Positions 1 to 64,000 of a DNA stretch of 64,000 nt are shown piece by piece. The notes under the pieces are model-generated. The model made no database searches. It saw nothing but the letters and a program-made list of their open reading frames with translations, and had not been told where the DNA came from. Each line of letters begins with the position of its first letter. Position 1 is the first letter of the stretch. Both the position numbers and the translations under genes were made by a program. The DNA comes from an uncultured Planctomycetota bacterium (lineage in GTDB: Bacteria > Planctomycetota > Planctomycetia > Isosphaerales > Isosphaeraceae), in NCBI GenBank assembly GCA_963845755.1, contig CAWJTV010000042.1, positions 192,001-256,000 of the forward strand, given 5' to 3'.

Positions 1-441
1 ATCCTGGATCACTGCCAGCTCGTCGGCATTGTACCGGCGGCTCAGATCGGCCATCGCGCGCCCGAGCGAGGCGAAGATCGGCGTGACCGCGTCGCGAAGG
101 TCGTCGTTCCGGAGCGGTTGGATGATGACGCTACGGCGGTCCCGCGGGTTGGGTTCTCGTCGCACGTAGCCGGCTCTCTCGAGGCGGTCAACGATGCCGG
201 TGATCGCGCCGGTCGTGAATCCGGATCGCTCCGCCAGACGGCCCGCCGTAGCCGGCCCGTGTTGCGATAACAGGCCCAGGCACTTCCATTCGGCGGCGCT
301 CATCCTCAATCGCGAAGCGACCGCTTCGTGAAACAGGATCACTGCCGTGCTGAGCTCCCGCCCCAGCATCTCCCCCAGGTTCAATGTAGCCGGCAAGACC
401 GGCCGCGCGGAGTCAACTCTGGACAATTTTGTCTTGCGCAT
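1..441 (-). CDS. MarR-family transcriptional regulator (3' end runs off window)
   Basis: Manual translation from ATG 441: ...LSTAVILFHEAVASRLRMSAAEWKCLGLLSQHGPATAGRLAERSGFTTGAITGIVDRLERAGYVRREPNPRDRRSVII, a typical MarR wHTH with DRR motif. Absent from the ORF track because the stop lies outside the window. Confidence 0.92.
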   Translation of the reverse strand, partial: MRKTKLSRVDSARPVLPATLNLGEMLGRELSTAVILFHEAVASRLRMSAAEWKCLGLLSQHGPATAGRLAERSGFTTGAITGIVDRLERAGYVRREPNPRDRRSVIIQPLRNDDLRDAVTPIFASLGRAMADLSRRYNADELAVIQD

Positions 442-469
442 GAGATACTTATCCGCGAGATACTGATCC
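442..469. promoter_or_regulatory. Direct repeat GAGATACT(T/G)ATCC x2, candidate MarR operator between divergent genes
   Basis: gagatacttatcc-gc-gagatactgatcc within the 54-bp gap between marR and the membrane protein gene. Confidence 0.4.
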
Positions 470-495
470 CTGAAGCTTTCATTCTAGGAACCGAG

Positions 496-1518
496 ATGGA
501 CTTTGGTAAAGATTCCGCCTGGCAGCGTGTGGCCCCGTCAGTGACCTTGCTCGTTCTGGCGCCGATTGTTTCCGAGGTACTCTTCGGGGCGACGCGGCTC
601 AGCGTGATCTTCGTACTCATCCCGCAAATCGCCATCTGGGGTTGCGGCACCCTGTTGATTCGCGAGGGCGTGACGCGATGGCGGCGTAGCTGGGTCAGTC
701 TGTTGCTCCTGGGGATGGCCCTGGCGATCGCCGAGGAATGCGTCATCCAGCAGACGTCCATCGCTCCGATGGTCGGACTGGCCGAGCAGGAGTATGGGCG
801 CGCCTGGGGTGTGAACTGGGTTTACTTCATCTGGGCGCTGGGTTACGAGAGCGTCTGGGTGGTGGTGCTGCCTATCCAACTCACGGAGTTGCTGTTCACG
901 GACCGGCGCCACGAGTCCTGGATCGGCCGGCGCGGTCTCATCCCGGCAGTGGTGTCGTTCATGTTCGGCTCGTTTATCGCCTGGTATGCCTGGACCCAGC
1001 GCACGCGGACCAAAGTCTTCCACATGCCCGAATACCAGCCTCCTTTGGAGTATATTCTGCTCGCGGTCGTGGCCATCGTGCTGCTGGTGACAGCCGCCTT
1101 CAGCCGATGGACCTCGCCACGCCCCAGACGGGAGGAATCGGCGCCGCGGCCGTGGTTCGTCGGGCTCACCGCTCTCCTGTTCGGGTTCCCGTGGTGTCTC
1201 CTTGTCTTACTGGCCTTCGGTTATCTACCGACGATCCCGTTCGCATTTCCCATGATCGCCGCGATTGGCTGGGTGGGAGCCGTGTTCTGGCTGATCTCGC
1301 GCTGGACGTCTCGCCAGGACTGGAACGACACGCATCGATTTGCCGTGGTCTTCGGAGGAGTGGGTGCCTGCATGGTGGCTGGGTTCATTGTCTTTCGCGT
1401 CGGCGGTGCCCTGCCCATCGACTGGGTGGGAAAGGCGGTCCTCAACCTGCTCGCCAGCTACTTGATGGCTGGTCTGGGCCGGCGCCTCTGGTGCCAACAA
1501 GTTTCTACGCTGGTATGA
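496..1518 (+). CDS. Multi-pass membrane protein, unknown function
   Basis: About 10 hydrophobic segments, start MDFGK with AGGA upstream, divergent from marR. Confidence 0.8.
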   Translation: MDFGKDSAWQRVAPSVTLLVLAPIVSEVLFGATRLSVIFVLIPQIAIWGCGTLLIREGVTRWRRSWVSLLLLGMALAIAEECVIQQTSIAPMVGLAEQEYGRAWGVNWVYFIWALGYESVWVVVLPIQLTELLFTDRRHESWIGRRGLIPAVVSFMFGSFIAWYAWTQRTRTKVFHMPEYQPPLEYILLAVVAIVLLVTAAFSRWTSPRPRREESAPRPWFVGLTALLFGFPWCLLVLLAFGYLPTIPFAFPMIAAIGWVGAVFWLISRWTSRQDWNDTHRFAVVFGGVGACMVAGFIVFRVGGALPIDWVGKAVLNLLASYLMAGLGRRLWCQQVSTLV

Positions 1519-2079
1519 GTCGGCCCTATTGAGAGTCGCAAGAAGGTCAGACGAGCCTGGAATCGTCGGTCCTGAGTTTGAGGTCAGGTACCGCCCGCTG
1601 AAGCAGGCGGCTTGTAAGCAACCTCCACCTCAGTTCTCGTTTCTCTTGCGAGGAACAAGCTTTGGCTTCAACGGTCCCTACGATAGGCGCCCTGACACGG
1701 GTCCATCCTGTGCGCCCTGAGCGTGACGACCGGCGGTTAACCGTTTCCCCAAAGGGGTGCCTTTCCGGTGCCTGGGCTCGTGGTCGGCCGGTCTTTTACG
1801 GAGGCCTTTTCCCGCCAACACGGCATCCACCTTGCCGAAGACCGGTTCCAACAGGGAACAGATTACCAGGTTCGGTCTGACTTTACAAGATACGTTCATC
1901 ATTATCAACATACAGGGGCAGCCATTCCTCCGTCGCCTGAACGCGACGGTATCCTGGCTGGGAATTTATGATCCTGTCCACTGTCGGCACGGCGCGTTAC
2001 CCTGATATTGGGTGAAGCCGCTGGGTTCGGGAAAATCTCGACGGCGGCCGAGACCGTGATGAGACAGGCATTGAGGACC

Positions 2080-2643
2080 ATGATCATGGCTAACATCAAC
2101 AGGGTTGCCGCGGCCGGGTTCTTCATCGGCGCACTGACCTGTTTGGCCACCGGCCTGATTGCCTCGGGGCCGCTTGTTGCCGAGGAACCTGTCAAAGACC
2201 CGGTGAAGCTTTCCGGGGATGTCAAAGCCGGGACGCGGCTCAACCGGGGAGATAGTCTGTTCTCCCCGATGTGTGGCTTCCGGCTCCAGATGCAAGAGGA
2301 TGGAAACCTCGTTCTCAGCCCCCTCGATGATACGCAGATGCCCGATGCGCAGAGTGTCCTGGCCCACATTCCGCAAGCGTTGAGTTGCTACCACACTCCC
2401 ATCTGGTCGACCGTCACGAATATTCCCAGGGCAGGCGTTGGGTCGGGCTTGTATTGCGAGATGCAGGACGACGGCAACTTCGTGATGTACGACGAGGACT
2501 GGCGCCCCTGCTTCAGCACAGGTTCAAATGGTCATCCCGGCGCGTTCCTCCGATTGCAAAATGATGGGAACCTGGTCATCTATTCGGCCGACCTGAAGGT
2601 CCTCTGGACCTCACATACCGAGGCCAGGGCGCCCGGGCAGTAG
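2080..2643 (+). CDS. Secreted bulb-type (mannose-binding B-lectin) domain protein
   Basis: Signal peptide plus three QxDGNxV motifs (QEDGNLV, QDDGNFVMY, QNDGNLVIY). Confidence 0.85.
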   Translation: MIMANINRVAAAGFFIGALTCLATGLIASGPLVAEEPVKDPVKLSGDVKAGTRLNRGDSLFSPMCGFRLQMQEDGNLVLSPLDDTQMPDAQSVLAHIPQALSCYHTPIWSTVTNIPRAGVGSGLYCEMQDDGNFVMYDEDWRPCFSTGSNGHPGAFLRLQNDGNLVIYSADLKVLWTSHTEARAPGQ

Positions 2644-2737
2644 CACCAATCGCCGGTGGATTCGACGACTTCGGGCCAGGGATGACGGTTCCGTCGCTGC
2701 GATCAGACTGGCTTCAACTCTTTCCGGTGTCTCATCA

Positions 2738-3490
2738 ATGAGCGATTTCTACGACCGGATGGCTCGGCTTTATCATCTGATCTTCCCGGACTGGGATGAG
2801 AGCATCGAGCGTCAGGCCGAACAGCTCACGGGGATCATCCGGGAGCGCTCGGGCGCCGGCTGCCGTTCGGTCCTCGATGTCTCGTGCGGGATCGCCACCC
2901 AGGCCATCGGCCTGGCGAAGCGCGGGTTTGCCGTCACGGCGTCGGATTTGTCGGAGAACGCGCTTGCCAGGGCGAAGGTTGAATCGCAGCGCCGCGGTGT
3001 CGCGATCGATTTCTCGATCTGCGACATGAGGTCGGCCCATGCTCACCACCGCAGGCAATTCGACGTCGTGCTCTCGGCCGATAATTCGATCACTCACCTC
3101 CTAAACGACGATGAGCTGTTGCTCGCCCTCCGGCAGTTTTTCGACTGCACGCGCCCCGGCGGGGGCTGTCTCCTGACCGTCCGGGACTACGACCGCGAAG
3201 AGCGAGGGACCGGACTGATCAAGCCGTACGGCGTCCGCGAGGAGGGGGGCAATCGCTATGTCATCTTCCAGGTCTGGGACTTCGTCGGTTCGATCTACGA
3301 TATGGCGATGTACTTCGTGGTCGATGACCGGACCTCCGACCCGATCGCAACCCACGTGATGCGGACGCAATTCAATGCAGTCGGCACCGACCACTTGCTG
3401 GCCTTGATGCGTCAGGCCGGTTTTACCGCGACCGAGCGTCTCGACGGGCGATTCTACCAGCCCGTCCTGGTGGGCACCCGTGAGGCGTGA
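2738..3490 (+). CDS. Class I SAM-dependent methyltransferase
   Basis: VLDVSCGIA motif I, DLS, CDMR, FDVV, TRPGG. Confidence 0.9.
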   Translation: MSDFYDRMARLYHLIFPDWDESIERQAEQLTGIIRERSGAGCRSVLDVSCGIATQAIGLAKRGFAVTASDLSENALARAKVESQRRGVAIDFSICDMRSAHAHHRRQFDVVLSADNSITHLLNDDELLLALRQFFDCTRPGGGCLLTVRDYDREERGTGLIKPYGVREEGGNRYVIFQVWDFVGSIYDMAMYFVVDDRTSDPIATHVMRTQFNAVGTDHLLALMRQAGFTATERLDGRFYQPVLVGTREA

Positions 3491-3520
3491 GCAGGTTCGT
3501 GGTCGTCGAACGCGTCTCGG

Positions 3521-5762
3521 TCATTGTCCCGGCAAGATGAGCTTGGATCGCTCCTGTCCCGGGTCGGACGCGGCCTCGGAGCCGGGCGTCCAGATCGTCG
3601 AGCCGCCTCGTGCGGCCTCGGGAGTCCAGAGTCCGCCCGCCGCGGGGGCGGCGCCGAGGTCTCCGGCGGCGGTGGTGACCCGCGGGCCGTACTCGGTCAA
3701 CAAGTGGTCGAGGATCCGCGTGTCCAGAACAATCTTGTCGGGTTGTTTCGGGTCGGGCACGACGCTCACTAGACCGAACTCGGCGAGTCGGAGCAGCACC
3801 GCGGAGAGGGCTTCGCGGTTGCCGCGATAGCGTTGGAGGATGGCTGCGAGGACGGGGACCCAGACCTCCGGATCGTCGAAGACGAACTGGACCTGGAGGT
3901 CGATCAGCTCCCAGAGCAGCGCGCGTTGGGCGAGATCTTATGCGACGGCTCGGACTCGCGACCGCGGCGGATCCAACCCTGGGCCTCGGCTCGGTCGCCC
4001 CGCCGGGCCGCATCGTGTGCCAGGTCGCCGTAGAGGGTCGTCAGCGGGATTCGGCTCTTCATGGGGAGGGAGGGTCGCTGAGCGATCGCGCGACCGGCCC
4101 CATTCATCACCGTGCGCATACCCCAGACTCGGGACAAATAGTAGAGGTGCAGCAGCCCCTCGTCGTCGAGCTCCGCAGTCGGGATCAGCGACCAGCGCGA
4201 CATGTGGACCCGATCGAGGTCCAGGCCCTGGACCGCCACAGCCGGTTCGGGTTTGACCCCCAGCCGCGCGCGGAACTGGCTCCAGTCGAGCAGCTCGGAG
4301 GAATCCTCCTCGGACGTTTCCAGGAGACGAACCGCGGCGCGGAGTGCTGTCTCGGAATCGCCGGCCTTGGCCGCCTGAAGGGGCGTCCGGCCGCGGAGTG
4401 CCGGATGGGCGCCTGCGGCCAGATCTCGCTGATGATGTGCGATTTCTGATCGCGGGTGATCCGCTCGACGTCGTCCTCCGGGAGGCCCGTGGGCAATCTC
4501 CACTGCCAGCTCATGGCCAGGAGATGCCGCGAGACTTTCTCGATGATCTTGGTCCGGGGATGGGCCGGGGGGATGTTCGCCCGCGCCGCGGCCGTGAACC
4601 GATCGCTGAGCCGGTCGAGCCGGCCGTCGTCGTAGGTCTCCAGCACGACGGTGTCCCGGCCGACGATCACGTCGCCTTCGACCGTCGGGATGTCCCGTCG
4701 GGTGAGCCCCGGCCGCGCCTCGATCCGGGGCCGGTCGAGCAGGTGGAACCGCTCGGTCGGCGCGGCCTCGGGATCGCTGGGATCCAGGGGCCGATTCGGT
4801 CCGGCTTCGAAGGCCGGGTCGGCCCGGAGGGCCTCCAGCAGCCCTTCCCGGTTGCGGATCGCCCAGCTCAAGCGAACGAACTCTACGGGATCGGCGATCG
4901 TGCTGGGACCGATCCGCTGGCAAAGGGCCTCGAGGTCGACCGCCTCGACGGTCGGCCCCGTCTTCGTGATGAAGCGGCGCAGGGCCGCGACGGCGGCGGC
5001 ATTGTCGGCGATCCACAGGCAGCAGATGCCGCGATTCCGCTCGGCGATCGCGCCGGCCGACGAGGCGGCGGCCAGCAGCTCGAACGCCGACGCCGCCGAC
5101 GCCCAGAGGCCCTCGTCCGCCCAGCCCATCGCCCGCTCGAACGACTCGCGGAACGCGTCGGTCACCCCCTCAGGCGGCGGCCAGACATCATAGGCGTTCT
5201 TCTCCCAGACGGAGAACCCCGCGTTCGTTCGCAGAGCCTGGATCACCCGCGCGGTCGAATCGTCGATGGTGCCGCCCCACTGCTGCGTCAGCTCCAGGTG
5301 CCGGAAGCCGGCGATCGGCAACCCGGACCGACACAGCGTGATGCCCAGCATGGTGGCCATCGGCGCCAGTTGACGCCGCTTCTCCGGCGCCATGGCCGAG
5401 ATCCCTTGCTGAAACTGGGCGACGGCCGCCACGATGCCCTCGGTCTCCAGCACCAGCCGCGTCATCAGGATCGTCCCGCCCAGGTGGCCGGGGTCCTTCT
5501 TGAGCAGGGCCTGCAGGCTCTGCTTGGCCGGCTCCGCCCGCTCGAGCTGGATCTCGATCAGGGCTTTGCGCGTCAGCAGCCAGGGATTGTCGGGGAACTT
5601 GGCCAGACCCTCGCCCAGGGGTTTCAGTGCCGACTCATGCTGGCCGCTCTCCACCATCCGCTGCGCGCGCTCGGCGTAGGATTCGACCTTCTGGCAGCAA
5701 AATTTGAACTTCTCACCACTCCCGCACGGGCAGGACGCATAGGGGTTAACCGACGCCATCAT
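3521..5762 (-). CDS. SEC-C motif/TPR-containing protein, split by two frameshifts (~4408, ~3920)
   Basis: N-terminal CPCGSGEKFKFCC and TPR-like helices. The reading continues across frames: IWPQAP|HPALRGRTPLQAA...KISPNA|LLWELIDLQVQF...KLILPGQ*. Confidence 0.8.
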
Positions 5763-6043
5763 CAGCCTCTCTCATCGAAAAAATCGCGCCAGGGACGGGG
5801 ATCCGGCAAGGGGCGTCGAGGGACATCCTCGACCACCGGCCACCCCGCCCGAGTCCGTATCACCGAGGATCGCGGAGCAAGCGGGGGCGTCCGACATCCT
5901 TGACGATGCAAGAGCCCGCGCACGCCTTCTCTCTTGATGGTATCCTGTGTCGGGGCCGATGGGGAGTCCCGTTCGGCACGGGTTGCCGCCCGGAGGCTCC
6001 CGAGTTTGGAAGCACGGACGATTCGTCGAGGAGAGAAGCCGTC

Positions 6044-6946
6044 ATGATCGCGAACGACGGACGGGGCCAAACCCCCGAGATTCGACGCCCTATCCCGCGG
6101 CATCGGGGATCGCGGATCCCGGCCGGGCGGCGGTGTCTCCGCGCCGGGGTCGTCTGGCTGGCGGTCCTCGCCCTGATCGGGGGCTCCCCGCGACCGGCCC
6201 GAGCCTGGGGACGGCTGGGTCATCGGGCATCGGCCCGGCTCGCCGAGTCGCGCCTCTCGCCCCGCGCGCGGGCGATCATCCAGGAGCTGCTCGAGCCGGA
6301 TGAATCGCTGGCCGATGCCTCAACCTGGGCCGACGAGCACAGCCGCGAGATCCCCGGCAGCGCCTCGTGGCACTACGTCAACGTGCCGATCGCGTCCGCC
6401 CGATATGACCCCGGCGACTGCAGGGGTCGACGATGCGTCGTCGCCAAGATCGCGGAATTCCGGGAGATCCTCGCCGATCGTCGTGCCCCCCGCGCCCGTC
6501 GGCGCCAGGCCCTGCGATTCTTCGTCCACCTGGTCCAGGACCTGCACCAGCCGATGCACGTCGCCGACCGGGGCGACCGCGGCGGCAACAGCCTCCAGCT
6601 CCGGTCCGGCCGCTACGAGAACACCAACCTGCACCAGCTCTGGGATTCCGGGCTGCTGCGGTCGCGCTATCGCGCGCGCGACGAGCCCGAGCTGGTCGCC
6701 GACCTGAAGGTGCTGGCCGATCGGCCCGAATCGCGCGGCTGGGCGCACGGAGGGCTCGAAGACTGGGCCGATGAGAGCCTCGCACTGGGCCGCCGTGCCT
6801 ATCGCGTCCCGGGTACCGATCGGACCCTGCGCAACGGCGACGAGATCGGCCGCGCCTACGAAGAGGCCAATCTCCCGGCGGCCCTCGATCGTCTCGCCCA
6901 GTCGGGCGTCCGGCTCGCCACACTGCTCAACGAGATCCTCCATTGA
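6044..6946 (+). CDS. S1/P1 nuclease, secreted
   Basis: Signal peptide then WGRLGH, WADE, WHYVN, HLVQDLHQPMH, DRGGN, NLHQLWD. Confidence 0.95.
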   Translation: MIANDGRGQTPEIRRPIPRHRGSRIPAGRRCLRAGVVWLAVLALIGGSPRPARAWGRLGHRASARLAESRLSPRARAIIQELLEPDESLADASTWADEHSREIPGSASWHYVNVPIASARYDPGDCRGRRCVVAKIAEFREILADRRAPRARRRQALRFFVHLVQDLHQPMHVADRGDRGGNSLQLRSGRYENTNLHQLWDSGLLRSRYRARDEPELVADLKVLADRPESRGWAHGGLEDWADESLALGRRAYRVPGTDRTLRNGDEIGRAYEEANLPAALDRLAQSGVRLATLLNEILH

Positions 6947-7022
6947 GACGGATGGACCTGGGCGACGGCCGAGAGATCCGAAGCCGAGGGTCCAGCCAGC
7001 AGGATTCCCCGACCGAAGCTCA

Positions 7023-7217
7023 TCACGACGCCTTCGGTTTCTTCCGTGAGGAGCCTTTCGGCTTGGCCGACTTCTCCAGTTTCCCCTTCGTGGGACCCGA
7101 CTCCCCGGCCTGGTCTTCCGGCTGCTCCGACTCCTCGACACCATGTTCGAGAGGGCGCTCGCCAAAAATCTTGTCGAAGTTCGGGAAACCGTAGCGGCGT
7201 ACAATAGGTCCACTCAT
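7023..7217 (-). CDS. Small protein MSGPIVRRYGFPNFDKIFGERPLEHG... (64 aa, acidic middle, Lys-rich tail)
   Basis: ATG with AGGAAA upstream. Its N-terminal 14 codons recur at 8713-8754 with mostly synonymous changes, indicating selection on this peptide. Confidence 0.65.
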   Translation of the reverse strand: MSGPIVRRYGFPNFDKIFGERPLEHGVEESEQPEDQAGESGPTKGKLEKSAKPKGSSRKKPKAS

Positions 7218-7242
7218 GATCATATTTCCTATTGGCAGAACC

Positions 7243-7965
7243 TCAGGTCGATTGTGCTTCTGGCTCAGGGTCGTCGGGCTCTAGATCCAAGACCTCCTGA
7301 TAAGGTCGGGGATCTTCACCGCCGGCCGGTAGTGGGCCCTCCGCCCGGCACAGCCCTCTTGTAAGCTGGTAGAGATCAAAATCATATCTCTTGCAAATGC
7401 CCCACCAGTCGCGGAAGATGAACGCACTCAGGGAGCGGTTCACACCGCAACACGCCTCGACGGGTGCTCTTCCGAGACAATCGTCGAGTTCCTCCATGCA
7501 GGCAATCTTGGGCAGATCGAAAAACCGGAAGCAATCGAACTTGCCCTTGTAATAATTACGATTGCCGTGCTCCTTAAAGAGCCGTTGGTTCTGAAAAATC
7601 CTCCCCCGATTCTCCCCTCTCCATTCCCATCTGCGGACTTCTGAATCCACCATCTGGAAGAAATGTGGATCGACTATCGCTAAGTCGAGATCCGATGAGG
7701 GACCGTATTCCATCCAGACCTTCGCCGCCTTCGGTGCAATGCTGAATCCGATCTTCGTGCTCCCCTTGAAAAAAAGGCAGTTCGGATGGATGCCTATACA
7801 ATCGGAAATATGGTGCAGCAAATCATGATGCAAGGAATGGGTTTGGATGGCGCGGGGGGTCCCTGGAATCAGGATCGAGTTGATAAGCTTATTCTTGTCT
7901 GTGAGGGCTAGTTCATGGACCTCTCTGGGACTAACGATGATGTGCCCTTGGGCATCGAAATGCAC
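7243..7965 (-). CDS. Putative pol-beta superfamily nucleotidyltransferase
   Basis: FFKGSTKIGFS...SSDLDLAIVD (GS...DxD). GTG start at 7965 with GGAGG 9 nt upstream, just after the stop of the upstream gene. Confidence 0.65.
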   Translation of the reverse strand: MHFDAQGHIIVSPREVHELALTDKNKLINSILIPGTPRAIQTHSLHHDLLHHISDCIGIHPNCLFFKGSTKIGFSIAPKAAKVWMEYGPSSDLDLAIVDPHFFQMVDSEVRRWEWRGENRGRIFQNQRLFKEHGNRNYYKGKFDCFRFFDLPKIACMEELDDCLGRAPVEACCGVNRSLSAFIFRDWWGICKRYDFDLYQLTRGLCRAEGPLPAGGEDPRPYQEVLDLEPDDPEPEAQST

Positions 7966-7969
7966 GGGA

Positions 7970-8494
7970 TCAACCCTCCGCACGCTCGACGACAACCAAC
8001 GGCTGATTGTAATGCCCCTTCGAGTCAAAAAGCGGATCGGTCATCCGGAGACGTACTCGACGATCACATACTGGGCATCTGAACATATCGCCGCTCATAG
8101 GAATGTAGTCTTGCCGGGCGATCTCTTGGTGGCAATAAGGACAGGCCGAGATATCTCTGAATCTGCAAGTCGGACAGATAGTGGGCAATACCGGCCCTGC
8201 GATATGTCCACAGTTGGTGCACTCTGGTCCCGAACCTTCCGTCACGATCGACACACCAGCCCGAGGAGCATACCCGAAGGCGTCGATGACCTTCTGAACT
8301 TCATCGGGGTAATTTGTGGCGAACTCAAAATACGCATTGCGATCCGAATCTCTGTGTGTCCCGTGTGTAGGACTGTCAGGGACAATCTCGACGGGCGAGC
8401 GGGCCCAAAGGTCGCGCCGCACTCGCGCGGCGATGCGTAGATCATCGGCAGAATCGGTGGGGTTGTGCTTGATGGTGATTCGGACTTTTGTCAT
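7970..8494 (-). CDS. Zinc-ribbon protein with four CxxC motifs
   Basis: CTNC, CPTC, CPYC, CPVC after an ~85-aa alpha/beta N-terminal region, GGAG RBS. Confidence 0.75.
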   Translation of the reverse strand: MTKVRITIKHNPTDSADDLRIAARVRRDLWARSPVEIVPDSPTHGTHRDSDRNAYFEFATNYPDEVQKVIDAFGYAPRAGVSIVTEGSGPECTNCGHIAGPVLPTICPTCRFRDISACPYCHQEIARQDYIPMSGDMFRCPVCDRRVRLRMTDPLFDSKGHYNQPLVVVERAEG

Positions 8495-8529
8495 GGCGGT
8501 CTCCGGAGCATGGCGAGATCCATGATTCG

Positions 8530-8535
8530 ATTATA
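8530..8535 (-). promoter_or_regulatory. Perfect -10 box (TATAAT) upstream of the island operon
   Basis: + strand ATTATA ~35 nt upstream of ATG 8494, no clear -35. Confidence 0.4.
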
Positions 8536-8682
8536 ACGACTCTGATCGGGCCAACAGAAGGCGCCTCGGAACCCGATCAATCTGGGTCCGACCCGGAGCA
8601 GTGCCGAATCCGAAATCGCTCATACGATGGACGTCGGGCAAGGGCGAGGGGCGCTTCTGGTAAACCCCTTCTGGGTTTCAGG

Positions 8683-8754
8683 TTAAGAATTCGGGGCAGT
8701 TCTTGGATTTTGAAAGTTCGGGAAACCATACTTACGAACGATCGGACCTGACAA
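8683..8754 (-). pseudogene. Truncated original 5' end of the small gene (MSGPIVRKYGFPNF+QNPRTAPNS*)
   Basis: GGAGG-6nt-TTG start, 14 codons nearly identical in protein to those at 7217, diverging right after the repeat core. Confidence 0.55.
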
Positions 8755-9002
8755 TTCGCACCTCCGTTTCCGAGAGATCCGGGCAATCAACAACTGGCCA
8801 AGCGGATTCGATGAATCACGCAAGGTTCGCCGGAGAGTCGGAATCGAACTCGTCGTGCACCGGTTCTCGGCGTCCCTCCTCTGTGGTCTTGCCTCGTTCA
8901 TGATAAACGAAAGGCTGAGCGTCGGGCGACTGGTGCGAAGAACCAGTTGGCGCGGTATCCTTGAGAGATGACGGACATTCACCAACTTCGGGGGCATCCC
9001 CA

Positions 9003-9299
9003 ATGAAAGGCAAGGATACGGGAGAGTCGGGTGGGCGTGAGTCATCCGGGATGCTCGGTTGGGCGTTCAGCGTCTTTGGATACGTCACTTTCGCCGCATT
9101 CGTGTGGTTCGCCGCATGTGTGTGTATCTTGCCCGTCTTTGCGGTGATGAAGTTCGTGGAATCCCTGGGGAATGCCTTCGATGGTCTCTCGTGGGGGTTC
9201 CTCGGGATTGTCTGGTCGATCAGGATCATGCTCTCCTACGCGTGGAACGAGTTCGAATGGCTGCTGCTCGAGCTTCTGGGCTGGCTCCTGTTCGGCTGA
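9003..9299 (+). CDS. Small hydrophobic membrane protein
   Basis: 2-3 hydrophobic stretches. Confidence 0.5.
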   Translation: MKGKDTGESGGRESSGMLGWAFSVFGYVTFAAFVWFAACVCILPVFAVMKFVESLGNAFDGLSWGFLGIVWSIRIMLSYAWNEFEWLLLELLGWLLFG

Positions 9300-9491
9300 C
9301 TCCTGCGAAACGCCAGGAGAGACGAGCCCTCGGGCCGAGCCGTCTTGACGGGTCACTCTTCGGTCGATGCAAGATCGGGCCGATCGTGGACGCGGGGAAG
9401 TCGCAGTGCAGCCGGCGGGGCCGCAACCACGGATCTCTCGGTGAGCCGGATCGCGGCCTTGGCCGGGGGTCGGTCGCAGGGGAGCAGACGC

Positions 9492-10445
9492 ATGGCGAAA
9501 CTCGGCTATGAAGACAGCTTGACCGGAAACATGATCGGCAAGGGTGAGGCAACCACGCAACTCAAGGACATCGTCAAGGCGCTGCCGCTCCGGGTCCTCT
9601 CGGAGGCCGACTGGCACCACTGGACGACCCGGGGTTACGTGATCGTCAAGGATGCTGTGCCGCCGGAGAACCTGCGCCGATCGGTCGAACTCCTCTGGGA
9701 GTTCCAGGAGATGGATCCGAACGATCCGTTGACCTGGTTCAAGCCTCAGCTCCGCGAGAACGAGATGAAGGAGCTCAATAATAGCGGCATGGTGGAGATC
9801 TACAATCACCAGTACCTCTGGGATAATCGACAGGCTCCGCGCGTCTATGACGCGTTCGTCAACATCTGGGATCGCGAGGATCTCTGGGTCAAGATCGATC
9901 GCGCGAACCTCAACCCGCCGAACCGGGGGATCCGCCAGTTCTCGGGATTCATCCACTGCGATGTCGATACCTCGCTGGTCCCGATGCCGGTGAATGTTCA
10001 GGGCGTCTTGTCGCTGGTGGATACCGATCCCGATATGGGCGGATTCCAGTGTGTCCCCGAGCTGTTCCGGACGCTCGAGGACTGGATCCCGACGCAGCCC
10101 GCGGATCGAGATCCCTGGGCGCCCGACCCGGCCGGATTCGAGATCGTCGATGTCTCCACCCGGGCGGGCGACTTGTTGATCTTCAACAGCCTGCTGCCTC
10201 ACGGCATCCGCCCCAACCGATCTCCGGACCGTGTGCGCATCGCTCAATACATCGCCATGCGGCCGGCCGAGGAAGCGAACGGGGAGCTCCGCGAATGGCG
10301 CATCCGCTCGTGGCGCGACCGCGAGCCACCCCAGGGCTACGCGTTCCCGGGCGATCCGCGCAACTGGGAGAAGACGCGATACCCACGCGCCCAGCTGACG
10401 ACGCTCGGCGAGAAGCTGCTCGGCTCCCGGGGCTGGGCCGAATGA
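9492..10445 (+). CDS. Phytanoyl-CoA dioxygenase (PhyH) family Fe/2OG enzyme
   Basis: GYVIVKDAV, HxD (IHCD), GDLLIFNSLLPHG, RIAQY. Confidence 0.9.
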   Translation: MAKLGYEDSLTGNMIGKGEATTQLKDIVKALPLRVLSEADWHHWTTRGYVIVKDAVPPENLRRSVELLWEFQEMDPNDPLTWFKPQLRENEMKELNNSGMVEIYNHQYLWDNRQAPRVYDAFVNIWDREDLWVKIDRANLNPPNRGIRQFSGFIHCDVDTSLVPMPVNVQGVLSLVDTDPDMGGFQCVPELFRTLEDWIPTQPADRDPWAPDPAGFEIVDVSTRAGDLLIFNSLLPHGIRPNRSPDRVRIAQYIAMRPAEEANGELREWRIRSWRDREPPQGYAFPGDPRNWEKTRYPRAQLTTLGEKLLGSRGWAE

Positions 10446-10452
10446 GGCCGAC

Positions 10453-10743
10453 TCAGGTGCGCGTTCCGGCCGAATCCATCGGCGATCGTTCCCCGTACTT
10501 CAGGCCGGACAACGCCACTGCGAAGACGACGACCGAGCCAACGATCAAGCCGGCGATGAGTCCCTGGGTGATGCCGAGTCCCACGCCGACCTGGACGGGG
10601 TCGAACTCGGGCCCGTGGCCCGCGAAGACCGCGCGATAATATCCGGGCATGACCTGACCCAGGGTCGATCCGATCAAACCTCCGGCGATCGCGAAACCGA
10701 ACGCACTGGCGATGATGATCGTGAAGCCCCGCGTGACGGTCAT
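10453..10743 (-). CDS. Small 2-TM membrane protein
   Basis: Gly-rich hydrophobic helices flanking PGYYRAVF. Confidence 0.65.
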   Translation of the reverse strand: MTVTRGFTIIIASAFGFAIAGGLIGSTLGQVMPGYYRAVFAGHGPEFDPVQVGVGLGITQGLIAGLIVGSVVVFAVALSGLKYGERSPMDSAGTRT

Positions 10744-10817
10744 GACATGACTCCGTCGAGCGTTTCCCAACGGCCCGTCAGCCTGAAATCGCCGAGGAGC
10801 CGCTTCTCTCGGGTCGC

Positions 10818-11101
10818 CTACGCTTCGTTCTCCAGGTGCTGCCGGATTCGCGCGGCGAGCGATTCGGTCATCGGCAACAGTCCCTCGGGGTCGTCCGCAT
10901 GGAGCGCGGTGAGCCGGCCGTCCAGGAACCGGAGCAGGTCGCGGACGACCTCAACGTTACCCAGCCGAAGTTGATACCGGGCGAAGGATTCGGCGCAGGT
11001 ACCCCGGCCGCTCGGGCCGCAAGCTTTCCCATAGAGGATCTGTCCCTTGCGAGCGAGCTGGCGCGACGCTCCGGCGATCGCTCCGAGTCCGTGCGATTCA
11101 T
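10818..11101 (-). CDS. Hypothetical protein, probably frameshifted near its 5' end
   Basis: Protein-like frame LARKGQILYGKACG...AESFARYQLRLGNVEVVRDLLRFLD...QHLENEA* lacks its own start, and ATG 11101 is in an adjacent frame. Confidence 0.35.
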
Positions 11102-11108
11102 GACCGAC

Positions 11109-11612
11109 TCACGACTCGTCCGAGGAGGGGCCGATCACGTCGCCGAAGAACTCCTCGTCGCTGGCCCCGTCTTCGGCATCGACCTTCTCGATCGTCGCCT
11201 GGATCTCCTCGGGGGTGCAGATCCCCTTAACGGTTAGCAGGCGATAGAGGGTCGCGATATGGAGCCTGAGCCCGTAGATTTGACGCTCGAGATCGTCGAT
11301 CTCGTCCGAGTCAACATCGTTCTCATCGGCCATGGTCGTATTTCCCTTTTCTGAAAACATCGAAGCTCGCCACCGCCGCATCAATCGGCGTTTCTCGACC
11401 GTCTGGAGGATCCTCGCGGCGCGCTCGGCGTCAGCCGCAGGCACCTGGAGCCGGATCCAGCCCAGGGCAGTGCCGAGGAGCCAGTTCATGTCGACGATCT
11501 CGGCATCGGCCAGGAACGCCGGGATCCCCTCCGCTTCGAGGCGCAACCGGGCCGCTTCCGCGGCGGTGCGAAACGGGTATTGCGCAACGGTCACAGGCTC
11601 GCTCTCGGTCAT
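11109..11612 (-). CDS. DUF2007-like putative signal-transducing domain plus small acidic C-terminal unit (possibly a separate gene from 11333)
   Basis: AEAARLRLEAEGIPAFLAD...IRLQVPAADAERAARIL, and internal ATG 11333 with AAGGGA upstream. Confidence 0.7.
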   Translation of the reverse strand: MTESEPVTVAQYPFRTAAEAARLRLEAEGIPAFLADAEIVDMNWLLGTALGWIRLQVPAADAERAARILQTVEKRRLMRRWRASMFSEKGNTTMADENDVDSDEIDDLERQIYGLRLHIATLYRLLTVKGICTPEEIQATIEKVDAEDGASDEEFFGDVIGPSSDES

Positions 11613-11750
11613 GAGAGTCCCTCCCGCGCTCCCGGCCCCAGCGACCCAGTTCGCTGGGCCGGTGTGCCGAACATCAGCAAAGATTGTACCAGGTTCTCCG
11701 TGGTGAGGAGTTCATCCGACTCCGCACTTCCGCCGAACGCGGCATCGTGC

Positions 11751-12053
11751 TCAGCTCTCGACCCGGACGCACCGACCGAAAATCGCCCCTGCCGAGATCC
11801 AGCCATTGATCCGGCCCCGGTTGTTGCCGATCTGGAACCGCTCTCCCTGGATCGCCTTGATCAGGTGCAGGTACTCGCGGCCGTTCACCTTGCACAGCAC
11901 GATGTCGCCCACACGGAGCGAAGCGGCTTCCACCGGCTCGAGCGTGCAGAGCTGCCCCGACTCGATCTTGCCCGACATCGAGTGGCCCCTCGGGCGGAAC
12001 GAGACGGTCTCGCCGCTCCGGAGCTTCTCGAGATACGCCGACGCCCAGCCCAT
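11751..12053 (-). CDS. Small S24/S26-like peptidase domain protein
   Basis: PRGHSM, VGDIVLC, YLHLIKA, IGNN. Confidence 0.7.
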   Translation of the reverse strand: MGWASAYLEKLRSGETVSFRPRGHSMSGKIESGQLCTLEPVEAASLRVGDIVLCKVNGREYLHLIKAIQGERFQIGNNRGRINGWISAGAIFGRCVRVES

Positions 12054-12101
12054 TGCGTACAACTGCCTCTCGCGATCGGGTTCGTTGCAGCGGCGAACCG
12101 G

Positions 12102-12518
12102 TCAGGAGCGGAACCACGGCTCAACGCCCTCCGGGCTCGACTCCAGGCGCGATCGGATCCTGTCCAGGACCTGGGCCGTTGCCCGCGTGTTCTCCTCCAG
12201 GTGGATCATCAGCCGACAAAGCGTGCCCAGAGCGATCATTTGTAGCCCGGAAACCAGCAATGCCACCGACCAGACGAATGCGACGGTCACGGGCACCCAG
12301 GGAACCATCGGCAGCACGTTGACCGGGGGACCCCCGAACGGACCCACGTCTCGCGGGGGCGCGGCCGACGTGCCCCAGGCAAGGGCGTAAAGACTGACGG
12401 CCAGGAGAAAGGCACCGCCTGCCATCAGCACCGTTCCGATCAGGCCGAAGAGGAGCCCGATCACCCGCAGGGATCGATAACGTTCGTCCGATCGTTGGAA
12501 TGACTGGATCTTTTTCAT
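12102..12518 (-). CDS. 2-TM membrane protein
   Basis: RYRSLRVI + TM...TM + LMIHLEENTR. Confidence 0.75.
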   Translation of the reverse strand: MKKIQSFQRSDERYRSLRVIGLLFGLIGTVLMAGGAFLLAVSLYALAWGTSAAPPRDVGPFGGPPVNVLPMVPWVPVTVAFVWSVALLVSGLQMIALGTLCRLMIHLEENTRATAQVLDRIRSRLESSPEGVEPWFRS

Positions 12519-12593
12519 GGTCCTGGCTCAACGCGAGAACGGATGTCGATCACACCACAGATCGAATCGCAATGTCGGCACCGGCCGCCGATG

Positions 12594-12872
12594 TTATTCA
12601 TCGTCCTCTTCGCCGTCCCATGGCATCTGGGGCAAGGCGTGAAGCCCCGCGATATAACGGGCCTCGTTATAGACCTCGTTCTTCTTGAGGATGTCGAAGA
12701 CTTCCGAGGTGACCACGCAGGCGATTAGCTCCACGGCCCGCTCTCGGGAATAGCCTTCGGCCATGAGCCTGGCCAGCGTCTCGGCGGTCTCGGGCGGTGA
12801 CTCGTCGCGAAGCTGGTTCTCCACGATCTCCAAGAGGACACGACGCAGCCGCGGGTTGACAGTCTGACCCAT
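12594..12872 (-). CDS. Conserved hypothetical helical protein
   Basis: EIVENQLRD..PPET..TLARL..EGYSRERA..LIA motif, GAGG RBS. Confidence 0.75.
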   Translation of the reverse strand: MGQTVNPRLRRVLLEIVENQLRDESPPETAETLARLMAEGYSRERAVELIACVVTSEVFDILKKNEVYNEARYIAGLHALPQMPWDGEEDDE

Positions 12873-13114
12873 GAGACACCTCGCGATGGTTGCACCGGCC
12901 GTTTTCCAGCCGTTCCGCCGGAAGTGATTGCTCGGCGGTCCGATCCGCCGGACCTCCCTCTCGATCCTAACATAATCCCGAGGGGTGGACAGTCTCCTCG
13001 CCACTTCCGGGCTGAGCGACTTGGGTCATTCTACCGGGAACGGCCCGAACTACTGCACCGATGCGGTCTCCGTGACAGTCGTCTTGACGCGCATTTGCTT
13101 CTCCGGCGAGATCT

Positions 13115-13447
13115 TCAAGGCATCCCCCGCTGGCGTGACCGGGAGGCCGGCGCGGTGGATCTGCGCGACCACCACAGACCCAGAAGAGTGATCGCCCCGG
13201 TGATCTGGACGACGCCCAGGAACCAGAAAGGGAGTGTCCATTGGAACATTCCGCCCGGGTTGGTCAGGAGCTTACCGCCACCCGGCACCGGGACGACATT
13301 GTCCGCGCCCAGAGCACGCTCCTCGCCGACCAGGTGGATGAGCCAGAGCATGAGATCGCTGGACCACCAGAGCGTTGCGACACCGGATGCGAGCAGGACA
13401 ATGGCATGACCTACGACGAGTGCTGCGAGGAAAACGGATCGCGCCAT
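13115..13447 (-). CDS. Small membrane protein
   Basis: Two hydrophobic segments, follows the VOC gene on the same strand. Confidence 0.6.
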   Translation of the reverse strand: MARSVFLAALVVGHAIVLLASGVATLWWSSDLMLWLIHLVGEERALGADNVVPVPGGGKLLTNPGGMFQWTLPFWFLGVVQITGAITLLGLWWSRRSTAPASRSRQRGMP

Positions 13448-13464
13448 GAGAAGCTCGCGGATCG

Positions 13465-13860
13465 TTAGCGTTCCACCGGAGACGACTCCGCCGGACCATT
13501 CGAGTAAGACTTGGTGTATCGCGGCTGGTAGAGTTGGACCTCGAACCCGCCTGGAACGCGGAAGAAGGTCACCAGGCCATAGCCGCGGTCGACGACCGGC
13601 CCGGTAAACTCCACGCCGTGCGCCTGGAGCTCGGCGACCGTCTCCTCGATGTCGTCGCAGTAGAACGAGATGTTATGGGTCCCCGACGGTGCACCGCCGG
13701 TCTCATCGGCCGGGTGACAGCCCATGTCGGCTTCGGGCAGGTCAAATATGAGCCAGCCTTCGCCCAGGTTGACAGCAGGGAATCCCAGTTTGTCACGGAG
13801 GAAGGCGCGCAGTGCCTCGGGCTCTGCGGAATAGAACATCGTATGAACGCCGCGGATCAT
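13465..13860 (-). CDS. VOC (glyoxalase/bleomycin resistance/extradiol dioxygenase) family protein
   Basis: MIRGVHTMFYS...FLRDKLG...ISFYCDDIEETVAELQAHGVEF...DRGYG. Confidence 0.9.
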   Translation of the reverse strand: MIRGVHTMFYSAEPEALRAFLRDKLGFPAVNLGEGWLIFDLPEADMGCHPADETGGAPSGTHNISFYCDDIEETVAELQAHGVEFTGPVVDRGYGLVTFFRVPGGFEVQLYQPRYTKSYSNGPAESSPVER

Positions 13861-14174
13861 CAGAACCTCCCGGATCAGTCCCGTGGAAGGGGCGCCGCGC
13901 ATCGCGACGCCGCTCATCCACGTCCCTGGAAGAAACACGTCTATTCTACCATGATCCGTCGCGACAAGGTGACCTTGGTTACGACCTGAGATCAGTCGTG
14001 GCGCTTCGACGCTGTCAGCAGCCCTCGGCATTCGACCGCATCCTTCACAGCCTGGAGGTGCGCGCGGCGGCCAACGAACAGGATCCGCCCAGGACGACGG
14101 CTCGACGGTCAGGACGGCCGAGATCACCCTCGATTCCGCCGCGAGGTTTCTTGGTAGAATCGTTCGAAATGGTG

Positions 14175-14230
14175 GTTTCAAGACGGGGACAGGCACCTCG
14201 AAGACACGGAGCCAGTCCCCCTTTTGAAAC
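14175..14230. repeat. REP-like palindrome, family A (GGGGAC(A/T)GGC...GCCAGTCCCC)
   Basis: Imperfect inverted repeat, homologous to 23625-23692 and 55615-55665. Confidence 0.8.
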
Positions 14231-14320
14231 AGCGTGTCAGTGGAATCTCTGCGCGGTGCGCGCATCATCGGGAATTTTGAATCAGCAATCCCTCTTGGGT
14301 TGCGGCTCCGCCGCGTCAGG

Positions 14321-16108
14321 ATGCTCATGGGAAACCCCGAATCCGAATCCCCGAATCTCGAATCCGAGTTGTGGCTGGTGCGAGCGGGCTGGGATCACCT
14401 GAAGTCCCAGCGTCCGCTGGCGGCGTGGGCGACGTGGCGTCGTGCCTTGCGGCGGGACGCAGGCCAGCCGGCCGCCACTCAGGCACTGGCGACGCTCGCG
14501 TCCGCGGCAGATTTTCCGGCGGCGGCCCGGTCCGTACACCGGCTCCGCGAGCCCGAGGATCCCAAACGTCGGGCCGCCTGGGACGATCGGTTGAGGGGCG
14601 ACGACGGCGCTCCGGATCTCGAGGCGATGGCCGACGCATTCGGCCGGCTGGCCGCGGAGGGACCGTCTGATCCCGCAGCCTGGTATAACCGGGCGCTCTG
14701 CCTGGCCTGGCTCGGATACAATCGCGAGGCCATCGGCTGCCTGGACCGCGTGGTCGCCCTGGAGGCCAGCCCGGCATTCGACCGCGCCGTCGCGGCATGG
14801 TCCTTGGCCGAGTTGCTCCGGCAAGGGGGCGGTGCCGAGACGCTGGCCGACGACCTGCGCTTTGCCTGCATCCTCGACGCTGCGCCTCCGGATGTTCCCG
14901 ACCGCCTCGACGAGTTCCCCGAAGTTCGGCGAGTGCCAACTCCCCAGGTTCCGGGCATCGAGCTCGGCTCGGATCCGGAGGTCGTGCTGTTCGAGTGGCT
15001 GGATCGACGCGTCCCGGACGAGTCGGCCCCGGATGCGGGCATCCCTTCGGGGGCCGGCGACCTGCCGGTCGTGCTGGCGAGCGTTGCTCTCAACCGGTCG
15101 TCGCGGACGCTTCGGCTCTCCAGCCCGCGAGTCGAGACGCTGCGTCAGGCCGAGGAGGTGCTCTTTCCCCGGCTCGGGCTCGATCCGGGATCGGCCCGGC
15201 GCGAGGCCGCGCCGCTGCCGCTCCCGTTCCTCGACGCCGACGTCTGGACCGTCCGGGTCCCGCAGGGCCTCGAACCGGCCCGTGCCGATGGTCTGTTGCG
15301 CGACTGGGTCGAGCACTTCTATGAGAACCTGTGGATTCACCGGGCTCGTCAGGGATTGAACGACCTTTCGCCCCTGGCCGCGGCCCATCAGGCCCAGCAA
15401 GGCGATCCGATCCTCAGGGCGAAGCTGGCGGCGGTCGTCGGCTTCCGCGAGCAGCTCGGCAGCCGCGCCAGTGCCCTGCGGCTCTATCAGGGCTATCCGT
15501 TCGATCGGCTGCGGAGGCGGCTCGGACTCGAGCCGTCGGATCCGGCCGCCATCGACCCGTTGGACTTGACCTGTGCCAGTCCCTGGGAGCTGGATCGGCT
15601 GGAACCGTCCACCCTCGACGACTATCGCCTGGTCGAGGCGGTCGCGTCGTCCGCCGGACTTCGCGAGGATGCGCGGACGGCGCCACTGGCGGCCGAACTG
15701 CTCCGGCGCCGGCCCCGGGAAATCGCAGCACTCGATCTGGCCGATGCCGTATCAGCTCTGGTGCGGCCGGCAATGGCCCGCAACGATTGCGACGCCGCCC
15801 TCGGCTGGATCGATCGCGCCCGGCCCCTGGGCGATCCCAGGACGGCATCGCTCCTCGGTGTCTGGCGCGCCGAGATCCTTGCCCGCACCGGCCGTCCCGA
15901 TGGGGCCCTGAGTGCCTATCGAACCCTCGTCCGCGCCGACGATCCGGCCGCGGGAGCCGTGATGGCCCTCGACGCTGCCGAGTCGCTCCTCGACAACGGC
16001 CACGTCGATCAGGCCAGGTCCCTCCTGGAGATCGCGATTGACCTGGCCCACTCCACCGGACGCCTCGGAATCGAATGCCGGGCGCAAGAACTTCTCGACC
16101 GGCTTTGA
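14321..16108 (+). CDS. TPR-containing protein, distant paralog of the SEC-C protein at 3521-5762
   Basis: AAWYNRALCLAWLG TPR and a shared W-x7-L-x3-P-L-x-AA...RxRLG segment. Confidence 0.75.
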   Translation: MLMGNPESESPNLESELWLVRAGWDHLKSQRPLAAWATWRRALRRDAGQPAATQALATLASAADFPAAARSVHRLREPEDPKRRAAWDDRLRGDDGAPDLEAMADAFGRLAAEGPSDPAAWYNRALCLAWLGYNREAIGCLDRVVALEASPAFDRAVAAWSLAELLRQGGGAETLADDLRFACILDAAPPDVPDRLDEFPEVRRVPTPQVPGIELGSDPEVVLFEWLDRRVPDESAPDAGIPSGAGDLPVVLASVALNRSSRTLRLSSPRVETLRQAEEVLFPRLGLDPGSARREAAPLPLPFLDADVWTVRVPQGLEPARADGLLRDWVEHFYENLWIHRARQGLNDLSPLAAAHQAQQGDPILRAKLAAVVGFREQLGSRASALRLYQGYPFDRLRRRLGLEPSDPAAIDPLDLTCASPWELDRLEPSTLDDYRLVEAVASSAGLREDARTAPLAAELLRRRPREIAALDLADAVSALVRPAMARNDCDAALGWIDRARPLGDPRTASLLGVWRAEILARTGRPDGALSAYRTLVRADDPAAGAVMALDAAESLLDNGHVDQARSLLEIAIDLAHSTGRLGIECRAQELLDRL

Positions 16109-16188
16109 CGCACGAAGATACGGACGAAACATTCGTGGCGTCGAGACGCCTCAAGGAGGAGGAGATCCTTGCTGCTTCCACGTCTCGA

Positions 16189-16722
16189 TCAGGAAAACCA
16201 GGGCCGTCGCGTGGTCCGCAACGTGACCAAACGTCGCCGGCCATCGATCGTCAAGTGGAGGTTCGCCCACCGCAAGGCGCGGAGCCCGAGGAGGGGCAAG
16301 CGCGGCGCGCGCGTCGCCTCTTGGGGATAAACGACGATCCCCGAGGGGAGATCGAGCCGGAAGGGATTTCGATCTGCTGGCCGATCACGCTCTCCCCGCG
16401 CGTTTGGTCTGAGCCAGATGTCAGCGTGATACGAAGGAACGTGGTCTCCGCTGACGCGAACGGCTCCGTACTTCGATAGGTATCGCGGATCCAGTCCAGC
16501 CCATCGGACCAGGTGATCCTCTCGAATCGAGAAATTGTGGGTGTGCCCCGTATCGAGAATCGCTGGGAAAAAGGGATAGGCAGGATCGTATTCGGTCTGG
16601 CCGCGCTCCGTGAGGCCAACCCATACGATAATCTGATCGGCTTTGATCGAGACATGATGGCCTTGAAAAACGACCGTCGTGGTCGTGACGAAGAAAGGAA
16701 GGTCCCGACTAATGATCGTCAT
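16189..16722 (-). CDS. Retropepsin-like aspartyl protease
   Basis: FPAILDTG catalytic motif and C-terminal PLLGLRAL. Confidence 0.75.
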   Translation of the reverse strand: MTIISRDLPFFVTTTTVVFQGHHVSIKADQIIVWVGLTERGQTEYDPAYPFFPAILDTGHTHNFSIREDHLVRWAGLDPRYLSKYGAVRVSGDHVPSYHADIWLRPNARGERDRPADRNPFRLDLPSGIVVYPQEATRAPRLPLLGLRALRWANLHLTIDGRRRLVTLRTTRRPWFS

Positions 16723-16745
16723 GGAGGCATCCTGCCTGTATGGCC

Positions 16746-17384
16746 TCAAATATCGCAGAACTCTTCCCAGTCGAGTTCATCCGGCGGCTCCGGCTCGATG
16801 CCCCGGACGACGAATTCGTCGTGGTCCAGACCTTGGCGGAGACATTGCTGATAGAGCTTGTTTTTGGAGCGTCCGATCCCAAGTTGCCGATCACCGCTGT
16901 AAGCCACCCACTTGCCTGCATGCTTCTTGAGCAACTCCGGCAGGTCGCGGCTAAACGCTTCCTGACCGCTCTGGATCAGCGGAGGGACCGGTCGATGGAC
17001 CCAGGAGCGATCGTTGGCGATCTGAGGGTCCAGTTCTTCCTCGACCGGATTGAGCGACTCGACCATCTTGCAAAACTCTTCCCAATCCACTTCCGGCTCG
17101 ATGCCTCTTACGACGAATTCGTCGTGGTCCAGCCCCTGGCGGAGGCATTGCTGATAGAGCTTGTTTTTGGAGCGTCCGATCCCAAGTTGCCGGTCACCGC
17201 TGTAGGCCACCCAATGGCCTGCGTGCTTCTTGAGTAGTTCGGGCAGGTCGCGACTGAACGCTTCCTGACCTCGCTGGATCAGTGGCGGGACCGGTCGATG
17301 GACCCAAGAAGAGTCGCTGGTGACCTGAGAGCCCGGTTCATCTTCGACCGGACGACTCGGATCGGCAGGCGATATCGAGGACAT
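16746..17384 (-). CDS. DUF5678-like protein with internal tandem duplication (2 x ~101 aa)
   Basis: QEAFSRDLPELLKKHAG(H/K)WVAYSGDRQLGIGRSKNKLYQQC twice, 303-nt period. Confidence 0.75.
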   Translation of the reverse strand: MSSISPADPSRPVEDEPGSQVTSDSSWVHRPVPPLIQRGQEAFSRDLPELLKKHAGHWVAYSGDRQLGIGRSKNKLYQQCLRQGLDHDEFVVRGIEPEVDWEEFCKMVESLNPVEEELDPQIANDRSWVHRPVPPLIQSGQEAFSRDLPELLKKHAGKWVAYSGDRQLGIGRSKNKLYQQCLRQGLDHDEFVVRGIEPEPPDELDWEEFCDI

Positions 17385-17588
17385 GATCGCGACCCTCGCG
17401 AGCAGTGACTGCGGGAACACGGGGACCTCCACCACATTATCGACCATCGCTCCCGGGTTGACAAGCCGGAATGCCAAGCTTCACCGTCCTATGAAGGGGC
17501 CAGGGTCTTGGGATTTGCGGCCGGTTCGATTAGTCTGATGCGACACCAGGGATCGTTACGCACCTCAATCGACGACGAGGACGCTCCG

Positions 17589-19001
17589 ATGTCGCAGACG
17601 GTTGCCAGCGCCGCGACTAACCTCCAACCCGGCGCGTCCGGTCCGGGCGTGGATCGCCACCCGACCGGGCTCATCATCCTGTTCGCCACCGAGATGTGGG
17701 AGCGGTTCGGCTTCTACACGGTCCTGGCCGTGATGACCCTGTTCCTCCAGGACAAGGTCGAGGGATTCGGCTGGACCAAATCTCAGGCCACTGGTCTCTG
17801 GGCCAACTATCTCATGTTCGTCTATCTCACGCCCTTCATCGGCGGCTGGATCGCCGACCGGTACCTGGGATATCGGCGGTGCATCCTGCTCGGAGGGGTC
17901 ATCTTCGTCGCGGGGTACTTTCTCCTCTCCACGGGCTCGATCGCGTCGTTCTACATCGCGCTCGGCCTCATCTTCGCCGGCAATGGGCTCTTGAAGCCCA
18001 ACATCTCGACGATGGTCGGCAATCTCTATTCCCCTTCGAGTCCGCTCAAGGACTCGGCCTACAACATCTTCTACATGGGGATCAATGTCGGCGCATTCCT
18101 GGCGCCCGTGTCCGCCGAGGTCCTCCGTCAGAAGATCGGATTCCGGGCGGCGTTCTTCTCCGCGGGCGTGGGAATGATGATCGGGACGATTCTCTTCAGC
18201 ATCTGCTATCGCTACCTCACTCAAGGCGAGCGGAAGAAGCCCGTCGATGACGCGCGGCCCATGGAGTTGGCCGAGGACATCCTGCCCACCCGCGAGAAAA
18301 CCCCCATCGACGAAGTTCCCGAATGGAAGCGAATCGGGGCGCTTCTGGTCATCTTCGGCATCGTCATCGTATTCTGGATGGTCTTCCATCAGAATGGCAG
18401 CACGATGACGTACTGGGCCAACGACAACACAGATTGGGGCGCTTCCCGGGTCACCCCGATCTTGATCCAGATCTTCACCCTCGGGCTGATCGACGGCTCG
18501 AACGTATCCGGCGTGATCTCGAACGCGATCAATCCCTTCTGGGTCGTCGTGCTCTCGATACCGCTGGTGCGATTCTGGCGCTGGCTGAACTCCAAGGGCC
18601 TGGAGCCATCCACCCCCACGAAGATCGGCCTGGGGATGGTCCTGACCAGCGGGGCCTTCCTGATCCTCGCCCTCGGTGGACTGCTCGGCGGTGACACGGG
18701 CCGTGTCTCGCCCTGGTGGATCATCGGGGCCTACTGCGTCATCTCGCTCGGTGAGTTGATGCTCAGCCCGATGGGGCTCTCGCTGGTCTCGAAGGTGGCA
18801 CCGGCTCCGATGCGCGGGCTCATGATGGGGGGCTGGTTCGTCGCGACGGCCATCGGCAACAAACTCACGCAGATTGGCCAGATCTGGGAGACGTGGCCCC
18901 ATTCCCAGTTCTGGTTGCTGCTGTCGATGTTGGCCCTGGGTATGGCCTTCGTCCTGTTCGCCCTGCTCAGGCCGTTGAAACGTGCGATGCCCGGCGTGTA
19001 G
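17589..19001 (+). CDS. POT/PTR family proton-dependent oligopeptide MFS transporter
   Basis: EMWERFGFY, GGWIADRYLG, GNGLLKPNIS, FYMGINVGA, GELMLSPMG. Confidence 0.96.
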   Translation: MSQTVASAATNLQPGASGPGVDRHPTGLIILFATEMWERFGFYTVLAVMTLFLQDKVEGFGWTKSQATGLWANYLMFVYLTPFIGGWIADRYLGYRRCILLGGVIFVAGYFLLSTGSIASFYIALGLIFAGNGLLKPNISTMVGNLYSPSSPLKDSAYNIFYMGINVGAFLAPVSAEVLRQKIGFRAAFFSAGVGMMIGTILFSICYRYLTQGERKKPVDDARPMELAEDILPTREKTPIDEVPEWKRIGALLVIFGIVIVFWMVFHQNGSTMTYWANDNTDWGASRVTPILIQIFTLGLIDGSNVSGVISNAINPFWVVVLSIPLVRFWRWLNSKGLEPSTPTKIGLGMVLTSGAFLILALGGLLGGDTGRVSPWWIIGAYCVISLGELMLSPMGLSLVSKVAPAPMRGLMMGGWFVATAIGNKLTQIGQIWETWPHSQFWLLLSMLALGMAFVLFALLRPLKRAMPGV

Positions 19002-19071
19002 CCGAGAGACGGGACGTCCGAACTCCCGATTCCCGATTCCAGCGGGTTTTCATTGCGATAAGGGAAGCTTT

Positions 19072-21132
19072 ATGCGATTGCTCTTGATCTGCTTGCTGTT
19101 GCTGGCCACGGCGTCTCCCCTCTTCGCGGCCGGGCGGGCCATGAGGGTTGACGATCTGCTGGCCGTCAAAGGGGTCTCCGATCCTCAGCTTTCGCCCGAC
19201 GGCACGCTGGTCGTCTACGCGGTCTCGGAGATCGATCGCGCGACCGACAAGACGAACACCAGCCTCTGGCTGGTACCGGCCTCCGGCGGTTCGCCGAAAC
19301 GACTGACGACCGCGCCCGGCGCGAACAACCATCCTCGCTGGAGTCCCGATGGGAAAACGATCGCGTTCGTCTCCAGCCGAGGCGGCTCGTCCCAGGTCTG
19401 GCTGTTGCCGATCGACGGCGGCGAGCCGCGGCAGTTGACCAAGCTGGCCGTCGACGTCTCCGGCCCGATCTGGTCGCCAACGGGAGACAAGATCGCCTTC
19501 ACGGCCGAGGTCTTCCCGGGAAAATCCGCCGAAGAGACCGCTGCCAGGGACAAGGAGAAGGAAGCCTCAAAGAGCAAGGTCCGCGCATACGACCGGCTGA
19601 TGGTCCGCCACTGGAACGTCTGGGACGAAGGCAAGCGAAGCCACCTGTTCGTCGCCGATGCCACGACCGGTGAGGCGAAGGACCTGACGCCTAAAATGGA
19701 GGTCAATACGCCGCCTGCCCCATTCGGCGGCTCGTCCGACTACACCTGGTCGCCCGACGGCAAGGAGCTCGCCTTCACCGCCGAGCCGGCCCACAACGCG
19801 GCCTGGTCGACCAATACCGATATCTGGACCGTCCCCGCCGACGGTGGGGAGCCGAAGAACCTCACGGAGGCGAACAAGGGTGCCGATGGTCAGCCGGCCT
19901 ATTCGCCGGACGGCATCTGGCTCGGGTACGTCAGCCAGGCCCGCGCGGGGTTCGAGTCGGATCAGTGGTCGATGAAGGTCCTGTACCGAGGTAACGGAGG
20001 CAGCCACGATCTGACAAAGTCGCTGGATCGCCCGGTCCAGTCGTTCACATGGGCTGGTGAAGGGGCCTGCCGTGCGGTGATCGACGACATGGGAACGGAG
20101 CCGATCGTGACGTTCAGCTTCGGCTACCTCACCGATGGCACATCGGTAACGGTCATGGGACCGACCCAGTTCCCCCGTCTGGTCACCGACGGTGTCCAGT
20201 CGGGGCTCAACGTCAATTCCAAGTCGGGCAAGATGGTCTTCACTCGTCACAACGCCGCGACCCCGGCCGAGGTGTTCGTCGCCGCGTCTGACGGCTCGGG
20301 CCTGACGCAGTTGACCCACCACAACGCCCCCCTGATCACACAACTGGATTTGCCCAGGCTCGAGGGCTTCGCCTTCTCCGGCGCCGACGGCAACCAGGTC
20401 CATGGCTGGCTGCTCCGCCCGCCGGGTTTCGAGGAAGGCAAGAAATACCCGGTCCTCTTCCTGATCCACGGTGGGCCGCAGGGCGCCTGGCACGACGAGT
20501 GGCACAATCGCTGGAATTACCAGTTGTTCGCCGCGCCGGGGTACGCCGTCGTGGCGATCAATCCCCGCGGCTCGACTGGCTACGGACAGAAGTTCACCGA
20601 CCAGATCAGCCAGGACTGGACTGGGCGCGTCTACGAGGACCTCATGAAGGGACTGGATCACGCGTTGAAGACCTATCCCTTCCTGGATGAGTCCCGGCTG
20701 GCGGCCTGCGGCGGCTCGTATGGCGGATTCATGGTCAACTGGATCGCCGGGCATTCCGACCGGTTCAAGGCGTTGATCAGCCATGCCGGCGTCTTCGACC
20801 TGACGAGCAAGTATGGCACGACCGAGGAGCTCTGGTTCCCCGAGTGGGAGTTCGGCGGGCCTCCCTGGGAGAAACCCGAGCATTATCGCGAGCGGTCACC
20901 CAGCACATACGCGGCCCATTTCCAGACGCCGACCCTCGTGATCCACGGGGCGCTGGATTTCCGCGTGCACGAGGCGCAGGGCCTGGGGATGTTCACCTCA
21001 CTCCAGCGCCGAGGCGTGCCGAGCCGCTACGTGTGGTTCCCTGATGAGGGGCACTGGATCGCCAAGCCCGCAAACCGCGTCGTGTGGTGGCATGAGGTCC
21101 ATGCTTGGTTGGACAAATACCTCAAGCACTGA
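19072..21132 (+). CDS. S9 family peptidase (acylaminoacyl/dipeptidyl peptidase), secreted
   Basis: Signal peptide, PD40 WSPDG repeats, HGGPQ, GGSYGG, DFRV, DEGH. Confidence 0.96.
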   Translation: MRLLLICLLLLATASPLFAAGRAMRVDDLLAVKGVSDPQLSPDGTLVVYAVSEIDRATDKTNTSLWLVPASGGSPKRLTTAPGANNHPRWSPDGKTIAFVSSRGGSSQVWLLPIDGGEPRQLTKLAVDVSGPIWSPTGDKIAFTAEVFPGKSAEETAARDKEKEASKSKVRAYDRLMVRHWNVWDEGKRSHLFVADATTGEAKDLTPKMEVNTPPAPFGGSSDYTWSPDGKELAFTAEPAHNAAWSTNTDIWTVPADGGEPKNLTEANKGADGQPAYSPDGIWLGYVSQARAGFESDQWSMKVLYRGNGGSHDLTKSLDRPVQSFTWAGEGACRAVIDDMGTEPIVTFSFGYLTDGTSVTVMGPTQFPRLVTDGVQSGLNVNSKSGKMVFTRHNAATPAEVFVAASDGSGLTQLTHHNAPLITQLDLPRLEGFAFSGADGNQVHGWLLRPPGFEEGKKYPVLFLIHGGPQGAWHDEWHNRWNYQLFAAPGYAVVAINPRGSTGYGQKFTDQISQDWTGRVYEDLMKGLDHALKTYPFLDESRLAACGGSYGGFMVNWIAGHSDRFKALISHAGVFDLTSKYGTTEELWFPEWEFGGPPWEKPEHYRERSPSTYAAHFQTPTLVIHGALDFRVHEAQGLGMFTSLQRRGVPSRYVWFPDEGHWIAKPANRVVWWHEVHAWLDKYLKH

Positions 21133-21145
21133 AACGGGCTCCCAT

Positions 21146-21204
21146 GTAGGTCAGGCTTTCCGGCCTGACGGTTTACCTTCGTCAGGCCGGAAAGCCTGAC
21201 CTAC
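21146..21204. repeat. Perfect 25-bp inverted repeat (REP-like, GTAGG-type)
   Basis: gtaggtcaggctttccggcctgacg / cgtcaggccggaaagcctgacctac. Confidence 0.85.
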
Positions 21205-21208
21205 TTCC

Positions 21209-22003
21209 TTGTCTGATACTCCGGTGATCGAGCTCCACGACGTGACGCAGCATTATGGTGTGCGGCCGGTGATTCACGGGATCACCCTGCGCATCGAGCG
21301 GGGCGAGGTCGTGGTCATCCTCGGTCCCAACGGCATGGGCAAGACGACGCTTCTGGGTGTGATGGCCGGCGTGATGTCACCCCAGAAGGGCGAGGTCTTC
21401 ATCGACGGCCTGAGGCGCCGCGGCTCGGAAGACGAAGAGCTGGCGATCCGCAAGATGACCGTCTATCTCCCCGACCAACCCTGGCTCCCGGCCCAACGGA
21501 CGCCGCGCGAGTTCCTCCTGGCCGTCGGCCGGCTCTATGACGTCGAGGCCGAACGGCTGATGAACCACATCGATCAGCTCCTCCATCTGTTCGACCTCTC
21601 CGAGCAAAGTGATAGTCCGATCCGATCGCTTTCCGCCGGTCAGAAGAAGAAAGTCGCGCTCTGTTCGGCCCTGGTGACGGAGGCACCGCTGCTCTTGCTC
21701 GATGAGCCGTTCTCCGGCGGGCTGGACCCCTCGGGGATCCTGACCTTGAAGCGGGTGATCCAGCATCGGGCGCACCGCAAGGACGTGACCATTGTCCTGA
21801 CCAGCCCGGTCCCGGAACTGGTCGAGGAGATTGCCACGCGGATCATCGTCCTGCACAACGGCGAGGTCCTCGCATTCGAGACGGTGGACGGCCTTCAGCG
21901 GCTCACGGGCCATCGCGGCGCGCTGGATCAGGTGCTCCAGCGATTGATCTTCCCCGAGACCACTCAGAAGCTCGACGCGTATTTCCAGGAGTTCGGCCGA
22001 TGA
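21209..22003 (+). CDS. ABC transporter ATP-binding protein
   Basis: GPNGMGKT, LSAGQ, LLLDEP. Confidence 0.93.
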   Translation: MSDTPVIELHDVTQHYGVRPVIHGITLRIERGEVVVILGPNGMGKTTLLGVMAGVMSPQKGEVFIDGLRRRGSEDEELAIRKMTVYLPDQPWLPAQRTPREFLLAVGRLYDVEAERLMNHIDQLLHLFDLSEQSDSPIRSLSAGQKKKVALCSALVTEAPLLLLDEPFSGGLDPSGILTLKRVIQHRAHRKDVTIVLTSPVPELVEEIATRIIVLHNGEVLAFETVDGLQRLTGHRGALDQVLQRLIFPETTQKLDAYFQEFGR

Positions 22004-23145
22004 TCCGTCGCCTGTTCTCCCGGTTCCGGCTGGTCGCGCCACCGGGCTGGGCGGTGGCCGTATTCCTGGTATTCTTCATGGCGTTCGAGGGACTGATTCG
22101 CTATTCCGAGCGGTTCGGCATGCCGTGGCCAGTCCCGTTCCGCCCCGGATGGTCCTGCTTGATTTTCGCCAGCGTCATGCTGGGTTTTTATTGCGCAGTC
22201 GCGTTTCACCCCTTCTTTCAAGGGGACTATCTCCGCTGGCTGAAGTCAACGCCCTGGACGGTGCGCAAACCCTTGCCAGCCGGCCCCGTGGACCTGGTCC
22301 TCGAAGACAGCCTGGCGATCGGCGCGTTGATGTGCCTGAGTCTGACCCAGCCCGGAGGTGGCTCGATCGAGGTGCTCAATGCCTTCTTGTTCACCCACGC
22401 GGCCATCCTGGTCCGGACGTTCTGGCGAACGGCGGTCCCGGGCTTCGGCTATTGCGGAGCGTTGTTCCTGGGGTTCGTCCCGAGGTTGTGGGCGCAGCCC
22501 TGGATCGACCTCGCCGTACTGACATCCATCTACCTCTTCGTGCATGAAGGGCTCTGGCGGTCGCTGGCTCGTTTTCCCTGGCCCACGGAAGGGGTCTTGG
22601 ACGATCAATACCCCGGAGTGCGCATCGAAAGGGAGTACGGCCCATCCTGCGGCTGGCCCTACGACCGTTTCCATCGCGATGTGAGAATGGCCAGAGGCAT
22701 TGGTCGAGGCGATGCGATCTTGATCAGCATGCTGACCGGTTGGTGGTTTTTCGCCCTGGGTGCCTGGATCCCCACGCAATGGTTGTCCACGTTCCTCTTC
22801 AGTTTGGCCATTGCGCTGTTGATGCGACGCAGTGTGCTCTACTTCCAAGGTTACGAGTCTCCGATCAGTGTCGGAGGGCGAATCGCCACGTTCCGTTGGA
22901 TCATCCCGGGTTACGATCAAGCGGCGCTGTTCATCGTGCTTACCCCCCTGGCCATTGCGATGATGATCGGCCTGACGATGTACCTGCAGATGGATCGGTA
23001 CCAAACCATTCCCGCCTTTGCCGCCCTGCTTGTCCTGATCGCCCTTACGACTCCTCCGAAGCTGAGACGCTGGCGGCTGACGGGTCAGCATCGCCTGGTG
23101 CACGCGATTCACAAGACCAGCCAGGAATATGTTCAGGTCGGCTAG
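22000..23145 (+). CDS. Membrane protein, probable ABC permease partner
   Basis: Multi-TM, ATGA overlap with the ATPase gene. Confidence 0.75.
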   Translation: MIRRLFSRFRLVAPPGWAVAVFLVFFMAFEGLIRYSERFGMPWPVPFRPGWSCLIFASVMLGFYCAVAFHPFFQGDYLRWLKSTPWTVRKPLPAGPVDLVLEDSLAIGALMCLSLTQPGGGSIEVLNAFLFTHAAILVRTFWRTAVPGFGYCGALFLGFVPRLWAQPWIDLAVLTSIYLFVHEGLWRSLARFPWPTEGVLDDQYPGVRIEREYGPSCGWPYDRFHRDVRMARGIGRGDAILISMLTGWWFFALGAWIPTQWLSTFLFSLAIALLMRRSVLYFQGYESPISVGGRIATFRWIIPGYDQAALFIVLTPLAIAMMIGLTMYLQMDRYQTIPAFAALLVLIALTTPPKLRRWRLTGQHRLVHAIHKTSQEYVQVG

Positions 23146-23147
23146 AC

Positions 23148-23624
23148 ATGAAAACAACTGATGAACCCGAAGACGTGCCCCAGGGATACTCCGCCCTCGC
23201 GGGGATCCTGCGGCGGTCCTGCCCGCGATGCCGGCGCGGGCCGATCTTCGCCGCACTCTGGACCATGCACGACGATTGCCCGGTGTGCGGCCTCGACTTC
23301 GACCGCGGGGACCCGGGCCATTTCACCGGTGCCATGTACGTCAGCTACGGCCTGGCAATCCCCCTGATCGCTCTGCTAACCTTGATCGAATATCTGATCG
23401 TCCCGGCGTGGTCGCTCTTCCGGCTGGTGGTGCTGGCCTCGCTGATCTGCGTGCCGCTGATCCCCTGGATCTGGCAGTATTCCCGAGTCATCTGGATCTA
23501 TTTCGATCGGTACTTCGACCCCGAGGATGACCCGCAGGCAGGGGGCGAACCGGGAAACCCGGCGACTTCGGAAGGGCCGAACCCCGCCGCGGACCCGGAC
23601 GAACGAGGCGAATCCACTTCATGA
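23148..23624 (+). CDS. DUF983-like Zn-ribbon membrane protein
   Basis: CPRCRRGPIF...CPVCG plus two TMs. Confidence 0.85.
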   Translation: MKTTDEPEDVPQGYSALAGILRRSCPRCRRGPIFAALWTMHDDCPVCGLDFDRGDPGHFTGAMYVSYGLAIPLIALLTLIEYLIVPAWSLFRLVVLASLICVPLIPWIWQYSRVIWIYFDRYFDPEDDPQAGGEPGNPATSEGPNPAADPDERGESTS

Positions 23625-23692
23625 GAGGCTCTCGAAAGACGGGGACTGGCTCCGAGTCTTCGAGGTGCCAGTCCCCGTCTTTCGAGAGCCTC
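23625..23692. repeat. REP-like palindrome, family A
   Basis: gaggctctcgaaagacggggactggc...gccagtccccgtctttcgagagcctc. Confidence 0.85.
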
Positions 23693-23714
23693 CAGCTCAA
23701 GGGAAATCGCAGAC

Positions 23715-25374
23715 ATGTCCGAAACTCCGAATGCGAGACTCAGGCCGATCGCCGAGGTGGCCGGCGAGCTGAAGATCGCGGCCGATCATCTGGAGCCCTA
23801 CGGGCGGGACAAGGCGAAGGTCCGACTCGAGGCGTTGCATCAGGCGGCGGCCACCCGCTCGCCGGGCCGTTTGATCCTGGTCTCGGCGATCACGCCGACG
23901 CCGGCCGGTGAGGGGAAGACGACGACCTCGATCGGGCTGGCCCAAGGGCTGCACCGGATCGGCAAGCATGCGGCACTGGCGCTCCGCCAGCCGTCGATGG
24001 GTCCGGTCTTCGGTCGCAAGGGAGGCGCGACTGGAGGCGGGGCCAGCCGCGTGGAGCCGTCGAACACGATCAACCTCCAGTTCACGGGCGATTTCCACGC
24101 GATCACCGCCGCTCACAACCTGCTCGCCGCGGCGATCGACAACCGGCTCCATTTTCGCGACATCGACCTCGATCCCACGCGCGTCCTGTGGAAGCGCGCC
24201 CTGGACATGAACGACCGCGCGCTGCGGAACATCATCATCGGGTTGGGGGGCAGTTCCCAGGGAGTGCCCCGCGAGTCGGGATTCGACATCACGGCGGCCA
24301 GCGAAGTCATGGCCATCCTCTGCCTGGCCGATTCGCCGAGCGACCTCCGCGCGCGGATCGACCGCATCCTCGTCGGTTATTCGCCGACGGGGCGGCAGGT
24401 CCTCGCGCAGGACCTCGGCGTCACCGGCTCGATGGCGGCCATCCTCAACGAGACCCTTCTGCCGAACCTGGTCCAGACGACCGAGTCCACTCCGGCGTTC
24501 ATCCACGGCGGCCCGTTCGCTAACATCGCCCACGGTTGCAACTCGATCCTGGCCACACGAATGGCCCTGGCCACCGCCGATTACGCTGTGACAGAGGCCG
24601 GCTTCGCCTTCGACCTGGGCGGCGAGAAGTTCTTCGACCTGAAATGCCGGGCGGCCGTCCTGAACCCGTCTGCCATCGTCCTGGTCGCCACGATCCGGGC
24701 GCTCAAGATGCACGGCGGCGTCGAGCTCGATGCGTTGAAGGAGGTGGACCCCGCGGCGGTCGAGCGGGGCTTGGAGAACCTCGCCGCGCACCTGGACAGT
24801 GCGGCGCATTTCGGAAAGCCGACGATCGTCGCCATCAACCAGTTCGACACCGACACGCCCGACGAGCTCGAGGTGGTCCACGGCTATTGCGCGGGGCGGG
24901 GTGTCCCGTGCCGCGACGGCCAATGTCTTCGGCGAGGGCGGCGGCGGGGCCATCGACCTTGCCGAGAAGGTCGTCGCGGCCGCGGGGGCACCCGCTACGG
25001 AATATCAGCCCCTCTACCCCCTGGATTGGCCGGCAGAGGAGAAGATCGAGCGAATCGCCCGGATCATGTACGGCGCCGAGGGTGTCACCATCCTGCCGGC
25101 CGCGGCCGCCAAGCTGCGCAAGGCCGTGAAGCTCGGCTACGGGAAGTTGCCGATCTGCATGGCGAAGACCCAGGACTCGCTCTCCGACAACCCCAAACTC
25201 CGCGGCCGGCCCAGGGGCTTCACGCTGACCGTCCGGGACATCGAGATCGCCGCCGGCGCGGGCTTCCTCGTCGCCCTGACCGGCGACATCGTCCGCATGC
25301 CTGGCCTTCCCCAGCGCCCCGCCGCGGAGCGGATCGACGTCGATGCCGAAGGGCGGATCGTCGGTCTCGCCTGA
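23715..25374 (+). CDS. fhs: Formate--tetrahydrofolate ligase (frameshift ~24911)
   Basis: TPTPAGEGKTT, KGGATGGG, HGGPFANIAHGCNS, TEAGF. The C-terminus (ICMAKTQ, AGAGF, MPGLP) is in the next frame. Confidence 0.95.
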
Positions 25375-25441
25375 AGGTTTCGTGCGTCTGTTCGGGACGC
25401 CGGGATCGGCGAACGCCCCCTCATGCCGATGGATGGAGCGA

Positions 25442-26509
25442 TCAATCCCGGCGAACCGGGTCCTCGAGGACCCGTACGATGCCCCGATCGGCATCGAGCT
25501 CGACCAGCCCGCCATGCGGCAGGGTGGCATTGAGCGGCGTGTGGCCGACCGGGAACTTCATCAGGACGGGTACCCTCAACTTCCCCAGAGACTCGCGCAG
25601 GACGCGATCGAGCTCTTTTGCATGGGGGTGATCGCTGGGCGAGAAGCTGCCCGCCACCACACCGGCGACAGCCTCGAGGGCGCCCGCCAATCGAAGCTGG
25701 GAGAGCATGCGATCGACGCGATACGGGGCTTCGTTGGTATCCTCGATGAGGAGGATCGCCCCCTTCGGCTGCAAAGCGTAAGGGGTCCCGAGGGTCGCGC
25801 AGATGAGGGTCAGGTTCCCGCCAAGCAACCGCCCTCGCGCCGTCCCGCCGACCAGCTTCTCCGGCTTCGCATCCTCCGGAATCGCAATGGTGTAACCCGA
25901 TTCCCCCTTCGGGTACTGATCGGCGAACACCGCCCGCCGGAACGACCGGGAGGCGAAGGCGAACTCACCCTCCAGGCCCTTCCAAAGGCTGTGCGCCGGC
26001 ATCGGGGAATGGAATGTGATGAGCCGGACCTGACGGGCGACGGCCAGGTGGAGGGCGGTCAGGTCCGAGTAGCCCGTGATGATCTTGGGATCCTTACGGA
26101 GGGCGTCGTAATCGATTCGGTCGAGGATCCGGGTCAGCCCGTATCCGCCGCCGACGGGGAAGATCGCTCGGACTTTCGGGTCGCGAATCATCCGGTTTAG
26201 CTCGTCGGCCCGCTCCTCGTCGGTGCCGGCGAGGTATCCGTTCTTCCGATGATCCATTCCCGGCGGGATGATCACCCGATACCCCATTTCTTCCAGGTGC
26301 GCCGCGTACGCCCTTATTGGGCCGGGATCGGCCGGCGCGGCCGGGGCGACGAACGCGATCGTATCGCCGAGTTTGAGTGCCGCCGGCCGGATCCAATCGG
26401 TCGCCGGTGTCGGATCCTGGGCGAACACTGAGGACGCCCCGGCGGCGAGGATCGCGAGTGCGGTCGTGAAACCCCAGAAGGGGATACCGTATGGCGGGAA
26501 CGCTGTCAT
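25442..26509 (-). CDS. LD-carboxypeptidase (S66), with signal peptide
   Basis: GGYG, GYSDLT, GGNL, IEDTNE, VGH. Confidence 0.93.
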   Translation of the reverse strand: MTAFPPYGIPFWGFTTALAILAAGASSVFAQDPTPATDWIRPAALKLGDTIAFVAPAAPADPGPIRAYAAHLEEMGYRVIIPPGMDHRKNGYLAGTDEERADELNRMIRDPKVRAIFPVGGGYGLTRILDRIDYDALRKDPKIITGYSDLTALHLAVARQVRLITFHSPMPAHSLWKGLEGEFAFASRSFRRAVFADQYPKGESGYTIAIPEDAKPEKLVGGTARGRLLGGNLTLICATLGTPYALQPKGAILLIEDTNEAPYRVDRMLSQLRLAGALEAVAGVVAGSFSPSDHPHAKELDRVLRESLGKLRVPVLMKFPVGHTPLNATLPHGGLVELDADRGIVRVLEDPVRRD

Positions 26510-26535
26510 CGAGGAGGCTCCGTAAGAACTCCTAA

Positions 26536-26643
26536 TTCAACCACGAAATACACGAAAACCCGAAATAAGAAAAATCGAGAATTGGCTATCCATCTCCTTC
26601 CCTCTCTGGATTCTTGGTGGATTTCGTGAATTTCGTGGTTGAA
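26536..26643. repeat. Intergenic inverted repeat AACCACGAAATACACGAAA...TTTCGTGAATTTCGTGGTT
   Basis: Imperfect long-loop palindrome with internal ~9-nt periodicity. Confidence 0.7.
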
Positions 26644-26994
26644 CACTTCAAGGGAGAAGGGTCAAGAGCTGTGAGAGTCCGGGTCGTTCCAGGCGCTCTG
26701 AGGCAGGGAGGCGCTCACGCGGTCTTCCGTCCGAGACCGCGCGGATCGTCGCACTGGGCGGGAGTTCGTACTCACTCTCATCCGCGGCTGATGAGAACGA
26801 CAAATGGGGACGGGATTCCGGCGGACCGGCTGCGGGTCACCGCGCGAACAGGTCGGCGGCCATGGCCAGGCCCGACATCGGGGGTCTTAAGGATTGAATC
26901 ATTCGTTCCGTCCCCTCCGCGCAGAATTCGTTCCGTCCCCTCCGTTCAGTCTCGGCATTTCCGTCCGAAGTCATACACAGGGCCAGGCCGAAGT

Positions 26995-28469
26995 TTACTC
27001 TCCGACGATATCTTTCACCTCTTTACGAGTCATCTGATATTTCTCCGAGAGTTCGGTGACGATCTCTTGCTTCCTGGTCCGCAAATAGTCGAACACCCGA
27101 TTCTGGCGCTTGCCCCTGGCGACTCGTCGGGCTTGCACCATTTCTCCAGGTAGTCGGCGAGGACCTGCTCCCGGAGTGATGGCTCTTTCGGTGCAGCCTC
27201 CGGAACGACCGATGAACGCGGCGATGGTTGGGGAGCCGCCACCGGTGGAGTCGAATCGGTACGCATCCGCGGTGGAGTACCGGCTGACGCCAGGATCTCA
27301 TCGAGTTCCTCGACGGTGATCGTTAGCCCTCTCGCCACGTCTTTCTTGTAATCCCGAAGCGCCTCCAGTTTTTTCGCTTGCTCCAGGGACTCGTCACCGG
27401 CAATATCCCTGTCGTACTCCTGGAACTTCCGAAGCCACCCCTCGGATACGGTCGAGCGAAACTCCGGGGTCCACTCCGACAAATCGTAGTGGTTTCGCGC
27501 CTTCGACCCGGCACGCGTGAACGTCACCTCGCGCCAGCACTCGCGCGCCTTGGATTCGGGCGTGTACTGGAATAAGCTTTTCCAGACGATCGGCATGTGT
27601 TTCGCGGCGAGGCCCGGCTTCTCCGGTGGGAACGAGATCTCCACATCGGCCATCGCGTACCAGAGCCAGGGGATTCTCCGCTCGTCGACAGGGGAGGGGT
27701 TAATCTTGATGCTCTGGATGGTGACTTCCTCGGCTTTGACGGATTCCCGAAGCACGTCGATGATCGTGAACTGGATGAAGAACTCCGCCGCCGCCGGTAT
27801 CTCGTCGTCCGTCAGGTGGATCGGTTCTTCTGGCTTGGTCGTCTCGCCTTTCTCCCCATCAGCTTGAGTCTTCGCACTGGCCTCTTTGTCGCCGAGGAGC
27901 CTGGGCTTCTTCTGCGCCTCCACGACAGCCAGGAGTCGATTCCTGGATGTCGTCGCCGAAGCGACGATTCGACGATAGCGGCCGGCGCCGAAGCGCTTCT
28001 GCTCGATCATCGCCAGGAGATTGTCGTACTTCTCGACGGCCGTCCGAGATTCTCCGGAGCGTGCCAGGTCGTCCGCTTCAATCTTCAGGTGCGTAACTCG
28101 GCCTTCAAACGCCTTCTCGGCATGATTGACGTACAGGTAGCCGAGGAAGACCATCATCAGGAGACACGAGACACCGGCTCCAGCCAAGGCCACCGGGTTC
28201 TTCCAAAGAGGCCGTTTCTGTTCATCGGCAGGCTTTACTCGCGGGCGACAGGGCTCGGGCTCGTCGGACCATTCCGGGTGCTCCTGCGGCTTTGCGGCTG
28301 GCACTGGCTCTCTTGGCAACGGCGGAGGGGCGTGGTCCGCACGCCATGTGCTCCGCAAGGGAACTTCGAACTCCGCCCCACATGCCGGGCATTTCGACCG
28401 TTGTCCTGCGTGTTCATCCTCGGCCGTTAACTTTTTCCCGCAGTTCACGCACGAGAATTCAATCCCCAT
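26995..28469 (-). CDS. Zn-ribbon, single-TM hypothetical protein (probable frameshift ~27120)
   Basis: MGIEFSCVNCG...CPACG and a TM. A more plausible C-terminus KRQNRVFDYLRTRKQEIVTELSEKYQMTRKEVKDIVGE* lies in an adjacent frame. Confidence 0.7.
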
Positions 28470-28748
28470 CGCGGCCACTCTCCCGGGTGAGACACCAAGG
28501 CGCAGCCTGCGTTTATCGTAGCGATCGCCGATCGGGACACAAGGTGGCAGCGATGACTTCATCGAATCATCGGAGAGGCGACAGGGGACATCGGGGATGG
28601 ACAGGAGGGCAGGAGGTCGAGCCTGGATTCCGGGGCAGTTCGCGGCTCTTGAATGCCGGGTCCGGGAGCGCTGGGTACGACATCGGGAATAGGCGAGAGC
28701 GGTCTCCGTCGCCTCCGCTTGCCGCACTTGCTCTCGACGTGAAAGGCC

Positions 28749-30725
28749 TCATTCCACGCGGCGCCCGGCGTCCTCGAGTGCCGCGGCGATCGTGCGCTCG
28801 GTCCGGCCGAGCGTGGCGTCGGTCGCCCCTTGTTCGACATGGAGGATCCGGCCGCCGCGATCCACCACGACCATGGTCGGATAGAACTGGACCTGGAACG
28901 CCTTCTGGAGCTGGCAGTTCCCGTCCATGCTCGAGACGAGCACGGGATATGGGATACCGAGCTGACGGACGGCCTTGGTCGCCGAGGCCCGGCGTTCCTC
29001 CGGCGTCGCTCCCTTCTCACAGGCGATCCCGATCACCTGGACTCGCTTCCCGCCCAGCCGAGCTTGCAGGTCGCGTTCGTAGGCGATCGACTTCCGACAC
29101 TGAAGGCACCAGCTCCCCCAGAAGTCGAGGAGGATCACGTCGGCGTCGAAGTCGCGGAACGAGACCATCTTGCCCGCGAGGTCGGGGAGCTGGAAGTCGA
29201 TGATGCGGCGCTCCGCGGTATCGATCTGGCAGGTGCTCTCCCCGGTCTCAGACCCCTCGGCCGCCGGCTGTGGCACAGACGGCCTGCGATGCTGGCTGGT
29301 GTTGGCTTCTCGCTCGGCATCGGGGTTCGTACGGTTGCCGACGACCCTCACGACATCGCGTGCACCGGCCTCGTCCACGACCGAGGTTCGGCGCACCGAT
29401 TCGTCGAGCGGCACGGCGCGCGGGCTGATCGATAGCTCGCGCCAGGTGGGTCGCCGTTGAAGCTGCGGGCTCGGTTCGGCGTCGGCGCCCTCCGGCGATC
29501 CGTCGGATCGGGCGGGATCCGCCGGCTCCGACGACTTGCGGGATCGGTTGGTCGACGGTGCGGTCGCGGGCCCCCCGCGGCGCTCGCGCGAGGATCGAGA
29601 TGAGCGAGACACCGGCACGGTACCGCCATCGGTACCGATCGGATCGATCTGTCCATACGACGCCCGCGCGACGCCTTGACTCGGGTCGAGGACATCGTTG
29701 GGAATCAGGCGAGGTTCCCCGGAGTCGGCTCGTCGGACCCTGGTCCGCGACGGTGCAGCGGATGGGTCGTCGCCGGTCATGCCGAGCGGGCGCCCGTCCT
29801 CACGGGTGTTCGATGCCGAGGCGGCCGACTCCCCGGGCTCGAGCGCCGGCGGGAGCGGATTCTCGCCGTCGTCGTCGTACTCGCGGCCGATCGACTCGCT
29901 CCTCCCCGGCTCGTCACGAGAGTCGGCGCCGGCGTTGGCGTCGTTACGCGGCCGGGCCGTCTGGCGAGCCCCGGTCGAGCTGGAACGCGGGTTCGTGCTC
30001 CATCCGGCGCGGATCGGTGCCGAGGACGCACCGGATGCCAGCCGTGTCGCGGTTTGGCGGTTCATCCTCGAGGAGAGGGGTGCGGCCTCCTCGGCGGGCT
30101 GTTCCCGCTCCTCACCCTCATCAGGAAGCACTCCACCCGGCGGGATGATCGACGGGAACCCGTCGTCTTCGCCGGACTCGGGCTCCGCCGCCTGCTGGTT
30201 CCGCGTACGGACGGGGCGAATCGTCGTCGTCCGCGACCCGGCTCCGCTACTGTGCGTCGCCACATCGATACGGACGTCGGTCTGCGAAACCCGCGCCTCC
30301 GATCGACCCGACATCATCCCCTCGTCACCTTGGGACTCCGCGATCAGCGTATAGGACCGACCGGGGCGAAGCCCCCGCAACGTGAAGGCCCCGGCTCGAT
30401 CGGTCGTTGCGGAATTGTCCCGACCCCCGGGCGCACCCCCGACGACAAGCCGCACGCGCGCATTGGGTACGGGCTTCCCGAGATCATCATACACCCGCCC
30501 GGAGATCCGCCCACCCGGCGAGGGGGACAGGTCCACTTGCTCTGTCTCGGCGCTCGTCGTCGAACCCGGTTCACCCGCCACGATCGGCAGAGGTTTGTCG
30601 CCGATTGTGGCGACCGTCTTCACCTTCGAGCCTTCGTTTGGACGCAGCCAGCTCGTCTGGGAACATCCCACTAGGTTGCCAACGGCCAGCGCGAGGAGGC
30701 AGAACGTCAATCTTGGGATGCGCAT
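28749..30725 (-). CDS. Lipoprotein with carboxypeptidase-regulatory-like domain, disordered linker and TlpA/redoxin domain
   Basis: LVGC lipobox, ISGRVYDDLGKPV, DFWGSWCLQC, FYPT. Confidence 0.85.
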   Translation of the reverse strand: MRIPRLTFCLLALAVGNLVGCSQTSWLRPNEGSKVKTVATIGDKPLPIVAGEPGSTTSAETEQVDLSPSPGGRISGRVYDDLGKPVPNARVRLVVGGAPGGRDNSATTDRAGAFTLRGLRPGRSYTLIAESQGDEGMMSGRSEARVSQTDVRIDVATHSSGAGSRTTTIRPVRTRNQQAAEPESGEDDGFPSIIPPGGVLPDEGEEREQPAEEAAPLSSRMNRQTATRLASGASSAPIRAGWSTNPRSSSTGARQTARPRNDANAGADSRDEPGRSESIGREYDDDGENPLPPALEPGESAASASNTREDGRPLGMTGDDPSAAPSRTRVRRADSGEPRLIPNDVLDPSQGVARASYGQIDPIGTDGGTVPVSRSSRSSRERRGGPATAPSTNRSRKSSEPADPARSDGSPEGADAEPSPQLQRRPTWRELSISPRAVPLDESVRRTSVVDEAGARDVVRVVGNRTNPDAEREANTSQHRRPSVPQPAAEGSETGESTCQIDTAERRIIDFQLPDLAGKMVSFRDFDADVILLDFWGSWCLQCRKSIAYERDLQARLGGKRVQVIGIACEKGATPEERRASATKAVRQLGIPYPVLVSSMDGNCQLQKAFQVQFYPTMVVVDRGGRILHVEQGATDATLGRTERTIAAALEDAGRRVE

Positions 30726-31114
30726 GTCGAATTATCCTCCTCCTGATCGGGACGGCCTGGCGCCTCGTCGAAATCGCATTCAACCAGGGAACGATCGTCC
30801 TGATCGCTCCCCACATCAACCAAAGATGCGGAACAGGTTGGGATCGGCGCCACCGGCGCGCTCGCATTCCGCGAGCGAGTGCCGTATCTACCTTGATCGG
30901 CACATCGGTGCGTCGAACTTTACTCGCTCGGGAATTGTCTCGGGGGATTGGTGCAAGTCGTTATGAGGGAAGTGGGTCGGTACGCGCAACGTCGCCCCTC
31001 GATCCGTGCGGCCGGCTGCGGCGACAATCCACTTCGCGGGAACTTGATCTTGGAAAGGCCGGGGTTTCTGGTTTAACTCAGGGACAAAACCCCTCAAGGA
31101 TGAGGAGGATCCCC

Positions 31115-32709
31115 ATGGCCTTGGAATCCAATTGCCTCGTGGCAGGCGGACCCGATCACGCCGGTGCTCAGGGCACAAATCGCTATATCGCAACAGCTTA
31201 CTTCAAGCAAGCGACGGCCCTATTGACCCGGGGCTTGTACGGCGAATCAGAGACTTACTTTCGCGAAGTGCTGCGCCTCTGGCCGGACCATGCCGGGGCC
31301 TTGAACAATCTTGGCACCTCGCTCTGGCGGCAGGGCCGGACGGAAGAGGCGGAGGCGTACTATCGGCGCGGGTTGACGCTGGGGCCGGCGGATTTCGGGA
31401 TTCTGAACAATCTGGGCAATGCCATCTGGGAGCAAGGGCGGCCCGGCCAGGCCGTGCCGTACTATCGTCAGGCCCTTGAGCTTCGCCCGGATTCCCACGA
31501 GACTCGGATGAATCTGGGCGTGGCGCTGTCCGACATCGGCGAGTTCGAGGAGGCGCTGGCCTGGTTTCGAGCCGCTATGGAACACCAGCCCGATTGGCCC
31601 GATGCCCTGGATAACCTGGGCGTGACCTACTCCCGGCTAGGCAATTGGGCTGAGGCGCTCGCGTATTATGACCGGGCACTCCGCCTTCGTCCGGACTTTG
31701 CGGTGGCACACCGCAATCGCGCCCACGCATGGCTGGCTCATGGCGACTTCGAACGAGGCTGGCTCGAATACGAATGGCGATTGAAGTGTCCGAACTGTCG
31801 CCTGCCGCACGTGAGCCTGCCGCGATGGATCGGAGAACCGCTGGCGGGGCGTTCGATCCTTTTGTGCGCCGAACAAGGGATTGGCGATGTCCTCCAATTC
31901 CTGCGCTTTGTACCGGAGGTCCAGCGAAGGGGCGGCCGCATCGTGCTGGCCTGCGCCGACCCGTTGGTGGGGATCGCGTCCCGATGTTCGGCGCGGACCA
32001 GGTCCTGAACTCGATCGTTCCCCTACCGGATTGCCAGGTCCATTCGCCCTTGATGAGCCTCCCCGCGGTACTGGGAACGACCCTGGAAACCCTGCCGGCG
32101 AATGTGCCGTACCTTTCGGCGGACCCGAGCAGCATCGAGCGCCGGCGCCTCATCGTGAAACAGTCCGTCGCCGACGGAGCGGAACGGGAGACCGACGCGT
32201 CGAGTGGCGGCCGGCGAGCCATCCGGATCGGGATCGCCTGGCAAGGGAACTCGCGAAACCGCGCCGATCGTTGGCGATCCATTCCTCTCCGCGTCTTTGC
32301 CCATCTCGCCGAAGTGCCCGGAGTCCACTTGATCAGCCTTCAGAAGGGGGAAGGGACAGAGCAAATCGCCGAGCAGGCAGGACGGGTCCTGATCGCCGTG
32401 CTCCGCGACCCCGAGAGCAATGGCGAGGACCGTCGCGACCTGCTCGATACGGCCGCCATCATGCAGCATCTCGACCTCGTGATCACGCCCGACACGGCGG
32501 TCGCCCACCTGGCCGGTAGTCTGGGCGTGAAGGTCTGGCTCGCCTTGCCCGTCGTGGCCGAATGGCGATGGATGATCGATCGGGAGGATTCTCCCTGGTA
32601 TCCGACGATGACCCTCTTCCGCCAGTCCACATCGGGCGACTGGGACGGGGTCTTCCGACGCATGGCCGCTCTCCTGAGAAATGGAGTCCTCGCGCCGGGA
32701 AACCCGTAG
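31115..32709 (+). CDS. TPR repeat protein with GT9-like glycosyltransferase C-terminus (frameshift ~31988)
   Basis: NNLG TPRs, GWLEYEWR, EQGIGDVLQF. IGIAWQGN, DTAVAHLAG, DSPWYPT are in the next frame. Confidence 0.88.
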
Positions 32710-32845
32710 TCCCGACGCCGGCTACCGAGTTCGGAGAGTTTGGTTACGGGAAGCTTGGCTCGGGACACCATGGTCGGTTAGAAATGTATTGCATCTCGTT
32801 CTTCAGCGTCGGGTCTGACATCTTCGAGTCGAGGGGAGCGACGCC

Positions 32846-33076
32846 GTGGATGAAAAGCATGTGGTGGCGATCTGCATGGGCATCGCCTTCCTGATCACCG
32901 GTTTTTTTCTCACGACCAACGAGAAGGTCGCGGCCTGGGGCCTGAGACATGGGAACGCCACGGTCTGGGTGAAGTTGCTCGGCCCGGAGCGCGCCCTGAA
33001 GCTGACGCGTTACGTCTTCGGTCCCTTGAGCATACTGCTGGGGTTGGGTGGGCTGGCGCTGGGCTTTTTCGACTGA
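32846..33076 (+). CDS. Small 2-TM protein
   Basis: GTG start with GAGGGGAG RBS, two hydrophobic helices. Confidence 0.6.
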   Translation: MDEKHVVAICMGIAFLITGFFLTTNEKVAAWGLRHGNATVWVKLLGPERALKLTRYVFGPLSILLGLGGLALGFFD

Positions 33077-33116
33077 AGGTTGAGCCAGTCAGCTCAAATG
33101 GGAGGAGTCTTCGCGG

Positions 33117-33731
33117 ATGCTCCGAAGCGTGTGGCTGGTCCATCCCGAAAACGCGATGTGCTCGGCGTTCGAGAACCGATTCGCCGGGCTGCCCAATGTC
33201 CGGGTCATCCGAGGCGCGTTCGAGGACCTGGAGCCGCACGACTGCTTCGTGACCGCCGGCAATGCGTTCGGCATGATGACCGCCGGCATCGACGCGGCCG
33301 TGGCCCGATTCTTCGGTGAGGGCCTGGTCGATCGCGTCCAGCACCAGATCATGGACCGGTTCCTGGGCGAGCAACCGGTCGGGACCGCGTTCATCCTGGC
33401 CACCGGCCACGCGTCGATACCGTACCTCGCGCACGCTCCGACGATGCGGGTGCCGGGGAGTATCGCCGGTACCGACAAGGTCTACGGCGCGACCTGGGCC
33501 GCCCTGCTGTCGGTCCACGCCCACAATTTGGCCAGCCATGAGAAAATCGAAACGGTCGCCCTGCCCGCCATGGGGACGGGCTTCGGCGGCGTCCCGTTCG
33601 ACGAGGCCGCCCGACAGATGGCGGCGGCCTACCGCCACTACCTCGAACCGCCGCACCGGCTCGACTGGGACTTCGTCGTCAGCCGCCAGAAGGCGATTTG
33701 TTATGATGAGGATCGGCAGGTTGTTCGGTGA
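33117..33731 (+). CDS. Macro domain protein (ADP-ribose binding/hydrolase)
   Basis: VTAGNAFGMMTAGIDAA, AHAPTMRVP, LPAMGTGFGG. Confidence 0.92.
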   Translation: MLRSVWLVHPENAMCSAFENRFAGLPNVRVIRGAFEDLEPHDCFVTAGNAFGMMTAGIDAAVARFFGEGLVDRVQHQIMDRFLGEQPVGTAFILATGHASIPYLAHAPTMRVPGSIAGTDKVYGATWAALLSVHAHNLASHEKIETVALPAMGTGFGGVPFDEAARQMAAAYRHYLEPPHRLDWDFVVSRQKAICYDEDRQVVR

Positions 33732-33764
33732 CGCGTTCCCGCTCGAACTTGCTTGGAGATCACT

Positions 33765-34124
33765 ATGCCGGTAGTGCGGGTCGGAACCACGCGGATGGGA
33801 TCGGCTGTCAGCGAGGTTCCCCTCGTCGATCTGCGTCCCCTCCACTCGGTACCTCGACCGGGGATGCCGCCGAATCATATCCAGGACTTGGCGAACCAGA
33901 TTCGAACAAATGGCTACGATATGTCGCAACCTATCCCGGTGGCCCGCATGCCGGACGGGCGATTGGTTCAATTGGGTGGACACCATCGAGCAGAGGCCAT
34001 GCGGCGACTTGGGGAAACGACCATCCCCGCGAGGATTGTGGACTGGAACTTCATCGACCCCGGCGTGCGTAGAATGTATCGCCAGCTATTCCCGAACTTC
34101 CCGTGGGATGACTTCATCCAATGA
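33765..34124 (+). CDS. Stand-alone ParB/sulfiredoxin N-terminal domain protein
   Basis: IQDLANQIRTNG..QPIPV...GGHHRAEAMRRLGETTIPA. Confidence 0.8.
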   Translation: MPVVRVGTTRMGSAVSEVPLVDLRPLHSVPRPGMPPNHIQDLANQIRTNGYDMSQPIPVARMPDGRLVQLGGHHRAEAMRRLGETTIPARIVDWNFIDPGVRRMYRQLFPNFPWDDFIQ

Positions 34125-34453
34125 GTACCAAACTTTCCTCCTGGTATGCCTTCAGCGACGAGGGAGCTAACACTCTGCGATGTGCGGCGTGCCATTCGGT
34201 CATTGATCTCGGAGATTCGATGCTCGACCACCATCCGCGCGTCTGCCCACGCTGCGGGGTGGACTGTGCGTTCCTGAACTGGAAGGGGCGGATGCTCCAG
34301 GTGGTAGCGAGCAATGCACCCTCTGTGATCGAGCGCGCCCTGAGATTCGCACAGCAGGACTTCGATGAGCTGGAGTACGCCGAGTTCGTCGTAGCCCTGG
34401 AGAAGTTAATGGACGATTTGTACGCCGCCAGCCTGACCGAGCGTTGTACCTGA
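34121..34453 (+). CDS. Small Zn-finger protein with acidic helical tail
   Basis: CAAC...CPRC, ATGA overlap with the ParB-like gene. Confidence 0.7.
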   Translation: MSTKLSSWYAFSDEGANTLRCAACHSVIDLGDSMLDHHPRVCPRCGVDCAFLNWKGRMLQVVASNAPSVIERALRFAQQDFDELEYAEFVVALEKLMDDLYAASLTERCT

Positions 34454-34481
34454 TCCTGACGCGTCATTGGGTTCCGTGGAT

Positions 34482-35372
34482 TCACGCTTTCTCCCGGTCG
34501 GGCGTCCCCGCTGTAAAGTACGCCTGATCCCGCCGCTCCCAGTCGGAATAGCCCAGCAGATCATAGAGTTCGGCGCGGGACTGCATCCGGGCCAGAAGCT
34601 CGCGCTGAGTCCCTTGCTGGATCAACGTTTCCAGAACCTGCTCCGCGGCGCGCATCGCGGCGCGGAAGGCGGTCAGCGGATAGATGGCGGCCTTGTATCC
34701 CAGGGACGCCAGCTCGTCGAAGGGGATCAGCGGACTGCGGCCGAACTCGGTCATGTTGGCCAGGAGCGGAGCCGGTACGGATCGAGCGAAACGGGCAAAC
34801 TCGTCGGCCGACTCCAGGGCTTCGGGAAAAATCATATCGGCGCCGGCGGCGAGGTATTCGTGCGCCCGCCGGACCGCCGCGTCGAACCCTTCGACCGTCC
34901 GCGCATTGGTCCGCGCGACGATCACGAAGTCCGGATCGCGACGGGCCGCGACGGCCGCCCGAATCTTGGCCGCCATCGACGACGCATCGACCAGTCCTTT
35001 ACCCGAGAGATGGCCGCAGCGCTTCGGCAACACCTGATCTTCCAGGTGCAGCCCGGCGACACCGGCCTCTTCGTAGAGCCGGATGGTTCGTTCGACGTGG
35101 ATGGCTTCGCCGAAGCCGGTGTCGGCATCGCAGAGGACTGGCAACATCGTCGCGCGCGCCAGCACCGCTGCTTGCTCGGCGAACTCGGTCTGGGTTAACA
35201 GGCCGATATCCGGCAGCCCCGCCCAGCCGGCCGAGAGCGCGCCTCCCGAGAGATAAACCGCCCGGAAGCCCAGTCGCTCCGCTAGCTTGGCTACGAGTGC
35301 ATTGAACGCGCCCGGGATCATGATTGGTCCGGCCGCCCAGGCCGCTCGTAGTCGGGCTCCCGGTGACATCAT
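34482..35372 (-). CDS. prpB: 2-methylisocitrate lyase (ICL/PEP mutase family)
   Basis: YLSGG, GLPDIG, DADTGFG, LEDQ..PKRCGH, ANMTEFG. Confidence 0.88.
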   Translation of the reverse strand: MMSPGARLRAAWAAGPIMIPGAFNALVAKLAERLGFRAVYLSGGALSAGWAGLPDIGLLTQTEFAEQAAVLARATMLPVLCDADTGFGEAIHVERTIRLYEEAGVAGLHLEDQVLPKRCGHLSGKGLVDASSMAAKIRAAVAARRDPDFVIVARTNARTVEGFDAAVRRAHEYLAAGADMIFPEALESADEFARFARSVPAPLLANMTEFGRSPLIPFDELASLGYKAAIYPLTAFRAAMRAAEQVLETLIQQGTQRELLARMQSRAELYDLLGYSDWERRDQAYFTAGTPDREKA

Positions 35373-35538
35373 GCGGCATCCCTCCTCGAATGGATGACTG
35401 GAGCTCCGCCCGACGCAACGCCTATTGTACCATGAGGTGCTGCCGGACTGGACAATCCGTGTACAATGGGTGCAAGAGGCGCATCAAATCGCGCCCGGTT
35501 TCAACTCGGCCCTGCATCAATGCGGTCAGGAAGCGATC

Positions 35539-36780
35539 ATGCATGACGATTTCACCAAGATTGAGGACGCGATCCATGCCCTGAAGGAGGGGCGGATCAT
35601 CATCGTCGTCGACGACGAGGACCGGGAGAATGAGGGCGACTTCATCGCGGCGGCGGAGCAGGTCACGCCCGAGACCGTGGAGTTCTTGATCACGCATGGG
35701 CGGGGATTGTTGTGTATGCCCATCTTGCCCGAGGTCGCCGCCCGGCTCCAGCTCGGCCCGATGGTCGATCGCAACACGGCCCCGCACCAGACGCCGTATA
35801 CCGTTCCAGTCGATCACCGATCGTGCCGGACGGGGATCAGCGCCGAGGAGCGGGCGCGGACGGTCCGGGCAATCGTGGATCCTTCGACACGACCCGACGA
35901 CTTCGTGCGCCCGGGACATCTGTTCCCGCTGGTCGCCAAGGAAGGGGGCGTACTCCGCCGCGCCGGGCATACCGAGGCGACCGTCGACCTGGCCCGGCTA
36001 GCCGGCTTGACGCCCGCGGGAATCCTCTGCGAGATCACCGACGGCATCAAGATGGCGGGGCGCGAGAAGCTGCACGAGATCGCCCAGGAACACGGCCTGC
36101 CGATGGTCTCGATCGAGTCTCTGATCAAGTATCGACGCCTCCGCGAGAAGCTGGTGCAGCGGGTCGCCGAGGCCGACCTGCCTACGGTCTACGGCCGCGG
36201 GCGGATCATTGGCTACCGGGTCCAGCACGAGCCGGGCAACGAGCCGGTCGCCATCGTCATGGGCGACCTGGGCTCGGTCGAATCCCCCCTGGTCCGGCTG
36301 CACTCCTCCTGCTTCACCGGCGACCTGCTCGATTCGCTCCGCTGCGATTGCGGCGACCAGCTCCGCATGGCCCTGGAGATGATCGGCGACGAGGGGGCCG
36401 GCGCGCTGATCTACCTGCCGCAGGAGGGGCGGGGCATCGGCCTGATCGAGAAGATCCGCGCCTATAACCTCCAGGACAAGGGGCTCGACACCGTCCAGGC
36501 CAACACGGCCCTGGGCTACCGGGCCGACCCGCGCGACTACGGCATCGGCCTCCAGATCCTCAAGGACCTGGGGCTCTCGAGGGTTCGGCTCCTGACCAAC
36601 AACCCCAAGAAGACCGACGCGTTCGTCTACTACGGCTATGACTTGAAGGTCGTCGACCAGGTCCCGATCGTCGCGCCCGACCGCGCCGAGCGGCGCCACT
36701 ATCTCGACGTCAAGCGCGACAAGCTCGGCCACTTGCTCCCCAGCCGCACCTGTTGCGATGGCGACAACGGCTCGACTTGA
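35539..36780 (+). CDS. ribBA: Bifunctional DHBP synthase / GTP cyclohydrolase II
   Basis: DDEDRENEGD, RAGHTEA, RLHSSCFTGD, RCDCG, QEGRGIGL, LTNNP. Confidence 0.97.
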   Translation: MHDDFTKIEDAIHALKEGRIIIVVDDEDRENEGDFIAAAEQVTPETVEFLITHGRGLLCMPILPEVAARLQLGPMVDRNTAPHQTPYTVPVDHRSCRTGISAEERARTVRAIVDPSTRPDDFVRPGHLFPLVAKEGGVLRRAGHTEATVDLARLAGLTPAGILCEITDGIKMAGREKLHEIAQEHGLPMVSIESLIKYRRLREKLVQRVAEADLPTVYGRGRIIGYRVQHEPGNEPVAIVMGDLGSVESPLVRLHSSCFTGDLLDSLRCDCGDQLRMALEMIGDEGAGALIYLPQEGRGIGLIEKIRAYNLQDKGLDTVQANTALGYRADPRDYGIGLQILKDLGLSRVRLLTNNPKKTDAFVYYGYDLKVVDQVPIVAPDRAERRHYLDVKRDKLGHLLPSRTCCDGDNGST

Positions 36781-36892
36781 GGCGCGTTGCTGCCATAGAA
36801 TGTCCTCAGGCTTCGACCTCGATCGGACGGATGAATCTCGGATTCGTCGCGGTGTTCGTCCGGCTTTCCAGGTTTCATCAAAAGGGTTCTTC

Positions 36893-38290
36893 ATGGTCTT
36901 TCATCGTATCAAGTGCACATACCGAGGATGGGCTATCGGGTTGACCCTGGCGTGTCTCGTCGGTATCGGCGTACGAGGAATCGCGCAGATCGCCAAGAGC
37001 AGGGCCCCCCGCGGGGACGATCCCGGCGCCCGGCGTCTGCTCGACCAGGTTTCCAAGGCATATCGGGGCCTGTCGTCCTACGCCGACCAGGGCAAATTCG
37101 TCGTTGCCATGACGCTCGGAGACAAGGTGCACAAGCGAGACCTGCCCCTGAAATTGACCTTCGAACGGCCCAACAAGCTGGATCTCAACGCCGGCGCGGT
37201 CCGGCTCAACAGCGACGGCAAGACCCTCACCACGGTCGTCGAGCCCCTGAAGAAATACACTCAGGCGCCTGCGCCCGAGTCGATCGGGTTCGAGACCTTC
37301 CGCGAAGGGCCGACCAACGCGGCACTCTTCGGCGGTCCGACCGCCCTGCCGATGCACGTACTCCTCAACCTCGTCGTCGGCACGAGTCCGGAGATCCTCG
37401 TGGACCAACTGGGTGCCTCGATCCGGCCCGCGCCGGCGACGGAAGGCGGCAAGACCGAGGGCTCGGCGCTCCTCATCGACCTGATGGAAGGCCCCGATCT
37501 CCTGCTGCGGGTCGATCCATCAACCAAGCTGCTCTCGTCCATCGACCTGAAGCTCGACCCGGCGCAACTGGCCAGGAGTGCCCCACCTGGCCAGACGCTC
37601 TCGATTCAGCAGTTTGGATGGGCCGCGGGCCCCGTCTCGACCCAGGTCGACCCGAAGCGATCGTTCGCCTTCGAAGCCCCGAACGGCTTCACCCGGGTCG
37701 AGTCGCTCGAGCAACAGCAGGGCGCGGGACAGGCCCATAAGTATGCAGTCCAGGAGCACATCGGCAAGCCCGCCCCCGATTTCTCGCTGACCCTCCTCGA
37801 TGGTCCGGGGAAAACCAGGACCATGACCAAGGCCGAGCTGGCCGGCAAGGTCGTGGTGATCGACTTCTGGGCCACCTGGTGTGGGCCCTGCCTGATGGAA
37901 ATGCCCGAGATCCAGAAGCTGATCGAATCGTATGCCAAATCCAAGAAAGACGTCGTGATCGTCGCGCTCAGCCAGGACGAGGAACCGGCCGAGATTTCGG
38001 AGGTCCGCAAGCTCGTCGAGAAGACGCTGGAAGACAAGAAGATCACGCTCACCGGCTCTCCGGTGGGTCGAATCGGGCTGGATCCCAGCAATTCGGTCGG
38101 CAAGGCGCTGGACGTCGAGGGCTATCCCACACTCGTCATCCTGGACGGCAAGGGTGTTGTCCAGTCGGCCCACGTGGGTTTCAATGACGAGGCTGCGGAG
38201 CCCCTTCACAAGTCTCTGGCCAAGGAGATCGATGCGCTGCTGGAGGGGAAGTCGCTGGCACCGACGAAGGACACCGTCAAGACGGAATAG
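36893..38290 (+). CDS. Exported TlpA-family redoxin with LolA-like N-terminal domain
   Basis: N-terminal TM, FERPNKL, DFWATWCGPC, GYPT. Confidence 0.88.
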   Translation: MVFHRIKCTYRGWAIGLTLACLVGIGVRGIAQIAKSRAPRGDDPGARRLLDQVSKAYRGLSSYADQGKFVVAMTLGDKVHKRDLPLKLTFERPNKLDLNAGAVRLNSDGKTLTTVVEPLKKYTQAPAPESIGFETFREGPTNAALFGGPTALPMHVLLNLVVGTSPEILVDQLGASIRPAPATEGGKTEGSALLIDLMEGPDLLLRVDPSTKLLSSIDLKLDPAQLARSAPPGQTLSIQQFGWAAGPVSTQVDPKRSFAFEAPNGFTRVESLEQQQGAGQAHKYAVQEHIGKPAPDFSLTLLDGPGKTRTMTKAELAGKVVVIDFWATWCGPCLMEMPEIQKLIESYAKSKKDVVIVALSQDEEPAEISEVRKLVEKTLEDKKITLTGSPVGRIGLDPSNSVGKALDVEGYPTLVILDGKGVVQSAHVGFNDEAAEPLHKSLAKEIDALLEGKSLAPTKDTVKTE

Positions 38291-38443
38291 AAGCAGGACG
38301 ATCCGGCCGAGAAAGGAGCGCCGGTTGCGAGACGAGGACCAACCCGTGTTGCGCGGGCGGCTATCGCTCCGTCTATCTTGATATTGAGGAGGCGAGTTCC
38401 TTCAACTCGATTCCGGAAGGGCCCAGTCACGCGAAGCCGGGCC

Positions 38444-39121
38444 CTACGGTTCGGTTTCTTCGCGGGACAGGCCCTCCAGCATCCTGAGTTCGTCGAGCAT
38501 CGCCTGCGGATCGGCAACCAGGAGGTAGTCGGGGATGATGCCGATCTTGACTTTGGTAAAGTCGGTCCTCGGATCGCGCGGCGGCTTTCCGGCGGCTATC
38601 GCCAGGATATCCGGGAATTCGGAGTAGACTGGCTCGATCATGTCGTAAGGCCGGCGAATCGTGGAAACCACCATGGTCTCGCCATCGATCTGGAATCCCT
38701 TGGCAGTGATGACGTACCAGGCCTTCTCCAGACCCCGCTCTTGGGCATACCGGCGGAATCCCTCGAGCAACCGACACGCGGCGGATTCGCTGGGACGCTG
38801 GGCCAGATCAAAAAGAGCCGGGTGCATCCAGAGGCTGATGAGTTCGCTGCGTACGACAACGCCGCCGCTCAACTGAGGTTTCGATGTCGTCACATGGTGA
38901 GCCAGGCGCACGAGGCCGATCGCTCCCGCCATGGCAACAGCCGCCAGTCCGGCCGTTCCCGGCCAGGTGGGGCGTCTTCTCGGTTGATGATCCGACCGGG
39001 ATGCCGGCGGATGTTGCTCCAGGGACCCGAACGCGAGGGATGGCACGGTGTCGAGTCGATTCGGCCGGGTGCGCCGCCATGTCCCCGACCGCTCGGTGTC
39101 TGGCTCATTGGGGTCTTTCAT
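38444..39121 (-). CDS. Hypothetical single-TM protein
   Basis: ORF with one hydrophobic segment, no recognised motif. Confidence 0.5.
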   Translation of the reverse strand: MKDPNEPDTERSGTWRRTRPNRLDTVPSLAFGSLEQHPPASRSDHQPRRRPTWPGTAGLAAVAMAGAIGLVRLAHHVTTSKPQLSGGVVVRSELISLWMHPALFDLAQRPSESAACRLLEGFRRYAQERGLEKAWYVITAKGFQIDGETMVVSTIRRPYDMIEPVYSEFPDILAIAAGKPPRDPRTDFTKVKIGIIPDYLLVADPQAMLDELRMLEGLSREETEP

Positions 39122-39387
39122 CGATCGTCCCTTTCGTCGCGAAGAGGAACGGGCTGGGGGAAGGCGAAGCGAACGCCATCGCGTAGGCCTTCATCGGCGC
39201 AGCACGTTCCGAGTTCACTCGGAAGTGCCTGGATCAAGTTGGCGGCGAGACAGGTCGCCGATTACATGACCGGCGTTGATGAGCCTCGCGTGCGACTGCG
39301 AGCTCGAGGGCTTCGCGTCGAGCCCCGCCGCGGTGACGAGGAGGACGCGGTCGTGCATCGGTCCGTTCGGGCCGCCGGCCCGAGACT

Positions 39388-40474
39388 TCAATCGCCAGAG
39401 GCAAGGGGAAAGGGCCAAAGATGAATGGAGCCGTCGAAACCCCCGGTGGCCAAGGACCGGCCGTCGGGCGCGAACGCCAGTGAGCGAACACCCGCGTGCT
39501 TCAACTGCCCCGGGCGGATCTCGAGCGTCACGAGGTCCCAGAAGGTGATCGCTCCGACATAGTCGGCGGCGGCCAGAATGGTGCCATCGGGGCTGATTCC
39601 CACCGCGAGGACGGCACCGGCAGGACCGCGCAGGGTCGCATGCTCGGCACCCGTGACCACATTCCAGAGCTGCACGACGGGACTTGCCTGATCGCCCAGA
39701 CACAGAAGTCGGCCATCGGGAGAAAACGCCATGGTGACGAACGGGGCCTTTGGGCCGGTGATCGCGAACCGTTCCCGACCGGTCGCGATTTCCCAGATCC
39801 GCGTCGTACGATCACCACCTGTGGAGGCCAGAGTCGCGCCGTCGGGCGCGTACGCCAGGGAGGCAACGAATTCCGTATGTCCGAGAAGGGTTGATCGATG
39901 ACGCCTGGTCGCGGCGTCCCAGAGCGTGATTTTCCCGTCCTGCTGACCTACGGCCAGGGTCGCGGCGTCCGGCGAGAACACCAGGCAGGCGGCGCCGCTC
40001 GTCGCGCCAGGCAAGTCGTCCAACGACCGTGACTCATGGTCTACGAGATCGCGAACCGTAACCGTCGCCGTCGAATTCGCCGTCGCGATAACTCGATTGT
40101 TAGGGCTGAAGGCGGCCCAGCGAACCGGGCCAGGCGCCGGCGATCGATCAGGACTCTCCCGACGCTCCGTCAGGTGGAAGATTGACATCGAGCCGTCCAG
40201 CCCGACTGATGACAGCATCGCGCCGTCCGGCCGGAATGCGATCGACCTGACCGCGCCTGCATTCCCGGTCAGGGATCCTGCTGGCCGGAGACTTCTTGAA
40301 CCCGTCACAGTCGCCGAGGGGACAGGTCGAGGCCCCGACGATCGCACCGAGTAACGCAACTCGCGGCCACGTCACGAGCAACATGCGGACCCGACCGTGG
40401 TCCGATCTCTGGCCCTCTCGTCGACTCGCAATCCGATCGCCTCGCGTCCCGATCGAGTCTTCGAACATCATCAT
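39388..40474 (-). CDS. WD40 repeat protein (start probably 40474 with frameshift ~40275)
   Basis: About 7 WD40 repeats (AFxPDG...IxLWD). An upstream frame has GGGGAG RBS, ATG and a hydrophobic segment. Confidence 0.8.
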
Positions 40475-40885
40475 TTCTCCCCGGTCCGATGCCACGATGC
40501 TCAGGCAAGCCGCGCGGTATCGAGCCGCGGCGAAGATCGACCCCTCTCGTTGACCTAGAGTATTTTTAAAGATATAGATGATTTCAATCACTAGTTGATA
40601 TCGACTTGGTCGGGCCCTCGATGCCCCGGTTCTCCCGGCCAATCCCGCCTCTCCTCGAAGACACTCCATACCCCATCAACTGCGAAACCGGTTCGTCCTG
40701 GGACAGCGAAAACAAGATTTTGTAAGGGGGCTTCCCTGTCGTCGGGAAAATAATTCGGAATTCCTGTCTCACTCGAGACGGCTCGCGCGGTTTACTGATA
40801 GGAGATGTTAACATACTGGTCCCAGCAGCCGCGTACTGGCTGACAGAGGCTTCCGAGCTGTGTCGCCGATGATCGGGTGTCTTGA

Positions 40886-41530
40886 ATGACCAGCAATTCG
40901 AGTGAAACTAACCGGGTCCTCCAGCAGGCTGCTCAGGGGGATGGGCAGGTCCTGGGGTCATTGCTGTCTCGACACCGAACCCGCCTATGCCGCATGATTG
41001 CCCTACGCCTCGACCGGCGGCTGCAAGGCCGGATCGATCCTTCCGACGTGATCCAGGATGCTTATCTGGAAGCCTCGGCTCGATTGGCCGAATACCTGCG
41101 CAACCCTTCGATGTCGTTCTTCCTGTGGCTTCGATTCCTGACCGGTCAGAAGCTGGTGTCTTTGCATCGGCATCATCTGGGTGTGCAGAAGCGCAACGCG
41201 AGCCAGCAGGTCGCGCTCTATGATGGTTCTCTGCCCGAGGCGTCCTCGGCGGCCTTGGCCGCCCAGCTCCTGGGTCATGATGTCCGTCCCAGCGAGGCCG
41301 CGATCCGCGCCGAGATGAAGCTCCGGGTGCGAGAGGCCCTCGATAGCATGCACCCTCTCGATCGAGAGGTACTGGCGCTACGGCACTTCGAGCAATTGAA
41401 CCGGGCCGAGATTGCGCAGGTGCTCGGTGTATCGGATTCCGCCGCCCGCAAGCGGTACCTCCGAGCTTTGGAAAAGCTCCGACAGATCCTGGGACGCGCA
41501 CCCGGTGGACTGGAAGGACTGCGGCCATGA
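40886..41530 (+). CDS. ECF sigma-70 factor (planctomycete kinase-associated type)
   Basis: RIDPSDVIQD, FLWLR, DREVLALRHFEQL..AEIAQVLG. Confidence 0.95.
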   Translation: MTSNSSETNRVLQQAAQGDGQVLGSLLSRHRTRLCRMIALRLDRRLQGRIDPSDVIQDAYLEASARLAEYLRNPSMSFFLWLRFLTGQKLVSLHRHHLGVQKRNASQQVALYDGSLPEASSAALAAQLLGHDVRPSEAAIRAEMKLRVREALDSMHPLDREVLALRHFEQLNRAEIAQVLGVSDSAARKRYLRALEKLRQILGRAPGGLEGLRP

Positions 41531-44500
41531 GCGAGGCGAGTTCCGGCTCCGATCTGGTCAACGATCTGGTCGAGGGATTCCTGGAGCGATACCGCCGGGG
41601 CGAACGGCCGCCGCTGACCGAATACACCGAGAAGTATCCTGCGCTTGCCGAGCGGATCCGCACCCTTTTCCCCGCGTTACTCCTCATGGAAGCGATCGGG
41701 CCCAGTGATGGCCTGGCGCCCCGACCCGTCGCGGGCCAGACCGACGCGGGAGCTCCGATGCCCCGACGCCTGGGGGATTACACCCTGCTCCGAACTGTTG
41801 GCTCCGGCGGCATGGGGATCGTCTATGAGGCGATTCAAGAATCCTTGGGCCGGCACGTGGCGCTGAAGGTCCTTCCTCTCCATCATCTGGCGGACCCCAC
41901 CCGGCTGGAGCGGTTCCGGCGTGAGGCCCGCGCCGCGGCCCGGATGCACCACACACACATCGTCCCGGTCCATGGGATCGGCGAGCACGACGGCCTCCAT
42001 TTCTACACGATGCAGTTCATCCGTGGACACGGATTGGACGCCGTGCTGCACGAAGTGAAGCGGTTGCGCCACGATGCGAGCGCGCCCGTCGCCGCGGAGG
42101 CACCGGACGGTCCGGTGAATCTGACTACGCTGGCGATTCAACTTCGCGCCGGTCACTTCCCGGCCGACAAGGCGAAGTCGAGCGAAGTGGGGGAGCCGGC
42201 CGAGGGTGCCCCGCCGTCGGATCCAGGCCGTGCGACGATAGCCGCCTCGACGCCGCTACCTCCGGCCGAATCCATCGATCGATCGGGCCTCTCCGACCAG
42301 CCCGAGTCCCAGTATGTCCACAGCGTGGCCCGGATCGGGGCCGATGTCGCGGACGGCCTGGAATACGCCCATCAACAAGGGATTCTGCACCGCGACATCA
42401 AGCCTTCCAACCTCCTGCTCGACGCGAAGGGTCAGGTCTGGGTCACCGACTTCGGGCTGGCCAAGGCTCAGGACAGCGACGAGCTGACGCGCACCGGCGA
42501 CATCGTCGGCACCTTGAAGTACATGGCGCCGGAACGCTTCAAAGGATGGTCCGACCCACGGAGCGACATTTACGCCCTAGGGGCGACCTTATACGAATTG
42601 TTGACGTTGCGGCCCGTGTTCGAGGAATCGGATCGGATCAAGTTGATCGAGCAGGTGCTCCACCAGAACCCGCCGCCGCTTCGCCAGCTCGACCGGAGGA
42701 TTCCGCGCGACCTCGAGACGATTGTCCTCAAGGCGTTGGCCAAGGAGCCGGGCGAGCGTTACTCGACAGCCCAGGCGTTGGCCGAGGACTTGCGTCGATT
42801 CGACGCGGGCCGGCCGATCCTGGCCCGCCGGTCCGGCGCGATCGAACGGTCATGGCGCTGGAGCCGGCGTAACCCGTTGCTGGCCGGAGCGACCGTCGCC
42901 GTGGCGACCGCGCTCCTGGCTGTGGTGGTGATCTCATTGAGATACGCAAGAGAGCAATCGAGGGCGAACCAGGACAACCGAAGTCTGGCGCGAGAGCTCG
43001 CGAAGTCGCTCGCCGAATCGAACCGTCTGCTGGCGATCCGCAACTTCGACCGCGGACAGGCGGCCTTCGAGAAGGATCAGATCGGCCAGGGACTGCTCTG
43101 GATGATCGAGAGCTGGCGGTTGGCGATCGCCGCGAATGAACCGGATTGGCAGCGCGCCGCGCGGGCCAACCTGGCCGCGTGGCGACCTCATCACGCTCGA
43201 CTCAAGGCGATCGTCTCCCACGATAGTCCCGTCGCCGCCGCGGCCTTCAGCCCCGATGGCAAGGCCGTCGTCTCGGGGTGCGACGATGGCACCGTGAGAC
43301 TCTGGGACACCGCCACGGGTAAGCCGATCGGCCCACCGATGCATCATCCCGCCTCGGTCTTCGCCGTGGCTTACAGCCCCGATGGCAAGACCGTGATCTC
43401 CGGCTACAGCGTCGGGACCGCGAGTCTCTGGGACGTCGCCACCGGCCAATCTCTGGGATCGCCCCTCCGGCATGAGGGCGCAGTGAGGGCTGTTGCCTAC
43501 AGTCCTGACGGGAGGACAATCCTCACGGCGAGTGCTGACAAGATGGCGCGACTCTGGAACGCCGCCACGTTGCTTCCCATCGGTCAGCCCTCCGTGCACG
43601 AGGATACCGTGACAGCGGTGGCTTTCTGCCCTGATGGAAAGACGTTTCTCACGGGGTGCGAAGACGTTTCGGCACGGTTCTGGGACGCCGTTACTGGAAA
43701 GCCCGTCGGGTTGCCGCTCCAACCTGGACCCGCGGTTGTCGCCGTGGGGAACAGCCTGGACGGAAAGCCCGCGGAAATTCCTTTCGAGCAAGTGGTCTTG
43801 AACAAGGTCTACGCGGTCGCGTACAGCCCCGATGGCAAGACGGTGTTTACCGGCTGCAAAGACGGAACCGTGCTGTCGTGGGACGCGGTGAACGGAAACC
43901 GCCTGGGCCAGCCCATGAAGCATCGATTCAAGATCAGGGCGGTGGCCATCAGCCCGGACGGCAAGCGGGTCTTGGTCGGGAGCGAGGACAAGATGGCTCG
44001 GCTCTGGGATGCGGCGACGCATCAACCGATCGGACTACCCCTCGTGCATCAGGGCCCGGTCGGTGCAGTGGCCTTCAGTCGCGACGGCAAGACCTTCCTC
44101 ACCGCCAGCAGCGATAAGACGGTGCGAGTCTGGGATGCCGATCCCGGCCGGCCCTTGGGGCTGGTCGCCGAGCTTTCCGACGTGGGCCACGCCGTGGCAT
44201 ACAGCCCCGATGGCAAATCCATCCTCACGGGGCACTTCAGCGGCATGGCAAGGCACTCGAACGCGACGAACGGCGAGATCATCGGGCAGGCCGTCCGCCA
44301 TCAAGGCCCCATCGTGTGCGTGGACTTCAGCCCCGACGGATCCCGGCTACTTACCGGCAGCTACGACAAGACGGCGCGGCTCTGGGACGCGGCCACCGGA
44401 AAACCCATTGGAACGGTGCTCCAGCAGGACGGTCCGGTCAGCGTGGTGAAATTCAGTCCCGATGGCAAGACGATCATGACCGCGGGCGAGGATCGCATGG

Positions 44501-45184
44501 TATGGCTCTGGGACGGGTCAACCGGCGACGCCCCTCGGCCGACCCATTCCACAACCCGGCACGGTCGATGCCGGGTGCTTCAGCCCCGATGGCAAGTCCT
44601 TCGTGACCGGCCACGACAATGGCTTGGTACAGGTGTGGGACCTGGCGACCCGGACGCCCCTCGACCAACCTCTCCTGCATCCCGGCTGCATCAGTGCGGC
44701 GGCGTTCAGTCCGGACGGCAAGACCCTCCTGACCGGCTGTGAGGATGGCGCGGCGCGGCTTTGGGACGTGGAAACACGGACACTTCGAACGGTTCCACTC
44801 CTTCACCAGGCATGGATCTGGGCCGTGGCTTTCAGCCCCGATGGAAAGATGGTCCTCACCGGGAGCCGGGACCGATCGGCGCGGCTCTGGGACGCGGCCA
44901 CCGGAATGCCCCTTGGCCCATCCCTCATCCATCCTCATGAAGTCATGAGCGTGGCCTTCAGCCCCGACGGCAATGGTTTCATGACCGGAGCCTACGATTA
45001 CCGGGCGCGACTCTACCGGAAAGTCCCGGAGCTCGCCGACGACCTGGACCGAGTTTCCGTCTGGGTGAAGGTTCTCACCGGGCTGACGCTCGATCCGGGC
45101 CAGGGCACGATTCGTGTGCTGAACAACGCCGCCTGGCTCGATCTCCGTGAACGGCTCGAGCAACTGGGTGGCCCACCCCAGTAG
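41527..45184 (+). CDS. Ser/Thr protein kinase with TM and WD40 propellers (frameshift ~44527)
   Basis: GSGGMGIVY, VALK, HRDIKPSN, DFG, YMAPE. WD40 repeats continue in frame 44603-45184. Confidence 0.95.
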
Positions 45185-45359
45185 ACCTCGAAGCGAGGCT
45201 CAACCAGGTGACATTCCAGGTCGCGCCTACGATGACTCAACCCGCTGGGCACGCGTCCTCTGCGGACATGCTTTATGTAACTCTGCCCTCGCAGGTTGAA
45301 TCCCGGGACCGGGCCTGAGTTGAGGAGGAGCCACTCGAATTCCCCGCCTCGTATCTCTC

Positions 45360-45474
45360 AGAGTCTGTCCCGGAAGGGCGAGCCGGGGGCGTCAGCCCCC
45401 TGTCTTCGAGGCTCACCGGACAGGGGGCTGACACCCCCCGCTCGCCCGGACCGGCCCCTTCTGGGACAGACTCT
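45360..45474. repeat. Nested palindromic intergenic element (MITE/REP-like)
   Basis: agagtctgtccc...gggacagactct termini enclosing gggcgagc..gggggcgtcagccccctgtc / gacagggggctgacaccccc..gctcgccc. Confidence 0.8.
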
Positions 45475-46697
45475 CAGCGCCGCGTTTCGATCGCCTCCAG
45501 GTCCCGAACGGTGATCAGTCGCGCGCCGAGGTCCTGGTTGTAGTGCGTGACGCCGAAAACCTTCACCCGCTGGACTCCGAGCGAGGTGATGTCGATTCCG
45601 GGCGGGATGTCGAGGTAGGCGATCGTCGAGCCGTTCGAACCGATCAGGGCGTGGACCTTGCGGCCGTCGACCTCGCGTGAGGTCGGCTGGACGAAGCCGA
45701 TGGCATTGTAGGTCCGCGTGCGTGTGCGATCGGCCGCGGCCAACCGCTGCCGCGTCTGGGCAACCTGGCTGTCGCGTCGGCGACTGCTCGCCAGGGTGGC
45801 CTGAATCGTCCGCGCGGCTTGCGCGGCCTGCTCGTGCCGAGTCACGCGGGCGAGTCGGACGCGGAGGGCCTCTTCCACCTCGGAATTGTTCCCGGCCCGC
45901 TTGAGCACCGACTGATAGCCCGCCCGGACGCTCTCGAAACGCCACTGCTCGATCGGCTGGTTGACGACGATCGCGCGGTGCATCCCGTCGAACCGCTGGA
46001 TCTCGGCGCCGATGTCGGCCGGCAGGCCGGTGAGGGGGATCATCTCCGCGCCGGCACGATCGTCTTCGCCGACACGGTAAGTGGCCAGCCGCTCGGGGAC
46101 CGGTGGCGACGGCGGACTCGCCTCCCCGATGCCTTCGGAGCGGAGATAGCAGACGGCACTCTCGGGAGGTACGATAGCGAGCCAGACCGACGCAGAGGCC
46201 CCGCGGCCGATCGTCAACGGCGGCCGGTCGACCAGCCGGACCAGGGCCCCTCGGGGAAGCTGAACCCACGGCGGACCGGGGAGCCTGGCCTGGAGTTGTC
46301 CCGATCGCACCTCGGCGTCCTCGGCAATCACCCGGCCTTGTGTGGGGCGGCTCGTTCGCGATTCGCCCCCACCCTGCACATCACCGGAGTTCAGTGCCGA
46401 CCGCGCAACCCATCCGATCGCCAGCGGCGGCGGCTCGATCGCGACCCATCCCCCCGCCAGCACCCGCCGAAGCCTGATCCGGTCGCCTCGATTCAGAGTG
46501 CCCATCCGGTAGGACGTCTCATCCGCCTGGTCATAGACCTCCAGGCGCTCGACAACCACGAGCTTCACGTCCGGCAGATCATGACCGGAACCGACCGGAG
46601 CAGGCGCGTTCCGCGACGGACGTGCGGGACCCACCTGGCCGATTCCCGCCAGCGAGATTCCCAAGAGCACGACCAGGTGCAGTCCGCATGCGACCAT
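45474..46697 (-). CDS. Secreted protein with two SH3-like domains and C-terminal helical/beta region
   Basis: Signal peptide, repeated W(V/L)AI.PP motif, GWVA. Confidence 0.7.
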   Translation of the reverse strand: MVACGLHLVVLLGISLAGIGQVGPARPSRNAPAPVGSGHDLPDVKLVVVERLEVYDQADETSYRMGTLNRGDRIRLRRVLAGGWVAIEPPPLAIGWVARSALNSGDVQGGGESRTSRPTQGRVIAEDAEVRSGQLQARLPGPPWVQLPRGALVRLVDRPPLTIGRGASASVWLAIVPPESAVCYLRSEGIGEASPPSPPVPERLATYRVGEDDRAGAEMIPLTGLPADIGAEIQRFDGMHRAIVVNQPIEQWRFESVRAGYQSVLKRAGNNSEVEEALRVRLARVTRHEQAAQAARTIQATLASSRRRDSQVAQTRQRLAAADRTRTRTYNAIGFVQPTSREVDGRKVHALIGSNGSTIAYLDIPPGIDITSLGVQRVKVFGVTHYNQDLGARLITVRDLEAIETRR

Positions 46698-47033
46698 GCT
46701 CGACGCCGTCTCCAGGCCGGGTCGATCGGGCCTCGCCCCAGTCCTTACTTTCCAATCGATCGCCCGATCGCGTAAATCGACCCGATCTCCTGGCTCTTCA
46801 TCGACAAAATGAGTGTCGGTTGATATCGCGGATCGCTCGATTCGTCAAGGTCCACGGCCTTTCCTTTTGCAGGGAATCCCGGTAAGATGGTCTTTTTCCT
46901 CTGCCGAAGTGAAAGCCGGCGAGATGTCCCAAGTTGAAGCAGACATTGGAGTTGTGGGACAAAGCCGCGGCTTGTCTCGATGCGAAATCGAGTCCGGTTC
47001 CCGCGGCCTGGCCCATCCGGGAGCGATTGAAGG

Positions 47034-47354
47034 ATGTACGCCATTATTGAAGACGGCAGCCACCAGTTCCGGGTGCGCGAAGGAGATCGGATCCAGGTCG
47101 ATCGACGCGACGGGAAGGCCGGTGACGAGCTGATCTTCTCGAAAGTCCTCCTGCTTGCGGGCGGAGAGGGCGACGCGACCATCGGCACGCCCATCGTCGA
47201 AGGGGCCCGCGTCGTCGGCACGATCGTCAATCAGTTCAAATCGAAGAAGATCATCATCCAGAAGTTCCGGCGCCGGAAGAATATGCGGCGACGCAACGGA
47301 CATCGGCAACCGTACACAGTGGTCCAGATCACCAGTCTCGGGCTTCCGTCCTGA
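47034..47354 (+). CDS. rplU: 50S ribosomal protein L21
   Basis: MYAIIEDGSHQFRVREGD...KFRRRK...GHRQPYT. Confidence 0.98.
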   Translation: MYAIIEDGSHQFRVREGDRIQVDRRDGKAGDELIFSKVLLLAGGEGDATIGTPIVEGARVVGTIVNQFKSKKIIIQKFRRRKNMRRRNGHRQPYTVVQITSLGLPS

Positions 47355-47479
47355 AGTCGTCCGTAGATTCGCTGATTTTCCCGAATTACCACAGCCGTAT
47401 CAACTTGCCGATCTTTACGGCATTGATACGGTTTTTTTATTGAGAGACTGTTAGAATCTTCCTCTAAGCGTCTGTTCCC

Positions 47480-47527
47480 AAAGCCCCGGAGGGCGACCGC
47501 ACGTAGCCAGGGGCGTCAGCCCCTGGA
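47480..47527. repeat. REP-like element AGCCCCGGAGGGCGAC...AGCCAGGGGCGTCAGCCCCTGG
   Basis: Hairpin ccagggg-cgtcag-cccctgg, core shared with the 45360-45474 element. Confidence 0.6.
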
Positions 47528-48003
47528 CGAACTCAGTGCATGGGTCGGCGTGGAAAGTTAGGGGGGCCTCCATGAGGGTCCTGCTGTCCGACGCATCGAG
47601 GGTATCGGTCGGGGAGAATCCTCGTGTTCTGGACGGCTTTGCCGGGTCTCCCGCGGAATCTTCACAGTCGCGAGACTTGACCGGTGAAAATCCGATCCCG
47701 CCTCTGAGCGAGGAGCCGCCATGCGTTACACTCGACATGATGTATTGACGAAGCATCGCGACCCGGCAGCAACACCGGTCGATTCCGGAGAGTCAGGCCA
47801 GGCACGTCTCGGGCGATATCGGCTAGGTTCGTGGATTCCAGCACTCGCAAGATTCCTGTCCGCCGTGCCGATAACCGAAGTCGGGCACAAAATGCTCTGG
47901 GCGTCAGTACACCTATGGACTTTTGAATACAGATCGGCTACACCCAGGTGCTAGTGGGAATCTGGGTCGAGACCGGGGTTGGGCTGAGACGTGGAGGCGG
48001 GTC

Positions 48004-51000
48004 ATGGCGACGGTCGGTGAGCGGGCAACGAGCGTGTCGGCATCAGAGGCAGCGGACAGCAGGAGGAACGGCGTGCAGGACCGCGTGCGGGGGCGATCGG
48101 GGATGCATGTCCCGCGCGTCTTCAGCACGGACGGATCGAGCCCGTTCGACCAGGTCGAGTGGGACTTACGGACGGCCGAGATCAAGGATGAGAGCGGGCG
48201 CGCGATCTTCCAGCAGGTTGGCTGCGAGATCCCGCGGACCTGGAGCCAACTGGCGACCAACGTCGTCGTGAGCAAATACTTTTACGGCGACGTGGCCAGC
48301 GGCAACGGCAGTCCGTCGGAGGGGAAGCGGGAATATTCGGTCCGCCAGTTGGTCGACCGCGTGACCCGGACGATCGCCGACTGGGGGAAGGCCGACGGCT
48401 ACTTCGCGACCGACGAGGACGCCGATCGGTTCTACGACGAGCTGACGGCGCTCTGCCTCCATCAGTACGGCGCGTTCAACTCGCCGGTCTGGTTCAATGT
48501 GGGTTTATATCATCGCTACGGGATCTCCGGACCGGCCAACAACTTCCGCTGGGATGAGGAGACCCGCGCCATCTCCAAGGCGAACAGCGCCTACCAGTAC
48601 CCCCAGGCCTCGGCCTGCTTCATCCAGAGCGTCAGCGACGACATGGAAGGCATCATGCGGCTGGCGACCAGCGAGGCCATGCTCTTCAAGTTCGGCTCGG
48701 GGACCGGCACCGACCTCTCCAGCCTCCGCTCCAGCGCCGAGAAGCTCTCCGGCGGCGGCAAACCGTCGGGGCCGGTCAGCTTCATGCGCGTCTATGATTC
48801 CATCGCGAGCGTGATTAAATCCGGTGGTAAGACGCGCCGGGCCGCGAAGATGCAGACCCTCAAGTGCTGGCACCCCGACATCCTCGAGTTCATCGAGTGC
48901 AAGACCAACGAGGAGAAGAAGGCCCAATCGCTGATCCGCGCCGGCTACGAGGCCAACTTCAACGGCGAAGCCTACAGCTCCGTCCTCTTCCAGAACGCCA
49001 ATCTTTCGGTCCGATGCACCGACGCGTTCCTCCGCGCCGTCGAGACCCACGCGGACTGGACCACCCGCGCCGTCACCACCGGCCGGCCCATGGACACCTA
49101 CAAGGCGCGGATGCTCCTGGACAAGATCGCCGAAGGCACCTGGCTCTGCGGCGACCCCGGCGTCCAGTACGAAGACACCATCCAGCACTGGCATACCTGC
49201 CCGAATACCGCACCCATCAATTCGTCCAATCCCTGCTCGGAATACATGTTCATCGACGATTCCGCATGTAATTTAGCGTCGATCAATCTGATGAAGTTCC
49301 GGCGAGAGGACGGGAGTTTCGACGTGGAGCGGTTCCGGGCGGCGGCGCGGATCTACATCACGGCGCAGGAGATCCTGGTCGACCACGCGAGCTATCCGAC
49401 CGATCGGATCGCGGCCAACAGCCACAAGTTCCGCCCGCTGGGGCTGGGCTACGCGAATCTCGGCAGCCTGCTAATGTCCACCGGGCACCCCTACGATTCG
49501 GACCAGGGCCGGGCGCAGGCCGCCGCGATCACGGCGATCATGCACGGCCAGGCGTATCTGACCAGCGCCGAGCACGCGGCAAACGTGGGTGCCTTCGAGG
49601 GCTTCGCGGTCAACCGCGAGCCGATGCTCCACGTGATGGAGATGCACCGCGACGCCGCCGAGGCGATCGACCCCTCGGCGCCCGCCGAGCTGCTCGACGC
49701 CGCACGATCCGTGTGGGCCGAGTGCCTCGAGATGGGCCGCGCGCACGGCTACCGGAACAGCCAGGTCACGGTCCTGGCGCCGACCGGCACAATCGCCTTC
49801 ATGATGGATTGCGATACGACCGGAATCGAGCCCGACATTGCCCTGGTCAAGTACAAGCAACTGGCCGGTCGTGGGATGCTGAAGATCGTCAACCGGACGG
49901 TGCCGATGGCGTTGCGGGAATTGGGGTATGATGAGCCCGAGATTCGCGGGATCCTGGACTACATCGACGGACACGATACGATCGAGGGTGTCGCCGGACT
50001 GGAAGACGAGGACCTGGCCGTCTTCGACTGTGCGTTCGCGCCGCCGCAAGGGGGCCGGAGCATCCACTACCGGGGCCACTTGCGGATGATGGCCGCTGTG
50101 CAGCCGTTCATCTCGGGCGCGATCTCCAAGACCGTGAACATGCCCAACGAGGCGACCGTGGAGGAGATCCGGGACGCTTATCTCGAAGGTTGGCAGCTCG
50201 GGCTCAAGGCGCTGGCGATCTACCGCGACGGTTCCAAGGGGAGTCAACCCGTGAGCACGAAGGCCGAGTCGAAGGACGGCGCCGCCTTCAAGGACGAATC
50301 GAAGGCCGAAGGGGTTGTCGCGTCATTGCCGGCCGCGGAGGGAACGGTCAAGGTTTCGGCCCCGGCCCCGATCGTGCCAGTCGCGGTCCCGGCTCCGGCT
50401 CCCGCCCCGGCCATCCAACCACGTCGCGAGCGGCTGCCGCACACCCGGCGCAGCATCACGCACAAGTTCGACATCCAGGGTCACGAGGGCTATATCAACG
50501 TCGGCTTCTACCCCGACGGCCGGCCCGGCGAATTGTTCATCACGATGGCCAAGGAAGGTTCAACGATCGGCGGCCTGATGGACGTCCTGGGCACGGCGAT
50601 CTCGATCGGGCTGCAATACGGCGTGCCCCTGGAAGTCTTCGTCAACAAGTTCGCCCACAGCCGGTTCGAGCCGGCCGGCTTCACGAAGAACTCGGACATT
50701 CCGATCGCCAAGAGCATCGCCGATTACATCTTCCGATGGCTGGGCATGGAGTTCATTTCCGGCTACCGCGAGGCGAACGCACCCAAGCGGCCGACCTCCG
50801 AGGTCGAAGAGCGGGAGTCCGTTCCTTCCATGCCGCTCCTGAAGGTGAACGGTCACCGGACCGCGACGATCGCCGATCTCGAGCATGCCGAGGCCGTGAT
50901 GGGTACCTATCACCATCAGCCGGCCGAGCCGCTCGCCACGGGCGATCTGAGCGTGGACGACGGCCTCGGCGAGCAAGACCGCCAGTTCGCCCATTTCCAG

Positions 51001-51099
51001 AGCGATGCGCCCCCGTGCGACAACTGCGGGGCCCTGACCGTCCGTTGCGGCACCTGCTACCGTTGCTTCAACTGCGGCAACAGCATGGGATGCTCCTGA
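48004..51099 (+). CDS. nrdJ: Class II (adenosylcobalamin-dependent) ribonucleotide reductase
   Basis: FNSPVWFN, SACFI, GGKTRRAAKM, NPCSE, ACNLAS, APTGTI, SGAISKT, TSCPD-like domain, C-terminal CxxC...CxxC. Confidence 0.97.
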   Translation: MATVGERATSVSASEAADSRRNGVQDRVRGRSGMHVPRVFSTDGSSPFDQVEWDLRTAEIKDESGRAIFQQVGCEIPRTWSQLATNVVVSKYFYGDVASGNGSPSEGKREYSVRQLVDRVTRTIADWGKADGYFATDEDADRFYDELTALCLHQYGAFNSPVWFNVGLYHRYGISGPANNFRWDEETRAISKANSAYQYPQASACFIQSVSDDMEGIMRLATSEAMLFKFGSGTGTDLSSLRSSAEKLSGGGKPSGPVSFMRVYDSIASVIKSGGKTRRAAKMQTLKCWHPDILEFIECKTNEEKKAQSLIRAGYEANFNGEAYSSVLFQNANLSVRCTDAFLRAVETHADWTTRAVTTGRPMDTYKARMLLDKIAEGTWLCGDPGVQYEDTIQHWHTCPNTAPINSSNPCSEYMFIDDSACNLASINLMKFRREDGSFDVERFRAAARIYITAQEILVDHASYPTDRIAANSHKFRPLGLGYANLGSLLMSTGHPYDSDQGRAQAAAITAIMHGQAYLTSAEHAANVGAFEGFAVNREPMLHVMEMHRDAAEAIDPSAPAELLDAARSVWAECLEMGRAHGYRNSQVTVLAPTGTIAFMMDCDTTGIEPDIALVKYKQLAGRGMLKIVNRTVPMALRELGYDEPEIRGILDYIDGHDTIEGVAGLEDEDLAVFDCAFAPPQGGRSIHYRGHLRMMAAVQPFISGAISKTVNMPNEATVEEIRDAYLEGWQLGLKALAIYRDGSKGSQPVSTKAESKDGAAFKDESKAEGVVASLPAAEGTVKVSAPAPIVPVAVPAPAPAPAIQPRRERLPHTRRSITHKFDIQGHEGYINVGFYPDGRPGELFITMAKEGSTIGGLMDVLGTAISIGLQYGVPLEVFVNKFAHSRFEPAGFTKNSDIPIAKSIADYIFRWLGMEFISGYREANAPKRPTSEVEERESVPSMPLLKVNGHRTATIADLEHAEAVMGTYHHQPAEPLATGDLSVDDGLGEQDRQFAHFQSDAPPCDNCGALTVRCGTCYRCFNCGNSMGCS

Positions 51100-51122
51100 G
51101 GCGGTCTTCGACCGAAATGAAC

Positions 51123-51250
51123 GAGTCGAGATTCGAGATTCGAGATTCCGGAATCGTCCCCGCGGGAACCCGGAGTTGCGTACCTTGAATCCCGAATCTC
51201 GAATCCGGAATCTCGAATCCGGAATCTCGAATCCGGAATCTCGAATCTCG
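51123..51250. repeat. Heptamer (GAATCTC/GAATCCG) tandem repeats arranged as an inverted pair
   Basis: gagattc x3 ... gaatc(t/c)(c/g) x~9 just after the nrdJ stop. Confidence 0.8.
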
Positions 51251-51310
51251 CGGACTGCGCGGACAACCAAAGAAACCCTACCTGAAGGACGAGGCTAATC
51301 CCGGATTCCT

Positions 51311-51465
51311 CACCACCGAGTCACAGAGCACACAGAATAGACAGAAATACTTACGAATTCCGGTCTTCGGTCCGATCTTCCGAAGGACGAGCGATCCGGT
51401 GTGCACTCATGGGATCACGACGCGTCCTGGTCTTCTCCTATGAGCGGTTGTGACTCGGTGGTGAA
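51311..51465. repeat. Long-loop inverted repeat CACCACCGAGTCACA...TGTGACTCGGTGGTG
   Basis: 15-bp perfect arms about 125 nt apart. Confidence 0.7.
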
Positions 51466-51605
51466 TCGGTGCGATCACTCAGCTCACCGTAATCGAAAAG
51501 CGCCGGGAATGCCTGATCGAACCGCGGATGGAGCGGTATCATGGAGCGCGGGGTATCAGCCCCGAGTTCCGGACCGTTATCGAACCCGTGGAGGAGTCCG
51601 CTGCG

Positions 51606-53711
51606 ATGAGGTTCCCGTCACCGCTGGGGTTGGTCTTCGTCTGCCTGTTCCTGTCGAGTCTCGCGATGTCGGCCTCGGTTTATGCCGACGAGGGGATGTG
51701 GGTCTTCAACAACTTGCCGCGGGAGCGGCTCAAGGCCCGTTACGGCTTCGAGCCGCCCACGGGCTGGGCGGAGCATCTCCGATCGGCCGCGGTCCGCTTC
51801 AACAACGGGGGCTCCGGCTCGTTCGTCTCGCGCGACGGGCTGATCATGACGAACCATCACGTGGGCGCGGATACGCTGTCCAAGCTGAGCACGAAGGAGA
51901 AAGACTATCATCGCGACGGATTCTTCGCGCGCGGCTACGATCAGGAGGCCAAGGCGCCCGATCTCGAGCTCAACGTCCTGGTCGGGATCGAGGATGTGAC
52001 CGCGCGAGTCAATCGCGAGGTGCCGGCGGGTATGGACGATGTCCAGGCCGGCGAGGTCCGGCGCCGGGCCATGGCCCAGATCGAGAAAGAGGCCACCGAC
52101 AAGAATGGGCTCCGCAACGACGTCGTCACGCTCTACCAGGGCGGACAGTACCACCTCTACACCTACAAGAAGTACACGGATGTGCGGCTGGTCTTCGCCC
52201 CCGAGTTCGACATCGCCTTCTTCGGCGGCGATCCGGATAACTTCGAATACCCGCGCTATGACCTCGACGTCTGCTTCTTCCGCGCGTATGAGGACGGCCG
52301 GCCCGCGAAGGTCGAGCACTACTTGAAATGGAGCCCCGACGGTTCGAAAGACGGGGACCTGGTCTTCGTCGCCGGACATCCGGGACGTACGGATCGGCTC
52401 AATACGGTCGCCAGCCTCGAGTACCTCCGCGATATTTACTACCCGTTCCTGCTGAACTACCTGAAGCACAAGGAAGCCTTCCTGCTGGCCTACAGCCACA
52501 ATGGCGCGGAGGCGTCTCGCCAGGCCAAGGAAGATCTCTTCAGCGTCCAGAATAGCCGCAAGGCACGCATCGGCGGCCTGGAGGGTCTGCGCGACGAAAC
52601 CTTCATCAATCGCAAACGCCAGGCCGAATCCGACCTGCGAGCCGGCCTCGCGGCCGGCGCGAATCCCCACGATCGGCGTCGTGCGGCCTGGGACCGGGTC
52701 GCCGAGGCCCAGAAGACGGCCACGAAGATCCTCAAGCCTTACAGTTATCTGGAACGCGGATTCGCGTTCGACTCGGTCCTCTTCGATATCGCCCGGAATC
52801 TCGTCCGGCTGGCGGAGGAGCGCGCCAAGCCGAATTCGGATCGGCTCAAGGAATATCGCGAATCCGCCCTCAAGTCGCTCGAGCTGGAGCTCTTCTCCCC
52901 GGCGCCCCTCTACCCGGAGTTCGAGCAGGCCAAGCTCGCCCACTCGCTGGCCGGGTGGAAGGCGGCGATGCCCGATGATCCGATGGTCGAACGGGTTCTG
53001 CACGGCCGCTCACCCGGGGAGGCCGCCCGGCAGTTGGTCGAGGAGACGAAGGTGGCCGACGTGGAATTCCGGCGCCGGCTGGCGGAAGGCGGCAAGGCGG
53101 CGATCGACGCATCCCACGATCCGATGATCGCGCTGGCCCTGGCGGTCGACCCCGAGGCACGGGCTGTCCGGAAGACGCGAGAGGATCAGATCGAGGGCGT
53201 CGAGGCCGCGAATTACGCCGTGATCGCCAGGGCGTTTTTCGACCTCAAGGGAGACACCGGCTACCCGGACGCCACCTTCACCCTGCGATTGGCCTTCGGG
53301 GTCGTCAAGGGTTATGAATCCGACGGCAAGCCGATCCCGCCTTATACCACGATCGGGGGCGCTTTCGAACATGCCAAGGCTCACGGGAACACGCCCCCCT
53401 ACGAGCTCCCCGCGAGCTGGAGCAAGGCCCGCGACGGCGGGACGCTCCGCCTGGAGACTCCCCTGAACTTCGTGTCCACCGCCGACATCATCGGCGGCAA
53501 TTCGGGCAGCCCGGTCGTCGATCGCGACAACCAGGTCGTCGGCCTCATCTTCGACGGCAACATCCAGTCGCTGGTCCTCGACTTCGGCTATGACGACCGG
53601 CAGGCCCGGGCCGTCTCCGTCAACTCGCGGGGAATCCTCGAGTCCCTGCGATCGATCTATCATGCCGATCGATTGGTTCAGGAGCTGACCGGCGCGAAGG
53701 CGAGCGATTGA
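51606..53711 (+). CDS. S46 family dipeptidyl peptidase (DPP7/DAP BII-like)
   Basis: Signal peptide, DEGMW, TNHHV, YPRYDLD, DIIGGNSGSPV. Confidence 0.96.
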   Translation: MRFPSPLGLVFVCLFLSSLAMSASVYADEGMWVFNNLPRERLKARYGFEPPTGWAEHLRSAAVRFNNGGSGSFVSRDGLIMTNHHVGADTLSKLSTKEKDYHRDGFFARGYDQEAKAPDLELNVLVGIEDVTARVNREVPAGMDDVQAGEVRRRAMAQIEKEATDKNGLRNDVVTLYQGGQYHLYTYKKYTDVRLVFAPEFDIAFFGGDPDNFEYPRYDLDVCFFRAYEDGRPAKVEHYLKWSPDGSKDGDLVFVAGHPGRTDRLNTVASLEYLRDIYYPFLLNYLKHKEAFLLAYSHNGAEASRQAKEDLFSVQNSRKARIGGLEGLRDETFINRKRQAESDLRAGLAAGANPHDRRRAAWDRVAEAQKTATKILKPYSYLERGFAFDSVLFDIARNLVRLAEERAKPNSDRLKEYRESALKSLELELFSPAPLYPEFEQAKLAHSLAGWKAAMPDDPMVERVLHGRSPGEAARQLVEETKVADVEFRRRLAEGGKAAIDASHDPMIALALAVDPEARAVRKTREDQIEGVEAANYAVIARAFFDLKGDTGYPDATFTLRLAFGVVKGYESDGKPIPPYTTIGGAFEHAKAHGNTPPYELPASWSKARDGGTLRLETPLNFVSTADIIGGNSGSPVVDRDNQVVGLIFDGNIQSLVLDFGYDDRQARAVSVNSRGILESLRSIYHADRLVQELTGAKASD

Positions 53712-53810
53712 TCCTTGCCTCGTCGGAAATGGAAAACTCGACGGCGCGATCCCACTTTCGTCATCCGGATCGCGCGCTCCCAATCGCTGCTCGCCGGCTC
53801 ACCATGCCTC

Positions 53811-55472
53811 TCATCCGTGAGCCGTCGAGCGGCCGGGCTCGATCGTGATGGTCGTACTCAGGGCGTCACCGTCGGCGCCGTTGGTCTCGATGGTGTAGGT
53901 CCCGGGAGTCAGCTTTCTCACGCCCGGTTGGTTGGACCGGCCATTCCAGACGGCCGACAACTTGATGGTCTGTCTCGGCTCTACCTTGCGGACCTTTGGC
54001 GTGAACACGCCCCGGCGCGACTGCCAGACCAGCGTCGAGCCCTCCATCACCGTGATGCGATCGAACTTCGTGGCGGAACTCACGGCCGTCGTGCCATGGC
54101 CTTTGACCTTCTGCTTCGTCCCGGCCTCCTGCATCGTCAGCAGGATCTGCACGCTCTGGCCCATTCGGTAAACGCGACGGTTCGTCGACAGCGTCGTGGC
54201 GATCAGGGGACTGGTCGGACCGTTGGTGGTGCCGGAATTCGTGGTGGTGGGAGGCGTCGAGGTCGGCGTGGCCGGGGCCTGGATGGGCGGCAGGATCGGC
54301 TCGGTGGGCGGGGGCGCAGTGACCACAGGGGGACCATTGATCTGGATGGTCGCGGTCGAGCCGTTCGGGTCGAGCCAGTTGGAAACGACGTAGGTGTCTC
54401 CCAGGTTGGTTATGGCATTGTCGGGAGCGCCATCCCAGGATCCGGTCTGCGTCAACGACTGACCGGGCTGGAGCGTACCCCAGGCCGCATTGCCGCCGAA
54501 ACCGGGGGAAGACCAGATTACCAGGCCGTCCTGAGATGCTTCGAATGCGTTCGGGCCCGTGACGATCGTGATCGGTTGATCTCCGTTGTTCGTCTCGTTG
54601 AACGTCATGATCACGGTCTGGCCAACATTGTAGGTGGAATGATTGGTCGTGACGCTGGACACGACATCCCACGCTGGCGGAGGTGCGATCTGGAACGATG
54701 TCGAGGCTCCCGGGGCGCCGCTCTGGGGCCCGTACGCCGCGACGAATGTACCCGATAGGTTGGACGGATTATAAAGCCCGTCCTGCGGGATGCCATTCCA
54801 GGTCTGGGTATCCGTTTCCGTCTGCCCCGCTGTCCATGTGATAGGAAAGGTCGGGACATTTTGATCCAACGGATATTGCATCGCGGTTGTCCCGTTATGC
54901 GAGATGCTGAAGCCGGCCGGTCCATCATCAAAAAAGGTCACCGCCTGGTCGGACGTGTTCGTTTCGGTGAAGGTCATCTGGATCGTCTGGCCGATCTGAT
55001 AGACCGATTGGTCGGTGGTCACGCGGGATGAAAGGGGATCGGTGATCTGAAATGTCGCGGTGAGGTCTGGCGCATTGGGATTGGAAACGACGAATGTGCC
55101 CCAGTTATTGATGGACCAACTGACCGGAGTTCCACCCGGAATAGCCGGAATCGAATAGGACGTCGTGCCATCCCAATTCGCCCTCTGCGTCAGCGACTGC
55201 CCCGGCTGCAGCGTCTCTGTGCTGGCAGGCTGGGTCGCGTTGCCCGGGTTCGACTGCCAGATCGGGTAGGTGCCTTGCGAGATCGTGAAGTCGGTGGGCG
55301 CGACCGAAACCGTGACTGGCTGAATGCTTGTATTGGTCTCGGTGAAAGTGATCTCGATGGTCTGACCGACCTGGTAGGTCGATTGGTCGGTCGTCAGGCT
55401 GTAATTCAAACCGGAAAGGAGCGCTCGTGTTTCCAGCGCCTCGACACGGAAGCGGCGACGTCTGCGAACCAT
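53811..55472 (-). CDS. Planctomycete extracellular protein with four BsuPI-like Ig-fold repeats
   Basis: RRRFRVEALETRALLS leader, repeats TTDQS.YQ.GQTI..TFTETN...LQPGQSLT...WDG. Confidence 0.8.
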   Translation of the reverse strand: MVRRRRRFRVEALETRALLSGLNYSLTTDQSTYQVGQTIEITFTETNTSIQPVTVSVAPTDFTISQGTYPIWQSNPGNATQPASTETLQPGQSLTQRANWDGTTSYSIPAIPGGTPVSWSINNWGTFVVSNPNAPDLTATFQITDPLSSRVTTDQSVYQIGQTIQMTFTETNTSDQAVTFFDDGPAGFSISHNGTTAMQYPLDQNVPTFPITWTAGQTETDTQTWNGIPQDGLYNPSNLSGTFVAAYGPQSGAPGASTSFQIAPPPAWDVVSSVTTNHSTYNVGQTVIMTFNETNNGDQPITIVTGPNAFEASQDGLVIWSSPGFGGNAAWGTLQPGQSLTQTGSWDGAPDNAITNLGDTYVVSNWLDPNGSTATIQINGPPVVTAPPPTEPILPPIQAPATPTSTPPTTTNSGTTNGPTSPLIATTLSTNRRVYRMGQSVQILLTMQEAGTKQKVKGHGTTAVSSATKFDRITVMEGSTLVWQSRRGVFTPKVRKVEPRQTIKLSAVWNGRSNQPGVRKLTPGTYTIETNGADGDALSTTITIEPGRSTAHG

Positions 55473-55614
55473 GTGAGGGAAACTCCCGGTCCGTGAGCAG
55501 TCCGATCGTGGATCATCGCGGATAACATCATCCTCTAATGCAATCGAGATTCTAATCACAGTTCCGACAGTCGTCCAGGGTCGCAAGCCGGCCCGAGGAA
55601 TAATTTGATGTTAA

Positions 55615-55665
55615 AAGAAGAGGACGGGCACTCCAGATTCGAGGTGCCCGTCCCCGTCTTGAAAC
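55615..55665. repeat. REP-like palindrome, family A (degenerate)
   Basis: ttcgaggtgcccgtccccgtcttgaaac is the near-exact reverse complement of 14175-14202. Confidence 0.75.
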
Positions 55666-55720
55666 CGCTCCGAAGCCGGTTAGGCGTTCGGATGACCTTC
55701 GAGGTTTACCCCAGCCCGTC

Positions 55721-56611
55721 CTACTTCGACCCGATCCGAATGTGATGGGCCTTCAGGACCACTTGCGGGATACGATGACCCGGTCTCGCCAACGGATGAT
55801 GAATCGGGTGGTGAGCGGCTTGCTTGTGTTTGCCCGTCGATGAGACGGAGTCGTATGCGGGGGCGGTGCCAGAGCCGTCCGAGCCGGGATCGGGAGGCGA
55901 GACCGGAGCCGGCGGCGTGGGACTCGGCGGCGTGGGAGCCGGCGGCGCGGGACTCGGCGGCGTGGGACTCGGTGGCGTGGGACTCGGCGTCGGCGTCGGT
56001 GTAGGACTCGGCGTCGGCGTCGGCGTGGGACTCGGCGTCGGCGTGGGACTCGGCGTCGGTGTGGGAACGGTCGGCCCGGATGGGGCGATCGGGATCGGAG
56101 GAATTGGGCTCGTGGGTGGCGTCGGGCTCGGCGGGTTCGGGCTCGTGGGTGGATTAGGATTCGGGGTACTTGGAGGACCGACCGGCAGAGGCGTCGAGCC
56201 GGCGATCTGGAAGCTCACCGTTGTCTGAGGGTCCAACTGGTCGAAGGCGACGAATGTGCCCGTTTCGGCCGCGGCCGCGACGGCATTCGGGCCGCTCGAT
56301 TCCCCGTTCCACGTCGCTTTGAGCGTGAACGTCTGACCCGGTTGCAGTGGGATCAACGCGATGACGTCCGGCTCGACCCCGTCATTCGATCGCCAGACGA
56401 TTGTGCCTCCCTGCTTGATCGTAAACCCATCGATGCTAGGCCCTTCTCGGATCGTGATGGGTTGGGTGCTCGTGTTGGTTTCCGTGAAGGTCAGATTAAC
56501 GGGCTGGCCCGCCTTGTATGTGGTTTCGTTGGCCGAGATTTGCACCGCGAGTGCCGAAAGGAGTGACCGCTCCTCCAGGGGCTCGATGTTCAAAGGTCTG
56601 CGACGTCTCAT
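55721..56611 (-). CDS. Planctomycete extracellular protein with one BsuPI-like domain and Pro/Thr/Ser linker
   Basis: RRRRPLNIEPLEERSLLS leader, YKAGQPVNLTFTETN, (PT)n/(PPSPT)n, His-rich tail. Confidence 0.8.
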   Translation of the reverse strand: MRRRRPLNIEPLEERSLLSALAVQISANETTYKAGQPVNLTFTETNTSTQPITIREGPSIDGFTIKQGGTIVWRSNDGVEPDVIALIPLQPGQTFTLKATWNGESSGPNAVAAAAETGTFVAFDQLDPQTTVSFQIAGSTPLPVGPPSTPNPNPPTSPNPPSPTPPTSPIPPIPIAPSGPTVPTPTPSPTPTPSPTPTPTPSPTPTPTPSPTPPSPTPPSPAPPAPTPPSPTPPAPVSPPDPGSDGSGTAPAYDSVSSTGKHKQAAHHPIHHPLARPGHRIPQVVLKAHHIRIGSK

Positions 56612-56805
56612 CGGTAGTCTCCTTGATGACGAATCACTCGACGATCAAAAGTGCGAGATTCTCTGCGTCGATGATTCAATAGGAGAATGCATTTGCGAGA
56701 TTCCCTGTTCCGACATGGTCGATCCATTGTAATAGATCGTCCACGAGATGAATACCTCATTACTGCAAATCGAATGCCGATTCGGCTGGCGTGGCCAACT
56801 ATACG

Positions 56806-57534
56806 TTAATTCACCTTCCCGCTCTTCCCTCGGATCCGGACCGCATCGAACATCCCGGTATCGTCGAATGAACCGATGCCGAGCCGGCCGTGGGTGAAGG
56901 TGCGATCGTGTGCGGACATGACCGGAGTTTTCATATCATCGAAATAGACCTGGATCAGTCCGTCCTGGGCCGTGCGGACGATCCGCACGTGGTGCCACCC
57001 ATCGGTCCAGGGAGTCCCCTGGGTCCGCTTCTCGGCGATCGAGACCCGGGGCTTGCCGTCGACCTTGAAGATGCTGTTGGCCGCCGCATCGGCCTGCTTC
57101 CCCAGGTGCACGTAGTAGAAGTGGCTGGCATCCTGATGGTCGAAGAACAGGCATAGGTCGCGGTGGCCGTAGTCGCGGCCGGTCGATCGGACGTCCACGT
57201 CCATGACGAAGTCCCCCAGGTCGTGCCCTTGCACCAGGGCCATGTTCAGCGGCGACCGGACCGGCGGCTGGTACTGGCTCTCCCGGAACTGCTCCAACAC
57301 GCGCCGTTGCGGGCGTTCGAGACGCTTCAGCCGCCAGGCGCCTTTGTCGGTGAAGTCCCAGCCGGTCGGCTCATCCCGCTCGAAGTCGTCCTGATACACG
57401 ACGGGGAGATTGGCCACGGCTTCGGGCAACGCCCCTCGATCGTCGTCGCGGCCGAAACCGACGGACAGGAGCACGGTCGGGATCAGCCCGCACGTGACCA
57501 GGATCCGGGCGTGGAGGAATCGTCGAGTTAACAT
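56806..57534 (-). CDS. Secreted ConA/LamG-like beta-sandwich protein (DUF1080-like)
   Basis: Signal peptide, WHHVRIVR, GRLGIGSFDD. Confidence 0.7.
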   Translation of the reverse strand: MLTRRFLHARILVTCGLIPTVLLSVGFGRDDDRGALPEAVANLPVVYQDDFERDEPTGWDFTDKGAWRLKRLERPQRRVLEQFRESQYQPPVRSPLNMALVQGHDLGDFVMDVDVRSTGRDYGHRDLCLFFDHQDASHFYYVHLGKQADAAANSIFKVDGKPRVSIAEKRTQGTPWTDGWHHVRIVRTAQDGLIQVYFDDMKTPVMSAHDRTFTHGRLGIGSFDDTGMFDAVRIRGKSGKVN

Positions 57535-57616
57535 CGGGGTGGACTCTCTTGCGAAAAGGGAGAGGGCCGTCGTGATTCCAAGCTATTCCACCTCGCGCGT
57601 CAACAGCTCGCGACCA

Positions 57617-58087
57617 TTACAGGTGACAACTCGCCTCTCCGCGCTTCTCCAGGTATCGCTGATGATACTCCTCGGCGCGATAAAAGGGTACGGCCGGGAC
57701 GATCTGGGTGACGATGGGACGTCGGAAGTGGCCGCTGGCGTCGAGCCGCTGCTTCGACGCCTCGGCCTCGTCCTTCTGTTCCTCGTCATGGTAAAAGATG
57801 ACCGAGCGGTACTGACTGCCGAAGTCGGGACCCTGGCGATTGTGCTGTGTCGGGTCATGGCCTGACCAGAAGACGTCGAGGAGCTGACCGTAGGAGACCT
57901 GGGACGGGTCATACTCGACCTCGACGACTTCGGCGTGGCCGGTCCGGTCGGTGCAGACCTCCTTGTAAGTCGGGTTCACCGTGTGTCCGCCCGAATAGCC
58001 GACAGCCGCGTCGATCACGCCGGGGACGCGGCGGAATTCCGCCTCGACGCCCCAGAAACACCCTGCGCCAAACGTTGCTTTCTTCAT
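57617..58087 (-). CDS. msrA: Peptide-methionine (S)-S-oxide reductase
   Basis: [26 protein letters not shown]. Confidence 0.97.
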
Positions 58088-58277
58088 GGGATTCGCCCTG
58101 CATGGATCGAGAAGTCTGGCTGGTCTGGCCGATCGGCAGGCCTCACCGATTCATTTTCCCGAAGTCATGGAGGCTTTGGATAGAGCAGTTGAAGGACCAC
58201 GTGGTATCCACGATGGTGGCTCGGCGGTCGGTACCGCGCCCTGTTCGTCGGCGATCCTGCTGGTTTCGAAACCCAAG

Positions 58278-58706
58278 TCAGGATTCCCGATCGGGCGCCA
58301 AGGCGAAGCGGCGGCTTGTTCGTACTTGCGTTTCAGCCGCCCTTTCTCGGCGGCGATTCTCAGGTGCTCGCCCGGTCCAAAACGGATCACGCCGCCAACC
58401 TTTTGCATCGCCGACCACAATTCGCGTCGTCTGGCCCGTGGCAGCCGCCTCGAGGTGGGAAGCTTCGCTCTGGGCGCACCCTGCCGCCAAATCTCGGTAT
58501 TCTCGCGCGAGCGCGTTCCAGACCTGCTGCTGGCGTTCCCACATCCGTCGGCGCTGTTGTGCCGCCCATCCTCCCAGGATGAGAGCGACGATCGCGACGA
58601 GAATCATCAATGTTCGGAGCCGGCATCGCCAGCGGAGGGTTTGTCGGTTCCGTCGCTCGAGGCTGACGAGAACGGCCCACGGCATCAGGGGTATCGCCAC
58701 ACGCAT
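58278..58706 (-). CDS. Small planctomycete-type protein with RLRTLMILVAIVA leader (boundaries uncertain)
   Basis: N-terminal motif common in planctomycete proteins, followed by a helical segment. Confidence 0.45.
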   Translation of the reverse strand: MRVAIPLMPWAVLVSLERRNRQTLRWRCRLRTLMILVAIVALILGGWAAQQRRRMWERQQQVWNALAREYRDLAAGCAQSEASHLEAAATGQTTRIVVGDAKGWRRDPFWTGRAPENRRRERAAETQVRTSRRFALAPDRES

Positions 58707-58831
58707 CGCTGGACTCCAATTTCATCGGCGAATCGCGTCCTGGCAGATTAGAGATCCGCGATCACGATGTCAATGCCTTCGGACTGGTGTTTGATCGCGT
58801 GCTCACGCGGGGCTTCGAAACGAAGAAAGAG

Positions 58832-58937
58832 CCTCACGCGGAGACGCGGAGACGCGGAGTGAGAACCAGTCGGTCGAGGATTCGGATTCGCATTATTCAA
58901 GGATAATCTCTCCGCGTCTCCGCGCCTCCGCGTGAGG
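58832..58937. repeat. Inverted repeat with (ACGCGGAG)n arms
   Basis: cctcacgcggagacgcggagacgcggag ... ctccgcgtctccgcgcctccgcgtgagg. Confidence 0.8.
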
Positions 58938-59079
58938 ATTGCCGTTGGGAACGTCAGAGGTTGTGGCACGCCTCCGTTACGAGTGGTGTACGAGGAGAGT
59001 GTGGTTGCACATTCGCGACAACCCTGATTTGCTGGATTCCGCGGCTGGACGGTTCTCGATTTCCGGAGAGGGTTCTGGA

Positions 59080-62017
59080 ATGAGGATGACTTCGAGTGCG
59101 GCATCCTGCCTGATGCTGGCCTTTCTGGCGACGGCCGGATGGGCGCCCTCGGGCCTCGCGGACGGTCCTGGCCCGACCGATCCGCGCGCGGAGCGGGCGA
59201 CGTTCGTCCTGGCCGACCCCGGGCTCACGATCGAGCTGGTCGCCGCCGAGCCGGAAGTGGCCAGTCCCGTGGCGATCGCCTGGGACGAGGACGGGCGGAT
59301 GTATGTGGCCGAGATGCTCGACTATCCGACGGCCACGTCAACCGGTCGGATCCGCCAGTTGGAGGACCGCGACGGCGACGGCCGCTACGAGCACGCGACG
59401 ATCTTCGCCGATGGGCTGCCGTTCCCGAACGGCGTCTTGCCGTGTTACGGCGGCCTGCTCGTGACCGCGGCTCCGAATATCTGGTTCCTGCGGGATCGCG
59501 ACGGCGACGGCCGCGCCGACGAGCGCAGCGTTGTGCTGACGGGCTTCGGCGAGGGGAATACGCAGCTCCGCGTCAACGGCCTCACATGGGGACTGGACAA
59601 CAAGATCTACGTCGCCAACGGCCGTAGCGACGGCGACGTGCGGGAGCCGAACCATCCGCCCGACCAGGCCGTCTCGATCCGGCGCCGCGACCTGCGGTTC
59701 ACATTCCTGCCGCTCCCGGGAGAGGACGATAAATCGCCTCGGGCCTCCGATATCGAATCGATCGCCGGCTTCAGCCAGTTCGGACTCCCGCACGACGATT
59801 GGGGGAACCGCTTCCCGTCGTGGAATACGATCCCGATCCGCCACGTCGCGCTGGAGCAGCAGGTGCTGGATCGCAATCGCTACCTGGCCGAGACGTTCAA
59901 CGGTAGCGTCGATCCTCGACATGGCCGACGGTGGCCGCATCTTCCCGATCAGCCCGCCCCAGCCGCGGTTCAATCGGGAGTCGGTCGCGTTCTTCAACGC
60001 CAGTTGCGGCCCGTTGATCGAGCGCGGCGGCCTCTTGCCGGCGGCCTATCACGGCAACGCGTTCGTCTGCGAGCCGCTGAGCAACCTCGTGCATCGGCGC
60101 GTGCTCGAATCATCGGGAGTGACCTTCATCGCCCGCCGGGTCGAACAGGGGCGCGAATTCCTGGCGTCAACCGATCCGGCCTTCCGGCCAGTCAACCTGG
60201 CGAATGGGCCGGACGGTGCGCTGTACGTCGTGGACATGTACCGCGAGCTGGTCGAGCATCCGCAGTTCGTGCCTGAGACTGCGCGAGATTCGGTCGATTT
60301 CCGCCGCTGGCACGACCGCGGGCGGATCTGGCGAATCCGGCCGAAGGCCATGGAATCGGTCGTAAACCGTAGGCCGAACCTGTTCAAGGCCGACGATCGG
60401 GTACTCGTCGCACTCCTCGGCGATCGCAATGCCTGGTGGCGCACCACGGCGCAGCGGCTTCTGTTCGAGCGCGGCGCAGTCACGATACGGAATGAGGCGA
60501 AGGCGAAGGCGATTTCGCGTCTGCTGAGCGTGGCATCGAAGGAGTCGCCGAATCCCCTGGCGCGGCTTCATGCCCTGTGGGCTGACGATGAGATCCAGTC
60601 ATTGATCAAGGATCCCCATCCGGGAGTGCGCGAGCAGGCGCTCCGTTTCTACGAGTCGTTCAGGTCGTTTCTCCCCACGGAGACCCTCGTTCTTCTGTCC
60701 GACGACCCCTCGATCCGCGTACGACTGCAGGCGGCAATCGCACTCGGCAGCCATTGCCACGACGAGCCGGCCGCCCTCGAGGCAATGGCACGAATCGCCA
60801 CCCGCGATGCGTCCGACCCCTGGATGCGTCTGGCGATCCTCAGCGGATTAGCCGAATCGGCCCTGGCGTTCATCCCACTGTGCGATCGGATCCCGCCCTC
60901 GGCGGGTCGCTTCGAGCTGATGTCCCAGTGCGCCGCGATTGTGGGGGCACGGGGCGTCCAGCCGGAAGAGGCCCGGCTCCTGGGGCTGATCGCCGATCGG
61001 ATTCGTGACAAGGCGACCGACGCGATGACCTTGCTGGCGGGCCTGGCCGATGGGTTGGAAAGGTCCGGTTATCCGCTGCACCTCCAGATCGACGTGCAGC
61101 CTCCCGTTTTGAAGGATCCGCTCGCACGCCTGGAACCTTTGTGGCCGCGCGCGTCGGCCATGGCCGCTTCGAAAGGTCCGATTTCCGAGCGGCTCATCGC
61201 CCTGGACGTCCTCGCCCGTGGCCGGCCCGACCTGGCCGAGGCCATCATCCCCGGCCTGCTGGCGGCCGATCAGCCGCGCGAGGTCCAGACCGCCGCCGGG
61301 CGGGCGGTTGCCCGGGTCGGAAGGCCGACGCTGGCCGATACGGTGATCGACCATTGGGAAGCACTCACGCAGTCCAGCCGGCGTGAAGTCGTGACTGCAC
61401 TGGCCGGCTCGCCCGCGCTGGCCGAACCGCTCATCAAGGCCCTCGAGCGTCAGGTCATCGCCCCCGGCGAGCTCGACGCCGCGACGCGAGAGCGACTCCC
61501 GCACCTCGCCGACGCAGCGCTGCGGACGCGCGCCGCGGCCGTGCTCGCGAAGTTCGCGCCACCCCAGCGATCGGCCGTGCTCGCGCGCTATCAGGACGCT
61601 CTCAAACTCTCCGGCGACCCGAGGCGTGGCGAGGCCGTCTTCGCCAAGAACTGCCAGACCTGCCACCAGCACCAGGGACACGGCCATCGCGTCGGACCGG
61701 ATCTCTCCGGCATTGCCGGCCGCGCCCCGGAGGCCCTCCTGAGCGACATCCTCGACCCCAATCGAAACATCGAGCCCGATTTCGTCGTCCTCGCCGCGGC
61801 GACCCGGCGGGGCCAGGTCCTTTCGGGACTCCTCGCGGAGGAGACGGCCACGACCATCAAGCTCCGCCGCGCCGAGGGCCTCGAGGACACGATTCTTCGC
61901 TCCGAGATCGACCAGCTCCGCCCCACCGGACAATCGCTCATGCCCGAAGGGCTCGAACAAACCCTCGGCCCCCAGGACATGGCCGACCTGATCGCCTTCC
62001 TCCGCCGTGGCAGTTGA
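59080..62017 (+). CDS. PVC-type heme-binding CxxCH protein (membrane-bound dehydrogenase-like; frameshift ~59897)
   Basis: ELVAAEP, DRDGDG propeller, FRPVNLANGPDGALY, HEAT repeats, CQTCH, GPDL, SLMPEG. Confidence 0.92.
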
Positions 62018-62292
62018 GATGATGCACGCATTGATAATGGGGTTGCATCCGAGGGCCTCTCGGGTGATTTGAATGTAATAAAATATAAGTTTACATAGTG
62101 AGATATTTTATATATATATTTGCCGATAATGAATTGGAGGTCGGGTCGGCACACCTGTTCTTCCACCTGTTTTCCGGTGGACGGCACTCGATCTCTCCAG
62201 GCTCGGCTCCTGACATCGGCCGGGGAGGCGGATAGAATCGACCGGTCGCGCGCGAACTCTGATCCGAAGCGGGAAAGGACGAGGATTGAACG

Positions 62293-63359
62293 ATGCAAAG
62301 GCCGCTCATCGACTTGCGATCCGACACGGTCACGAAGCCGACACCCGGGATGCGAAAGGCCATGGCCGAGGCGGAGGTCGGCGACGACGTCTTCGGCGAT
62401 GACCCGACGGTCAAGGCGCTGGAGGAACGGACCGCCGCGCTCCTGGACAAGGAGGCCGCGGTCTTCGTCCCCTCCGGGACGATGGCCAACCAGATCGGCG
62501 TCGGGGTGAATACGCAGCCCGGCGACGAGCTGTTGTGCGGCGCGACCTCGCATGTCTACGTCTGGGAGGCCGGCGGGATCGCCAGGCATTCGGGCGTCAC
62601 GGCACGGACGTTCGAGGGGGATGGTGGGCTCCTGTCGCTCGACGACATTCGCGACGCCATTCGACCCGACGACGCGCATTATGTCCGCACGCGGCTGGTC
62701 TGCCTGGAGAACACGCACAACCGCGGCGGCGGCCGGGTTCACCCGATCGAGAGCATCGCCCAGATCCGGCGCTGGCGCGCGAGCACAACCTGGCCATGCA
62801 TCTGGATGGAGCCCGGCTCATGAACGCGGTCGTGGCGAGCGGCCGGCCCGCGCGGGAGTGGGCGCAGTCGTTCGATACAGTGTCGATCTGCTTCTCCAAG
62901 GGCCTGGGAGCCCCGGTCGGCTCGGCGCTGGCCGGCTCGGGCGAGGCGATCCGGAAAGCCCGGCGGCTGCGGAAACTCTTCGGCGGCGGGATGCGCCAGG
63001 CGGGGATCATCGCCGCCGCGGCCCTCTACGCCTTGGAACATCACGTCGAACGCCTGAAAGATGACCACGCTCACGCCCAGCTCCTGGCCGAGGCATTCGA
63101 GGCCACCGACGGCTTCGCGATGGAATCGGGGCCCGTCGAGACCAACCTGGTCTGGGTCGCCGTCGGTCGTTCCATGGGGACCGCCGCCGAAGTGGCCGCC
63201 TATCTGCGATCCCGAGGCATCCTCGTCAGCGTGCTCGGGCCCCAGGTCCTCCGCGCCTGTACCCACCTCGACGTGACGCGCGAGCAGGTCGAACATGTCG
63301 CGGAGGTGATCCGGCAAATCGAGCCGGCGATGATCTCCGCCATGACGCTCATCTACTGA
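62293..63359 (+). CDS. ltaE: Low-specificity L-threonine aldolase (frameshift ~62775)
   Basis: [45 protein letters not shown] are in the next frame. Confidence 0.95.
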
Positions 63360-63378
63360 CTCGCGAATCGGAGGCATC

Positions 63379-64000
63379 GTGACCATCGGATCCGACTTGC
63401 CGGCCACCGAGGACTCCGTTGCTCGGGGTGCGGGTCTCGCGACCCCGCCCCGGGAAGGCGACTCATTGCGCGCGGGCGTCGAGCTCTTCTTCATCAGCTT
63501 TCTGGTCCTGTTTCTCGAGCTGGCCTGCATCCGCTGGTTCGGCAGCACGGTGATCTTCCTGACCTTCTTCACGAACATCGTCCTGATGGCCTGCTTCCTG
63601 GGCGTTTCCGTGGGCTGCCTGGCGTCCCGTCGGCGCGGGTCCCGGATCAACGCGCTGGTCCCGCTGGTCCTGGTGGCTGCGGGCTCGGCGGTCGGATTCC
63701 TGTGGTTGTACAGCGTATCCAGCCGCTTGATGATCGACGTCGGGTCCCAGCAGTCGCCGCAGCTCATCTACTTTGGCACCGATGCCCGGATCAAGGACCC
63801 ATCGAAGTGGGTCGTGCCGATGGAACTGCTGGCCGCCTACTTCTTCGTGTTGATCGCGCTGATGTTCGTCGGGCTCGGCCAGGAGATGGGACGGCGATTC
63901 GCCGTCATCGAGAATCGGGTGGCCGCCTACTCCGCCGACATCCTCGGGAGCCTGGCGGGCATCGTGGCTTTCGGCCTGCTTTCCCATTTCCGCGTCACCG
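63379..64000 (+). CDS. Membrane protein, N-terminus of spermidine-synthase-like/methyltransferase fusion (partial)
   Basis: GGAGG+GTG, LFFISFLVLFLELACIRW..., FFTNIVLMACFLG, AYSADILGSLAG. Runs off the window. Confidence 0.75.
   Translation, partial: MTIGSDLPATEDSVARGAGLATPPREGDSLRAGVELFFISFLVLFLELACIRWFGSTVIFLTFFTNIVLMACFLGVSVGCLASRRRGSRINALVPLVLVAAGSAVGFLWLYSVSSRLMIDVGSQQSPQLIYFGTDARIKDPSKWVVPMELLAAYFFVLIALMFVGLGQEMGRRFAVIENRVAAYSADILGSLAGIVAFGLLSHFRVT

Follow-up and report, generated by a model that had tools for sequence, protein, structure and literature searches.

The locus contains a small gene on the minus strand, coding for a peptide of 64 amino acids, which we have called pep64. It is found at positions 7023-7217 of the window (the whole 64-kb stretch of DNA which we have analysed, part of contig C42 of genome G000), and would code for 66 amino acids if counted from the ATG at 7223. 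No family model matches it above cut-off in Pfam, NCBIfam, PADLOC or PHROGs, and standard annotation would probably miss a gene of 64 codons. The initial annotation had treated it as an unannotated small gene whose homologs should be found in related genomes, and this is the case. The peptide is matched in 35 of 36 family genomes, and the pattern of its start is present in 112 of 121, almost always as a single copy. The reversed pattern, used as a control, gave no matches in the same 121 genomes.

In the window, the start of pep64 is found twice. Two identical copies of a 14 nt core, AAGTTCGGGAAACC, are located at 7177-7190 and 8714-8727, 1537 bp apart, just as the initial annotation described them. 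When one mismatch is allowed, the core has exactly two occurrences in the 64-kb window, versus 0.04 expected, and none of 100 shuffled sequences contained two. The upstream copy reads, on the minus strand, TTG TCA GGT CCG ATC GTT CGT AAG TAT GGT TTC CCG AAC TTT, followed by nine codons and a TAA stop. It is preceded by GGAGG, and the resulting open reading frame (8754..8683) has 23 amino acids. The downstream copy is ATG AGT GGA CCT ATT GTA CGC CGC TAC GGT TTC CCG AAC TTC, which reads on to the 64 amino acids of pep64 (7217..7023). All nine codons ahead of the core differ between the two copies at the DNA level, while the proteins differ only in a K/R replacement. The recoding reported earlier is confirmed by reading both minus-strand copies. 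The upstream remnant has the native type of codons (RK), as in most family genomes, while the working start belongs to the type found on cassettes (RR).

The region between both copies has the structure of a small cassette (cassette A). Its upstream border is the leftover 5' end of the old pep64 gene (8683..8754, minus strand, an attL-type end), in which the TTG behind GGAGG and codons 1-14 are of the native RK type, followed by nine cassette-derived codons and the stop. It includes the first copy of the core (8714..8727, GGTTTCCCGAACTT on the minus strand). The left end of the cassette (8495..8713, minus strand) starts with a junction motif, TTTCAAAATCCAAGAAC, which according to our alignments is common to other cassette types. 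Reading by eye, we have noticed in this left end a putative small hairpin (GAAACCC-AGAA-GGGTTT) and, at 8535-8530 ahead of the first cassette gene, a conserved box similar to TATAAT, a candidate promoter element; a promoter scan called neither of them. Two genes follow, both on the minus strand: zn174 (7970..8494, 174 amino acids) and p240 (7243..7965, 240 amino acids, GTG start). The cassette ends with a replacement pep64 start (7191..7223, minus strand), formed by ATG ATC ATG and then codons 1-9 in the RR type. The second copy of the core (7177..7190) is where we place the crossover or junction. An imperfect 17-nt palindrome, TTCCCGAA-C-TTCGAGAA, may also be read by eye at the junction in the alignment. 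The last gene behind cassette A is now pep64.

The remainder of the gene (7023..7176, minus strand, codons 15-64 and stop) is assigned to the host, as it is colinear with genome G001, from the same genus: The pep64 body and the neighbouring genes align with it at 84%. The body is also 79% identical to the pep64 gene of G105, not to the cassette found in that genome. The host side is marked by a convergent neighbour, an S1/P1 nuclease gene (5900..6946, plus strand; PF02265, E 5e-54), whose synteny with the site is kept in G001, G032, G035 and G105. The insert has a GC content of 0.51-0.58, versus 0.65-0.73 in the flanks. Upstream of the remnant there is an orphan segment of low GC (8755..9479), which has no equivalent in G001 nor in any of the 120 other genomes of the family. 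When 8728-9480 was compared with 120 family genomes only matches of chance size were found, and the 112-aa open reading frame contained in the segment (8961-9299, plus strand) has no homolog except itself. No relic of a cassette right end was found upstream of the remnant, nor any match to the genes B2 or B2' described below. We should also note that the low-GC stretch continues to about 9300, past the coordinates given in the initial annotation.

Protein zn174 has an N-terminal domain of ferredoxin-like type and, at the C-terminus, a double zinc ribbon with eight invariant cysteines. It matches zinc-ribbon families, all of them below cut-off, and has at least 200 homologs, whose names are generic or absent. 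Its predicted model has a pLDDT of 86, and a fold search gave no match at E <= 0.001. For p240 there are 126 homologs, without Pfam assignments, and the pLDDT of the model is 93.5. In an alignment of 52 sequences, G68, K71, D92, D94, D99 and D107 are invariant, and the residues of a G-S...D-x-D motif are invariant or nearly so. Foldseek finds nothing at E <= 0.001, and its top rows are all nucleotidyltransferases. The best structural Z is 4.9 (HI0073), and the matches to minimal nucleotidyltransferases (Z 4.9 and 4.1) are weak. Judging from the predicted model and these residues, p240 looks like a Pol-beta-type nucleotidyltransferase. None of p240, zn174 and the proteins B1, B2 and C1 of other cassettes has a match above cut-off in Pfam, NCBIfam, PADLOC or PHROGs.

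As to their function, the cargos probably form pairs of the toxin-antitoxin or defence type, which would help the cassettes persist. As far as cargo is concerned they resemble HEPN/MNT-type toxin-antitoxin pairs, which are also tight two-gene units, and the feature neighbours of B2 include a cluster with PF05168 HEPN in 40% of its members. However, p240 is paired with a zinc-ribbon protein instead of HEPN, and no family model matches either of the two cargo proteins. A search for p240 in a sample of 400 other genomes of the phylum did not find it, and it has no match in plasmid and phage collections. Its nearest metagenomic relatives (P0001-P0009) are 74-93% identical; taking p240 and zn174 together (P0001-P0009 and P0121-P0131), the range is 74-94%, on contigs of up to 163 kb. 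A metagenome scan with p240 detected four loci, all of them distant pairs (p240 38-54%), none near a pep64 start.

Cassette A is not restricted to the window. The zn174-p240 pair is flanked by start copies in three genera (G000, G006 and G105), always at the same codon, and the homology between G000 and G105 spans 8729..7179, from core to core. In G006, the upstream start copy differs inside the core, so identity of the core on both sides is not universal. Compared with G000, the cassette proteins are 78-80% identical in G105 and 75-79% in G006, while the neighbouring host proteins are 55-63% and 42-43% identical, respectively. The host proteins of G001 are 67-91% identical to those of G000, and cassette A is absent from this genome. 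At the nucleotide level, cassette A and the adjoining nuclease gene hardly differ in their G000-G105 identity (80.5% and 80.2%, respectively), which leaves the protein identities and G006 as the basis of the case for transfer. Other zn174-p240 pairs are more distant (35-67% identity, at 10 genome and four metagenome loci); they do not adjoin pep64, and no flanking repeats were found in a search of 11 such loci.

The same codon of pep64 is occupied by three types of cassettes, A, B/B' and C; a search for other cargo at this position had been proposed in the initial annotation. Types A, B and C have no protein in common. All of them part from the gene at the same place, codon 12-14, they have the common left-end motif in the alignment, and B and C each bear a pep64 start at their right end. 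Cassette B contains a 111-aa and a 173-aa gene. Start copies flank it in G071 and G103, and a remnant of it is left in G069. Its GC content is 0.57-0.58, versus 0.63-0.73 in the flanks. A B2-like gene is present upstream of pep64 in G001, G015, G098, G104, G101, G002 and G014. Among the best 16 matches of B2 (at least 61% identity), 12 end at 20 nt or less from a pep64 start, and one is at 1.1 kb. Cassette C was found in G078. Target direct repeats at both ends are also present in G006, G105, G071, G103, G078, G101 and G069, while the upstream remnant is absent from several B cassettes (G099, G100 and G102). We have also compared codon types in 58 distinct pep64 loci, which are 57 working genes (without the remnant of the window) and G006. 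A recognisable cassette gene is found directly upstream in 14 of 18 RR genes and in 7 of 40 RK genes, some of these loci having been fetched for being RR.

In some genomes the cassettes form arrays. The order in G105 is a B cassette cut by an IS, start 1, cassette A, start 2, a stretch of 11.5 kb, a relic of the p240 C-terminus (41% over 49 amino acids, E 1e-4), and finally the gene with start 3. In this array, the two right ends of type A are only 77% alike. Three starts are present in G071, with cassette B and a 290-nt unit. Starts 1 and 2 of G105 and start 2 of G071 are intact copies at cassette ends which are not fused to the gene body. These copies show that the replacement start belongs to the cassette. 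Empty sites are found in genus g17: In G072 and G068, the same upstream and downstream host blocks are joined directly to one gene start, while G071 and G069 carry a cassette and the leftover old start. The empty alleles proposed in the initial annotation are thus found for cassette B in this genus, but there is no clean empty site for cassette A in its own genus: The G001 site lacks cassette A, but has another cassette gene and a 27-kb rearrangement.

Neither of the two proteins of cassette A, the only open reading frames between the repeats (7970-8494 and 7243-7965), matches an integrase or recombinase family, in agreement with the earlier statement that no integrase lies there. In fact, no recombinase was found in or beside any cassette. 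There is no PF00589 match on contig C42, nor near pep64 in the six genomes checked (G010, G105, G001, G062, G071 and G000), and the closest match to PF00239, at a distance of about 13 kb, belongs to a multi-copy gene. Since the cassettes have no recombinase inside or next to them and the three types have no common protein, mobilisation would take place in trans, by an enzyme encoded elsewhere in the genome. A circle, an empty-site read or a joint was found in none of four soil runs, from one study, each of which had a small share and whose coverage of the region is very thin (a few contigs of 151-260 nt). One contig in X3 contains the pep64 gene of another relative, whose start is of the native RK type.

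We consider it likely that the start of pep64 is a recurrent attachment site, used by integrase-less, gene-restoring cassettes through site-specific recombination in trans. According to this proposal, the first 12-14 codons of pep64 would be the attachment site, and the inserting units would be small cassettes of 0.5-1.5 kb, with low GC and no integrase. At its end, each of them would bring a ribosome-binding site, a start codon and pep64 codons 1-13 of its own, so that after insertion the gene body would be read from the cassette-borne start. The old start would stay upstream as a short dead-end open reading frame. Integration and excision would take place at the core (...TTCCCGAAC|TTCGAG...), and the recombining enzyme would be encoded at another place in the genome. 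Direct support comes from the anatomy of the locus, the recurrence of unrelated cargos at one codon, the arrays, the unattached starts, the empty sites, and the fact that cassettes are more similar than their hosts. In view of the empty sites, the arrays and the other cassettes found at this position in related bacteria, it looks like a reusable landing pad served by a trans-acting enzyme. The initial annotation had interpreted the repeats as attL and attR of an element inserted in a small gene. The anatomy and its recurrence favour this interpretation, although most of the support comes from relatives rather than from the genome of the window.

Other explanations have to be considered. It is rather improbable, in our opinion, that the cassettes move without a dedicated recombinase, by RecA-dependent homologous recombination. 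This might happen via the 40-65-nt start repeat, in a Campbell-type single crossover of a circle, or via flanking homology after DNA uptake, as an allelic replacement. The failure to find a recombinase nearby would agree with such a process, and so would the low GC of the whole region 7218-9479, without counterpart in G001, which fits the import of a larger donor fragment. The start copies of G103 and G071 are also nearly identical, as gene conversion would give. Nevertheless, independent capture of homology arms does not predict that three unrelated types stop matching at the same codon and have a common left-end motif. Moreover, diverged homology of 27-42 nt is a very poor substrate for RecA.

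Vertical inheritance of one or a few old insertions, followed by decay or loss in most lineages and immobile today, seems unlikely to us. It would account for the equal nucleotide identity of cassette and flanking host gene between G000 and G105, for the many decayed cassettes (G067, G065, the G105 relic and G078), and for the lack of an excision signal in the four thinly covering soil runs. However, it does not agree with the flat identity of the cassette proteins, 75-80% when the hosts are at 42-63%, nor with the presence of occupied and empty alleles within one genus, or of different cassette types within a genus (g17 and g68). The divergence of the two A right ends in G105 and the low GC kept in high-GC hosts are also difficult to reconcile with it.

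It is very unlikely that the upstream short open reading frame works as a leader peptide or as a regulatory uORF in a three-gene operon (leader, zn174, p240 and pep64) instead of being an insertion scar. The ribosome-binding site and a usable TTG start are kept in the window, and G000 and G105 have a conserved tail, QNPRTA(P/R)N, but this conservation equals the 80% identity of the whole cassette. G078 and G101 have lost the start, G069 has a truncated copy, the B cassettes without a remnant mentioned above have none, and unrelated cargos are flanked by the same structure. Finally, a transposon which fell in the gene by chance, with a 14-bp target-site duplication, would explain the exact 14-bp direct repeat at the ends, but we give it hardly any credit: The repeat extends 27 nt more as a diverged coding copy, only on the frame-restoring side, the cassette has neither transposase nor terminal inverted repeats, and the site recurs with different cargos.

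Site-specific recombination in trans at the pep64 start may be compared with known systems. Gene-restoring integration is a textbook feature of large elements with their own integrase. As in SXT/R391, inserted in the 5' end of prfC, and in the e14/icd type, the target forms direct repeats at both ends and the element carries a replacement gene end. But SXT has about 100 kb and its own tyrosine integrase Int and Xis, while the units described here have 0.5-1.5 kb and no integrase, they carry unrelated types of cargo, and their target is a 64-aa gene in Planctomycetota. The system reads as a variant on gene-restoring integration at a specific site, similar to CIMEs (cis-mobilizable elements) lacking an integrase or to arrays of the integron type. 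CIMEs keep attL and attR, without integration and transfer genes, and new arrivals integrate into the att site which holds the gene end, giving tandem arrays (PMC5704250). In the same way, cassette A keeps its att sites in the absence of integration and transfer genes, and the G105 and G071 arrays resemble tandem accretion. On the other hand, CIMEs are decayed ICEs or IMEs, with a related integrase-bearing element at the same site, while the cassettes look like compact, intact two-gene units, and no integrase-bearing element was found at the pep64 site in the six genomes checked for PF00589. The tycheposon or tRNA-island arrays of Prochlorococcus, as described in bioRxiv 10.1101/2020.12.28.424599, also show successive integrations at one site, with partial target copies between elements and older remnants inwards; those integrations target the end of a tRNA gene, and the elements screened for in that preprint carry an integrase. 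The pep64 cassettes carry none, and what they target is the start of a micro-gene coding for a protein.

Integron cassettes are small, have one or two genes and no recombinase, and are arrayed at one site by an enzyme encoded outside them; toxin-antitoxin cargo is common. The arrays of recombinase-less cassettes at one site in G105 (B, A, A-relic) and G071 (B and the 290-nt unit) are similar, but no intI adjoins them (there is no PF00589 on C42 or near the G105 and G071 arrays), the cassettes seem to bring their own upstream region, and the site of recombination lies inside a coding sequence which each cassette rebuilds. We may tentatively suggest an integron-like system, in which the first 14 codons of a conserved micro-gene contain the attachment site. 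Recombinase-less cassettes, unrelated to each other and of toxin-antitoxin or defence-like type, would be shuffled in and out by a trans-acting recombinase, each of them rebuilding the start and placing the host gene at the end of its operon. If this is true, sloppy deletion of a cassette would cost the host a conserved gene, a retention strategy by gene capture. We have found no paper dealing with both genomic islands and integrases in Gemmataceae, and among the titles listed for integrative mobile elements and toxin-antitoxin systems of Planctomycetes none is on this subject.

In summary, what differs from large integrase-bearing elements is the minimal size of these integrase-less units, their unrelated cargos with one junction and left-end motif, their arrays, and the start of a 64-aa gene as target. 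Looking upstream of pep64 is a way to harvest cargo pairs. Dozens of orphan recombinases are present in these genomes, and the finding raises the question of which one acts on the pep64 site; if it is found, a 40-60-bp site could serve as an integration tool. In any case, the site is a defined landing pad in the large genomes of planctomycetes, where genetic tools are scarce.

The initial annotation had described two identical 14-mers, 1537 bp apart, associated with recoded gene starts, and the sequence is found exactly as described. This 14-mer (the core) has two copies in the window and no more, at 7177-7190 and 8714-8727 (0.04 expected by chance; none of 100 shuffles gave two). Each copy corresponds to codons 10-14 of a start-proximal ORF on the minus strand. 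The downstream ORF has its ATG at 7217, reads MSGPIVRRYGFPNF and extends to 64 amino acids: It is the small gene pep64 (7023-7217). The upstream ORF, a remnant of the old pep64 5' end (8754-8683, minus strand), has a TTG at 8754 with GGAGG ahead, and reads MSGPIVRKYGFPNF, then reaches a stop after nine unrelated codons. Ahead of the core, none of the nine codons has the same DNA in both copies, and the protein differs only by K/R. Two tightly packed genes on the minus strand, zn174 (7970-8494) and p240 (7243-7965), are found between the core copies and form cassette A. GC content is 0.51-0.58 between the cores and 0.65-0.73 outside, the low-GC stretch extending upstream to about 9300. This upstream segment contains an orphan 112 amino acid ORF with hydrophobic stretches (8961-9299, plus strand), without homologs besides itself in a search of 5.8 billion proteins. 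Further away, an element of roughly 40 nt at 14175-14235 (positions 6958-7016 of query 7218-14400) occurs in dozens of copies, 88-98% identical, dispersed on both strands of G001, a genome of the same genus, and of G006, from another genus. It resembles a short, REP/MITE-like repeat of the whole family.

The 64 amino acid peptide is conserved. A first search recovered it from 35 of 36 family genomes, and codons 3-12, written as a degenerate DNA pattern, match 112 of the 121 genomes of the family, against none for the reversed control. The start-pattern search of these 121 genomes shows that pep64 is single-copy in nearly all of them. A convergent S1/P1 nuclease gene follows it in G001, G032, G035 and G105, as in the window. 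Two codon types of the gene start are found. In most genomes it reads MSGPIVRKYGFPNF, with codons like GGTCCGATCGTCCGCAAGTAC (RK type), in a minority it reads MSGPIVRRYGFPNF, with GGACCCATTGT.CGCCGCTA (RR type). The upstream copy in the window is of the native RK type, departing from the typical start mainly in the first two codons, while the working copy is of the RR type, which is the type that cassettes carry. Our reading covers 58 pep64 loci, all distinct: G006 and 57 working genes, the remnant in the window not being counted. A recognisable cassette gene lies directly upstream in 14 of 18 RR genes versus 7 of 40 RK genes, counts which are descriptive only, as relatives are not independent and several loci were fetched for being RR. 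The RR arginine codons are CGN, never single-step neighbours of AAG or AAA, and the RR state flips inside four genera (g17, g60, g68 and g74), so RR starts fit replacement better than point mutation.

Cassette A is found in other genera. The p240 gene is present in 15 of the 121 family genomes, with zn174 adjoining it at almost all these loci; a search of 400 further genomes of the phylum did not find it. In G006 and G105 the cassette proteins are 75-80% identical to those in the window, and pep64 start copies flank both cassettes. Homology between G105 and the genome of the window (G000) covers 8729..7179 (80.5%), beginning within the upstream copy and reaching the core of the downstream one; upstream of the left start copies, the alignment shows G000, G006 and G105 to be unrelated. 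Host proteins beside the site are 55-63% identical to G000 in G105, 42-43% in G006 and 67-91% in G001, from which cassette A is absent. Host divergence thus varies widely while cassette similarity is about equal, the pattern predicted by transfer. Since at the nucleotide level G000 and G105 are about as similar in the cassette (80.5%) as in the adjacent nuclease gene (80.2%), it is the protein identities and G006 which carry the argument for transfer.

Other cargos occupy the same site: cassette B in G071 and G103, cassette C in G078, and B2-like genes in seven genomes. The pattern search detected extra pep64 start copies in G071 (two, and one with a mismatch), G103 (two), G078 and G101; a start-copy remnant is also seen in G069. 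Cassette B, between the start copies of G071 and G103, consists of genes B1 (111 amino acids) and B2 (173 amino acids), which have no Pfam matches and no cross-hits with zn174 or p240 in our searches. Its GC content is 0.57-0.58, versus 0.63-0.73 in the flanks. B2 ends 2-14 nt from the pep64 ATG in G069, G084, G099, G100, G102 and G103, among others, and 12 of its best 16 matches in the family abut the pep64 start (one is 1.1 kb off, three are elsewhere). A diverged gene, 27-33% identical to B2, lies upstream of pep64 in G001, G015, G098, G104, G101, G002 and G014. Cassette C is a 455-bp unit with one 74 amino acid ORF. The match to the gene always ends at codons 12-14, and a related motif then follows on the cassette side: TTTCAAAATCCAAGAAC (G000) and TCTCAGAATCCAAGAAC (G105) in type A, TATCAAAGTCGAGGAAC in type C (G078), CGATAGAATCCAGGAAT in G101, with a B2-like gene (type B'), and CGACGGAGTCGAAGATC in type B (G103). 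We read the junction as the centre of a putative imperfect palindrome in the intact gene, TTCCCGAA-C-TTCGAGAA. Unidentified DNA, about 720 nt in G073 (locus L073) and 1.1 kb in G062 (L064), separates the conserved upstream block or B2 from an RR-type pep64 start, and may represent further cassette types.

In G105, an intact cassette A sits 11.5 kb away from the real pep64. Its right end is ATG TCT GGT CCC ATT GTG CGC CGC TAC GGT TTA CCG AAC, and what lies beyond is not pep64: The replacement start belongs to the cassette. Ahead of the real pep64 lies a relic from the C-terminus of another p240 (49 amino acids, 41%, E 1e-4). This second cassette-A right end is just 77% identical to the first, so the locus holds two ends of different lineage. 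A third unit, upstream of cassette A, ends a few bases ahead of start copy 1: It is a cassette B with an insertion sequence inside B1.

Empty sites, the alleles which the initial annotation asked for, are found for cassette B in genus g17, where the cassette-free G072 and G068 align to G071 through the upstream host gene (81-82%) and then directly at the pep64 start. Downstream host genes of G068, G061, G017 and G070 also align to G071, which has 1383 bp extra between the upstream block and pep64. G069 shows the simple form (remnant, cassette B, pep64), its remnant keeping the native ribosome-binding context AGGAGTTCCT of empty sites. For cassette A the picture in the window's genus, g1, is blurred, the G001 site being occupied and rearranged: Colinearity with G000 (84%) ends at the pep64 start codon, where G001 has a B2-like gene and then 27 kb located on another G000 contig.

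The rearrangement may be described further. When 3513-16119 is compared with contig C4 of G001 (locus L028), 3513-7217 is colinear, while 14387-16119 is inverted, on the other side of that block. For 9480-12896, the G001 counterpart is found at a distance of 27 kb, and the intervening 27 kb matches G000 contig C11 (961-980 kb). One of the breakpoints coincides exactly with the pep64 start codon. Between the B2-like gene and pep64, G001 has a palindrome-rich element of about 300 bp (C4:500271-500568; L028 8272-8569), with 80-83% identical copies on G000 contigs C9, C20, C11 and C17. A 5.4-kb stretch (G001:C4:509505-514910, G000:C8:9046-14446) is 96% identical, against 82-88% for the orthologous DNA around it, which suggests a recently exchanged or mobile element. 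In G010, a start-less pep64-like copy (ERGPIVRRHGFPTRS..., C3:1171692-1171720, minus strand, L104) lies inverted 27 kb from the real gene (C3:1144842), and may be a trace of inversion between two att copies.

Since cassettes A, B and C have a common junction and no common protein, any enzyme involved has to be supplied in trans. The contig of the window has no tyrosine recombinase match, and none was found near pep64 in five other genomes checked. The nearest serine recombinase, about 13 kb from pep64, is a multi-copy gene and not specific to this site. This large serine recombinase gene has five copies in G000, at C42:185862-186305 (about 6 kb before the window start), C20, C13 and C11 (two copies), with open frames of 353-541 amino acids and near-identical scores, and probably belongs to a repeated mobile element. 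Candidates abound in these genomes, G000 as a whole having 43 PF00589 and 37 PF00239 matches. Reads, which covered the region with a few short contigs, contained no circle or empty junction. We infer site-specific recombination at the core, which would be run by a trans-acting enzyme, from the shared break point, the left-end motif which the cassettes share, and the identical cores around cassette A (14 nt in G000; 12 nt in G105, both copies with an unusual TTA codon). Alternatively, cassettes may have entered by homologous recombination on the short repeat, or by import of a larger donor fragment; the latter fits with 7218-9479 being foreign, over its whole length, to G001 and to the other genomes of the family. 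The initial proposal of a gene-restoring insertion in the window is supported by the cassettes of relatives at the same junction, the unattached starts and the empty sites for cassette B.

As for the cargo, p240 has a fold predicted with high confidence (pLDDT 93.5), and residues G68, K71, D92, D94, D99 and D107 are invariant, S69 nearly so. The top Foldseek rows are all Pol-beta-type nucleotidyltransferases, without a significant match; a wide structure search places minimal nucleotidyltransferases first (Z 4.9 and 4.1), and one feature-neighbour cluster has PF01909 in 11% of its members. We consider p240 a candidate nucleotidyltransferase-like protein. The zn174 protein has a ferredoxin-like domain at the N-terminus and a double zinc ribbon at the C-terminus. 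A feature-neighbour cluster of B2 has PF05168 (HEPN) in 40% of its members, which is only a lead. Both cassette A and cassette B cargos look like putative toxin-antitoxin or defence pairs.

These units resemble integron cassettes. They may also be compared with three described systems. SXT/R391 is reported to insert in the 5' end of a conserved gene, prfC, with near-identical attP and attB (PMC2791158). Streptococcal CIMEs are described as integrase-less elements which keep their att sites, newcomers accreting at the att site with the gene end (PMC5704250), and tycheposons as forming arrays with partial target copies between elements (bioRxiv 10.1101/2020.12.28.424599). Unlike these systems as described there, the pep64 cassettes are small units which look intact, have unrelated cargos at one junction, and target a micro-gene at its start; the search at the pep64 site revealed no integrase-bearing relative. 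Judged by titles, our literature searches yielded no published description of such cassettes at a micro-gene start. In summary, gene-restoring integration, CIMEs and arrays were known already; the novelty lies in small, integrase-less, gene-restoring units which bring unrelated cargos to the start of a micro-gene.
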